From the NCBI GenBank assembly GCA_934149005.1, contig CAKPDN010000003.1:49544-113543 (forward strand): a stretch of DNA of 64,000 nucleotides, given 5' to 3'. The translations under genes and the position numbers were made by a program. Positions 1 to 64,000 of this stretch are shown here, piece after piece. Position 1 is the first letter of the stretch, and every line of letters begins with the position of its first letter. Under the pieces are notes generated by a model that did not search any database, was not told where the DNA came from, and saw only the letters and a list, made by a program, of their open reading frames with translations. This DNA is from an uncultured Clostridia bacterium (lineage in GTDB: Bacteria > Bacillota > Clostridia > TANB77 > CAG-508).

Positions 1-8914: not shown

Positions 8915-9130
8915 GGACTTCTTTTGAAAATATTTACAAATGTGGATGTTTATGAATGGACATTATTTGCCATCATAAAAGAGTAGGAAGAAGCGGTTGC
9001 ACCGTTAAAACTATAATGAGGTTAATTGTTTTAGAATAGATAAATAATTAATAAAATTAGGTGGTAACACGGAATAAAATCCATTTCGTCCTATATATGG
9101 GACAAAGTGGATTTTTTATATTTATTTTCA
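8915..9130 (+). promoter_or_regulatory. T-box riboswitch leader (Phe-specific by context) upstream of pheS
   Basis: T-box sequence aaattaggtggtaacacgg at 9053-9072 and a terminator hairpin aaaatccatttcgtcc...gggacaaagtggatttttt. T-box control of pheST is typical in Firmicutes. Confidence 0.6.
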
Positions 9131-9166
9131 AAATAATAGAAAATTATTATAGAAAGGGGATCAAAA

Positions 9167-10216
9167 ATGAAAGAAAAAATTTCAAAAATCAAAGAAACTT
9201 CAGTAGAAGAAATCAAAAAAGCTGAAGACTTAAAACAACTAAATGATATAAGAGTAAAATATTTAGGAAAAAAAGGAGAGTTTACAGCAGTATTAAGAGG
9301 AATGGGGGAACTATCACCAGAGGAGAGACCAGTAATTGGAAGCTTAGTAAATGAAGTAAGAGATGAATTAGAAAAATTAATGCAAGAAAAAGAAGAAAAA
9401 TTTCAAAAAGAAGAATTAAATAAAAAACTAGAGGAAGAAAAAATAGATATAACACTTCCAAGCACAAAAATAAAAAGAGGAAGTTTGCATCCAGTAAATA
9501 GAATAATTGAGGATATAGAAGATTTATTTGTATCTATGGGATATGATGTGCTAACAGGACCAGAACTTGAAAATGATGAATACTGTTTTGAAAGGTTGAA
9601 CCTTCCAAAAGGACATCCAGCAAGAGATATGCAAGACAGTTTCTATATTACTGATGAATATTTATTAAGAACGCAAACATCCGCAGTTCAAGCGAGAACA
9701 ATGATGGCAAATATAGAAAAAACACCAATTAGAATGATAACAGCGGGAAAAACATATAGAAGAGAAGATGATGCAACACACTCACATCAATTTAATCAAA
9801 TAGAGGGATTAGTAATTGACAAAAAAGAAAGAAATGTATCTTTGGCAGATTTAAAAGGGACATTAGAGGTTTTTGTTAGAAAAATAATAGGAGCAAACTT
9901 GGATTTGAGATTTAGACCAAGTTACTTCCCATTCACAGAGCCATCTTATGAAGTTGATGTTACTTGTTTTAAATGTGGAGGAAAGGGATGTAATCTATGT
10001 AAACAAACAGGATGGATAGAAGTTTTAGGAGCAGGAATTGTTCATCCAAATGTTTTAAAAATGAATGGATATGATCCAGAAAAATTTGGTGGATTTGCAT
10101 TTGGAACAGGTATAGACAGATTAGCTATGTTTAGATATGGAATCACAGATATGAGATATTTATATACCAATGATGTTAGATTTTTATCTCAATTTGATAG
10201 AAAAGATGAAGAATAA
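9167..10216 (+). CDS. pheS: Phenylalanine--tRNA ligase alpha subunit
   Basis: 349 aa; class II aaRS motifs ([35 protein letters not shown]). Confidence 0.95.
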
Positions 10217-10222
10217 AGAATA

Positions 10223-10330
10223 GGGATTACGGGGCCACCACACAAAATCCCTCATAAATAAAATATTAGAATAGTTTTAATATATAAATTAAATAAAAAG
10301 AGGGATTTTGTGTGGTGGCCCCGTAATCCC
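10223..10330. repeat. Perfect 31-bp inverted repeat pair with a 46-bp AT spacer, between pheS and pheT (intergenic palindromic element B)
   Basis: gggattacggggccaccacacaaaatccctc at 10223-10253 and its exact reverse complement at 10300-10330. Each arm is itself a hairpin (gagggatt...aatccctc). Confidence 0.8.
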
Positions 10331-10345
10331 TCAAAGGAGGAAAAA

Positions 10346-12718
10346 ATGAATTTAAGTTTAGATTTTGTAAAAGATTATATAGATTTAGATAACGAATTAA
10401 GCGTAAAAGATATAGCGGAAGCAATGACAAAAGCTGGAAACGAATATGATTCAGCAGAAAAATTAGTAAATGCAACAAAACTAGTAATAGGAGAAATAAA
10501 AGAATGTGAAATGCATCCAGATTCTGACCACTTACATCTATGCAAGGTAGATATCGGAACTGAAGTGCTAGATATAGTTTGTGGTGCACCAAATGCTAGA
10601 AAAGGAATTAAAGTAATTGTTGCACAAGTTGGAGCAGAACTTCCAGGAGACTTCAAAATCAAAAAAGGTATGATTAGAGGTCAAGCGTCAAATGGAATGT
10701 TATGTGCTTTATATGAAATAGGAATTGATAAAAAATTCTTATCTGAAGCAGATAAAAACGGAATACATGAATTACCAGCAGATGCACCAGTTGGTGGTGA
10801 CCCAATTAAATATATGGGATTAGATGATGGTATTATTGATTTTGAATTAACTGCAAACAGAGGAGATTTATTAAGTATTTTAGGTATGGCTTATGAATTA
10901 GGAGCAATTTATGATAAAAAAGTAAAACCAGTTGAATATGGATACAAAGAAAGTGGAGATGATGTAAATAAAGAATTTTCAGTTGGTGTAGATACAGAAA
11001 ATTGTAGACTATTCTTGGCTAAAAAAGCTAAAAATGTAACAATAAAAGAAAGCCCGGAATTTATAAAAAACAGACTAATTGCTTGTGGAATTAGACCAAT
11101 AAACAATGTTGTAGACATTAGTAACTATGTAATGCTAGAATTAGGTCAACCATTACACTTCTATGATGCAGATAATTTAGGTAACAAAATAGTTGTTAGA
11201 ATGGCAGAAGATGGAGAAAAATTAACAACACTAGATAACACAGAGAGAACTTTATCAAGTGAAGATATAGTTATAACAGACGGAACAAAAGCTATTGGTT
11301 TAGCAGGTGTTATGGGTGGATTAGATACAGAAGTTGAAGAAACAACTAAAAATGTAATAATTGAATCAGCAATATTTGATTCAGTAAAAGTAAGAAAAAC
11401 ATCAAATAAAATATTAAGAAGTGAAGCAAGTAACAGATTTGAAAAAGGCTTAGACCCTGCAAGAACATATATGGCAATGGAAAGAGCATGTACATTATTA
11501 CAAAAATATGCAAATGCAGAAATTGAAACAGGAATTGTAAAATATGATGTTACAAAAAATGAAGAAAAAGTAATTGAAATATCATATAAAGAAATAAATG
11601 ATGTGTTAGGAACAAACATTTCAAAAGAAGACATTGTTGATGTATTTAGAAAATTAGACTTCAAAACATATGCAAAAGAAAATACTGTAATCGTTACAGT
11701 ACCAACAAGAAGAATAGATATATCAATTAGAGCAGATTTAATAGAAGAAGTCGGAAGAATCTATGGAGTTGACAATATTCAAGGTAAACTACCAGTAGTT
11801 CCAATGAAAATGGGACATTTAGACAAAACAACAAGAAAAATAAGAGCGAAAATGTCAAATATGGGATTAAATGAAACATTATCATATATATTAATAAACG
11901 ACAAAGAAGTTCACAAATTCACAACAGACGAATTTGAAGAAGTCAGACTATTAGACCCAATAACAGAAGAAAGAAATACATTAAGATACAGCATGATACC
12001 ATCTTTATACAAAATTTATGAATATAACAAAGCACGTGAAAACAAAGATGTTTGCCTTTTTGAAATTGGAAAAGGATTCTGGAAAAAAGGTGAAGAATAC
12101 GGAGAAAATAAAAAAATCTGTGTGTTAATGACAGGAAAATATTATGAAGGAATAGGACATAACAAAAATGTTGACTTCTATGACATCAAAGGCGTAACAG
12201 AAGAATTATTAGATTATTTAGGATATGCAGGAAGATATAGTTTTGTATTACCAAAACAAATGCCAGCAGAATTCCATCCAGGTCAAACAGCAGAAATTTC
12301 AGTAAATAATGATATTGTAGGTATTGTTGGAAGAATACATCCATCAGTAGAAAAAGAAGCGGTTTATGTAATGGAAATCAACTTAGATAAATTACTAGCC
12401 AAAAGAGTAGGAAAAATGAAATTCAAAGAAATTTCAAAATTCCCAGTTGTTAAAAAAGATTTAGCATTATTGGTTGATAAAAATATGACATCAAAAGAAG
12501 TTGAAATGCTAATTAAGAAAAAAGCTGGAAAATTATTGTTAGATATAAATGTATTTGATGTTTATGAAGGTAAAAATATTGATTCTAATAAGAGAAGTAT
12601 TGCATATTCTTTGACATTTGGTACACCTGATAGAACTTTAAATGATGAAGAAATTAATACTATTTTGGATAATATTATTAAAGATTTGGAAAATAAAGGT
12701 TTAGAAATAAGAAAATAG
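10346..12718 (+). CDS. pheT: Phenylalanine--tRNA ligase beta subunit
   Basis: About 790 aa with a tRNA-binding N-terminal domain and B3/4 and B5 regions. RBS aaaggaggaaaaa-ATG at 10346. The ORF track's start at 10310 lies inside the repeat. Confidence 0.9.
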   Translation: MNLSLDFVKDYIDLDNELSVKDIAEAMTKAGNEYDSAEKLVNATKLVIGEIKECEMHPDSDHLHLCKVDIGTEVLDIVCGAPNARKGIKVIVAQVGAELPGDFKIKKGMIRGQASNGMLCALYEIGIDKKFLSEADKNGIHELPADAPVGGDPIKYMGLDDGIIDFELTANRGDLLSILGMAYELGAIYDKKVKPVEYGYKESGDDVNKEFSVGVDTENCRLFLAKKAKNVTIKESPEFIKNRLIACGIRPINNVVDISNYVMLELGQPLHFYDADNLGNKIVVRMAEDGEKLTTLDNTERTLSSEDIVITDGTKAIGLAGVMGGLDTEVEETTKNVIIESAIFDSVKVRKTSNKILRSEASNRFEKGLDPARTYMAMERACTLLQKYANAEIETGIVKYDVTKNEEKVIEISYKEINDVLGTNISKEDIVDVFRKLDFKTYAKENTVIVTVPTRRIDISIRADLIEEVGRIYGVDNIQGKLPVVPMKMGHLDKTTRKIRAKMSNMGLNETLSYILINDKEVHKFTTDEFEEVRLLDPITEERNTLRYSMIPSLYKIYEYNKARENKDVCLFEIGKGFWKKGEEYGENKKICVLMTGKYYEGIGHNKNVDFYDIKGVTEELLDYLGYAGRYSFVLPKQMPAEFHPGQTAEISVNNDIVGIVGRIHPSVEKEAVYVMEINLDKLLAKRVGKMKFKEISKFPVVKKDLALLVDKNMTSKEVEMLIKKKAGKLLLDINVFDVYEGKNIDSNKRSIAYSLTFGTPDRTLNDEEINTILDNIIKDLENKGLEIRK

Positions 12719-12739
12719 AAACGTTATTAAGTGAATTCC

Positions 12740-12768
12740 TTGACAAAAAGGCAACATATTGATAATAT
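12740..12768 (+). promoter_or_regulatory. Sigma-A-type promoter TTGACA-17-TAATAT with an extended -10 (tgataatat)
   Basis: ttgacaaaaaggcaacatattgataatat. A near-identical promoter-like sequence occurs at 23124-23154. Confidence 0.4.
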
Positions 12769-12809
12769 TATTTAAGCACAAAACAAAAGAAATAAGGAGA
12801 ATAAATATA

Positions 12810-13328
12810 ATGAAAACATTATATCCCAATATATATTTGAAAAAAGTAGAAGAAATAACAATACAGATGCTAATAAAAAACAGAATAAAACTATTGATAT
12901 TAGATGTAGACAACACACTAATAGACTACTATAAAAACCTATCAGAAGAAGTAATAAATTGGACAAAAGAAATGAAAGGACAAGGCATAAAACTATATAT
13001 ATTATCAAATACAAATGACAAAAAAAAGGTAGAAACAATAGCAAACAAATTAGATATACAATACAGACATTTTGCCATGAAACCACTAAAAAAAGGATTT
13101 AAATATATACAAAAACAAACTAATATAAAATCAGAAAACATAGCTGTAGTAGGAGATCAAATATTTACAGATGTAGTAGGCGGAAATAGATGTAAAATGT
13201 TCACAATACTAGTAGATCCAATAAATAAAGAAAAAGACTATTGGTATACAGCATGGAAAAGACCAATAGAAAACAAAATAAAAAATAAATATAAAACAAA
13301 AGAGGAGAAAAATAACGATGTATATTAA
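12810..13328 (+). CDS. YqeG-family HAD-superfamily (IIIA) phosphatase
   Basis: LILDVDNTL (DxDxT), KLYILSNT and GDQIFTDV motifs. RBS aaggagaataaatata-ATG at 12810. Confidence 0.65.
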   Translation: MKTLYPNIYLKKVEEITIQMLIKNRIKLLILDVDNTLIDYYKNLSEEVINWTKEMKGQGIKLYILSNTNDKKKVETIANKLDIQYRHFAMKPLKKGFKYIQKQTNIKSENIAVVGDQIFTDVVGGNRCKMFTILVDPINKEKDYWYTAWKRPIENKIKNKYKTKEEKNNDVY

Positions 13329-14070
13329 TGAAACACATATAGGATATTATGCAATTGTAGCAATAATTGGACTTTTTGTTGGAATGTTTGTGGATTGGAT
13401 GAACAAAAGATTACCAGAATACAAAAAAGTATTTTCAAAAGAGATATTTACAGAATACTTTGCAGAATTCAAACCAAACTATATATTAATGATAACAACA
13501 TCAGTGATTTATATAGGATTAGTATATTTTTATGGAATACGAAGTACATTTATAGCAAATTTAGATTTAATTAAATTTATGATAATAACACCAATGTTAT
13601 TATCCGCATTTGTAATAGATTTCAAACTTCAAATAATTCCAAACAGATTAAATTTAACAATGTTTGAAATTGGATTAGTAATAGCATTTCTATATGGATT
13701 ATCAGATGTAGCAATAACAATAAACATGGCATTAGGAATGTTAGCTGGAGCAGGTATATTTTTACTCATTACATTAGTTGGTGGAGCTATATATGGAAAA
13801 GAAGCAATGGGATTTGGTGATGTAAAACTAATGGGAGCATTAGGGTTATATTTTGGATTATCAAATATAATAGTAATAACACTACTATCTTTTCTAATAG
13901 GAGCAATATTAAGCATATTATTATTAGCTACAAAAATCAAAAAAATGGATGAATACATACCGTTTGGACCATTTATAGTTTTAGGAACATTTATAAGTAT
14001 TTTTATACCATTTGAAATAATAAAAAATGTTTTATTAGAAATATTTACATTGGGACTATATCAAGGATAA
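13318..14070 (+). CDS. Prepilin peptidase, A24 family, short TadV/CpaA-like form
   Basis: Polytopic membrane protein with GFGDVKLMGALG and IPFGPF motifs. It has no N-terminal Cys-tetrad or methyltransferase region. It overlaps the upstream gene by 11 nt. Confidence 0.75.
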   Translation: MYINETHIGYYAIVAIIGLFVGMFVDWMNKRLPEYKKVFSKEIFTEYFAEFKPNYILMITTSVIYIGLVYFYGIRSTFIANLDLIKFMIITPMLLSAFVIDFKLQIIPNRLNLTMFEIGLVIAFLYGLSDVAITINMALGMLAGAGIFLLITLVGGAIYGKEAMGFGDVKLMGALGLYFGLSNIIVITLLSFLIGAILSILLLATKIKKMDEYIPFGPFIVLGTFISIFIPFEIIKNVLLEIFTLGLYQG

Positions 14071-14094
14071 AATTAAGATTTGGGGGAGTTTATA

Positions 14095-15153
14095 ATGAAT
14101 TCAAAACTACAATGGTTAAGAAACAAAATGTCAAGCTTAAATTTACAAGGGATGATAATATCTAATCCAATAAATATAAAATATTTAACAAATATTGATG
14201 CAGAAGGAACTTTAATAATAACGCCAAAGGAAAATATGTATATAACTGATGGAAGATACATAGAATATGTACACAGTACATTAACATTATTTGATGAAAT
14301 TATTGTATATGATGTAAATGATGTATCAAAGGATGATTATGAAAATATTTTTATGTTTTGTGAAAATGTAGGATTTGAAGAACACTATATATCATATGCA
14401 ACTTACAAAGATTATATAAGAAAATATAAAATAAATAATTTTGTTGAAACTGAATATATAATAGAAAAGCAGAGAATGATAAAAGATGATGAAGAATTAA
14501 GCAACATAATAAAAGCATGTAATATAACAGATGATTGTTTTAAATACATTTTGAGCTATATAAAACCAGGAATGACAGAAAAACAAATAGCAAAAGAAAT
14601 AGAAGATTATTATACAGAAAGAACAGATGGAATATCATTTGATACAATAGTTGCTTCAGGAGAAAACTCATCAAAGCCACATGCAGTTCCTTCAAATAGA
14701 AAGATACAGGAAAAAGATATTATTACAATTGATATGGGATGCAAAGTAAATGGATATTGTTCAGATATGACTAGAACATTTTTTGTAGGTGAACCAACAG
14801 AAGAAATGAAAAGAGTTTATGACTTAGTTTTAAATAATCAAAAATTTGCACTTGACCAATATAAAGAGGGCTGTAATACTAGACAAATTACAAAAATGGT
14901 AGAAAATGATTTTAAATTAAATGGATATGATTTAATTCATAGTTTAGGACATGGAGTTGGACTAGAAATACATGAACCACCATATATTAGTTATAGAAGT
15001 GAAACATTACTTAAAGAGAATATGGTAGTCACAGATGAACCTGGTATTTATATTCCAGGAAAATTTGGAATTAGAATAGAAGACACAGTTCAGATTACAA
15101 AATTTGGTTGTATAAGTTTAACAACTTCTGATAAAAATTATATTATAATATAA
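14095..15153 (+). CDS. Xaa-Pro aminopeptidase / M24B-family peptidase
   Basis: HSLGHGVGLEIHEPP and the metal-ligand pattern of the pita-bread fold. RBS gggggagtttata-ATG. Confidence 0.8.
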   Translation: MNSKLQWLRNKMSSLNLQGMIISNPINIKYLTNIDAEGTLIITPKENMYITDGRYIEYVHSTLTLFDEIIVYDVNDVSKDDYENIFMFCENVGFEEHYISYATYKDYIRKYKINNFVETEYIIEKQRMIKDDEELSNIIKACNITDDCFKYILSYIKPGMTEKQIAKEIEDYYTERTDGISFDTIVASGENSSKPHAVPSNRKIQEKDIITIDMGCKVNGYCSDMTRTFFVGEPTEEMKRVYDLVLNNQKFALDQYKEGCNTRQITKMVENDFKLNGYDLIHSLGHGVGLEIHEPPYISYRSETLLKENMVVTDEPGIYIPGKFGIRIEDTVQITKFGCISLTTSDKNYIII

Positions 15154-15384
15154 TTTTTAGTAAGATATAATTTATAAATAAATCTTGATATATTAATATT
15201 TAAAACAGATTAATATATTTTCTTATTGAATTGTAGCAAAGGTTTTTGTGTAGAACATTTATAATTTTGAAAAGGCTTGATTTTTCAAGTGATTTGTAGT
15301 AAAATATAAAAAGTATAAAAATAAAAAAGAAGTTAGAGATTAAAAAATATTAAATAGTTTCTAATAGAGAAGGGAGAAATAAAA

Positions 15385-15951
15385 ATGGCAGGAGTATACT
15401 CAGCAGGAGATTTTAGAAATGGAACAACATTTGAAATGGAAGGAAATGTATTTAGAGTAGTAGAGTTTCAACATGTAAAACCAGGAAAAGGTTCAGCATT
15501 TGTAAGAACAAAATTAAAAAATGTAATAACAGGAGCAACATTAGAAAAAACGTTTAATCCATCTGACAAATTTCCAGGTGCAGAAATTGAAAGAAAAACA
15601 ATGCAATATTTATATGAGGATGGAGACTTATATTATTTTATGGACAATGAAACATATGACCAAATGCCTTTAAACAAAGAAACATTAGGAGATTGTTTAA
15701 AATATTTAAAAGAAAATATGGAAGTTACAATTCTATCATATAAAGGAAAAGTATTTGCAGTTGAACCACCAATATTTGTGGAATTAGAAGTTACATATAC
15801 AGAACCAGGATTTGCTGGAAATACAACAACAACTTCTGGAAAACCAGCAACACTAGAAACAGGGTTAGAATTACAAGTTCCAATGTTTGTTAATATAGGA
15901 GATGTATTAAGAATAGATACAAGAACTTGTGAATATATGGAAAGAGTATAG
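15385..15951 (+). CDS. efp: Elongation factor P
   Basis: [22 protein letters not shown] is near-identical to the EF-P KOW region. 188 aa. Confidence 0.95.
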
Positions 15952-16023
15952 GAATTTTGAAAAATAATAAAAATAATATTTTCAAAATGAAATATACATA
16001 CTAAGAAGGGAAAATGTGAAATC

Positions 16024-16365
16024 ATGAGTGATTTAAATGAACAATTAGAAAAACTTTTAAAAGAAATGAAGGAAATTAAAAAAAATCAAACAGTAATGAC
16101 TGAAAAAATGGAAAAAATGCAACAGGTGATTGACCACATAGAAAGTGACATATATTCTGATGAAGGTTTTGATTTTGAAATTGTTTGTCCTTATTGTGAA
16201 AATGAATTTGTTATTGAAGCAGATGAAGACAAACATGAAGTTAAATGTCCAGAATGTAAAAATATAATAGAATTAGATTGGTCAGGAGATTTTGATGATG
16301 AATGTTCAGGACATTGTCATGGATGTTCAGGCTGTGGAAATTCTGATGAAGATGATGATATGTAA
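16024..16365 (+). CDS. Small zinc-ribbon protein with an acidic Cys/His-rich tail
   Basis: CPYCENEF...CPECKN pairs, then CSGHCHGCSGCGNSDEDDDM. Confidence 0.5.
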   Translation: MSDLNEQLEKLLKEMKEIKKNQTVMTEKMEKMQQVIDHIESDIYSDEGFDFEIVCPYCENEFVIEADEDKHEVKCPECKNIIELDWSGDFDDECSGHCHGCSGCGNSDEDDDM

Positions 16366-16544
16366 AATGAGGAAAAAGGATTTTAAAAAATGTCCTTTTT
16401 TCTTTTTTTATTGTTAAAAAAATCCTAAAGGATTACAATATTCATTGTTTATCCTAAAACCGCAAATGAAGGTGGCAACCTGTAGTTGCACCATTTGTGG
16501 ATTTGCCAGAACTATCAAAGTAAGGATTTCCAGAAATACCATAA

Positions 16545-17010
16545 ACATATTTAGGACCGAACATATCCAATTACTTGACCTTGTTTTACAAAATCTCCAA
16601 TATATACTATAAAATTAGGAGACACATGGCAATAACTAACTTTATAATTATCAAATGAAAGAGTAATAGTATATCCCCCAGCACCCAAAAAAGAACAAAA
16701 AGTAATTTCACCATCAGCAATTGCAATTAATTTGGTACCTTCTGGTGCAGGAATATCAACGCCATAATGAAAACTGGAGGCTCCACTGGTGGGTGCATTT
16801 CTTTTACCAAAATATGAGCTTATACTTGTATAACCAGGAATAGGCCAGACAAATCCATTAGGGTTAAATTCAATTATTTCTTTATTTGGAGAATCAGAAT
16901 TATTGAAATTTCCGCTTTTAATGATTGGAATAAAAAATATAGAAATAAAAATAGAAAATAGAATTGTTAATAATAAAAATTTTTGAAATAAATTTAAAAT
17001 AATATCACAT
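16545..17010 (-). pseudogene. M23 (LytM-type) peptidase with a signal anchor, disrupted by two single-base frameshifts
   Basis: The minus frame reads ...FVWPIPGYTSISSYFGKRNAPTSGASSFHYGVDIPAPEGTKLIAIADGEI...VKQGQVIGYV, then stops (gttcggtcctaa). Deleting one c restores GYVGPKYVYG. The ATG at 17008-17010 is out of frame by one base (atgTgat) with the signal-like peptide DIILNLFQKFLLLTILFSIF. It is absent from the ORF track because it has no in-frame start. Confidence 0.5.
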
Positions 17011-17145
17011 CCTTGACTAAAATATTGTAATAAAATTTATAACATAAAATTTACATAAAAACAAGAGTAAATTAAAAAAAATATTGACATTATATAAAAT
17101 TATTAGTAAAATATTTTTAATATTGAATGCAAAGGAAAAAAGAAA

Positions 17146-18165
17146 ATGAAAGAAAAAAACAACGGAATAACAATAATATCACTTATTTTAATAATAATAG
17201 CAATATTTTTAATAATAACAATATTAATTACATCAAAATTTTTTGAGAAGATATCTATAAGAATAGACATAGCATATAAAACTATTACAAAACAAATAGA
17301 TGTAGAAAAAGAAATAGATGAAAATGAAAAATTGATGGGAATAACAGATGTAACGGGAGAAGGAATAACAATAAATATATTAGATGGAAAAGATTTAATA
17401 CATCAAGAAGATATGATAATACTTATAGATGAATTAAAAAATTCAGGAAGTCAAGCAATATCAATTAATGAAAAAAGGATAACAAATTCTACATATTTAT
17501 ATTGTGATGGAACAGTTATATTAATAGATGGGGTCAAAATTGGAAATCCGTTTAGTATAAAAGCGATAGGAGATAAAGAAACAATATATGGAGCACTTAC
17601 TAGAAACAAGGGATATCTTGAAACATTAAAAAAAGATGGTATAGAAATTAATGTAGAAAAAAGTGATAATATAAAAATTTCAAAAACAAATAAAGAAAAT
17701 TTATTAAACTATGATACAAATAAAAGTAATATAGGAAAACTATATTTATCAAATCAATTAATAGGAAAATCAGCAGCAATAGGGAAAGGCATAGAAATTT
17801 TAATAGAGGAAAATTCAACTAAATTATCTGCACTTTCATTTTTACAAATTGTTAATGATTTAAATTCAGCAGGAGCTGAAGCTATATCTATTAATGGACA
17901 AAGAGTTACTACGATGACAGATATGATGGATATTAGCAATACATATGTGTTGATAAATAGTATACCTATAAAAGGACCTTTTATAATAGATGTAATAGGA
18001 AATCAAGATAAAATAGAGGAAGTATTAAACTATAATAATTCTTATATAACAAAAATAAGAAACAAGGGAAATAATATATATTTACAGAGAATAAATTGTA
18101 TTAAAATAGAAAAATATATTCAAAAAAAAGACCAAAATAAAATGTTAATAAATTATTTAAAATAG
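17146..18165 (+). CDS. DUF881-family membrane-anchored protein (YlxW/YlxX-like), tandem domains
   Basis: N-terminal TM, then two repeats containing the ...SQAISINEKRI... and ...AGAEAISINGQRV... signatures of DUF881. Confidence 0.55.
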   Translation: MKEKNNGITIISLILIIIAIFLIITILITSKFFEKISIRIDIAYKTITKQIDVEKEIDENEKLMGITDVTGEGITINILDGKDLIHQEDMIILIDELKNSGSQAISINEKRITNSTYLYCDGTVILIDGVKIGNPFSIKAIGDKETIYGALTRNKGYLETLKKDGIEINVEKSDNIKISKTNKENLLNYDTNKSNIGKLYLSNQLIGKSAAIGKGIEILIEENSTKLSALSFLQIVNDLNSAGAEAISINGQRVTTMTDMMDISNTYVLINSIPIKGPFIIDVIGNQDKIEEVLNYNNSYITKIRNKGNNIYLQRINCIKIEKYIQKKDQNKMLINYLK

Positions 18166-18228
18166 TACTTGCCAAAATAAAAAAACTGTGTTAATATTAT
18201 AAATGTCTTTTCAAAAGACATTTTAGAT

Positions 18229-18303
18229 AGGGGTATAGTGTCAATGGTAGCACATCGGTCTCCAAAACCGCCTGTGAGGGTTCGAGTCCTTCTACCCCTG
18301 CCA
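18229..18303 (+). tRNA. tRNA-Trp (anticodon CCA)
   Basis: AGGGGTATAGTGTCAATGGTAGCAC...GGTCTCCAAAACC...GGTTCGAGTCC...TACCCCTGCCA. Near-identical to Bacillus tRNA-Trp, with the anticodon loop CUCCAAA. A hairpin aatgtcttttcaaaagacatt precedes it. Confidence 0.85.
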
Positions 18304-18354
18304 TATAAAAATTAAATATATTATGATGAAAAAGAAAAAGTGCTATAAATTTTA

Positions 18355-18548
18355 TTTTAGAGAGCAAGTAAAAAGCTGAAATACTTGTAATAAGATAAGC
18401 ATGGGGAGCTTTGGAGTAATAACAAATTAAGGTGCTTAAGATTTAAACTTTTAAATTTAAATTTTAGGAATTAGGGTGGAAACGCGGAACTAAACTTTCG
18501 TCCCTAGCTATAATAGGTAATAGCTAGGAATGAAAGTTTTTTAGTTAT
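18355..18548 (+). promoter_or_regulatory. T-box riboswitch leader upstream of glyQS
   Basis: T-box aattagggtggaaacgcgg at 18469-18487 and a terminator aaactttcgtccctagcta...tagctaggaatgaaagtttttt. The glyQS T-box is a well-known arrangement. Confidence 0.65.
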
Positions 18549-18568
18549 TATTAAAAGGAGGAATTTTT

Positions 18569-19951
18569 ATGTTAAAATCAATGGACACGTTAGTTACATT
18601 ATGCAAAAACAGAGGATTTATATATCCAGGATCAGAAATTTATGGAGGGTTAGCAAATACTTGGGACTATGGACCATTAGGTAATGAATTAAAAAACAAT
18701 GTAAAAGCTGCTTGGAGAAAAAAATTTATACAAGAACAACCAAACATAGTGGGATTAGATGCTGCAATATTAATGAACCCTGAAACTTGGGTAGCATCAG
18801 GACATATAGGTGGTTTCTCAGATCCATTAATAGATTGTAAAGAATGTAAAACAAGACATAGAGCAGATAAATTAATAGAAGAATGGGCACATGAAAATGG
18901 AAAAGATATGATTGCAGATGGAATGTCAGATAAAGAGTTGATAGACTTTATAGTAGAAAATAAAATACCATGTCCATCATGTGGAAAAACAAATTTTACT
19001 GATATTAGAAAATTTAATTTAATGTTTAAAACATTTCAAGGTGTAACAGAAGATACAACGTCAACAGTTTATTTAAGACCAGAAACAGCACAAGGAATAT
19101 TTGTAGATTTTAAAAATGTTTTACGTACATCAAGAAAAAAGATGCCAATGGGCATTGCACAAATAGGTAAAGCATTTAGAAATGAAATAACTCCAGGAAA
19201 CTTTACATTTAGAACTAGAGAATTTGAGCAAATGGAACTTGAATTTTTCTGTAAACCAGGAACAGATTTAGAATGGCATAAATATTGGAAAGATTATTGT
19301 GAAAACTTCTTATTAAATTTAGGAATAAAGAAAGAAAATATTAGGTTAAGAGACCATTCACCGGAAGAATTAGTATTTTATAGTAAAGCAACAACAGATA
19401 TAGAATTTGCATTTCCATTTGGATGGGGAGAATTATGGGGAATTGCTGATAGAACAGATTATGACTTAACACAACATATTAATCATTCAAAACAAGATTT
19501 ATCATATCAAGACCCAGAAACAAACGAAAGATATATACCATATGTTATAGAGCCATCATTAGGAGCAGACAGAGTTGTTTTAGCATTTTTATGCAATAGT
19601 TATGATGAAGAAGAGATAGCAGAAGGTGACACAAGAGTTGTATTACATTTACATCCAGCCTTAGCTCCATACAAAGTTGCAGTTCTTCCATTATCTAAAA
19701 AATTATCAGAAAAATCACAAGAAGTATATTCAAAATTATCTAAAAAATTCATGTGTGATTATGATGAGGCCGGAAGTATAGGAAAACGTTACAGAAGAGA
19801 GGATGAAATAGGGACACCATATTGTGTAACTATTGATTTTGATACATTAGAAGATGAATCTGTAACTATAAGAGATAGAGATACAATGGAACAAGTTAGA
19901 GTTAAAATTGATGAGTTAGAAGATTGGATTACAAAAAAAGTCGAATTTTAG
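18569..19951 (+). CDS. glyQS: Glycine--tRNA ligase (homodimeric alpha2 type)
   Basis: N-terminus [31 protein letters not shown] is diagnostic of dimeric GlyRS. 460 aa. Confidence 0.9.
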
Positions 19952-20014
19952 TGGACTTTTTACTAGAATGCTGATATAATTAACACATAATCTTTTGATT
20001 AAGGAGGGCTAATT

Positions 20015-20521
20015 ATGTTCAGCACAATGATTGAGAATCGGATAACAGGATTTGAATTTTATCCTGAATTCGAAAAAGATGATGGCGTAGAACTACTAAA
20101 GGCACTAAAAATTGAATTTTTAGAGAAAGGAAGGGTAATATCTGAAACAACAATTGAAAATGTAAAAAAGGAAGAAGCTGAAAGATTACAGGAACAATTG
20201 CTCTATAATGTAATAATGAATTTAAACATTACAAAGGATCGAAATGAAGCCGAGAAACTTGCAAAAAAAGCCAAAACGTTGGGGATTGTTAATATGTTTA
20301 AAATCCAAAGTTGCGGAGAAAATGGTATTGTAATAGACTTTATTAAGAGCGGTAGTTTTGCTGTAAGCTCTCAGATTACAAATGTATCTGAATCAGAATT
20401 AAAAGTGATTGAAGATATACTTTCAGATAACACAGAAACCAACTTGAAATGTACTAGACAGTGCGAAGCTGTTACTTTTCTTGATTTGTTAGCAGTGATT
20501 GATCAAAGAACTAATAAATAG
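20015..20521 (+). CDS. Hypothetical protein (168 aa)
   Basis: RBS aaggaggg. Followed by a GC-rich terminator (ggcccagcaggtcaatgattttttcattgacctgctt). Confidence 0.55.
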   Translation: MFSTMIENRITGFEFYPEFEKDDGVELLKALKIEFLEKGRVISETTIENVKKEEAERLQEQLLYNVIMNLNITKDRNEAEKLAKKAKTLGIVNMFKIQSCGENGIVIDFIKSGSFAVSSQITNVSESELKVIEDILSDNTETNLKCTRQCEAVTFLDLLAVIDQRTNK

Positions 20522-20618
20522 GCCCAGCAGGTCAATGATTTTTTCATTGACCTGCTTTTTATAATAAAAATTTGAGATTTCAAAGCTCTTCTCTTTTTTG
20601 TAATTTTAAAATTAAAAT

Positions 20619-20807
20619 TTAATTAAATAAATTTCTTTCATATAAATCTTCTATATACACATCTTTTTCTTCAAAATTATCAACAAAACCAACCTTCACA
20701 ATATCGTTAGAATCATCTATTCCTTGAATCCATACAGGTCTATCATTATAAAAAATATCACATTTTTCCTTGTTATCTAAAATAGAATGAACTCGTTTTA
20801 AATCCAT
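20619..20807 (-). CDS. sspH: Small acid-soluble spore protein, H-type (SspH family)
   Basis: MDLKRVHSILDNKEKCDIFYNDRPVWIQGIDDSNDIVKV. It is the same size as B. subtilis SspH (MNIQRAKEL...VTYQGTPVYIQHVNEENGTARI) and follows its pattern. Confidence 0.6.
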   Translation of the reverse strand: MDLKRVHSILDNKEKCDIFYNDRPVWIQGIDDSNDIVKVGFVDNFEEKDVYIEDLYERNLFN

Positions 20808-20957
20808 AAAAATCCCTCCTAAATATTTTAATAAAATTATATCCAGAATAAAATAAAATATAACTAATAATTATAATTTTATTAATTGTTAATAAGTATA
20901 CATAAAAAGTTGAAATAATCTTTTCAATATGGTATAATTTAACATAGGTGATGTTTA

Positions 20958-23048
20958 ATGGAAAAATATGAAGAAATAGATTTTAAAAAAATTTTTAGTA
21001 TAATGCTTACTAATAAAATATTAATAATTTTAATTTTATTACTAAGTATAGTACTAGGATATTTTTATTCATATTATTATAAAAGACCTGAATATAAATC
21101 AACAGTAACAATGTTATTAAGTGTTAATGAAGAAAAGAACAGTAAAGAATTAACGCAAACAGATTTAACTTTAAATTCGAGTTTAATATCTACATATACT
21201 AGTATTATTAAAAGTACAAGTGTTATAGCTAAAACAATAGAAAATTTAGGATTAAATATATCAGTTGAAAACCTTCAAAAGGATATAGAAGTAATACAAG
21301 TAAAAAATACGCAATTTTTAAAAGTATCTGTAAAAAACAATAAACCGGAAGTGTCAAAAAATATAGCAAATGAATTAGTTAAAGTATTTGCAGAACAGAT
21401 AAAAGAAATATATAAAATACAAAATATAAATATAATAGATGAAGCAGAGATTGAAAATAAACCATGTAATGTAAATCATATTAAGGATATATGCATATCA
21501 GGAACATTAGGAGTATTTGTATCAATATTATTAATAATGTTTATATATTTATTTGATGATACTATAAAAGATGAAAAAGATTTAGAAGCACAATTAAAAC
21601 TAATGAACATTGGAGTGTTACCTTTAGATAATGAAAACAAGAAACTAATAACAGAAAGTAGTCCAAAATCAAATGTAGTAGAAGCAATTAAAACGATAAG
21701 AACAAATATATTGTATTCAACAAGGAAAAAGACAATTTTATTGACAAGTTGCAATTCTAGTGAAGGAAAAAGTTGGATTACAGATAATTTATCAGTAGCT
21801 TTTTCCAAAGCAGGTAAAAAAGTGATTTTAGTAGATACAAATTTAAGAAAAGAAAGCAATAAAAGTGAAATATTTGAAATAGAAAAAGGAGAAGGCTTAT
21901 CAGACTTTATTAAGGAAATAACAGATAATGATGAAGAAAACTTAGAAAAAGCAAGAAAATATATTAAAGAAACCAATATACCAAATTTACATGTATTGCA
22001 AAAAGGAACTATACCACCTAATCCATCAGAATTAATATCATCAAATAATATGAAAAAATTATTAAATTTACTAAAAAATATGTATGATTTAATTTTATTA
22101 GATGGTACACCATGTATGTTAATATCAGATAGTTTGGCATTATCAGCAATGTCAGATAGTACAATTATAGTAGTAGAAAATAAAAAGACAAAAATGAAGG
22201 ATTTAAAAAAAGTTAAGAAATTAATAGAAGAAGTTAACGGAAAAATTTTGGGAACAATAATAAATAAATCTGAAGTAAAAAAAGGTAAATATTATGGAAA
22301 AAAATATGGATATTATTATGGAAAAGATAATAACGAAGTAGAAAAAGTGGAGAAAAGACAAAAAATAATTTCATTAGAGAAAATTATAGAAATGGCAAGA
22401 CAAAACATAAATGAAAAACAGGAAATAAATGAAGAACCAAATGAAAACAAAGAAAAAATTGAAAACAATCAAGTTGAAACTGAAGAAAATAAAGAATATT
22501 ATGTAAAATTACAAAAGCTAGAAAATAAGTGTGAAGAAAACTTTGAAGTAATTATGAAAAAAATTATGAAAGAAGTAAATCAATTAAATGATGAAATTGA
22601 AAATCTTAGAAAGATACAATGTGTTGAAAATACTAATATTTTAAACAAAATAGGAAATATAAGCTATGAAGAAGAAATAGCGAAATTAAATGAAAAAATA
22701 GAAAATATAAATTACGAAGAAGAACTAGTAAAATTAAATGAAAAGATAGAAAATATAAATTACGAGGAAGAACTAGTAAAATTAAATGAAAAGATAGAAA
22801 GCATGAATTATAAAGAAGAAATAGAAGATGCAAGTCAAGAAAAAGATGAAATGAAAAAAATTTTGAAAAATGAAGAAAAGAAAGCGAACAATATAATAAG
22901 TTTTGAAGCATTTAAACATAAGAGAAAAAAGAATAAAAAAGTATTTCCAATAAATGAAACTATATCTTATGATGATTTACAAAGATTATCTACATATGTT
23001 ATAGATTTAAATGAGGACATACCTTTAAATATTGCATTAAGTGAATAA
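20958..23048 (+). CDS. Wzz-like chain-length determinant fused to a BY-type tyrosine kinase (CpsC-CpsD/CapA-CapB-like), with a C-terminal repeat-containing coiled-coil extension
   Basis: N-terminal TM plus Wzz region, a second TM, then a Walker A kinase domain (TSCNSSEGKSWITDNLSVAFSKAGKKVILVD, ILLDGTP). It has a Lys/Glu-rich tail. Confidence 0.7.
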   Translation: MEKYEEIDFKKIFSIMLTNKILIILILLLSIVLGYFYSYYYKRPEYKSTVTMLLSVNEEKNSKELTQTDLTLNSSLISTYTSIIKSTSVIAKTIENLGLNISVENLQKDIEVIQVKNTQFLKVSVKNNKPEVSKNIANELVKVFAEQIKEIYKIQNINIIDEAEIENKPCNVNHIKDICISGTLGVFVSILLIMFIYLFDDTIKDEKDLEAQLKLMNIGVLPLDNENKKLITESSPKSNVVEAIKTIRTNILYSTRKKTILLTSCNSSEGKSWITDNLSVAFSKAGKKVILVDTNLRKESNKSEIFEIEKGEGLSDFIKEITDNDEENLEKARKYIKETNIPNLHVLQKGTIPPNPSELISSNNMKKLLNLLKNMYDLILLDGTPCMLISDSLALSAMSDSTIIVVENKKTKMKDLKKVKKLIEEVNGKILGTIINKSEVKKGKYYGKKYGYYYGKDNNEVEKVEKRQKIISLEKIIEMARQNINEKQEINEEPNENKEKIENNQVETEENKEYYVKLQKLENKCEENFEVIMKKIMKEVNQLNDEIENLRKIQCVENTNILNKIGNISYEEEIAKLNEKIENINYEEELVKLNEKIENINYEEELVKLNEKIESMNYKEEIEDASQEKDEMKKILKNEEKKANNIISFEAFKHKRKKNKKVFPINETISYDDLQRLSTYVIDLNEDIPLNIALSE
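22663..22830 (+). repeat. 48-bp tandem repeat (about 3.4 copies) encoding the 16-aa unit NYEEELVKLNEKIENI inside the kinase gene
   Basis: Copies at 22663-22710, 22711-22758 and 22759-22806, plus a partial copy. Confidence 0.85.
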
Positions 23049-23189
23049 TAATATAAAATGTGTTAAAGATAGATTTATTAAAATTGTAAAATTTTATAAG
23101 TCTATTTTTTGACAATTTAATAGTTGACAAAAAGGAAAAAATACATGATAATATGTAAGATAAAATAAATAAAAAATGGAAGAAAAAAG

Positions 23190-24218
23190 ATGAATAAAAA
23201 AACTAAAAAAACAGTAAAAAATTTAATAATATTTATATTGTTAATAATACTAACATTCTATATAATTTTAAAAGATCAAGATGTAACAGAAATATTTAAA
23301 GTATTAGAAGATGTAAAAATACTATATATATTAATAGCAATAATATGTATGCTTATTTATATAATTTGTGAAGCAATAAATATAAGAAGAACATTAAAAG
23401 TGTTAGGGGAAGAAACAACACTAATAAGTAGTGTAAAATATGCATTAATAGGATTTTTCTTTAGTAGTATAACACCAGCAGCAAGTGGAGGACAGCCAAT
23501 GCAAATATATTATATGTATAAAGATAAAATTTCAGTAGCACATTCAACATTAGCACTACTAATAAATTTAAGTAGTATGCAAATAGTAACAATATCAATT
23601 GCATTAATAAGTATAATGTTCAATCATCATTACTTAAATCAAACTTTAATAATACTCTTTATATTGGGAATATCATTAAATGCAAGTGCACTTACATTGT
23701 TACTAATAGCAATTTTTTCTAAAAGATTGCTAAATAAATTAATTGATTTTGCAATAAAAATAATGAAAAAATTTAAAATAAAAAATATTGAAGAAAAGCA
23801 AATGAAGATAGAAGCAGAAGTTAGTAAATATCAAAATAGTAGTGATTATATTAAAAATAATAAATTTGTTATTTTTAATATAATTCTAACAACATATATT
23901 CAATTTATATTATTTTATAGTGTATCATATTGGGTATATTGTTCATTTGGATTAAATGAATACAATATTATGCAAATAGTATCAATTCAAGCTATTTTAT
24001 TTGCAACAGTATCAGGTATACCATCACCTGGAGCAGTAGGAGTAACAGAAGGTGGCTATATAGAAATATTTAAAACAATAATACCAAATAATATAATAAA
24101 TAGTGCAATGCTACTAAATAGAGGAATAAATTTTTATTTACTGGTAATTCTTAGTGGAATTGTAACTTTAATAAATATGACAAAAACGAAAAAAATGTTG
24201 AAAAAAAACGAATTATAA
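23190..24218 (+). CDS. Flippase-like membrane protein (UPF0104 / lysylphosphatidylglycerol-synthase-TM-region family, YbhN-like)
   Basis: Multi-TM protein with SSITPAASGGQPMQIYYM and a GxPSPGAVGVTEGG motif, characteristic of this family. Preceded by a promoter-like ttgacaaaaagg...tgataatat. Confidence 0.6.
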   Translation: MNKKTKKTVKNLIIFILLIILTFYIILKDQDVTEIFKVLEDVKILYILIAIICMLIYIICEAINIRRTLKVLGEETTLISSVKYALIGFFFSSITPAASGGQPMQIYYMYKDKISVAHSTLALLINLSSMQIVTISIALISIMFNHHYLNQTLIILFILGISLNASALTLLLIAIFSKRLLNKLIDFAIKIMKKFKIKNIEEKQMKIEAEVSKYQNSSDYIKNNKFVIFNIILTTYIQFILFYSVSYWVYCSFGLNEYNIMQIVSIQAILFATVSGIPSPGAVGVTEGGYIEIFKTIIPNNIINSAMLLNRGINFYLLVILSGIVTLINMTKTKKMLKKNEL

Positions 24219-24259
24219 TATATAATGCATAAAACAATGAAAAAAATAGGGGAAAAATT

Positions 24260-25102
24260 ATGAATATACTTTTATGTGGAAATGCAAAAGTTTTTGATGG
24301 AGCACTTACAGAACTTATATCAATTACAAATAAAACAAAAGAAATAGTAACATGTTATATTTTTACAATGGAACTTACAAGAATAAAACAAGAATATATA
24401 TCAATAAAAGATGAGCAAATAGAATTTTTAAATAAGGTAGTAAAAACAAAAAATCCAGAAAATAAAGTAATAAAAATAGATGTTACAGATTTGTATGAAA
24501 AGGAATTTAAAAACTGTAAGAATGAAAGTGCATATTGCACACCATATACATTATTAAGATTATTATCTGACTTAGTACCAGAAATACCAGATAAAATATT
24601 ATATTTAGATATTGATATGATGGCAGGAGATGATATATCAAAATTATATAATATAGATATAACTGATTATGAATATGCTGCAGTAAAAGAAAAATATGGT
24701 TCAGTATTTTTATATCCAGATTATATAAATGCTGGAATGCTATTATTGAATATGAAAAAAATAAAAGAGACAAGACTTTTAGAAAAAGCAAGAAATTTAA
24801 TAAAAAACAAAAAAATGTTATTTGCAGATCAGGATGCAATTTATTATTCAACAACCAAAAAATTATTATTACCAAGAATATATAATGAACAATCAAAATT
24901 TAATAAAAAGGATACGGTGATTTGTCATTTTTGTAAAAGACTTTTAGTTTGGCCATATCCACGTATAGAAAATTATAAGCAATGGCATATAAAAGAAGTT
25001 CATGAAATACTAAAATGCTATGCATTTGATGATGATTTAAATGAATATATGGAATTTAAAAAAGAATATGAAATAAGAGAGGGAGAAAAAATAAATGAAT
25101 AA
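24260..25102 (+). CDS. Glycosyltransferase family 8
   Basis: DxD (YLDIDMMAGDD) and NAGMLLLNM motifs. Confidence 0.65.
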   Translation: MNILLCGNAKVFDGALTELISITNKTKEIVTCYIFTMELTRIKQEYISIKDEQIEFLNKVVKTKNPENKVIKIDVTDLYEKEFKNCKNESAYCTPYTLLRLLSDLVPEIPDKILYLDIDMMAGDDISKLYNIDITDYEYAAVKEKYGSVFLYPDYINAGMLLLNMKKIKETRLLEKARNLIKNKKMLFADQDAIYYSTTKKLLLPRIYNEQSKFNKKDTVICHFCKRLLVWPYPRIENYKQWHIKEVHEILKCYAFDDDLNEYMEFKKEYEIREGEKINE

Positions 25103-26024
25103 GGAATTAAATGTAATACCAGTTTTTTATGCTGTTGATGATAATTATATAGCAATTTTAGGAACATCAATAAAATCTCTAATAGAAAATAGTTCAAAAG
25201 AAAATAAATATGAGATTAAAATATTATATACGAGTGTGTCAGAAAAAAATATAGATAGAATAAAAAAACTTGAACAAGAAAATGTTAGTATAGAATTTGT
25301 AAATGTAAGTGAGCAACTAAAAGAAATTGATTCAAAACTTTATACACGTAACTATTTTTCAAAGACAACATATTTTAGATTATATATACCAGAAATTTAT
25401 CCACAATATGATAAGGCTGTATATATAGATAGTGATACAATAGTTATAACAGACATTGCAAATTTATATAATGAAGATATTGGAAATAATTTATTAGGAG
25501 CAATACCAGATGGTGCAATTCAAGCAATACCAGTATTACAAGAATACGTAGAGAAAGTCGTTGGTGTTGTGGATTATAATAATTATTTTAATGCAGGAAT
25601 TCTTTTAATGAACTTAAAAGGATTAAGGGAATATAAACTACAAGAAAAATTCTTATATTTATTAGAAAAAATAAAATTTGAAGTTGCACAAGATCAAGAT
25701 TACTTAAACAGAATATGCAAAGGGAGAGTTAAATTATTAGACTTTGCTTGGAATAGAATGCCGGTTATGGGCGGAGAAGATAAGGAAATAAAAATAGTGC
25801 ATTATAATTTAGGATTTAAACCATGGTATTTTGATAATGTATTATTTCAAGAATATTTTTGGAAATATGCTAAGCAAACAGAATTCCTTGATCAAATAAA
25901 AGAAATGGGTAAAAACTACACAGAAGCGGACAAAGAAAGAGATGATGCAAGTAGTGTAAAACTTATAGAATTAGCTAAGAAAGAAGCCGATTGTGTAGGT
26001 GATGATAGAATAAATAGGAGATAG
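25095..26024 (+). CDS. Glycosyltransferase family 8
   Basis: YIDSDTIV, NAGILLMNL and HYNLGFKPW motifs. Overlaps the previous gene by 8 nt. Confidence 0.7.
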   Translation: MNKELNVIPVFYAVDDNYIAILGTSIKSLIENSSKENKYEIKILYTSVSEKNIDRIKKLEQENVSIEFVNVSEQLKEIDSKLYTRNYFSKTTYFRLYIPEIYPQYDKAVYIDSDTIVITDIANLYNEDIGNNLLGAIPDGAIQAIPVLQEYVEKVVGVVDYNNYFNAGILLMNLKGLREYKLQEKFLYLLEKIKFEVAQDQDYLNRICKGRVKLLDFAWNRMPVMGGEDKEIKIVHYNLGFKPWYFDNVLFQEYFWKYAKQTEFLDQIKEMGKNYTEADKERDDASSVKLIELAKKEADCVGDDRINRR

Positions 26025-26028
26025 TTTT

Positions 26029-27012
26029 ATGAATACAAGAAGGAAATTAAAGGGCAATAAAGAAAAGAGAAATTTAACAGATATAAAAAATATATTAATA
26101 AGAAAAGAAAATACTGAAAAAAACAAAAGTATAGAAAATGAAAAACAAGTATCAATAAAAAAATCACAAAACAGATTAGATGTACTAAAAAAAATAGAAA
26201 AACTAGAAATGGAAGGAAAATTTGATATTGATGTTGAAGAAGACCCACCAACAATAGTACTAACTCCTGAAAATATAGATTATTTAAGAACAACAATGAC
26301 TAGCAAAATAAAAAGAATATTTGCAAATGAAGTTGGAGAAAGATTTTTAGACAATTTATTAAAAAATAATAAATTAATTATAAAACAAATAAATGGACTT
26401 GAAAATTTAACCAAAATACAAACAGGAGCAATTATAACATGTAATCATTTTAATCCATTTGATTGTTTTACAATAGAAAAAACATTTAGATTATCTGGGC
26501 AAGCAAAAACAAAAAAATTACATAAAGTAATAAGAGAAGGTAATTATACTAATTTTCCAGGACTTTATGGATTTTTATTTAGAAACTGTGACACTTTACC
26601 ATTAAGTTCAAATAAAAGAACGATGGTAGAATTTATGAAAGCGGTAGACACACTGTTACAAAAAGGTGATTTTATATTAATATACCCAGAACAAAGTATG
26701 TGGTGGAATTATAGAAAACCAAAGCCACTAAAACATGGAGCATTTAAAATTGCAACTAGAAACAATGTTCCAATTATACCAATATTTATAACAATGAATG
26801 ATAGTAATATAATAGGAGAGGATGGATTCCCTATTCAAGAATATACTGTAAATATAGCAGAACCAATTTATCAAGATAAAAATTTAACACAAAGAGAAAA
26901 TACAGAACAAATGTTAAATAAAAATTTTGAAATTTGGAAAAATATATATGAAGAATTTTACGGAATATCACTTGAATATACAACTAAAAAGGAAACTATG
27001 ATAAATGAATAA
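26029..27012 (+). CDS. Lysophospholipid (PlsC-like) acyltransferase
   Basis: HX4D motif (CNHFNPFD) and a YPEQS block. Confidence 0.6.
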   Translation: MNTRRKLKGNKEKRNLTDIKNILIRKENTEKNKSIENEKQVSIKKSQNRLDVLKKIEKLEMEGKFDIDVEEDPPTIVLTPENIDYLRTTMTSKIKRIFANEVGERFLDNLLKNNKLIIKQINGLENLTKIQTGAIITCNHFNPFDCFTIEKTFRLSGQAKTKKLHKVIREGNYTNFPGLYGFLFRNCDTLPLSSNKRTMVEFMKAVDTLLQKGDFILIYPEQSMWWNYRKPKPLKHGAFKIATRNNVPIIPIFITMNDSNIIGEDGFPIQEYTVNIAEPIYQDKNLTQRENTEQMLNKNFEIWKNIYEEFYGISLEYTTKKETMINE

Positions 27013-27784
27013 TAAAAAGACAATTTATTATGAAGATGAATTAAATGATGAATTTTCAACAGTAAAAATTATACCAAGAAAAATAGATGAGAATTATAAA
27101 TATATACACAAAAACGTAATATGGAATGCATGTGCATTCATTTTACAAAATGTATTAAGTCTTCCAATAAAATATTTATATGCTAAAATAAAATTCAAAA
27201 ATAAAATTATAGGAAAAGAAAAATTAAAGAAATATAAAAAACAAGGATATTTTATATATGGAAATCATACACAAGCATTTGCAGATACATTTTTAATAAG
27301 CAATAGTGTATTCCCAAAAATAAATTATTTAATAGTGAATCCAGAAAATGTATCTATGAAATTTTTAGGAAATGTTGTACAAATGTTAGGAGCAATACCA
27401 ATACCAAGCAATAAAGAAGCAATGAAAAATTTTTTAGAAACAATAGAAAAAAGAATAAAAAAAGGATATTCAATAACAATATTTCCAGAAGCACACATAT
27501 GGCCATATTATACAAAAATAAGACCATTTAAATCTGTATCATTTAAGTATCCTGTGAAATTAGGAACACCAACGTTCTGCATGACCAATACATATCAAAG
27601 TTATGGGAAAAATGGGGCTAAAGTAAAAATAGTATCATATATAGATGGTCCTTTTTTTCCAGATGAAAATTTGAATATTAAAGAGCAACAAGACAATTTG
27701 AGAAATAAAGTTTATAATACAATGGTAGAAAGATGTAAAAATAGTAATATTGAAGTAATTAAATACGAGAAAAAAATAGGATAA
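27005..27784 (+). CDS. Lysophospholipid (PlsC-like) acyltransferase
   Basis: GNHTQAFAD (HX4D) and IFPEAH motifs. Overlaps the upstream gene by 8 nt. Confidence 0.6.
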   Translation: MNNKKTIYYEDELNDEFSTVKIIPRKIDENYKYIHKNVIWNACAFILQNVLSLPIKYLYAKIKFKNKIIGKEKLKKYKKQGYFIYGNHTQAFADTFLISNSVFPKINYLIVNPENVSMKFLGNVVQMLGAIPIPSNKEAMKNFLETIEKRIKKGYSITIFPEAHIWPYYTKIRPFKSVSFKYPVKLGTPTFCMTNTYQSYGKNGAKVKIVSYIDGPFFPDENLNIKEQQDNLRNKVYNTMVERCKNSNIEVIKYEKKIG

Positions 27785-27794
27785 GGGGACTAAG

Positions 27795-27899
27795 GGGGAT
27801 TAAGGGGCCACCACATAAAATCCCTCTTTTTTTTTCAAATTTTATTTTTGAATTTTAAAATAAGAAAGAGGGATTTTATGTGGTGGCCCCTTAATCCCC
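27795..27899. repeat. Near-perfect 32-bp inverted repeat pair with an AT spacer; same family as element B (intergenic palindromic element C)
   Basis: ggggattaaggggccaccacataaaatccctc at 27795-27826 and its reverse complement at 27868-27899. About 85% identical to the arms at 10223/10300. The left side carries an extra partial copy (ggggactaag). Confidence 0.8.
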
Positions 27900-27904
27900 T
27901 TATT

Positions 27905-28540
27905 TTATTTTTTATTTTTATAATATTTACAGTACTCTTTAACCGCACAACTAGTACATTTAGGCTTTCTTGCAATACAAGTATTTCTACCATGCCAAAC
28001 AAATAAATGATTAATATCTTTTAGATATTCTTTGGGAAAAATTTTAATTAAATCTTGTTCAATTTTAGAGGGGGTAGATTCTTTAGAAAGACCAATTAAA
28101 TTAGAAATTCTTTTTGCATGTGTATCAACAGCAATACCTTGAGGTTTATTAAAAACTTCTAACATAACTACATTAGCAGATTTTCTGCCAATACCTGCTA
28201 AACTTTGTAAATCTTCCATATTATCAGGGACTATACCACCAAAATTCTCAAGAACTTGTTTTGCACATAATTTAATATTTTTAGCTTTATTTTTATAAAA
28301 ACCACATGGATGAATAAGAGCTTCTAATTCTTTAATATCAATATTAGCGAAATCCTGAATAGTTTTACATCTTTCAAAAAGAGCAGGAGTAGTTTTATTA
28401 ACTCTTTCATCAGTACATTGTGCAGAAAGCATTACAGAAACAACCATTTGAAATGGAGTTTTAAAATCCAAACTGCAAGTTGCATCAGGATAAGTCTTTT
28501 TTAAAATTTCAACAAAATTTATAATATCATTTTTTTTCAT
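27905..28540 (-). CDS. nth: Endonuclease III
   Basis: HhH-GPD fold and the C-terminal 4Fe-4S cluster CIARKPKCTSCAVKEYC. Confidence 0.9.
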   Translation of the reverse strand: MKKNDIINFVEILKKTYPDATCSLDFKTPFQMVVSVMLSAQCTDERVNKTTPALFERCKTIQDFANIDIKELEALIHPCGFYKNKAKNIKLCAKQVLENFGGIVPDNMEDLQSLAGIGRKSANVVMLEVFNKPQGIAVDTHAKRISNLIGLSKESTPSKIEQDLIKIFPKEYLKDINHLFVWHGRNTCIARKPKCTSCAVKEYCKYYKNKK

Positions 28541-28687
28541 ATATAAAACCTCGTTTATAAAATATTTTTTTATATATTATATAAGGTAAAAACATAAAAA
28601 TCAACAATTAAAACAAAAGTAACATAAAAAAGGAACAATAAAACATTTAAATTAATATAATATATAAAAAAAGAAGGAGGTAATAAT

Positions 28688-28837
28688 ATGTTTTGTGCAT
28701 TAAAAAAGACAATAGGAGTTATACTTATAGGAATAGGACTTGGCATATTATTGGTATTATTACTTCCACTTACAGGTTGGCTATTTATAATAGGTGTTGC
28801 TCTTGCATGTGTAGGATTAATGTGGCTTGCTTGTTAA
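28688..28837 (+). CDS. Small hydrophobic membrane protein (49 aa), not in the ORF track
   Basis: Strong RBS aaggaggtaataat-ATG. MFCALKKTIGVILIGIGLGILLVLLLPLTGWLFIIGVALACVGLMWLAC. Confidence 0.4.
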   Translation: MFCALKKTIGVILIGIGLGILLVLLLPLTGWLFIIGVALACVGLMWLAC

Positions 28838-28855
28838 AAAAGGAGGGTATTACAT

Positions 28856-28930
28856 ATGACTATAGTTGTTAAAAAAGTTCCAAAATTTTTACGAGGATTT
28901 GTAAAATTGATTTTTGGAATTAAAGATTAA
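28856..28930 (+). CDS. spoVM: Stage V sporulation protein M (24 aa), not in the ORF track
   Basis: MTIVVKKVPKFLRGFVKLIFGIKD versus B. subtilis SpoVM MKFYTIKLPKFLGGIVRAMLGSFRKD. RBS aaaggagggtattacat-ATG. It lies next to rpmB, as in Bacillus. Confidence 0.65.
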   Translation: MTIVVKKVPKFLRGFVKLIFGIKD

Positions 28931-29015
28931 ATTTTTGTAAAGCAAATTTCTGTATAATGTATTTATATTATGGGAATTTTAGAGGACTTTCCTACAATAT
29001 AAATAAAAAAAGAGC

Positions 29016-29216
29016 TTATGCTCTTTTTATTTTACCATCTTTTAAACATTTTGCACAAACGTGAATTCTTTTTGTTTCACCATTTTCCATTATAGCTTTA
29101 ACACTTCTTAAATTTGGTTTCCAAGTTCTTGGACTTCTTTTACTTATATGTGAACGAGTAATGCTAAGCTTATTTCCATTACTTTGTGATTTACCACAAA
29201 CTGCACATTTAGCCAT
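29016..29216 (-). CDS. rpmB: 50S ribosomal protein L28
   Basis: MAKCAVCGK...KRIHVCAKCLK; 66 aa. A terminator hairpin lies at about 28995-29015. Confidence 0.9.
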   Translation of the reverse strand: MAKCAVCGKSQSNGNKLSITRSHISKRSPRTWKPNLRSVKAIMENGETKRIHVCAKCLKDGKIKRA

Positions 29217-29437
29217 TATCTTTGCACCTCCTAAATTTTTAAAATAAATTGACTGCTAATAAGTTTATCATAAAAAAATAAAAAAAACAAGTATTTTTTT
29301 AAAATTACTAAAAAAACCTTGCAAAATAGGAAAAATATGGTATAATATATAAGCTATTAAATTTACATTGTAGCATAAAACAGTTTGCCAGACTATATTT
29401 GGCAAAAGATGAACAAATTGAAAGGATGAATATAAAA

Positions 29438-30724
29438 ATGAATTGTAAAGTAGAAAAAACAAAAAATGCAAATGAAGTAAAATTAGAATTAATAATAGAA
29501 GCAGAAAAATTTGATGAAGCTATAAAAAAAGTATATTTTCAAAGTGCAAAATACTTTAATATACCAGGATTCAGAAAAGGTAAAGCTCCACAAAATATAG
29601 TAGAAAAATATTATGGAAAAGAAATTTTTTATGAGGATGCGTTTAATGAAGTAGTACCAGGAGAATTAGAGGAAGCATTAAAAGAAAATAACATTGAAGC
29701 AGTTAGTAGGCCAGATATAGATGTAAAGCAAATAGAAAAAGGAAAAGATTTAATATTTACAGCAGTATTCCAAACAAAACCAGAAGCAGAACTTGGAAAA
29801 TATAAAGGTATAGAAATACCAAAAATAGAGTATACTGTATCAGATGAAGATATAGAACATGAATTAGGACATATGCAAGAACACAATTCAAGATTAATAT
29901 CAATAGAAGATAGAGCTGTTGAAAGTGGAGACATTACAGTAATAGATTTTGAAGGATTTGTAGATGGTGTAGCTTTTGAAGGTGGAAAAGCTGAAGGACA
30001 TGAACTAGAAATAGGAAGTAATACATTTATACCAGGATTTGAAGACCAAATAATTGGTATGAAAATTGATGAAGAAAAAGATATAAAAGTAAAATTCCCT
30101 GATGAATATTTTTCAAAAGACTTGGCAGGAAAAGATGCAACATTTAAAGTAAAATTACATGAAATTAAGAAAAAAGAACTACCAGAATTAGATGATGAAT
30201 TTGCAAAAGATGTAAGTGAATTTGATTCATTAGAAGAATTAAAGAAAAGTATCAAAGATAATTTAGAAAAAGATAATGAACAAAAACAAAAATACGAAAC
30301 AGAAGATGCTGTTATAAAAGCAGTATGTGAAAATGTAAAAGTTGATATTCCATCAGGAATGATAGAAACAGAAACAGAAGATATGTTAAAAAATATTGAA
30401 AATAAATTAGCATATCAAGGATTAAAATTAGAACAATATCTTCAAATGATGGGAAAAACAGCTGAAGAAGTTAAAAAAGAATATGAACCTCAAGCAATTG
30501 AAGCTATAAAATCAAGATTAATGTTAGAAGCAGTAATAAAAGCAGAAAAAATAGAGGCAACAGAAGATGAAATAGTAGAAAAAGTTAAAGAAATGGCTAA
30601 AAATTATGGAAAAACAGATGATGAAGAATTCTTGAAAAATGAAAATGTAAGAAAATACATAAAAAGTGGATTAGAATCTGAAAAAGCACTAGAATTTTTA
30701 GTAAAAAATGCAAAAATAAAATAA
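29438..30724 (+). CDS. tig: Trigger factor
   Basis: GFRKGKAPQNIVEKYYG ribosome-binding signature, an FKBP domain and a C-terminal arm. Start chosen at the third in-frame ATG (the exact start is uncertain: 29399, 29426 or 29438). Confidence 0.85.
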   Translation: MNCKVEKTKNANEVKLELIIEAEKFDEAIKKVYFQSAKYFNIPGFRKGKAPQNIVEKYYGKEIFYEDAFNEVVPGELEEALKENNIEAVSRPDIDVKQIEKGKDLIFTAVFQTKPEAELGKYKGIEIPKIEYTVSDEDIEHELGHMQEHNSRLISIEDRAVESGDITVIDFEGFVDGVAFEGGKAEGHELEIGSNTFIPGFEDQIIGMKIDEEKDIKVKFPDEYFSKDLAGKDATFKVKLHEIKKKELPELDDEFAKDVSEFDSLEELKKSIKDNLEKDNEQKQKYETEDAVIKAVCENVKVDIPSGMIETETEDMLKNIENKLAYQGLKLEQYLQMMGKTAEEVKKEYEPQAIEAIKSRLMLEAVIKAEKIEATEDEIVEKVKEMAKNYGKTDDEEFLKNENVRKYIKSGLESEKALEFLVKNAKIK

Positions 30725-30726
30725 AA

Positions 30727-30760
30727 ATGTCCCAAAGGGGACAGTCCAATTGAGGACATT
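30727..30760. repeat. GTCCC-N-GGGAC hairpin element after tig
   Basis: aaatgtcccaaaggggacagtccaattgaggacattt (atgtcc...ggacat around gtccc/gggac). Confidence 0.6.
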
Positions 30761-30876
30761 TAGAAAAAGGTTGGGGAGGAAAAATAAAAAAAGATTCATT
30801 ACCAACCTTTTTTGTTTAAAATTATAGACCAAAAGTTAGATATGAAAGGTTAAAAATATAAAGGAGGAAAAAATAT

Positions 30877-31488
30877 ATGTTAGAAAAAGATAGTTTAGTA
30901 CCTTATGTAATTGAGCAAACAAGTAAAGGAGAAAGATCATACGATATTTTCTCAAGATTATTAAAAGACAGAATTATATTTTTAGGAGAAGATGTAAATG
31001 CAACTTCAGCAGGATTAGTAATTGCACAATTATTATTCTTAGAATCAGAAGACCCAGATAAAGAAATATTCTTATATATAAATTCACCAGGAGGTTCAAT
31101 AACAGATGGTATGGCAATTGTTGATACAATGAACTATATAAAATGTCCAGTATCTACAATATGTGTAGGGTTAGCAGCAAGCTTTGGAGCAGTTCTTCTA
31201 GCAAATGGAGAAAAAGGAAAAAGATTTGCAACACCAAATTCAGAAATATTAATTCATCAACCATTAATAGGTGGTCAAGGAGGAGGAATTTCAGGGCAAG
31301 CAACTGAAATTAAAATTCATGCAGACCACATGATAAGAACAAGAGAGAAATTAAATAAGTTATTAAGCGAGAAGACAGGGCAATCTATTGAAACAATAGA
31401 AAAAGATACTGAAAGAGACCACTATATGACAGCACAAGAAGCATTAGAATATGGATTGATTGATGGTATTATGGATAAAAGAATATAA
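30877..31488 (+). CDS. clpP: ATP-dependent Clp protease proteolytic subunit
   Basis: [27 protein letters not shown]; catalytic Ser/His/Asp context. Confidence 0.95.
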
Positions 31489-31546
31489 ATTTAAATAATA
31501 ATTCTTGTTTAAATTATGAGAAGTAAAATAATGGAGGATAATATAA

Positions 31547-32869
31547 ATGACTAGAAATGATGTACCTAAAAGTGTAAAATGTTCATTTTGTGGAAAATCA
31601 CAGGAAAATGTAAAAAAAATAGTAGCAGGACCAGGAGTATATATTTGTGATGAATGTGTAGATTTATGCACAAGTATAATTGCAGCAGAAATTTATGAAA
31701 ATGATGAGGTAGGATATACATTAAATGATTTAGATCAAATTCCAAGCCCAAAAGAAATAAAAAAAGTCCTAGATGATTATGTAATAGGACAAGAAGAAGC
31801 AAAAAGAACATTATCAGTAGCAGTATATAATCATTATAAAAGAATAGCACATGAAGAAAGCAATAAAAAAGATGATGTAGAAATACAAAAAAGTAACATA
31901 TTACTTTTAGGACCAACAGGATGTGGAAAAACACTTCTTGCAAGAACACTTGCAAAAATTTTAAATGTACCATTTGCAATAGCAGATGCAACAACACTTA
32001 CAGAGGCAGGATATGTTGGAGAAGATGTTGAAAATATTTTATTAAAACTTATACAAGCAGCAGATGGAGATATTCAAAAAGCAGAAAAAGGGATTGTTTA
32101 TATAGATGAAATAGATAAAATAACAAGAAAATCTGAAAATTTATCAATTACGAGAGATGTTAGTGGTGAAGGAGTGCAACAAGCATTATTAAAAATAATT
32201 GAAGGCACAATAGCATCAGTTCCACCACAAGGAGGAAGAAAACATCCAAATCAAGAAATGATACAAATAAATACAGAAAATATCTTGTTTATATGTGGAG
32301 GAGCATTTGAAGGGTTGGAAAATATTATAAAAGATAGAACTGGTAAGAAAAGTATAGGATTTGGAACAAAAATAGAAAGTCAAAAAGAAATAAACAAATA
32401 TGAAATTTTTCAAGAAATGTTACCACAAGATTTATTAAAATATGGATTAATACCAGAATTTATAGGAAGATTACCAATAATTGCAACACTTAAAGATTTA
32501 GATAAAGAAGCATTAATAAAAATAGCAACAGAACCTAAAAATGCTTTAGTTAAACAATATAAAAAATTATTAGAAATGGATGATGTAGAACTTGAATTTA
32601 GTCAAGAAGCATTAGAAGCAATAGTAGATAAAGCAATAGAAAGAAAAACGGGAGCCAGAGGACTTCGTTCAATTATTGAAGAGATAATGAGAGATATTAT
32701 GTTTGAAATACCTTCAACACCTAATATTTCAAAATGTATAATAACTAAAGAAACAGTTTTGAATAAAAAGGAACCAGAAATAATAATTGATGAAGAAAAA
32801 GAAGTTGCACAAGAAAGAAATAAAAAAAATAGACATATTCCATCTAAAAAAGATAAAGAAACAGCATAA
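31547..32869 (+). CDS. clpX: ATP-dependent Clp protease ATP-binding subunit ClpX
   Basis: N-terminal zinc finger CSFCGKS...CDECV and Walker [10 protein letters not shown] terminator hairpin follows the gene. Confidence 0.95.
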
Positions 32870-32916
32870 TAGAAAATCTCTAGTAGGCCATATTTATAGC
32901 TTACTAGAGATTTTTA

Positions 32917-33075
32917 TCACTCAAAAATACGATTTCCAATAACTCTTAAATTTTGATAATCGCCCCGAGTTTCATCGGAACAGGAATTGTCAACTTCCTG
33001 TAGAAAAATCTCTAAGGCATACATTGCATCAGGTACTGATTCGTAGGTTGTTGATAAAAGTTCTTCTTTTGACAT
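32917..33075 (-). CDS. Hypothetical small protein (52 aa)
   Basis: ATG at 33075 is preceded by the strong RBS gaaaggagaaggg. The ORF track's start at 33120 lacks an RBS. Confidence 0.35.
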   Translation of the reverse strand: MSKEELLSTTYESVPDAMYALEIFLQEVDNSCSDETRGDYQNLRVIGNRIFE

Positions 33076-33199
33076 ATTCCCTTCTCCTTTCTGTAGTTGA
33101 TACTTTAGATGATAACTCATATAAAATGAAAAGTCTGTCGAAAAAGATGGTAACTATAGAAAAATTTCTATAATATAAAACTGTAACATAAAGGGAGAA

Positions 33200-34127
33200 T
33201 TAAAAGGAAGCTCCTAGCACTAAAATTCCTAAATTATCTTTATAAATTTCATCAAATTGAGAAATAGGAAGAGGATTTACACCAATTCCAGCTTCTATTG
33301 TATATCCAGGTCTCCTATATTCTTGCAAAAACCAGTCTTTATAACCTGCAAAACTTGAGTTATAGGGCGTATTTGCTAATTTGTAACCACTCACGTTGGA
33401 AAATGCTTCTCCAATACCTTTTGATTGTGATGGTTCATAGTTTTGAAATTGCCAATAAATTTCTTTACCTTGCGTGTGATATGATAATATTAATCCAAAA
33501 TTATTTTTTGGGGTAAAATTATATATAGCTAAATCCTCTGGTTCACTAAGAGGACTATATCCTACAAAATCACGAGGAGCAGGAGATGTAAAACCTTGTG
33601 AATATTTTATATTTTTAGCAGTTTCCCACCCAGCAGGAAATTGCAGATTCAAATCTACGCCATTAATATTAGCTTTCCAACCGATTAGGAAAAGGAATAT
33701 CTGGAAATTGCTTAGATATGTTCAAAACATTTAAATATGTAGCAGAAGATTTGTTTAAATTCCCTGTAACTAAATCAACTCCATCAGGATTAATCATAGG
33801 CATAATATAAATAGAAACAGAATTAAATAAATTTCTAACAGAATATCCACATAGTGCAGAATTATTGTTATATGAAATACAATAATCTTCAATAAATTTC
33901 ATAAGCAAAACACTTGTAATCCACTCATTTGCATGTATTGAAGCAGAATAAAAAACTTTTTTTCCACCCATACCAAGTTTAATAACATAAATATTTTTCC
34001 CTAAAACACTATTTCCAACAGTTTGGATATTCAAAAAAGGATATGTATGATTTAAAGTAACAAGATTTTGAGACATTAAAGAATAGTTATAACTAATATT
34101 TGTAGGAACAATACCCATAAAAATCAC
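33200..34127 (-). pseudogene. M14-family zinc carboxypeptidase (gamma-D-glutamyl-L-diamino acid endopeptidase-like), split by a frameshift in a T-run
   Basis: N-terminal part 33669-34127 carries the HxxE zinc site (SASIHANEW). C-terminal part 33200-33652 carries the second His (SYHTQGKEIYW). The frame changes at about 33685-33700 (ttcctttttcc), so either the gene is disrupted or there is a homopolymer error. Confidence 0.55.
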
Positions 34128-34200
34128 CTAAAATATAGTATGAAAATATAAGTAAATTGTTGATAAAAAAAATAAAATATAGTATAATTTAAAAGAATAT

Positions 34201-34559
34201 GGGGATGTAATGGTTTCGACATATTACTAGAAAAATAGATAGCAAGTAGTGGATTCTCGTTGGCCACTTAAAAAAACGGGAAATTAAGAATAAACGCTAA
34301 CAATAATAGAGAATTAGCATACGCTGCCTAATTGCAGTGTCATCTTATTTAAGTAGCCTACTGATTTAAATAGGGTGTCAAATTAAAGTAGGAAACAAAA
34401 CTATTTTTGTTTTAGAAATAGTGGGTATTTTATAAAACTATACTTTTAATTAGCCTGTTTATCGGCGAGTTAAAAATGAATAAAAAAGATAAAATAAACT
34501 TGTAGAAGTCTATTTGGAAAGTATTATGGACAGGAGTTCGACTCTCCTCATCTCCACCA
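34201..34559 (+). ncRNA. ssrA: tmRNA (transfer-messenger RNA)
   Basis: 5-prime GGGGATGTAATGGTTTCGACA, 3-prime GGACAGGAGTTCGACTCTCCTCATCTCCACCA. The internal tag ORF gct aac aat aat aga gaa tta gca tac gct gcc taa gives (A)NNNRELAYAA. Confidence 0.9.
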
Positions 34560-34591
34560 AAATTTCCTAGTATATGTAAGGAGATAATGTA

Positions 34592-35740
34592 ATGTCTGTA
34601 GAAAAAATTAAAGCACTTGGAAAAAATAAATCTATAGAAAATTTTAACATTTTGGTTAAAATGTATAATAGCAATATAACTGTTGAGGAAAAAAGAGAGG
34701 TTGTATCATCTATTGGTAGGCAAAAAGAATTAGACTTGATTTATGACTTTTTAAAAGAGAATGCTTTTAAAAAGAATTATATGGATATAATTTATCAGAT
34801 GTTTAGAACAACACTTGTATATTATTATGATGAACGATTTAAAAATTTATGTGAAAAAATGAAGAAATATTATAATAATGAAGTAATGAACAAAATGTAT
34901 GAATTTAAAATGGCACCAAAATTTAATAAAGAAAGACTACATAAAAGTTCTATTACTAAACCTACAATTTTGGAAGGTGATAGTTCTGAAACCTTGAAAA
35001 ATATAAAAGATGGGGATATTCAATTAATATTTACATCACCACCTTATTATAATGCAAGGGAATATTCAGATTATATTAATTATAGAAAATATTTAGATGA
35101 TTTAAAAAAAGTGTTTATAGAATGTAATAGAATTTTACAGGATGGTAGATTTATTATAGTAGATGTATCTCCTGTAATTACCAAAAGGCCGGGAAGAGAA
35201 TATGAATCTATAAGATATCCTATTCATTTTGATTTGCATAATGTATTAATTAATTCTGGATTTTATTTTGTTGATGAAATTATATGGGAAAAGCCCGAAC
35301 CATCTGTTCCGAACAGGATTGGTGGATATATCCAAACTAGAAATCCATTAGCATATAAGCCAAATTGCGTTACAGAAAGCATTATGGTATATAGGAAAAA
35401 ATCAGACTTTTTATTAGATAAAAATATAAATTTTTATACTTCAAATCCTGATTATGTTCCTAATGATGAAAAAGTAGATAGATCTAATATATGGAAAATT
35501 GCTCCTGCCAATAACAAGAATCATCCTGCTGTGTTTCCAGAGAAACTATGTAAAAAAATTTTGAAATATTACTCTTTTAAAGGTGATACTGTTTTAGATC
35601 CATTTGCAGGAAGTGGAACATTTGGAAAAGCTGCTTATAAAATGGGAAGAATACCTGTTATGTGTGAAATGAATGAGGATTATATAAAAGTAATTAAGGA
35701 GGAAAATATATATGATGACATTTCAACATCAAGTAATTGA
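34592..35740 (+). CDS. DNA methyltransferase, beta-class amino-MTase (N4-C or N6-A) with an N-terminal extension of about 120 aa
   Basis: Motif IV TSPPYY precedes motif I LDPFAGSGTFG (beta order). It starts 33 nt after ssrA. Confidence 0.7.
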   Translation: MSVEKIKALGKNKSIENFNILVKMYNSNITVEEKREVVSSIGRQKELDLIYDFLKENAFKKNYMDIIYQMFRTTLVYYYDERFKNLCEKMKKYYNNEVMNKMYEFKMAPKFNKERLHKSSITKPTILEGDSSETLKNIKDGDIQLIFTSPPYYNAREYSDYINYRKYLDDLKKVFIECNRILQDGRFIIVDVSPVITKRPGREYESIRYPIHFDLHNVLINSGFYFVDEIIWEKPEPSVPNRIGGYIQTRNPLAYKPNCVTESIMVYRKKSDFLLDKNINFYTSNPDYVPNDEKVDRSNIWKIAPANNKNHPAVFPEKLCKKILKYYSFKGDTVLDPFAGSGTFGKAAYKMGRIPVMCEMNEDYIKVIKEENIYDDISTSSN

Positions 35741-36584
35741 GAATACAATTGAAAAGTTATTAAAAGGCAAAGATTATAGAGAAGAAGTAGTTAATGCAAT
35801 AAATGCTGAGTTTTTTGATTTTACCATTACATTTTTTAAAAAAATAGTTTCAGCTAAATTGGACTCACAAGAGATTAGCTTGGATTGGTATTCAAAAAAC
35901 TTTATAAATAATGCTAAAATTAATCCAGCTGAAAGTGCAATTTTTGCTGGTATGAATAAAAAGACTATTACTAATATATATGGTACTGCATCAAAAGATG
36001 TAGTTTTGGATGTTGCTAATGCTAATTTTAATTATTTAGCTTCCTTGATTGATGAGTTGAAACAAGATGCTACTGATGAAATAGGAATATCTATAAAGCT
36101 AACATATCTTGATGTATATGTAGAATTGGATTTAGCTGAAAGTCTAATTGTAATTAATGCACTAGCAACAAAAAAAGCTGCTATTCGTGGAGGTGCTTGG
36201 AGTTCTATAGGAAAAAAAGTAGAAAAACCATTAGTTACAAAATTATGTTTATTATGTGGAGTTCCAATAAATCATATTGATTCAAGTATTTTTATTAGAA
36301 ACATGGAATTGGATTATGATAGAGAAGTTGACTATAAAATATATGATAGAGATATGAATGAAATAAGAGTTGAAGTTAAATTAATGGGAAAAGGAAATCC
36401 GGAAAGTGCAGATGTTATTTATGCAAGAGATACAAAGATGTTTATAGCTGATACTTTAAGTTTACAAAATAAACATCAATTTGATTGTAATAACATTCCA
36501 TATATAGAAATGAAAAATAATAATGATGTTATAGGAGATTTTAAAAAAGCTCTTGATAGACTAAATGTTCCATATACTAAATAA
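35712..36584 (+). CDS. Putative Type II restriction endonuclease partner of the upstream methyltransferase
   Basis: Overlaps the MTase gene by 29 nt. I recognise no conserved family; the call is by context only. Confidence 0.35.
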   Translation: MMTFQHQVIENTIEKLLKGKDYREEVVNAINAEFFDFTITFFKKIVSAKLDSQEISLDWYSKNFINNAKINPAESAIFAGMNKKTITNIYGTASKDVVLDVANANFNYLASLIDELKQDATDEIGISIKLTYLDVYVELDLAESLIVINALATKKAAIRGGAWSSIGKKVEKPLVTKLCLLCGVPINHIDSSIFIRNMELDYDREVDYKIYDRDMNEIRVEVKLMGKGNPESADVIYARDTKMFIADTLSLQNKHQFDCNNIPYIEMKNNNDVIGDFKKALDRLNVPYTK

Positions 36585-36671
36585 AGCTACTGCAAAACGA
36601 CTTGTAAATTTAGATTTATTAGTGTAAAATATCATTAAATTGTAAATAATAATAGGAGGAAAAAATAAAAA

Positions 36672-37736
36672 ATGAGATTTGTAACAGATGAAGACTCGAA
36701 GAAAGAATATAAAAAATTTTTAGAAGGACACGAAAGATGTAATTTTCAACAATCATTAGAATGGGCAGAAATAAAAAAGCCAAATTGGATACCAGAAGTA
36801 ATATTAGCAGAAGATGAAGAAAAAAATATAATAGGATCACTATGTATATGGATAAGAAAAATGCCTATATTTGGAAATATAATGTATGCACCAAGAGGAC
36901 CTGTATGTGATATACACGATATATCAGTTATGAAGCAATTAACAGATGGAGCAAAAGAACTAGCAAAAAAATATAATGCAATAGGATTAAGAATAGAACC
37001 AGATATAGAAACTAGTAACCAAGCATTTAGGGATATAGTAACAAATTTAGGATATAAAATAAAAGATGATGCAAAAGACTTTAAAGATGAAATTCAACCA
37101 AGATTTGTATTCAGACTAGATATTAAAGACAAAACAGAAGAAGAAGTAATGGCCGGGTTTCATCAAAAATGGAGATACAACATACGTTTAGCAGGAAGAA
37201 AAGGAGTAGAAGTAAGAGAGGGAACAAAAGAAGATTTAAAAGATTTTCACAAAATAATGATAGAAACAGGAAATAGAGATGGATTTATAACAAGACCATT
37301 AGAATATTTTGAAAAAATGTATGAAAATATGGTACCAGAAGGACATATGAAATTACTTATGGCATATTATGAAGGAAAGCCAATATCAGGAGTAATACCA
37401 ATATTCTATGGAAACAAGACATGGTATTTATATGGAGCAAGCAGTAATCAACATAGAAATTTAATGCCAAACTATTTATTACAATGGGAAATGATAAAAA
37501 TGGCGATAGCAAGACATGATGATATATATGATTTTAGAGGAGTATCAGGTGTAGTTGATGAAAATCATCCACAATATGGTTTATATAGATTTAAAAAAGG
37601 ATTTGGAGCAAAATTCACAGAATTTATAGGAGAAATTTATATACCATTTAAACCTTTAAAATATAAAATGTACAAATTTTCAGAGAAAGCATTCAGAACA
37701 TTAAGGCAAATAAAAAGAAAGATTAATAAAAAATAA
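36672..37736 (+). CDS. FemAB-family peptidoglycan interpeptide-bridge aminoacyltransferase
   Basis: Size and FemAB-like sequence features (WRYNIRLAGRKGVEV, YLLQWEMIKMA). Confidence 0.65.
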   Translation: MRFVTDEDSKKEYKKFLEGHERCNFQQSLEWAEIKKPNWIPEVILAEDEEKNIIGSLCIWIRKMPIFGNIMYAPRGPVCDIHDISVMKQLTDGAKELAKKYNAIGLRIEPDIETSNQAFRDIVTNLGYKIKDDAKDFKDEIQPRFVFRLDIKDKTEEEVMAGFHQKWRYNIRLAGRKGVEVREGTKEDLKDFHKIMIETGNRDGFITRPLEYFEKMYENMVPEGHMKLLMAYYEGKPISGVIPIFYGNKTWYLYGASSNQHRNLMPNYLLQWEMIKMAIARHDDIYDFRGVSGVVDENHPQYGLYRFKKGFGAKFTEFIGEIYIPFKPLKYKMYKFSEKAFRTLRQIKRKINKK

Positions 37737-37740
37737 AATC

Positions 37741-37792
37741 TGTCCCTAATGGGACAAAAATGTCCCAAAAGAACCGTCCCCATGGGACAAGG
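37741..37792. repeat. Cluster of GTCCC/GGGAC hairpin modules between femX-like and alr
   Basis: ctgtccctaatgggacaaaaatgtcccaaaagaaccgtccccatgggacaagg. Confidence 0.6.
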
Positions 37793-37803
37793 AGTGAAAA
37801 AAT

Positions 37804-38922
37804 TTGAAATCAGTAATAATAAATAAAGAAGATTTAAGATATAATATTGAAAAAATAAAGGAATATGCAAATACAAATTTACCAAATGATAATGGAGATA
37901 AAGTAAAAATAATAGCAGTAGTAAAATCAAACGGATATGGATTAGGAATAGTAGAATATACAGAATTTTTAGTTGACAATGGAATAGATTTTTTTGCAGT
38001 ATCAACAGTTGAAGAAGCTCTAAAAATAAGGAATACAGGTATTAAAGAAAAATTATTGATGCTATCATCAACAAGTGTAGAGGAAGATGTAAGAAGTTTA
38101 ATTAAAAATAATGTAATATTAACTATTGGCTCAAAAGAATCTGCTGAAATAGCTGACAAAATTGGACAAGAATTAAATAAAAAGGTAAAAGCACATATAA
38201 AAATTGATACAGGATTTGGAAGATATGGATTTGAATATTGTAACAGGGATAAAATGATACAAACATTAAAAAATTTAAAAAATGTAAAGATAGAAGGGAC
38301 ATTTACACATTTTTCAAATGCATATTATGATGATAAATATACAAAATTACAATTTGACAGATTTATAGATTGTGTTGAAGTTTTAAAAATGAATGACATA
38401 GAAACAGGAATACTACATGTATGTAACACATCAGCTTTTATAAAATTTCCAAATATGCATTTAAATGCAGTAAGAATAGGTTCAGCATTTAATGGAAGAA
38501 TATCTTTTAAAAATTCAATGGGACTAAGAAAAGTAGGGTATCTAAAATCGAATGTAGCAGAAATAAGGGAACTTCCAAAAGGATTTAATGTAGGATATTC
38601 AAATACATATAAAACAAAAAAAGAAACAAAAGTTGCAATAATTCCATGTGGATATTCTGATGGCGTAAATGTACAAAATGGAAGAGATATGTTTAGAATG
38701 ATTGATAAAATTAGATATACAGTAGAAGATATAAGAAACATATTTAAAAAACAAAAAATATATGTAACAATCAATAAACAAAAATGTCCAATATTAGGAA
38801 GAATAGGAACATACCATGTTACTGTAGATATAACTGGAAAAAATGTTAAAATAAATGATGAAGTTGTGTTTAATACTAATATTAAACACATTGACAGTAG
38901 TATTAAAAGAATATGGAATTAA
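37804..38922 (+). CDS. alr: Alanine racemase
   Basis: PLP-lysine motif AVVKSNGYGLG. TTG start with RBS aaggagtg. Confidence 0.85.
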   Translation: MKSVIINKEDLRYNIEKIKEYANTNLPNDNGDKVKIIAVVKSNGYGLGIVEYTEFLVDNGIDFFAVSTVEEALKIRNTGIKEKLLMLSSTSVEEDVRSLIKNNVILTIGSKESAEIADKIGQELNKKVKAHIKIDTGFGRYGFEYCNRDKMIQTLKNLKNVKIEGTFTHFSNAYYDDKYTKLQFDRFIDCVEVLKMNDIETGILHVCNTSAFIKFPNMHLNAVRIGSAFNGRISFKNSMGLRKVGYLKSNVAEIRELPKGFNVGYSNTYKTKKETKVAIIPCGYSDGVNVQNGRDMFRMIDKIRYTVEDIRNIFKKQKIYVTINKQKCPILGRIGTYHVTVDITGKNVKINDEVVFNTNIKHIDSSIKRIWN

Positions 38923-38997
38923 CAGTTAAACATACAAAATTTGAAAATTTTGTATGACAGTGAGAGAATGAAGTGAACGAAAAGGAGAGAAAATAAA

Positions 38998-40074
38998 TTG
39001 AGAAAGAATCTACAAAAAGAAGAAAAAGAACAAAAAAGTGAAATGAAAAAGGGATTTTTTAAAAAAATATGGTATTCAATAGATAAAATAGAAAAATATT
39101 CAGAATTATCAGCAGAAGGATTTGGAAGAGCTATACAGTATTTAAGCATTTTAATTATAATATTAGCAGTAGTATCATCAGCTGTTACAACATATAGAAC
39201 AAGTAAAGAAATAAAAAATATTAGTGAATATATAAACGAAAATGCACCAGAATTCACATATAAAGATAATATATTAACTATGGACTCCCAAGAACCAATA
39301 GTTGATGAAAACTCAGAGTTTGGAAAGATAATAATTGATACAAATACGGAAGAAGAACAACAAATAAATCAATATATAAATGATGCAGAAGAAGATAATA
39401 CAGTAATTGTATTAAAAGATAAATTAATATTAAAGCAAACTGGAGTAGTAGGAACAACTAATTACACTTATAAAGATTTATTTCAACAAGTAGGTATAAC
39501 AGAATTTAATAAAGAGACATTAGTAAAGTATTTAACAAGTTCAAATATGATGTCATTATATTTAAATTTATTTATGACATTATTTATATATGCATTTGTA
39601 ATACAATTTATTAATACAATATTTTATGTAATAGTAATAAGCATTGTTGGGTATATAGCAACAATAGTTTTAAGATTAAAAATAAGGTATGTAGCAGTAT
39701 TTAATATGGCAGTATATGCTGTAACTTTACCAACATTACTAGATGTTTTATATATTGGAATAAATGCATTTTATAATTATGTAATAGGATATTTTGAAGT
39801 AATGTATGTAATGGTAGCTTCAATTTATATGATAGCAGCAATATTTATACTAAAATCAGAATTTAATAAAAAACAAGGAGAAATACAGCAAGTTATTGAA
39901 GTAGAGAAAAAAGTAAAAGAAAATTTAAAAGAACAACAAGAGAAAGAAAATAAAGAAGAAAATAAAACTACAAATAAAAAAGATAAAAATGAGAAAGAAA
40001 AGAAAGGAGAACAGCCTAAAGAACAACAAGAAAATGAAAAAGAAGGAGAAGAACCTGAAGGTTCAAATGCATAA
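38998..40074 (+). CDS. DUF1189-like membrane protein with a Lys/Glu-rich C-terminus
   Basis: Several TM helices in the middle and a charged low-complexity tail. The start is ambiguous (TTG at 38998 or ATG at 39043). Confidence 0.4.
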   Translation: MRKNLQKEEKEQKSEMKKGFFKKIWYSIDKIEKYSELSAEGFGRAIQYLSILIIILAVVSSAVTTYRTSKEIKNISEYINENAPEFTYKDNILTMDSQEPIVDENSEFGKIIIDTNTEEEQQINQYINDAEEDNTVIVLKDKLILKQTGVVGTTNYTYKDLFQQVGITEFNKETLVKYLTSSNMMSLYLNLFMTLFIYAFVIQFINTIFYVIVISIVGYIATIVLRLKIRYVAVFNMAVYAVTLPTLLDVLYIGINAFYNYVIGYFEVMYVMVASIYMIAAIFILKSEFNKKQGEIQQVIEVEKKVKENLKEQQEKENKEENKTTNKKDKNEKEKKGEQPKEQQENEKEGEEPEGSNA

Positions 40075-40113
40075 TAAAAATATATAAAAATTGGAAAGGG
40101 AATTATAAGAATA

Positions 40114-41904
40114 ATGGATAATAAAAAAAATAGAAAAAATAATAAAAGTATAGCAATAGCAGCAGTTATTTTGATTATTATAATAAGTATCTTATCTGGG
40201 GTAGCAATTTATTTTTTAACAAATAATAAAGAAAAAGATGATAAAACACTTGCATATACAGATTTAATAAAAGAAATTTCTTATGGAAATGTAGAAAAAG
40301 TAGAAATGACAGTTGGAAGTACTAGTCTAAAAATAAAAATGAAAGATGTAGAGGAAGAAAAAAAATCAATAGTTCCGAATACAGAAGCATTTATAGAATT
40401 AATACAACAAAAGGTAGCAGATGGAAATGATATAGAATTAATACAAAAACCTAAAAATGCTTTAATGCAAATACCAGCGACACTTTTAAGTTTACTTCCT
40501 ACATTTATAATGATTGCATTATTTATAATGATATTTAAAATGCAGGGATTAGGAGAAAAAGGGCAAGTATATGAAGATACTGAAAGAAAAACAAAAATTA
40601 GGTTTAAAGATGTTGCGGGATTAGATGAAGAAAAAGAAGAATTAATAGAAATAGTAGATTTCTTAAAAAAACCAGAAAAATTTACTAAAATGGGAGCCAA
40701 AATTCCAAAAGGTGTTTTATTATATGGAAAACCAGGAACAGGAAAAACTTTAATAGCAAAAGCAATAGCAGGAGAAGCAGATGTACCATTTATATCAATG
40801 AGTGGATCAGAATTTATAGAAATGTTTGCAGGACTTGGAGCTTCAAGAGTAAGAAAATTATTTGAAAAGGCTAGAAAATTAGCTCCATGTATTGTATTTA
40901 TAGATGAGATAGATGCAATAGGTGCAAGAAGAACTTCAAATAGTGGTGCAGAAACAGAGAATAATCAAACTTTAAATCAATTATTAGTTGAAATGGATGG
41001 ATTTAGTTCAGAAGAGACCATAATAGTATTGGCAGCAACAAACAGACCAGAAATGCTTGATAAAGCTTTATTAAGACCTGGTAGATTTGATAGACAGATA
41101 ACTATTCCTGCTCCTGATTTAAAGGGAAGATTAGATATATTAAAAATACACAGTGAAGGTAAAAGATTATCAGATGATGTTAATTTAGAAAGCATTGCAG
41201 AAGATACAGCTGGATTTACAGGTGCAGAACTTGCTAATATTTTAAATGAGGCTGCAATTATTGCTACAATAAATAAGCATGAAGATATTGAAAATTCAGA
41301 TATTGAAGAAGCGGTTAAAAAGGTTACTGTTGGATTAGAAAAACATAGTAGAGTATATTCAGAAAAAGATAAAAAATTAACAGCGTATCATGAAGCTGGA
41401 CATGCAGTAGTTAGCCAATATCTACCAACACAAACATCTGTAAAAGAAGTATCTATAATACCAAGAGGAGTAGCTGGTGGATATACAATGTATAAGTCAG
41501 ATGAAGATAAATATTATGTATCAAAAACTGAAATGAAAGAAAAATTAATTGCACTTCTTGGTGGTAGAGCAGCAGAAAAATTAGTGTTAGATGATATATC
41601 AACAGGTGCAAGCAATGATATTGAAATTGCTACAAAAGTTGCAAGAGAAATGGTTACAAAATATGGTATGAGCGATAATTTAGGACCAATTGATTTTCAA
41701 GGTAAAGAACAAAATGATATGTTAGTTTTTGGAGAGAATATTGGAGATAGAATAGGTGCAGAAGTAAAATCATTAATAGATGAAGCATATAATAATGCTC
41801 AAAAATTGTTAATTGAACATAGAGACAAGTTGGATACTATTGCACAGACTTTACTTGAAAAAGAGAAAATTAATGAACAAGAATTTAAAAAAATATTTGA
41901 ATAG
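40114..41904 (+). CDS. ftsH: ATP-dependent zinc metalloprotease FtsH
   Basis: Walker A GKPGTGKT, SRH region and zinc site HEAGHAV. A bidirectional terminator aaaagcggtagcatgtgctaccgcttttt follows. Confidence 0.95.
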   Translation: MDNKKNRKNNKSIAIAAVILIIIISILSGVAIYFLTNNKEKDDKTLAYTDLIKEISYGNVEKVEMTVGSTSLKIKMKDVEEEKKSIVPNTEAFIELIQQKVADGNDIELIQKPKNALMQIPATLLSLLPTFIMIALFIMIFKMQGLGEKGQVYEDTERKTKIRFKDVAGLDEEKEELIEIVDFLKKPEKFTKMGAKIPKGVLLYGKPGTGKTLIAKAIAGEADVPFISMSGSEFIEMFAGLGASRVRKLFEKARKLAPCIVFIDEIDAIGARRTSNSGAETENNQTLNQLLVEMDGFSSEETIIVLAATNRPEMLDKALLRPGRFDRQITIPAPDLKGRLDILKIHSEGKRLSDDVNLESIAEDTAGFTGAELANILNEAAIIATINKHEDIENSDIEEAVKKVTVGLEKHSRVYSEKDKKLTAYHEAGHAVVSQYLPTQTSVKEVSIIPRGVAGGYTMYKSDEDKYYVSKTEMKEKLIALLGGRAAEKLVLDDISTGASNDIEIATKVAREMVTKYGMSDNLGPIDFQGKEQNDMLVFGENIGDRIGAEVKSLIDEAYNNAQKLLIEHRDKLDTIAQTLLEKEKINEQEFKKIFE

Positions 41905-41921
41905 AAAAGCGGTAGCATGTG

Positions 41922-42158
41922 CTACCGCTTTTTGGAAATTCTTGGCAAAGTCAATGAAGATAATCTTCTTGAAAATTCCGAAAAAGATTCAAGAGAATGG
42001 AAGCGAGCAGTATTATAATTTTCTAAGTTTCCATTCAATTCGGAAATCCAGTTACAAATTTGTGATGAATTTGCTGAGAAAATATCAATTGTACTGCTAA
42101 GTGTGCTTACCCGACCATCTTCATCAAGTATTGCATTAAATTTAAACTTATTTGCCAT
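41922..42158 (-). CDS. Hypothetical small protein (78 aa) in a GC-elevated patch
   Basis: ATG at 42158 with RBS aggaggaatata. The local GC is clearly higher than the neighbouring genes. Confidence 0.35.
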   Translation of the reverse strand: MANKFKFNAILDEDGRVSTLSSTIDIFSANSSQICNWISELNGNLENYNTARFHSLESFSEFSRRLSSLTLPRISKKR

Positions 42159-42525
42159 TATATTCCTCCTATAATGTGTAAACATAAAGTTTCATATACT
42201 ATAATACCAAAAAATTCCAGAAAAGTCAATCAAAATCTTTTCTTTACTATTCATAAATTTATCGGCTGTCTTTCATTCACTAGAAATTCTATAAATTTTT
42301 TATGGCACCTTTCCACTAAAGTGAACTCTTTCCATAAAAAATTTAAGAATTTCTATGTTCATTACAGTTGCAGTCTAAATTTATTCATAGTTAAAGAAAA
42401 GATTTTTCGCCCGTGAACATTTCTCAAGATAAACAATAACAAATTTTAAAGCTCATTCCATTCAAGCATATATTAAATATTTAAGGAGCATTTCCCTGAA
42501 CAGAAAACATTACAAAAAGCTAAAA

Positions 42526-43941
42526 TTATTTAGTTAATAATTCATAAATTGCTTTGCAATAAATATTACAAGCAGTTATTAAATTATCGATTGAAATGAA
42601 TTCATCAATTTGGTGACACATATCTTTTTGGCCAGGCAAATTTGCACCAAAAGAAACAAAATTATCAAAAGCTCTTGCATAAGTAGCACCACCAATGGCG
42701 ATAGGTTCATAATTTGAATTAGTATATTCATTATAAATTTTGCATAAAGTTTTAACTAAATAAGAATCTTTAGAAACGTAAAGAGGAACTTTTTTATCAG
42801 CAAATTTACAATAAACATTATCAAATTTTTTGCATATAGAAGAAAGAGTATTTTCAATTAAGTCGAATTTTGTATTTATGGGTACTCTTAAGTTAAGTCC
42901 AATTTTTAAATCATCATCTTTAAAATAAAATTTTCCAACATTTAAAGTTAATTTTCCAGATTCATCAGGAAAATTAATATTTAATTTTTCACCATTATAA
43001 TCAAGACCAATATATTTTGTAAATAAATCAAATAAAGGAATTATAATATTATAATTTTTAAATAATTTATCCAAAATAATAATTAATCTTGCAATAGCAT
43101 TTACACCTAAATCAGGGTGAGCAGAATGTGCTTGAATGCCATATGATATTATTTTTAGTTCATAACTATTTATAATTTCAGTTTTAATATTAAAATTATA
43201 TTTTGATGCAATATTATTGATAAAATTATCAATATCAAGAATTTTAATATTGTTATTTATAGAAATTATGCAGCTACAATATTTAGGAACGACATTTAAA
43301 GGATTATTATTACAATCAATATTTTTTAAAACTATATCTTTATTTAAAAAAATTGAATAGTTCATTATTAAAAAAGGAGAGATAAGGCCTTTTTCAGCAT
43401 ATATACATGGAAAATCAGCATCGGGACTAAAACCAATAGAAGGTATTTCTTCATGTTTTTTGTAATAATCAATACACTTCCAATTTCTTTCTTCATTTAA
43501 GCCTAAAATTAATCGAACTCTTTTGTTTATATTAATAGAGTTATTTTGTACATAATCCATAACAGCTTTCATAGCGTATAAGCTAGCCATAACGGGTCCT
43601 TTATCATCAATACTACCTCTGCCATAAATTTTATTATCAATAATTTGTGCATCAAAAGGAGGATATGTCCAGTTTTTACCTTCGGGAACAACATCTAAGT
43701 GCCCAACAATTCCAATTAATTCATTACCAGAGCCAAATTCTATGTATCCACAATAACCATCAATGTTTTTTGTTTTAAATCCTAATTTTTTACCTAGTTC
43801 TAAAACATAATCTAAAGCTTTAACAGTATTTTTCCCAAATGGTGCATTTATATCAGTTGATTCCTCATACACACTTGGAATTTTAATTAATTCTTGTAAA
43901 TTCTTAATAAGTTCATTTTTGTTAATATATTTTTTAAACAT
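42526..43941 (-). CDS. M20-family dipeptidase (PepV-like)
   Basis: GIVGHLDVVPEG...GRGSIDDKGP metal-binding motifs; 471 aa. Confidence 0.75.
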   Translation of the reverse strand: MFKKYINKNELIKNLQELIKIPSVYEESTDINAPFGKNTVKALDYVLELGKKLGFKTKNIDGYCGYIEFGSGNELIGIVGHLDVVPEGKNWTYPPFDAQIIDNKIYGRGSIDDKGPVMASLYAMKAVMDYVQNNSININKRVRLILGLNEERNWKCIDYYKKHEEIPSIGFSPDADFPCIYAEKGLISPFLIMNYSIFLNKDIVLKNIDCNNNPLNVVPKYCSCIISINNNIKILDIDNFINNIASKYNFNIKTEIINSYELKIISYGIQAHSAHPDLGVNAIARLIIILDKLFKNYNIIIPLFDLFTKYIGLDYNGEKLNINFPDESGKLTLNVGKFYFKDDDLKIGLNLRVPINTKFDLIENTLSSICKKFDNVYCKFADKKVPLYVSKDSYLVKTLCKIYNEYTNSNYEPIAIGGATYARAFDNFVSFGANLPGQKDMCHQIDEFISIDNLITACNIYCKAIYELLTK

Positions 43942-44072
43942 TTAATCACACCTTTCAAAAATATTATGTTATTATTATACTACAATAATATTATATTTGC
44001 ATAAAAAATGTTGCAGAAAAATGATATTAAATATATAATAGTCACAATATAAAAATAAAAAGGAGAAAGAAT

Positions 44073-44909
44073 ATGGGAAACAAAAAGATAAAAGATATTG
44101 AAGAACTTAAAAGTATGGCTAGAAAAATAAGAATGGGAATTGTAGAATCAGTATATAGTGGAGAATCTGGACATCCAGGTGGTTCGCTTTCAATAGCAGA
44201 TATAATGACAGTTTTATATTTTAATGAAATGAATATAAATCCTGAAAATCCAAAAGATGAAAATAGAGATAGATTAGTATTATCTAAAGGACATTGTGCA
44301 CCAGCACTATATTCTGCTTTAGCAAACAGAGGATTTTTTGAAGTAGATGAGTTACGAACATTAAGAAATATAGAGAGCAGATTACAAGGACATCCAGATA
44401 TGAAACATATACCTGGAGTAGATATGACAACAGGTTCATTAGGACAAGGGTTATCAGCAGCAAATGGAATGGCAATAGCTGGGAAATTAAATAATAAAAA
44501 TTATAGGGTATATTGCATTTTAGGAGATGGAGAAATAGAAGAAGGACAAATTTGGGAAGCTGCAATGGCATCAAATAAATATAAATTAGACAATTTATGT
44601 GTAATAGTAGATAATAATAATTTGCAAATAGATGGAACAATTGAAGAAGTTATGAGTTCATATCCGATAGATGAAAAGTTTAAAAGTTTTGGATTTCAAA
44701 TTATTAATATTGATGGCCATAATATTCAGGAAATAATAGATGCTTTTGATGTTGCAAAAAATATTAAAGGAAAACCAACTTGTATAATTGCTAAAACTAT
44801 AAAGGGAAAAGGAGTTTCTTTTATGGAAAACCAAGTCGGATGGCATGGAAAAGCACCAAATAAGGAACAATATAACCAGGCTATGGAAGAATTGTCAAAA
44901 AATGCTTGA
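44073..44909 (+). CDS. Transketolase, N-terminal (TPP-binding) subunit
   Basis: GHPGGSLSIADIMTVLYF, LSKGHCAPALY and GDGEIEEGQIWEA motifs. Confidence 0.85.
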   Translation: MGNKKIKDIEELKSMARKIRMGIVESVYSGESGHPGGSLSIADIMTVLYFNEMNINPENPKDENRDRLVLSKGHCAPALYSALANRGFFEVDELRTLRNIESRLQGHPDMKHIPGVDMTTGSLGQGLSAANGMAIAGKLNNKNYRVYCILGDGEIEEGQIWEAAMASNKYKLDNLCVIVDNNNLQIDGTIEEVMSSYPIDEKFKSFGFQIINIDGHNIQEIIDAFDVAKNIKGKPTCIIAKTIKGKGVSFMENQVGWHGKAPNKEQYNQAMEELSKNA

Positions 44910-45036
44910 CATTGAAGAAAAAAAATGTTAAAATTATTAACTGTAATCCGCTTAGTCAAGGTACATAAAAACTAATTTAATTTAGTTACCTTATCAAAGG
45001 ATTAGCGAGTATACAAATAAGGGAGGTGCATTTTAA

Positions 45037-45393
45037 ATGTACGCAGTAATTGAAAGTTGTGGAAAACAATACAAAGTAGCACAAGGAGATGTAGTATTTT
45101 TTGAAAAATTAGATACTGAAGAAGGAAAAAAAGTTACTTTTGATAAAGTAGTTTTAGTATCAGATGATGGAAAAGTACAAGTAGGAAATCCTTATGTTAA
45201 AGGTGTAAAAGTTGAAGGAAAAGTAGTTGCACATGGTAAAGCTAAAAAAATCATTGTTTTCAAAATGAAAGCTAAAAAGAACTACAGAAGAAAACAAGGA
45301 CATAGACAACCATATACTAAAGTTGAAATAACAGCAATAAAAACAACTGCAAAAAAGACAGCTGAAAAAGCTGAAGAAAAAGTAGAAGCTTAA
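45037..45393 (+). CDS. rplU: 50S ribosomal protein L21
   Basis: [14 protein letters not shown]...; a possible L21 leader structure lies in the region 44930-45035. Confidence 0.9.
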
Positions 45394-45526
45394 GTTATAT
45401 TTAAGACTACATATTAATTAAAAAGATTTTAATTAAGAGAAGCTATATAAAAACTATAATCAAGCTATAAATTAAAAATAAAAGGTTTTTAATTTATGAT
45501 GCACAAAGTGAAAGGAGTGAGAAAGC

Positions 45527-45787
45527 ATGGCTCATAAAAAAGGTCAAGGTAGTTCACACAACGGTCGTGAGAGTGAATCTAAACGTCTTGGAGTAAAAAG
45601 AGCAGATGGACAATTTGTTTTAGCTGGTAATATATTAGTTAGACAAAGAGGAACAAGAGTATATCCAGGTGTTAATGTTAAAAAAGGTAGCGATGATACA
45701 TTATATGCAGTAGTAGATGGTACTGTAAAATTTGAAAGAAAAGGTAGAGATAAAAAACAAGTAAGTGTTTATCCAGTGGAAGCCTAA
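45527..45787 (+). CDS. rpmA: 50S ribosomal protein L27 (no N-terminal propeptide)
   Basis: [29 protein letters not shown]. No prp/ysxB gene lies between rplU and rpmA, consistent with the absence of a cleavable extension. Confidence 0.9.
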
Positions 45788-46038
45788 GAATAATATATGA
45801 AAAGGAAGAACTAAAATATAAAATAGTTCTTCTTTTTTGTATTAGCTAAGAGTTATAACTATTCATAAAAGCTAGCAAAAATAATTGGTAAAAAATATCG
45901 ACAATTAATCAAACTTGAAGCTATAATAAATTTGTAAAACAAAGGAAAAATAAGGAGGAATATAGTTGAAAAAGAAAAGTGATAGAACAGTTGATACTGT
46001 AGAGAGATACTTTAGAAAATAGAGCTCAAAAATATAAA

Positions 46039-46605
46039 ATAGAAAATGCTATAACATTAATAGCACTTATAATTACAATCATAATATTGCTAATATTGTC
46101 AGGTGTAGCAATATCGCAATTAGTAGAAAGCGGGTTGATAAGGAAGACAACCTATGCAAGTAAAGAGACTTCAAAGACTCAAGCATTAGAAGAACTAAGA
46201 TTGAAAGTATTACAAGTTCAAACAGATAAACATGGTTTAGCAACACTACAGGATTTGGTAAATGCTTTTAATTTAGATAGTGAAAATGAATATATAGTAT
46301 CTTTAAGTCAAATAGAAAATATAACTGGTGAAGTACCAAACGTAGAAAATAGTAGTGAAATATATGTAATTTATAAAAATTTTCAATTTAAAATTGATAG
46401 TAATTTAGAAGTAACTTTTGTACAAGAATATCAAAGCAATAAACAAGTATCAAATATTACAACAAGATATTTATTGGTAGAGGTAGATGGATATTTTGAA
46501 AATGAAGATTGTGCTGTTATAAATGAAATATCAGTTTATAATAAAAATTATGAAAAAATAAATTATTCAATTTTAAAAGATTTAGAATATAAAATTGATA
46601 AATAA
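46039..46605 (+). pseudogene. Degenerate paralogue of the MENASKAL pilin-like family found in the Tad-like locus (start codon ATA, 27-bp deletion)
   Basis: DNA atagaaaatgctataacattaatagcactt aligns with atggaaaatgcatcaaaagca...ggaactctaatagcattaata at 58634. It encodes (I)ENAITLIALIITIIILLILSGV. The ORF track begins at an internal TTG (46087). An out-of-frame upstream fragment reads LKKKSDRTVDTVERYFRK. Confidence 0.35.
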
Positions 46606-46758
46606 ATATAAATAAAAATTTGATTACTAACAAAGTAATCAAATTTTTTTGAAAAAATACAAAAAAACATTTACAATTTTATTTTTTTTGTATACAATAT
46701 ATCAAGTGAAAAAAATGTCAAAAACAAAAGAAAATAGTCAAGAAAAGAGGCCTAATTA

Positions 46759-48051
46759 ATGAAAATATTAATGTTAACATGGGAATACCCACCAAGAGTG
46801 GTAGGAGGAATATCAAGAGTAGTATATGATTTATCAAAAACCTTAATAAAAGATGGACACGATGTAACAGTTGTAACATATAAAGAAGGAGAGGCACCAG
46901 ACTTTGAAGATGATAAAGGTGTAAAAGTATATAGGACTGGAAATTATATGATAAATTCAAACAATTTTATAGACTGGATAATGCAAATGAATTTTAATAT
47001 GATTGCAAAAGCAAATGAAATAATAGCAAAAGAAGGAAAATTTGATGTAATACATGCACATGACTGGCTAGTAGCATATGCGGCAAAAACATTAAAAGAT
47101 TCATATAATATTCCAATAGTTGCAACAATACATGCAACAGAGGCTGGAAGAAATAGTGGAATACATGATGAAACACAAAGATATATAAATGATACAGAAT
47201 GGATGCTAACATATGAAGCATCAGAAGTAATAGTAAATAGTAATTATATGAAAAATGAATTACAAAGATTATTTGGATTACCATATGAAAAAATAAATGT
47301 GATACCAAATGGAGTAAATATGAGTCTATTCAATGGAATAGAAAGAGACTATAATTTTAGAAGAAAATTTGCAATGGACAATGAAAAAATAATACTATTT
47401 ATGGGAAGACTAGTGTATGAAAAAGGAGTACAGCATTTAATAGCAGCAATGCCCAAAATATTAAATGGATATAATGACACAAAACTCGTTATATGTGGTA
47501 AAGGCGGAATGATAGATGAATTAAAAGCCCAAGTAAATGCTTTAGGAATATCAGAAAAAGTATATTTTGCAGGATATATGAAGGGAAAAGATGTACAAAA
47601 AATGTATAAAGCAGCAGATATATCAGTATTCCCAAGTACATATGAACCATTTGGAATAGTGGCACTAGAAGCAATGCTATCAGAAAATCCAGTGGTAGTA
47701 TCAGACATAGGAGGTCTAAATGAAATAGTACAACATAAAGAAAATGGAATGAAAACATATTGTGGAAATCCAAATTCAATAGCAGATGCAATATTAGAAC
47801 TATTATATGACCATAAACTATGTGCAGAAATAACAAAAAAAGCAAAAAACAAAGTCAGAAATGAATACAATTGGAGTAAAATATCACAAGATACTCACTT
47901 TGCATATCAAAAAGCAATTTGCCAATCAATGGCTGAAAAACAAAAAAGAGAACTTGAACAAGAAAGAGCAAACAAAACTAAAAAAGCTAAAAACACAGAA
48001 AAAGAAATATCAAATTTACTTACGTTTAAAAAACGTAATGCATATGCATAA
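46759..48051 (+). CDS. Glycosyltransferase family 4 (GT-B) with a Lys-rich C-terminal tail
   Basis: EPFGIVALEAM (EX7E) motif. Confidence 0.7.
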   Translation: MKILMLTWEYPPRVVGGISRVVYDLSKTLIKDGHDVTVVTYKEGEAPDFEDDKGVKVYRTGNYMINSNNFIDWIMQMNFNMIAKANEIIAKEGKFDVIHAHDWLVAYAAKTLKDSYNIPIVATIHATEAGRNSGIHDETQRYINDTEWMLTYEASEVIVNSNYMKNELQRLFGLPYEKINVIPNGVNMSLFNGIERDYNFRRKFAMDNEKIILFMGRLVYEKGVQHLIAAMPKILNGYNDTKLVICGKGGMIDELKAQVNALGISEKVYFAGYMKGKDVQKMYKAADISVFPSTYEPFGIVALEAMLSENPVVVSDIGGLNEIVQHKENGMKTYCGNPNSIADAILELLYDHKLCAEITKKAKNKVRNEYNWSKISQDTHFAYQKAICQSMAEKQKRELEQERANKTKKAKNTEKEISNLLTFKKRNAYA

Positions 48052-48054
48052 AGT

Positions 48055-48095
48055 GTCCCATTGGGGACGTTTCTGTTTGGGACATTTTATTTATA
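48055..48095. repeat. GTCCC/GGGAC hairpin element after the GT4 gene
   Basis: gtgtcccattggggacgtttctgtttgggacatttt. Confidence 0.55.
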
Positions 48096-48205
48096 AAATG
48101 TTTATAAAAGGAAATGTCTTCAATGGAATTTTTATATTTTAAAAAAATTCAAAAAATTCTACAAATTTAGCACAAAAAAAGTGTATAATTAAAAAGGAGG
48201 AAAAT

Positions 48206-49111
48206 ATGGAAGAGGAATTTAAATCAGGATTTGTAACAATAATAGGAAGAACAAATGTAGGAAAATCAACATTAATAAATTTGTTAGTAGGAGAAAAAGT
48301 AGCAGCAATAGCCAACAAAGTTCAAACAACCAGAACAGCAATAAAAGGAATAGTAAATAGAGAAAATTCACAAATTATATTCACAGATACACCAGGAATT
48401 CATAAGCCAAAACACAAATTAAATGAAACAATGGTAGAAACATCATTTGCTACAATACCAGATTCAGATATAGTGCTATTCATAGTAGAAGCAACAAGTG
48501 AAGAAATAGGCAGAGGAGATAGAATTATACTAGAAAAAATAAAAGAAGCAAAAAGAAAAACAATATTAATAATAAACAAAATAGATTTAGTAAAAAGAGA
48601 AAAATTGCTAAATTTAATTGATATTTACAGCAAAGAATATAATTTTGAATCAGTAATACCAATATCAGCATATCAAGAAAAATATAAAAATATCATATTA
48701 GATGAAATAGAGAAGAACCTAAAACCAGGACCTGCATATTATGATATTGAGGAATATACAGATCAAACAATTAGACAACTAGCCGAAGAAACAATAAGAG
48801 AAAAGGCTTTAAAAATGTTACAAGATGAAGTACCACATGGAATTTACGTAGAAGTTGAAAAAATGAACTTAAGAAAAAATAAACAAAATGAAGATATTTA
48901 TGATATAGAAGCAACAATATATTGCTTAAGAGATTCTCACAAAGGAATAATAATTGGAAAAAATGGTGAAATGTTAAAAAAGATAGGAAGGGCAGCAAGA
49001 ATTGATATGGAGCAAAATTTTGGAATAAAAGTAAATTTAAAAACATGGGTAAAAGTAAAAAAAGACTGGCTGGATAATGATTCTATTGTTAATAAGTTTA
49101 AATTGAAATAA
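48206..49111 (+). CDS. era: GTPase Era
   Basis: G1 GRTNVGKST, G3 DTPG and G4 NKID motifs, plus a KH domain at the C-terminus. Confidence 0.95.
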   Translation: MEEEFKSGFVTIIGRTNVGKSTLINLLVGEKVAAIANKVQTTRTAIKGIVNRENSQIIFTDTPGIHKPKHKLNETMVETSFATIPDSDIVLFIVEATSEEIGRGDRIILEKIKEAKRKTILIINKIDLVKREKLLNLIDIYSKEYNFESVIPISAYQEKYKNIILDEIEKNLKPGPAYYDIEEYTDQTIRQLAEETIREKALKMLQDEVPHGIYVEVEKMNLRKNKQNEDIYDIEATIYCLRDSHKGIIIGKNGEMLKKIGRAARIDMEQNFGIKVNLKTWVKVKKDWLDNDSIVNKFKLK

Positions 49112-49180
49112 AGATTAATTATAATTAAAGTATAAAAATATAAAAAATGCAAAAGATAAATTAAAGGTAAAACTTTAAGA

Positions 49181-49366
49181 ATGGAGATGAGGCAGATGAT
49201 AAAAAAAATAGCATGGGATGCATTTAAAAATACTGGAAATATAAATGCATTTTTAGAATATAAACAAATTGAAAATTTAGAAAAAGGAATTCAAGAGATA
49301 CAAAATATACAGAAAATTACAAATATGAATGTTAATAATATAAATAAAAATAATACACAATTATAA
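49181..49366 (+). CDS. YqzL-like small protein
   Basis: IAWDAFKNTGNINAFLEYKQIE resembles the YqzL family. It sits between era and recO, as in Bacillus. Confidence 0.5.
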   Translation: MEMRQMIKKIAWDAFKNTGNINAFLEYKQIENLEKGIQEIQNIQKITNMNVNNINKNNTQL

Positions 49367-49407
49367 AAGGGGGAAATGTTAGAATAAAGTCTAACATTTA
49401 AAATCAA

Positions 49408-50136
49408 ATGGCAAATATAAAAATAAGTGGAATAATAATTGCGGAAAATAACATGGGAGATTATGATAAAATGCTTACAATGTTAACGCCAAATTATGGA
49501 AAAATATCTTGTGTGGCTAAAGGAGCAAGAAGGCCACAAAGTGCTCTTTTAGCAGGAACACAATTATTTTGTTTTGGAGAGTATTTAATGTATAAAGGCA
49601 CAAATACATATCATATAAATTCATGTGAAACTATAGAGATATTTTACAATTTACGAACAGACTTAGACAAGCTCAAATATGCAATACATATTAATAAAAT
49701 AATTCAAGATATAACAGAAGAAAATGAAAATTGTTATAGAATTTTACAATTATTTTTAAATACATTATATACAATATCAGAAACTAATAAAGATAAAGAC
49801 TGGATATTGAGTGTATTTAAATTGAGACTTTTGTGTATTTTAGGGTTTACACCAAGAACTTTAAAATGTACAAATTGCAATGATGCAATAAATTTAACAA
49901 AATTTAGTATAAAGGATAACGGATTTAAATGTGAAAGTTGTGGAAGACAAGATAAATCCGCAATTGAGATGAGTGAGAGTGCTAAAAATGCAATAAAATA
50001 TGTTATATCGGCTCCGCCTAAAAAATTATATTCTTTTAATTTAAAAGATGAAAGTCTAAAGGAATTTAAGTTAATTACGAAGATTTATTTTGATGAAAAA
50101 ATGGAAAAAGAATATAAAATAGAAGAATTGTTCTAA
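49408..50136 (+). CDS. recO: DNA repair protein RecO
   Basis: N-terminal OB fold and C-terminal zinc site CxxC...CxxC (CTNCN...CESCG). Confidence 0.9.
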   Translation: MANIKISGIIIAENNMGDYDKMLTMLTPNYGKISCVAKGARRPQSALLAGTQLFCFGEYLMYKGTNTYHINSCETIEIFYNLRTDLDKLKYAIHINKIIQDITEENENCYRILQLFLNTLYTISETNKDKDWILSVFKLRLLCILGFTPRTLKCTNCNDAINLTKFSIKDNGFKCESCGRQDKSAIEMSESAKNAIKYVISAPPKKLYSFNLKDESLKEFKLITKIYFDEKMEKEYKIEELF

Positions 50137-50147
50137 TAAGGAGAAGA

Positions 50148-50267
50148 GGGAAAAGAGGGAAAAGGGGGACGTGACTTAAAATCCCTGCTGTGTGTGACGG
50201 ATTTTCTTAAGAGAAACAATTACACAGCAGGGATTTTAAGTCACGTCCCCCTTTTCCCTCTTTTCCC
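50148..50267. repeat. Perfect 46-bp inverted repeat pair with a 28-bp spacer, between recO and hpf (intergenic palindromic element D)
   Basis: gggaaaagagggaaaagggggacgtgacttaaaatccctgctgtgt at 50148-50193 and its exact reverse complement at 50222-50267. Confidence 0.8.
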
Positions 50268-50351
50268 TTTTTTTAAAAAAACACTTGCAAAAAATAATAA
50301 TAAAATATATAATAAAAACAGGCAAAGGTAAAAAAGAAGGGAGCGATTTTT

Positions 50352-64000: not shown

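What the first reader, a model, noticed from the sequence alone, without database searches (positions are those of the whole stretch)
10223..10330. Perfect 31-bp inverted-repeat element inserted between pheS and pheT, with a second family member at 27795-27899
pheS and pheT are normally separated by a few nucleotides. Here 130 bp intervene, consisting of two exact reverse-complement arms around a 46-bp AT spacer; each arm is itself a hairpin. An 85%-identical copy sits after the acyltransferase gene at 27795-27899. This is the signature of a MITE/REP-like mobile palindromic element family rather than an ordinary terminator. A stem this long inside an essential operon would be an RNase III substrate and could set the pheS:pheT ratio.
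Basis: seen in the sequence. Interest (0 to 1): 0.6.

Follow-up and report, generated by a model that had tools for sequence, protein, structure and literature searches.

The report
REP-like hairpin repeat between pheS and pheT
The perfect 32-bp inverted repeat between pheS and pheT is real and is one copy of a previously undescribed family of small palindromic intergenic repeats, built like the REP/REPIN elements of proteobacteria, found only in a few low-GC uncultured gut Clostridia; it is a new family of a known kind of element, and how it spreads and what it does to pheS/pheT expression are still inferred.

Summary
Two perfect 32-nt arms (10222-10253, 10300-10331) flank a 46-nt AT spacer between PheS and PheT, and a second copy lies at 27796-27898.

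The basic unit is a single arm: a hairpin with stem GGGATT/AATCCC, an almost invariant loop core GGGGCCACCACA, and a covarying base pair below the stem. I collected 77 non-redundant units (51 paired, 26 solo), all from low-GC gut Clostridia contigs. All 30 pairs have the same head-in orientation.

The evidence supports a dispersed repeat family that is gained and lost, with a REPIN-like architecture:
- The pheS-pheT site is filled in three related genomes and lacks the element in six others, one of which has overlapping stop and start codons (TAATG).
- Whole elements, spacer included, recur at different sites in one genome.
- Arms are 95% conserved where 4-fold sites are about 75% identical.
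- No target-site duplication is visible.

No Y1/RAYT transposase was found in the DNA sampled, so REPIN membership is unproven.

Elements sit a median of 5 nt after stop codons. They carry U-tracts only at convergent gene ends. Copy 2 therefore looks like a bidirectional terminator, and copy 1 looks like a read-through hairpin in a T-box-controlled operon. The RNase III idea remains untested.

Verdict: a new member of a known kind, of moderate interest.

The parts
8807..9096 (+). T-box leader upstream of pheS, the operon's ordinary regulator
   Evidence: Rfam RF00230 matched over the full length of the model at 68.9 bits (below the gathering score of 93), E = 6e-15.
9167..10216 (+). pheS (PheRS alpha chain), stop codon TAA at 10214-10216
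   Evidence: Pfam tRNA-synt_2d 2e-96 and Phe_tRNA-synt_N.
10222..10253 (+). Left arm, which is unit 1. The hairpin has stem GGGATT (10223-10228) / AATCCC (10246-10251) and loop ACGGGGCCACCACACAA.
   Evidence: stem covariation.
10254..10299 (.). 46-nt AT-rich spacer. It is not conserved among family members.
10300..10331 (-). Right arm, which is unit 2, the exact reverse complement of unit 1
10336..10340 (+). Shine-Dalgarno GGAGG of pheT. It starts 5 nt after the long stem ends and lies 5 nt before the ATG.
   Evidence: Read from the sequence.
10346..12718 (+). pheT (PheRS beta chain, 790 aa)
   Evidence: Pfam B3_4, tRNA_synthFbeta, FDX-ACB, B5 and tRNA_bind. The length matches the 790-aa PheT of relatives.
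27796..27826 (+). Copy 2, left unit, followed by a run of nine T
27827..27867 (.). Copy 2 spacer, 41 nt and AT-rich
27868..27898 (-). Copy 2, right unit. On the minus strand it is followed by TCTTTCTTAT. The whole hairpin is followed on the plus strand by CTTATTTTATTTTTT.
   Evidence: It lies between the convergent genes 27005-27784 (+, acyltransferase) and 27905-28540 (-, HhH-GPD).

Best explanation
**What it is.** The sequence at 10222-10331 is one copy of a dispersed, non-coding palindromic repeat family. The family is specific to a small clade of low-GC gut Clostridia and is organised like REP/REPIN elements.

**The unit.** The unit is a hairpin of about 33-40 nt with these parts:
- an invariant upper stem, GGGATT/AATCCC;
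- a 17-nt loop whose core GGGGCCACCACA is almost invariant;
- one or two further base pairs below the stem that only need to pair;
- usually an A-run on the 5' side and a T-run on the 3' side.

Units occur singly or as inverted doublets. Doublets are always head-in and are separated by a free-evolving AT spacer, most often 34-54 nt long.

**What is shown.**
- The family is multi-copy, roughly one element per 30-40 kb.
- It is gained and lost among close relatives.
- Whole doublets, spacer included, recur at different sites.
- Arms stay about 95% identical while neutral sites have diverged by 20-25%.
- No target-site duplication is visible.
- Elements sit between a stop codon (median 5 nt away) and the next ribosome-binding site or a convergent stop. 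None of the 34 sites with assigned context lies between divergent genes.

**What is inferred.**
- The hairpin with its invariant loop is recognised as single-stranded DNA by a trans-acting enzyme that copies or maintains it. A RAYT-like HUH Y1 enzyme is the obvious model.
- Frequent conversion between copies helps keep them uniform.
- At pheS-pheT the element entered a junction that is overlapping (TAATG) or only 28 nt long in the two relatives with the simplest junctions. It is co-transcribed behind the T-box leader and folds into a 32-bp RNA stem (-66.6 kcal/mol) with no U-tract. It therefore does not terminate transcription. It breaks translational coupling and leaves pheT dependent on its own GGAGG, which starts 5 nt after the stem.
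- The stem is a likely RNase III or stability determinant.
- Copy 2, which has U-tracts on both strands, serves as a bidirectional terminator.
For: **Observation.**

**Family size and host range**
- Exact core matches occur in only 5 low-GC Clostridia MAG species among 185,579 GTDB species genomes.
- About 45 human-gut metagenome contigs carry it. There are none in viral contigs, phages or plasmids.
- 77 non-redundant units were collected, and all 30 pairs have the +/- orientation.

**The unit hairpin is real**
- The pair below the stem switches between A-U (37 sequences) and C-G (17), with 10 unpaired.
- The covariation score is 0.151 against 0.075 in shuffles, reached by 0 of 500 shuffles.

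**Gain and loss**
- At pheS-pheT the site is filled in the window, L004 and L019. It is overlapping in L029. L032 has a 28-nt spacer without the element. L034, L093 and L096 carry other sequences. L091 has a possible remnant.
- A pair and a solo unit occupy the same site in L061 versus L005 and in L023 versus L077. L083 is filled where L029 is empty, with no target-site duplication.

**Copied as a unit.** Spacers are shared between paralogous sites: L004 with L007, L054 with L061, L069 and L056, and L023 with L024 and L037.

**Constraint.** 59 of 62 arm positions are identical between the window and L004, against 0.75-0.77 identity at 4-fold sites.

**Context.** The median distance to a stop codon is 5 nt, and no site lies between divergent genes. 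There are 6.6-8 T per 10 nt after the hairpin at convergent sites against 3.5-4.7 inside operons, and window copy 1 has none.

**Other support**
- Folding energies are, and the T-box leader.
- The REPIN definition (inverted REP doublets, variable spacers, singlets, several groups per genome) is taken from PMC3337134.
Against: - No Y1/RAYT gene was found in about 600 kb of loci centred on units. The search used phmmer with an IS200 TnpA and an HUH-Y regular expression. The only Y1 gene seen is an ordinary IS200 with unrelated hairpins, in a relative that lacks the family. Whole genomes could not be scanned, and a single IS200 query may miss divergent RAYTs.
- Arms within a doublet are hardly more alike (94.1%) than arms of different elements (92.4%). 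The long stem itself is therefore not clearly under selection.
- A hybrid doublet exists at L018 3161-3230, whereas REPINs of P. fluorescens SBW25 are never hybrids.
- Most sites are shared by the element-bearing species, so current transposition activity is not shown.
- No transcript or processing data were available.
Confidence: 0.7

Rival explanations
1. It is a host-selected cis-acting RNA or DNA module and is not mobile. In this reading it is a family of 3'-end hairpins, such as terminators or binding sites for a host RNA- or DNA-binding protein. The invariant loop would be the recognition site, and the family would have multiplied by duplication and gene conversion.
For: - Arms are conserved far above the neutral level.
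- The loop is invariant while the lower stem only has to pair.
- Elements lie very close to stop codons and none of the 34 assigned sites is divergent.
- U-tracts occur exactly where transcription units end.
- The same stem carries a different loop at one orthologous site, L048 versus L058, which points to conversion between copies.
Against: - Solo units occur in both orientations relative to transcription: 10 sense and 3 antisense.
- Copies inside operons lack U-tracts.
- The family is confined to a few species and was not found in 118 kb from six close relatives.
- Sites are gained or lost.
- Whole doublets, including their non-conserved spacers, recur at unrelated genes.
- This reading overlaps with the best explanation, because REP elements are also co-opted by the host.
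Confidence: 0.17
2. It is a classical TIR-type MITE. The 31-nt arms would be the terminal inverted repeats of a deleted DDE-transposase insertion sequence, mobilised in trans.
For: - The element is about 100 bp long with perfect terminal inverted repeats and an AT-rich centre.
- Whole elements recur at different sites.
Against: - No target-site duplication is seen at any of 26 non-redundant full pairs or in the filled-versus-empty comparison.
- Single arms occur as intact, conserved units: 26 of the 77 units are solo.
- Single-unit insertions or deletions occur (L023 versus L077).
- Spacer length ranges from 8 to 200 nt.
- No full-length parent with these ends and no transposase lies next to any sampled copy.
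Confidence: 0.08
3. It is an invertible switch (inverton). The arms would be recombination sites, and flipping the spacer would change expression of the neighbouring genes.
For: - The spacer is inverted between orthologous copies. The L003 spacer matches the reverse complement of the L012 spacer at 41 of 42 positions, with the same right flank.
- The central segment of the spacer is inverted between L054 and L061.
Against: - Spacers of 8-54 nt are too short for invertase synapsis (general knowledge).
- The spacers share no promoter.
- No recombinase gene is linked to the elements.
- Inversion between long inverted repeats is an expected by-product of hairpin or cruciform recombination.
Confidence: 0.03
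4. It is a dedicated regulator of the pheST operon, such as an attenuator or a device that sets the subunit ratio, and evolved for that operon.
For: - It lies between two subunit genes that must be made in equal amounts.
- It forms a very stable stem next to the pheT ribosome-binding site.
Against: - The same element sits next to many unrelated housekeeping genes.
- Close relatives, including one with a PheT 94.9% identical, do without it.
- The operon already has its T-box leader.
Confidence: 0.02

Closest known systems
REP / REPIN elements (REP doublets forming hairpins) with their RAYT transposases, in Pseudomonas, E. coli and other proteobacteria
   Same: - The unit is a short palindrome.
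- Units occur as inverted doublets with a fixed relative orientation, plus singlets.
- Spacers vary in length and sequence.
- Several repeat groups coexist in one genome.
- Copies are extragenic, between genes and at 3' ends, with no target-site duplication.
- Repeats are conserved over long vertical inheritance. (REPIN features from PMC3337134; matching observations.)
   Different: - The host is a low-GC Clostridia lineage.
- The unit has a 17-nt loop with an invariant 12-nt core and A/T-run flanks, rather than an imperfect GC-rich palindrome.
- Copy number is in the tens, not hundreds.
- A hybrid doublet exists.
- No RAYT was found in the sampled DNA.
Correia / NEMIS elements of Neisseria
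   Same: - They are about 100-150 bp with long terminal inverted repeats.
- They are co-transcribed with neighbouring genes and form long RNA hairpins, which in Neisseria are cut by RNase III and alter mRNA levels (from my own knowledge of De Gregorio et al.; not re-read here).
- They can supply stop codons or terminators.
   Different: - Correia elements have a TA target-site duplication, an IHF site and no free-standing half-units.
- Here there is no duplication, and single units are intact.
Small repeats of Firmicutes: pneumococcal BOX, RUP and SPRITE; Enterococcus EFAR; Bacillus cereus bcr1-18
   Same: They are lineage-restricted, non-coding, hairpin-forming intergenic repeats in Gram-positive genomes, often close to stop codons (from my own knowledge).
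   Different: - There is no sequence similarity. Rfam gives no family hit, and the sequence is absent from the searched literature.
- RUP and bcr1 are TIR-MITEs with target duplications, and BOX is modular (A-B-C). None has the hairpin-unit-plus-doublet organisation seen here.
Uptake-sequence pairs (Neisseria DUS, Pasteurellaceae USS) that double as terminators
   Same: A conserved motif of about 12 nt occurs in inverted pairs at 3' gene ends, with U-tracts.
   Different: - Uptake sequences form the stem itself and occur about once per kb.
- Here the motif lies in the loop, the density is about one per 30-40 kb, and there is no evidence of competence.

Membership tests
REP/REPIN-RAYT system | The unit is a short (imperfect) palindrome able to form a hairpin. 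| tested here: met
   The stem GGGATT/AATCCC plus a covarying seventh pair, A-U 37 versus C-G 17; 0 of 500 shuffles reach the observed score.
REP/REPIN-RAYT system | Two units in inverted orientation, separated by a variable spacer, form a long hairpin (doublet). Singlets also occur. | tested here: met
   30 of 30 pairs are head-in, spacers range from 8 to 200 nt with a mode of about 42, and 26 of 77 units are solo. A pair and a solo occupy the same site in different genomes.
REP/REPIN-RAYT system | Many copies per genome, confined to extragenic space. | tested here: inconclusive
   All copies are intergenic. One MAG gave at least 8 loci and one metagenome assembly at least 20. Density is about one per 30-40 kb, which implies tens of copies. 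Whole genomes could not be counted.
REP/REPIN-RAYT system | A cognate single-copy RAYT (Y1 HUH transposase, PF01797), usually flanked by the repeats. | tested here: inconclusive
   None was found in about 600 kb around units, using phmmer with an IS200 TnpA and an HUH-Y motif search. The only gene flanked by two units is an acyl-ACP thioesterase. Complete genomes were not available, and the query may miss divergent RAYTs.
REP/REPIN-RAYT system | Doublets are replicated or excised as a unit. | tested here: inconclusive
   Paralogous doublets share spacers, which is indirect support. No excision or population data were available.
TIR-type MITE | Target-site duplication flanking the terminal inverted repeats. 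| tested here: not met
   No direct repeats flank any of 26 non-redundant full pairs. L083 (filled) versus L029 (empty) shows an insertion with no duplication.
TIR-type MITE | A parent insertion sequence with the same ends and a transposase. | tested here: inconclusive
   None was seen in the sampled loci. Whole genomes were not searched.
Intrinsic (Rho-independent) terminator | A GC-rich hairpin followed immediately by a U-tract on the transcribed strand. | tested here: not met
   This applies to the pheS-pheT copy. Its tails are TCATAAATAA after unit 1 and TCAAAGGAGG after the whole stem, and the terminator scan found nothing there. The feature is met by copy 2 at 27796-27898 on both strands.
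Any Rfam RNA family | A score at or above the family's gathering threshold. | tested here: not met
   Only generic long-hairpin (miRNA precursor or sRNA) models matched, all below threshold.

The most novel reading that the evidence does not exclude
This could be a REPIN-like replicator system native to Firmicutes that does not depend on a classical RAYT. A hairpin with an invariant 12-nt loop (GGGGCCACCACA) would be recognised by an as-yet-unidentified host or domesticated enzyme. Loop 'cassettes' would be exchanged between sub-families that share one stem; the same site carries different loops in L048 and L058. The host would use the units as movable terminator or mRNA-processing modules placed directly after stop codons.
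Probability: 0.15. Interest if true: 0.7.

Novelty: new member of a known kind. Interest (0 to 1): 0.42.

Why it matters
REP/REPIN-type repeats have been studied almost entirely in proteobacteria. A search for papers containing the words REPIN, RAYT and Firmicutes together returned nothing.

This family is sequence-defined and lies in uncultured, genome-compact gut Clostridia. Its arms are held far above neutral conservation and its sites are gained and lost. It would extend the REP/REPIN phenomenon to another phylum and offers a clean case for asking what maintains such repeats.

The family also has practical uses:
- It marks a specific clade in gut metagenomes.
- It is a likely source of assembly breaks and rearrangements.
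- The pheS-pheT copy is a natural experiment on breaking translational coupling in an essential two-subunit enzyme operon.

Tried and rejected
- **Known RNA family.** Rfam gave nothing at gathering thresholds, and only generic hairpin models at permissive thresholds.
- **Origin in phages or plasmids.** There were no hits in IMG/VR, INPHARED or PLSDB.
- **Published sequence.** A full-text search for the loop and arm strings found only unrelated primers.
- **RAYT next to the units.**
  - The Y1_Tnp gene in L032 (7183-7689) is an ordinary IS200 with its own unrelated hairpins, in a genome without the family.
  - The phmmer and motif scans of all loci were negative.
  - The gene bracketed by two units in L018/L052 is an acyl-ACP thioesterase.
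- **HUH-like hit in L024 (1255-2502).** It is a Mob_Pre relaxase with a typical GTGTGT-loop oriT hairpin upstream. Apart from the short GTGTG string, nothing links it to the units.
- **Loop pairing with a local RNA.** There is no meaningful complementarity to the tmRNA, the tRNA-Trp or anything else in the window.
- **Selection on the long stem.** Arm-to-arm identity within an element barely exceeds identity between elements, so this argument was dropped.
- **Source genome.** The window's PheS is not in the protein collection, so the source genome could not be identified or extended.
- **Strand bias of solo units.** The split of 10 sense to 3 antisense is not significant.

Full report
**1. The observation**

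The sequence is as described.
- Arms 10222-10253 and 10300-10331 are 32 nt, perfectly complementary, and separated by 46 AT-rich bases.
- The degenerate arm pattern occurs four times in the window, forming two inverted pairs, against 0.00 expected in 100 shuffles.
- Pfam confirms the flanking genes as PheS (9167-10216) and PheT. PheT really starts at ATG 10346, 5 nt after GGAGG at 10336-10340.
- The intergenic gap is therefore 129 nt.
- The second copy (27796-27826 / 27868-27898) lies between a convergent acyltransferase gene and an HhH-GPD glycosylase gene.
- Its arms differ from copy 1 at 2 of 31 positions, but the spacers are unrelated. Whole-element identity is 77% rather than 85%.
- As RNA the pheS-pheT element folds into one long hairpin of -66.6 kcal/mol, z = -12.2.
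- A single consensus arm with its flanks folds at about -15 kcal/mol.

**2. The family**

A scan of one genome per GTDB species with the 22-specified-base core found it in only five species. All are low-GC (25-30%) uncultured gut Clostridia MAGs, usually with several loci each. The hits in high-GC genomes are isolated chance or coding matches.

A metagenome scan added about 45 low-GC human-gut contigs, at least 20 of them from a single assembly. Nothing was found in viral contigs, phages or plasmids. Rfam and the literature search were also negative.

After removing orthologous duplicates there are 77 units, 51 in pairs and 26 solo.

Their alignment shows that the basic unit is the single arm.
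- The upper stem GGGATT/AATCCC is essentially invariant.
- The 17-nt loop has an almost invariant core, GGGGCCACCACA.
- The next pair down covaries: A-U in 37 sequences, C-G in 17, unpaired in 10. The covariation score is 0.151 against 0.075 in shuffles, reached by 0 of 500.
- Units usually have an A-run on the 5' side and a T-run on the 3' side.

All 30 pairs have the same head-in orientation, 5'-GGGGCCACCACA ... TGTGGTGGCCCC-3'. Spacers range from 8 to 200 nt and cluster at 34-54 nt.

Sub-families share the same stem but have other loops (GGGGACGGGTCTTC and GGGGCCAGGACT). They show the same pair-and-solo organisation. One hybrid pair exists, at L018 3161-3230.

**3. Evidence for gain, loss and copying**

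The pheS-pheT junction was recovered from nine related genomes.

| Genome | PheS identity to window | State of the junction |
|---|---|---|
| window | - | filled, 129-nt gap |
| L004 | 90.6% aa; locus 84.6% nt | filled |
| L019 | pheS not on the contig; PheT 95.8% aa; locus 92.6% nt | filled |
| L029-31 | 84% | stop and start overlap (TAATG) |
| L032/33 | 92% | 28-nt spacer, no element |
| L034/35/95 | 88% | 56 nt holding a different hairpin |
| L096 | 87% | 78 nt of unrelated sequence |
| L093/94 | 90% | 139 nt holding another palindrome |
| L091/92 | 91% | 86-nt AT spacer |

The L091/92 spacer starts with AAGAATAGCGATT, where the window has AAGAATAGGGATT. It may therefore be a remnant of the element. 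L091's PheT is as close to the window's (94.9%) as that of the filled L019 (95.8%). The element has therefore been gained or lost within about 20% synonymous divergence.

Other sites show related changes:
- a full pair in one genome and a solo unit in another (L061 versus L005, L023 versus L077);
- the same stem with a different loop (L048 versus L058, flanks about 96% identical);
- a filled site against an empty site with no target-site duplication (L083 versus L029).

Paralogous elements at different genes share their spacers: L004 with L007 in the same MAG, L054 with L061, L069 and L056, and L023 with L024 and L037. Whole doublets have therefore been copied.

Spacers, or their centres, are sometimes inverted between copies (L003 versus L012, 41 of 42 positions; L054 versus L061).

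Between the window and L004, 59 of 62 arm positions are identical, while 4-fold degenerate sites in pheS and pheT are 75-77% identical. The arms are thus either constrained or homogenised.

No unit was found in about 118 kb from the six relatives that lack the element at pheS-pheT. In unit-bearing DNA the density is roughly one element per 30-40 kb.

**4. Context and likely function**

Elements lie almost against stop codons.
- The median distance is 5 nt.
- In three cases the TAA inside GGGATTAAGG is itself the stop codon.
- The element ends 13-31 nt before the next start codon in most operon sites.
- Of the sites with assigned context, 26 are co-directional, 8 convergent and none divergent.

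In these compact genomes this position may simply be the only place where an insertion is tolerated.

After the hairpin there are 6.6-8 T per 10 nt at convergent sites but only 3.5-4.7 inside operons. Copy 2 has T-runs on both strands and looks like a bidirectional terminator. Copy 1 has none (TCATAAATAA after unit 1, TCAAAGGAGG after the whole stem), and the terminator scan finds nothing there.

A T-box leader lies upstream of pheS (8807-9096, E = 6e-15, below Rfam's gathering score).

The most likely picture for copy 1 follows.
- The element is transcribed as part of the T-box-controlled pheST mRNA.
- It forms a 32-bp stem 6 nt after the pheS stop, ending 5 nt before the pheT Shine-Dalgarno sequence.
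- It replaces a tight junction, overlapping in L029 and 28 nt long in L032, with independent initiation at pheT's own ribosome-binding site.
- It is a plausible RNase III or mRNA-stability determinant.

Everything beyond the existence of the stem is inference.

**5. Mechanism of spread**

The architecture matches the REPIN description: inverted REP doublets with fixed orientation, variable spacers, singlets, several groups per genome, and long vertical persistence (PMC3337134). Group 1 RAYTs are reported in Clostridia (PMC5581495).

A hairpin whose upper stem and loop are invariant, while the lower stem only has to pair, is what a structure-plus-sequence-specific ssDNA enzyme would select. However, no Y1/RAYT gene lies in the roughly 600 kb sampled around units. 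The genes flanking units are housekeeping genes. Arms within a pair are barely more alike than arms of different elements.

Membership of the REPIN-RAYT class is therefore unproven. What the evidence supports is that the family is built like a REPIN and was gained, lost and copied like one.

A TIR-MITE is disfavoured: there is no target duplication, solo units are intact, and single-unit insertions or deletions occur. An inverton and a phe-specific regulator are both unlikely.

**6. Verdict**

This is a real, well-supported new family of REP/REPIN-like palindromic repeats in a narrow clade of gut Clostridia. It is a new member of a known kind. Interest is moderate. The open points are the enzyme or process that maintains it, the meaning of the invariant loop, and its effect on pheS/pheT expression.

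Noticed in passing
window 7863-8015 (units 7875-7906 and 7972-8003): A second, unrelated hairpin-repeat family with the same architecture. The unit is TGAGACA-[..GGGACGGTCC..]-TGTCTCA, present here as an inverted pair. The TGA that begins the left unit is the stop codon of ORF 6234-7877. Further copies occur in L005, L014, L048, L056 (three copies) and L067.
   Followed up: partly
window 50144-50271: A third long inverted repeat, with 50-nt arms 98% complementary around a 28-nt spacer, lies directly after a TAATAA stop. Its arms contain GGGGGACGTGAC..AAAATCCCT, which faintly recalls the main family. No other copy was found in the fetched loci.
   Followed up: partly
window 8807-9096: A T-box leader lies upstream of pheS. 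It matches the full length of the Rfam model at 68.9 bits (E = 6e-15), which is below the family's gathering score of 93, so the default Rfam scan missed it.
   Followed up: yes
window 1670-2479 (-); L024 1255-2502 (-): A truncated Mob_Pre (MOBV) relaxase gene lies near the start of the window. The full-length homologue in L024 has a typical GTGTGT-loop oriT hairpin upstream (L024 about 2565-2595). This is probably an integrated mobilisable element or its remnant.
   Followed up: partly
pheS-pheT junctions of L034/L035/L095 (11051-11106), L093 (11057-11195) and L096 (11051-11128): In relatives the same junction holds other small GC-rich hairpins or palindromes. Examples are TTCCCCGAAAAACTCCGTCCCCAAATGGGAA in L034 and a 139-nt palindromic insert in L093. 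This junction therefore looks like a recurrent landing site for different small elements.
   Followed up: partly
L041 4418 versus L042 1454; L075 1246 versus L024 7827 and L018 1463: Some contigs share only one flank of a unit with another contig. Either recombination between dispersed units has rearranged the genome, or low-coverage metagenome assemblies were mis-joined at the 31-nt repeat.
   Followed up: no
L034/L035/L095 18084-19522: A reverse transcriptase gene (RVT_1) lies next to a bAvd-like gene, which suggests a diversity-generating retroelement. It sits about 7 kb downstream of pheT in one relative.
   Followed up: no
L032 7183-7689: An IS200-type Y1 transposase gene with its own flanking hairpins (AAAACCCCCTGTTTTACAGGGGGTT and AAACCACCCGTTTTACGGGTGGTT) occurs in a relative that lacks the repeat family.
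   Followed up: yes
protein P0001: A 473-aa PheS homologue, 85% identical over 88% of the query, is about 120 aa longer than all the others. It could be a read-through or fusion across the pheS-pheT junction, or a gene-calling artefact.
   Followed up: no

What the first reader, a model, noticed from the sequence alone, without database searches (positions are those of the whole stretch)
23190..27784. Compact flippase-like + 2xGT8 + 2xPlsC-acyltransferase cluster: candidate acylated glycolipid pathway
Five co-oriented, overlapping genes sit directly after the Wzz-kinase gene: a UPF0104 flippase-like protein, two family-8 retaining glycosyltransferases and two lysophospholipid acyltransferases. 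There is no undecaprenyl-phosphate priming transferase. This points to synthesis and translocation of a diglycosyl, multiply acylated lipid (for example a membrane glycolipid or lipoteichoic-acid anchor analogue) rather than a classical capsule.
Basis: inference. Interest (0 to 1): 0.5.

Follow-up and report, generated by a model that had tools for sequence, protein, structure and literature searches.

The report
Acylated glycolipid gene cassette with flippase
A five-gene operon in an uncultured gut Clostridium joins a lipid-flippase-like membrane protein to the same two sugar-transferases and two fatty-acyl-transferases that flank the hop-resistance pump gene horA on beer-spoilage plasmids, so it most likely builds a still unidentified acylated membrane glycolipid and moves it to the cell surface.

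Summary
In detail: five co-oriented, tightly packed genes at 23190-27784 encode an MprF-type flippase-like protein, two GT8 glycosyltransferases and two PlsC-superfamily acyltransferases.

The conserved unit is the four enzymes. They recur as a block in about 115 related loci, in many genomic contexts. GT8b and AT1 are fused into one protein in 8 of 35 genome loci and 38 of 79 metagenome loci.

The flippase gene is a frequent neighbour, far above chance, but not an obligate one: 35 of 71 flippase-anchored loci, and 6 of 36 AT1-anchored loci.

The Wzz-kinase gene is a rare but recurrent neighbour. In a few relatives it comes with CpsB, a GT2 and a DUF1972 glycosyltransferase. No priming transferase, Wzx or Wzy match was found in any Pfam-annotated flank.

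The four enzymes are one-to-one homologues (31-39% identity) of the genes that flank horA on brewery Lactobacillaceae plasmids. These are transcribed at more than three times the level of horA in beer, and their biochemistry is unknown.

Best reading: cytoplasmic-face assembly of an acylated alpha-glycosyl lipid, followed by translocation. The product is not identified.

I rate this a new variant of a known but uncharacterised cassette.

The parts
20958..23048 (+). Fused Wzz/CpsC-like domain plus BY tyrosine kinase (CpsD-like), with a roughly 240-aa coiled-coil tail. A facultative neighbour, not part of the conserved core.
   Evidence: PF02706 E=1.2e-15; TIGR01007 E=4e-48. Two TM segments, Walker A GKS and a Tyr cluster. 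40-45% identical to the split CpsC and CpsD that precede the cassette in L016 and L093. Absent upstream of the cassette in 34 of 35 genome loci. A 48-bp x 3.7 tandem repeat at 22647-22824 lies in the tail.
23124..23152 (+). Promoter-like site (TTGACA-17-GATAAT) in the WzzK-Flip spacer. Suggestive only.
   Evidence: 11 of 12 matches. However, the region has fewer promoter-like hits than its shuffles (62 against 71.9), so this is not evidence on its own. No terminator is predicted after WzzK.
23190..24218 (+). Flippase-like membrane protein of the MprF-flippase / PplT / UPF0104 family.
   Evidence: PF03706 E=3.8e-33, full length; TIGR00374. Seven hydrophobic segments. Orthologues sit directly upstream of the four-enzyme block in 35 of 71 informative genome loci, across several genomic contexts.
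24260..25102 (+). GT8a: divergent family-8 retaining-type glycosyltransferase.
   Evidence: PF01501 E=3.1e-15. The DxD (YLDIDM), NAG, DQD and His motifs are kept in 36 orthologues. 34% identical over the full length to the glycosyltransferase beside horA on pPECL-8, and 38% to the Roseburia copy.
25095..26024 (+). GT8b: family-8 glycosyltransferase of the LgtC/WbbM type.
   Evidence: PF01501 E=7.7e-46. PDB sequence hits: WbbM 2.8e-30 and LgtC 1.4e-21. DxD, DQD and H..KPW motifs are conserved. Fused to AT1 in many relatives. 39% identical to the pPECL-8 GT8.
26029..27012 (+). AT1: PlsC-superfamily acyltransferase with no predicted TM segment and a canonical HX4D motif (NHFNPFD).
   Evidence: PF01553 E=5.3e-14. 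Motifs invariant in 16 orthologues. AF2 model pLDDT 91.3. Foldseek PDB: LpxM 3.8e-8, PlsC 2.8e-7, PatA about 1e-6, GPATs. The family is small: 949 clusters among 1.84 billion representatives.
27005..27784 (+). AT2: PlsC-superfamily acyltransferase with a variant HX5D motif (NHTQxFAD) and an N-terminal helix at residues 38-61 in the low-confidence model.
   Evidence: PF01553 E=1.1e-10. HX5D and FPEAHIWPYYTKIRPF are invariant in 18 orthologues and kept in L090, Roseburia and Pediococcus homologues. The AF2 model is poor (pLDDT 52). No hydrophobic segment passes the TM threshold.

Best explanation
**What it is.** The locus is an operon for making an acylated glycolipid at the cytoplasmic face of the membrane and moving it to the outer leaflet.

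**The core.** The core is four soluble or peripheral enzymes. GT8a and GT8b use nucleotide sugars to add two alpha-linked hexoses in turn to a lipid acceptor. The likeliest acceptor is diacylglycerol or a glycosyl-diacylglycerol; a phospholipid head group is possible. AT1 works in tandem with GT8b and is fused to it in many relatives. AT1 and AT2 add fatty acyl chains from acyl-ACP or acyl-CoA, either to sugar hydroxyls or to a lyso intermediate.

**Translocation.** The MprF-type flippase-like protein encoded first in the operon then moves the product across the membrane.

**The kinase.** The Wzz/BY-kinase gene upstream is an occasional regulatory or assembly partner, not part of the core.

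**Shown here.** Family memberships, intact catalytic motifs, the AT1 fold, conservation of the block, the gene fusions, enrichment of the flippase gene next to the block, and homology to the horA-flanking genes.

**Inferred.** The acceptor, the sugars, the positions acylated, the order of the steps, and the flipping itself.
For: **1. The four enzymes are inherited as a unit.**
- 35 genome loci carry Flip-GT8a-GT8b-AT1-AT2 in several genomic contexts.
- 41 of 46 AT1-anchored metagenome loci with at least 1.5 kb flanks carry the full set.
- A distant Clostridia genome has AT2-GT8a-GT8b::AT1 at 37-50% identity.
- Roseburia sp. 831b has AT2-GT8a-GT8b-AT1.

**2. GT8b and AT1 are fused.** This occurs in 8 of 35 genome loci, 38 of 79 metagenome loci and 14 of 68 family representatives.

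**3. AT1 has a lipid-acyltransferase fold.** The top 11 solved matches are LpxM, PlsC, PatA, plant GPATs and human GPAT1. PatA and LpxM acylate glycolipids.

**4. Both GT8s keep their catalytic motifs**. Their nearest solved relatives, LgtC and WbbM, act on lipid-anchored acceptors at the inner leaflet (plus established knowledge).

**5. Only Flip has predicted TM segments**, which fits cytoplasmic synthesis followed by flipping.

**6. Flip is linked to the block in four arrangements.** It lies directly upstream, directly downstream (L158), 1.6-3.7 kb downstream (L123, L130) or 6.3 kb upstream (L171). One gene in a roughly 1.5 Mb genome would be expected within 10 kb about 1% of the time.

**7. 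There is precedent.** UPF0104/MprF-like flippase genes sit in the glycolipid operons hexSDF (PMC10128005) and gpgSDF (PMC12713373). See also the PplT survey.

**8. The Lactobacillaceae homologues flank HorA.** HorA is an ABCB half-transporter related to BmrA, ABCB4 and MsbA. The flanking genes are described as phospholipid or cell-wall genes with transcript levels in beer more than three times those of horA (PMC3765258). They occur only on beer-spoiler plasmids (PMC6533708 Table 6).

**9. No priming transferase, Wzx or Wzy Pfam match** appears in any Pfam-annotated flank.
Against: - No product is known for any homologue.
- To my knowledge no bacterial GT8 has been shown to glycosylate diacylglycerol. 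Known glycolipid synthases belong to GT4, GT28, GT2 or GT21.
- The flippase is absent from the flanks of 30 of 36 well-flanked AT1-anchored loci. Orthologous Flip genes stand alone in 36 genomes. Flip may therefore be a generalist whose adjacency is convenient rather than dedicated.
- Flippase activity is unproven even for HexF and GpgF.
- In five relatives the cassette abuts polysaccharide-type genes and CpsBCD.
- AT2 departs from the canonical HX4D motif, and its model is too poor to use.
Confidence: 0.55

Rival explanations
1. The cassette is the lipid-anchor (primer) module of a larger surface polymer, in the style of a lipoglycan or LTA. The five genes would make and flip an acylated glycolipid. 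Other enzymes would then extend it or ligate a polysaccharide to it. The Wzz/BY-kinase would control chain length or assembly.
For: A Wzz/BY-kinase lies directly upstream in the window. The series CpsC-CpsD-CpsB-small TM protein(-Wzz::pseudokinase) lies directly upstream in L016, L093, L095 and L096, preceded by GT2 and DUF1972-GT, and in L093 also by UGDH and an epimerase. L046 keeps GT2, DUF1972, Glf and O-acyltransferases upstream. The logic parallels AcPIM2 leading to LM/LAM, and the pneumococcal LTA anchor (established knowledge).
Against: Only 1 of 35 genome loci and none of 79 AT1-anchored metagenome loci have Cps genes adjacent. Most cassettes sit among housekeeping genes. The window has no CpsB, GT2, DUF1972-GT, ligase or polymerase near the cassette.
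Confidence: 0.15
2. The genes are accessory enzymes of an undecaprenyl-linked capsule or cell-wall polysaccharide. The GT8s would add alpha-hexose residues. The acyltransferases would O-acylate the repeat unit. The flippase-like protein would flip the lipid-linked intermediate.
For: The Cps-type neighbours seen in a subset of relatives. GT8b's best solved relative is the O-antigen galactosyltransferase WbbM.
Against: PlsC-fold enzymes are not the known polysaccharide O-acyltransferases; those belong to the Acyl_transf_3, LbH or SGNH families, and L046 carries its own Acyl_transf_3 genes. No priming transferase, Wzx or Wzy was found in any Pfam-annotated flank. The block occurs alone in most loci, on small Lactobacillaceae plasmids and on a Roseburia megaplasmid.
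Confidence: 0.1
3. The product is a glycerol-free acyl-sugar, in the style of a biosurfactant such as trehalose, rhamno- or mannosylerythritol lipids. The two GT8s would build a disaccharide or glycoside. The two acyltransferases would esterify it. A transporter would export it.
For: The gene content, two GTs plus two ATs plus a translocator, mirrors known glycolipid-surfactant clusters (established knowledge). Four of the five proteins lack TM segments. AT1 resembles the sugar-acylating enzymes PatA and LpxM as closely as it resembles PlsC.
Against: Characterised PF01553 enzymes act on glycerol-based or lipid acceptors. MprF-type flippases are known only for membrane glycerolipids. No fatty-acid-activating or hydroxylating genes accompany the block.
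Confidence: 0.1
4. There is no common product. AT1 and AT2 would be spare housekeeping PlsC paralogues for phospholipid synthesis or remodelling. The GT8s would be unrelated stress or protein-glycosylation enzymes that merely share an operon.
For: [quoted passage not shown]
Against: The GT8b::AT1 fusions are repeated. The four genes are co-inherited strictly from Clostridia to Lactobacillaceae, even though gene order changes. Their distribution is patchy and accessory. No serine-rich adhesin or SecA2 genes lie nearby.
Confidence: 0.05

Closest known systems
horA gene cluster of beer-spoilage Lactobacillaceae plasmids (for example pPECL-8 of Pediococcus claussenii and pUCCLBBS124_D of Levilactobacillus brevis)
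   Same: It has one-to-one homologues of all four enzymes: GT8a 34% (E=8e-58), AT2 33% (E=1e-50, same HX5D motif), GT8b 39% (E=6e-77) and AT1 31% (E=1.5e-37). The genes are tightly clustered beside a candidate lipid or drug translocator. The literature calls them phospholipid, cell-wall or membrane-modification genes of unknown function (PMC3765258, PMC4394401, PMC6533708).
   Different: The translocator there is HorA, an ABCB half-transporter on the opposite strand between GT8a and AT2, not an MprF-type protein. The gene order is GT8a / horA / AT2-GT8b-AT1. The cluster is plasmid-borne and spreads horizontally among brewery isolates. There is no Wzz-kinase. The window copy is chromosomal, in a gut Clostridia lineage.
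HexSDF (Clostridioides difficile) and GpgSDF (Pseudomonas aeruginosa) glycolipid operons
   Same: Each is a small operon in which cytoplasmic enzymes glycosylate and then modify a membrane lipid. Each includes a stand-alone UPF0104/MprF-like protein as the predicted flippase.
   Different: The synthases there are GT28-like or GT4, and the modifying enzyme is a deacetylase that produces an amino sugar. Here there are two GT8s and two PlsC-type acyltransferases. No homology exists beyond the flippase family.
MprF (aminoacyl-phosphatidylglycerol synthase/flippase) and stand-alone PplT/YbhN proteins
   Same: Flip matches the MprF flippase-domain family over its full length (PF03706, TIGR00374). 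As with MprF, a synthase works with a flippase of this family.
   Different: There is no aminoacyl-PG synthase domain. Sequence similarity to solved MprF structures is undetectable. The substrate is unknown.
Acylated phosphatidylinositol mannoside pathway (PimA, PimB', PatA) and lipid A-core assembly (LpxL/LpxM, GT8 core transferases, MsbA)
   Same: The logic is the same: two sugars and extra acyl chains are added to a lipid at the cytoplasmic face, followed by flipping. AT1's best structural matches include PatA and LpxM. GT8b resembles LgtC. HorA resembles MsbA.
   Different: The resemblance is in fold and pathway logic only. The GT families differ from the PIM pathway (GT4 there). The ATs belong to Pfam PF01553, not the LpxL/PatA family PF03279. 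There is no inositol or lipid A chemistry, and the host is Gram-positive.
CpsC/CpsD (Wzz-like adaptor plus BY-kinase) of Firmicute capsule loci
   Same: The upstream gene has the Wzz domain with two TM segments, Walker A and the C-terminal Tyr cluster. It is 40-45% identical to split CpsC and CpsD in relatives.
   Different: The two parts are fused into one polypeptide with a 240-aa repeat-containing coiled-coil tail. The window has no CpsB, no priming transferase and no Wzx or Wzy.

Membership tests
MprF-flippase / PplT / UPF0104 (PF03706, TIGR00374) | Full-length match to the family profile above the curated cut-off | tested here: met
   PF03706 scores 115.7 bits against a cut-off of 33.4, covering profile positions 5-301 of 302. 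TIGR00374 scores 92 bits against 43.2.
MprF-flippase / PplT / UPF0104 (PF03706, TIGR00374) | Polytopic membrane protein with about 8 TM helices | tested here: met
   A simple hydropathy scan finds seven segments above threshold. The scan is crude, so the exact number is uncertain.
MprF-flippase / PplT / UPF0104 (PF03706, TIGR00374) | Lipid translocation activity | not testable with these tools
   This needs a leaflet-accessibility assay. It is unproven even for HexF and GpgF.
Glycosyltransferase family 8 (PF01501) | Profile match plus the DxD, DQD and C-terminal His motifs | tested here: met
   GT8a E=3.1e-15 and GT8b E=7.7e-46. The motifs are conserved in 36 orthologues of each. GT8a has H-F-C-K in place of the H..KPW motif.
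Glycosyltransferase family 8 (PF01501) | Retaining transfer from a nucleotide sugar, giving an alpha linkage | not testable with these tools
   Inferred from family knowledge only.
PlsC/GPAT/LPLAT acyltransferases (PF01553) | Profile match above the cut-off | tested here: met
   AT1 scores 52.6 bits and AT2 41.9 bits, against a cut-off of 23. Both fall below the TIGR00530 equivalog-level cut-off, so neither is a canonical PlsC.
PlsC/GPAT/LPLAT acyltransferases (PF01553) | Catalytic HX4D motif | tested here: met
   For AT1: NHFNPFD, with H140 and D145 invariant.
PlsC/GPAT/LPLAT acyltransferases (PF01553) | Catalytic HX4D motif (AT2) | tested here: not met
   AT2 has NHTQxFAD, that is H88-X5-D94. 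This is invariant in 18 orthologues and kept in Roseburia and Pediococcus homologues. AT2 is a variant subfamily.
PlsC/GPAT/LPLAT acyltransferases (PF01553) | Acyltransferase fold | tested here: met
   For AT1: model pLDDT 91.3. Foldseek finds PlsC 5kym at E=2.8e-7 (TM 0.61 on the target), LpxM, PatA and GPATs. For AT2 the result is inconclusive because the model has pLDDT 52.
horA-cluster four-enzyme set of beer-spoilage LAB | One-to-one homologues of the two glycosyltransferases and two acyltransferases, clustered together | tested here: met
   Best hits pair one-to-one, at E=1.5e-37 to 6e-77 over 80% of the window protein (AT1) to its full length.
horA-cluster four-enzyme set of beer-spoilage LAB | horA (ABC half-transporter) embedded in the cluster; plasmid location | tested here: not met
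   The window has no ABC exporter next to the cassette. The flanks are chromosomal housekeeping genes. HorA-like genes lie near the block in only 3 Clostridia loci, 1.3-6 kb away.
horA-cluster four-enzyme set of beer-spoilage LAB | Contribution to hop tolerance or envelope change | not testable with these tools
   The phenotype is reported only for Lactobacillaceae (PMC3765258). The Feyereisen 2020 paper is not held.
HexSDF / GpgSDF-type operon | Lipid glycosyltransferase of GT4 or GT28 type plus a deacetylase | tested here: not met
   The cassette contains no GT4 or GT28 synthase and no deacetylase. Only the flippase family is shared.
Canonical Wzy-dependent capsule locus | Priming phosphoglycosyl transferase (WbaP/CpsE or WecA type) | tested here: not met
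   No PF02397 or PF00953 match among the window ORFs scanned or in the Pfam-annotated flanks of relatives.
Canonical Wzy-dependent capsule locus | Wzx flippase and Wzy polymerase | tested here: inconclusive
   No Pfam match was found. However, Wzy proteins often escape Pfam, and the sequence upstream of L016, L046, L093 and L095 is cut at 10 kb or at a contig end.
Canonical Wzy-dependent capsule locus | CpsC/CpsD chain-length and kinase pair, and CpsB phosphatase | tested here: inconclusive
   The window has a CpsC::CpsD fusion but no CpsB. All three are present in L016, L093 and L095.

The most novel reading that the evidence does not exclude
**The proposal.** The four-enzyme block makes one specific acylated alpha-glycolipid. 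Whichever translocator has been recruited beside the block then moves that lipid to the outer leaflet.

**Two different translocators.** In gut Clostridia the recruited translocator is an MprF-type flippase-like protein. On beer-spoilage plasmids it is the ABCB half-transporter HorA. This would be a non-orthologous replacement.

**First consequence.** HorA's native cargo would be this lipid, or at least include it. Plasmid-borne hop tolerance would then come largely from remodelling of the outer leaflet rather than from hop-acid efflux alone.

**Second consequence.** A widespread, uncultured group of gut Clostridia would display alpha-linked acyl-glycolipids. Lipids of that chemical class are recognised by CD1d-restricted T cells and by Mincle.
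Probability: 0.2. Interest if true: 0.75.

Novelty: new variant of a known kind. Interest (0 to 1): 0.55.

Why it matters
**An open question in brewing microbiology.** The four enzymes have been noted for about twenty years as the conserved genes around horA. Nobody knows what they make.

**What this analysis adds.** The same set is chromosomal and widespread in human and animal gut Clostridia, and it is often fused. In one large clade it is coupled to an MprF-type flippase instead of HorA. That points to a lipid product which needs translocation.

**Testable predictions in cultured strains.** Suitable strains are Levilactobacillus brevis, Pediococcus claussenii and Roseburia sp. 831b.

**If the product is an alpha-glycosyl acyl-lipid, it would:**
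- add a new biosynthetic route, GT8 plus PlsC-type acyltransferases, to Gram-positive glycolipid biology;
- bear on tolerance to membrane-active compounds such as hop acids, and possibly bile or antimicrobial peptides;
- identify a possible source of immunologically active lipids in the gut.

Tried and rejected
- **AF2 model of AT2** from a shallow alignment (14 sequences, 74-90% identical to the query) came out at pLDDT 52. It was too poor for a fold search and was not used.
- **Sequence searches of the PDB** with AT1, AT2 and Flip, as single sequences or profiles, found nothing relevant.
- **The afdb50 fold library** was not available.
The closest relative of L016's Flip lies on a 1.2-kb contig. 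I therefore could not see beyond 10 kb upstream of the cps-linked cassettes.
- **The first metagenome scan**, with a very diverse AT1 alignment, failed because no stretch was conserved enough. I repeated it with a narrower alignment.
- **HorA-like ABC exporters as replacements for Flip** in Flip-less Clostridia loci: only 3 loci have one, 1.3-6 kb from the block. Rejected as a general rule.
- **The idea that the roughly 650-aa genes often lying directly upstream of the cassette are WzzK relatives.** By sequence inspection, with no family search run, they look like ThrRS, a PBP and an FtsH-like AAA protein.
- **Literature search** for GT8 plus diacylglycerol or glycolipid plus acyltransferase found nothing relevant.
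- **Feyereisen et al. 2020** (AEM; PMC6974642) could not be read. My link between gene 'pD0015' and the GT8a homologue rests on memory of the abstract and on CDS order, and it needs checking.
- **The promoter-like site before Flip** is not statistically supported.
- **Whole-genome presence or absence** of the block in genomes where Flip stands alone could not be tested.

Full report
**1. Observation**

The window has 25-30% G+C. It comes from an uncultured gut Clostridia lineage. Its nearest records are metagenome-assembled genomes (MAGs) named 'Clostridium sp. CAG:389', '28_17' and 'CAG:575'. One relative has a 1.55-Mb chromosome, OV788638. An sspH gene marks the organism as a spore-former.

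| Gene | Coordinates | Length | Family match |
|---|---|---|---|
| Flip | 23190-24218 | 342 aa | PF03706, E=3.8e-33, full length |
| GT8a | 24260-25102 | 280 aa | PF01501, E=3.1e-15 |
| GT8b | 25095-26024 | 309 aa | PF01501, E=7.7e-46 |
| AT1 | 26029-27012 | 327 aa | PF01553, E=5.3e-14 |
| AT2 | 27005-27784 | 259 aa | PF01553, E=1.1e-10 |

- Two gene junctions overlap by 8 bp. The other two are gaps of 4 and 41 bp.
- Every gene has a ribosome-binding site.
- The upstream gene, 20958-23048, is a fused Wzz/CpsC plus BY-kinase with Walker A and a Tyr cluster. It has a 240-aa coiled-coil tail that contains a 48-bp x 3.7 repeat.
- The flanks are housekeeping genes: efp, DUF881, tRNA-Trp, glyS and sspH upstream; nth, tig, clpP, clpX and tmRNA downstream.
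- None of the roughly 47 window ORFs I scanned matches a priming transferase, Wzx or Wzy.

**2. What is conserved: scan anchored on Flip**

I scanned one genome per species for Flip relatives and obtained 80 loci.

- 35 loci carry GT8a-GT8b-AT1-AT2 directly downstream of Flip.
- 36 loci do not, although they have enough downstream sequence to show it.
- 9 loci end at a contig edge.

The five-gene string occurs in several genomic contexts. These include beside nth-tig-clpPX, after a DedA/VTT gene, and after ABC or two-component genes.

In a neighbour-joining tree of Flip, cassette-linked and stand-alone copies are interleaved. So this is one orthologous flippase family, and the enzyme block has been gained or lost next to it repeatedly.

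The Wzz-kinase is upstream in none of these loci except L016.

**3. What is conserved: scan anchored on AT1**

The first scan was biased by its anchor, so I repeated it with AT1 as the anchor in metagenome contigs.

- Of 79 loci, 41 of the 46 with at least 1.5 kb flanks hold the full set of two GT8s and two ATs.
- GT8b and AT1 are fused into one protein of about 600 aa in 38 of 79 loci.
- Only 6 of the 36 loci with at least 5 kb on both sides carry Flip.

Where Flip is present, its position varies. It lies directly upstream, directly downstream (L158), 1.6-3.7 kb downstream (L123, L130) or 6.3 kb upstream (L171). More distant copies run AT2-GT8a-GT8b::AT1 (L168-L176).

In a Clostridia genome, GCA_017534305, the order is TetR-AT2-GT8a-GT8b::AT1-alpha/beta hydrolase, with no Flip.

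The AT1 family is small: 949 clusters among 1.84 billion representatives. Of 68 representatives, 14 carry a GT8 domain.

My conclusion is that the invariant unit is the four enzymes. GT8b and AT1 work together. Flip is a strongly enriched but facultative partner; chance would place it within 10 kb about 1% of the time.

**4. The enzymes**

- **GT8s.** Both keep the DxD, NAG, DQD and His motifs across 36 orthologues. GT8b resembles WbbM (E=2.8e-30) and LgtC (E=1.4e-21).
- **AT1.** It has a canonical NHFNPFD motif and YPEQS. With a 59-sequence alignment its model reaches pLDDT 91.3. Its only significant solved neighbours are lipid acyltransferases: LpxM, PlsC (TM 0.61 on the target), PatA, plant GPATs and human GPAT1.
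- **AT2.** It has an invariant HX5D variant, NHTQxFAD. This variant is conserved as far as Roseburia and Pediococcus.
- **Topology.** Only Flip has predicted TM segments. The chemistry should therefore happen at the cytoplasmic face.

**5. Link to a known cluster**

I ran tblastn with AT1 and AT2 against PLSDB plasmids. The hits were almost all brewery Lactobacillaceae plasmids: Pediococcus, Levilactobacillus, Loigolactobacillus, Fructilactobacillus and Secundilactobacillus. A Roseburia megaplasmid was the best hit in both searches, and the AT1 search also gave single Subdoligranulum and Nocardia records, which I did not examine.

On pPECL-8 and pUCCLBBS124_D the arrangement is glycosyltransferase / horA (opposite strand) / acyltransferase - GT8 - acyltransferase. 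Each gene is the one-to-one homologue of a window gene:

| Window gene | Identity to pPECL-8 homologue |
|---|---|
| GT8a | 34% |
| AT2 | 33% |
| GT8b | 39% |
| AT1 | 31% |

Roseburia sp. 831b has AT2-GT8a-GT8b-AT1.

The literature describes this cluster as follows.

[quoted passage not shown] Their transcript levels in beer are more than three times those of horA. Their role is unknown (PMC3765258; also PMC4394401).
- In L. brevis, two 'LPS biosynthesis glycosyltransferases' and two acyltransferases co-occur, and only on beer-spoiler plasmids (PMC6533708 Table 6).
- A 2020 paper, known to me by title only, reports a plasmid-encoded putative glycosyltransferase involved in hop tolerance. From memory the gene is pD0015. 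The 15th CDS of plasmid D is the GT8a homologue. This identification is my inference.

HorA itself is an ABCB half-transporter. It is closest to BmrA and related to ABCB4 and MsbA.

**6. The polysaccharide question**

In five relatives the cassette follows co-oriented polysaccharide-type genes.

- **L016:** GT2 - DUF1972-GT - CpsC - CpsD - CpsB - small TM protein - cassette.
- **L093, L095, L096:** the same series plus a second Wzz::P-loop fusion, which lacks the Walker lysine and the Tyr cluster. In L093 UGDH and an epimerase lie further upstream.
- **L046:** Acyl_transf_3, Glf, GT2 and DUF1972.

The window's WzzK is 40-45% identical to those split CpsC and CpsD proteins. The kinase-cassette adjacency is therefore recurrent, but rare: 1 of 35 genome loci and none of 79 metagenome loci.

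No priming transferase, Wzx or Wzy appears in any Pfam-annotated flank. However, the upstream view stops at 10 kb or at a contig end.

This keeps alive the idea that in some strains the lipid serves as an anchor, or is co-regulated with a surface polymer. It does not make the cassette part of a canonical cps locus.

**7. Mechanism**

The best-supported reading has three steps.

1. Peripheral GT8s add alpha-linked sugars to a membrane lipid at the inner leaflet.
2. AT1, coupled to GT8b, and AT2 add acyl chains.
3. A translocator moves the product outward.

The translocator would be Flip here. HorA in Lactobacillaceae is the speculative counterpart; section 8 gives its probability.

The logic parallels three known systems:

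- acyl-PIM2 synthesis (PimA, PimB', PatA);
- lipid A-core assembly (LpxL/LpxM, GT8 core transferases, MsbA);
- the flippase-containing operons hexSDF and gpgSDF.

The acceptor, the sugars, the acyl positions and the flipping are all inferred.

**8. Verdict**

- This is a new variant of a known but biochemically uncharacterised cassette.
- Confidence that the product is an acylated membrane glycolipid is about 0.55.
- The boldest reading still open is that two unrelated translocators serve one lipid, with HorA as its floppase. I give that a probability of about 0.2.

Noticed in passing
window 51821-62502 (+), with 13318-14070: Thirteen tightly packed, co-oriented ORFs (133-691 aa). The ten scanned have no Pfam or PHROG match; three small ones (59320-60742) were not scanned. 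Four begin MENA(S/A)(K/E)AL followed by a hydrophobic stretch, which looks pilin-like. One is a 691-aa polytopic protein, and two look like ParA/CpaE-type proteins. Together with the prepilin peptidase (PF01478) at 13318-14070, this looks like a very divergent Tad/type IV pilus-like locus.
   Followed up: partly
window 20958-23048; tail repeat at 22647-22824: CpsC and CpsD are fused into one 696-aa protein, which is unusual for Firmicutes, where the two are normally split. The protein carries a 240-aa coiled-coil tail containing a 48-bp x 3.7 tandem repeat that encodes KIENINYEEE(L/I)VKLNE units.
   Followed up: partly
L093 8580-9776; L095 8538-9734; L096 7570-8766: A second Wzz::P-loop fusion (398 aa) lies directly upstream of Flip. 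Its Walker A lysine is replaced (VGNT instead of GKS) and it has no C-terminal Tyr cluster, so it is probably a pseudokinase. It follows CpsC-CpsD-CpsB and a conserved 112-136-aa protein with three TM segments.
   Followed up: partly
window 33200-33652 (-) and 33669-34127 (-): Two adjacent ORFs match the C-terminal and N-terminal parts of one M14 zinc carboxypeptidase. This is a split or frameshifted gene. The same split pair matches relatives.
   Followed up: no
window 34201-36584: The tmRNA gene (34201-34559) is followed immediately by a type II restriction-modification pair: an N6/N4 methylase at 34592-35740 and a CfrBI-like endonuclease at 35712-36584. This may be an island inserted at ssrA.
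   Followed up: no
window 983-4136: A Mob_Pre relaxase fragment (1670-2479, minus strand) lies among ORFs without family matches. This is probably the remnant of a mobilisable element. In relatives the region upstream of the cassette is likewise a variable spot, carrying an integrase, KAP NTPases and Mob_Pre.
   Followed up: no
window 46759-48051 (+): A GT4 glycosyltransferase (430 aa) lies upstream of era and recO. Its nearest solved relatives are archaeal-type GlgA and the MshA and PimA types. Its orthologue lies two genes upstream of the stand-alone Flip in L029, L030, L036 and L073. It is a candidate housekeeping glycolipid synthase, but this is unproven.
   Followed up: partly
AT2 family: window 27005-27784; L090 6342-7130; L177 6230-7006; L178 5398-6174: The catalytic motif is HX5D (NHTQxxxD) instead of the canonical HX4D. 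It is conserved from gut Clostridia to Lactobacillaceae plasmids, together with an invariant PEAH(I/V)WPYYTKIRPF block.
   Followed up: partly
L038 11084-12067; L028 15381-16343; L090 9872-10633: Alpha/beta-hydrolase genes of the Hydrolase_4 or lysophospholipase-like type recur next to the stand-alone Flip (L038 type) and after the cassette (L028, L090). This may be a deacylation partner. In L146 and L148 a gene that looks by eye like a DAG kinase (GGDGT motif; no family search was run) precedes the block.
   Followed up: no
window 20619-20807 (-): A small acid-soluble spore protein gene (SspH, PF08141) lies between the 168-aa ORF without family matches and the Wzz-kinase gene. The organism is a spore-former.
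   Followed up: no
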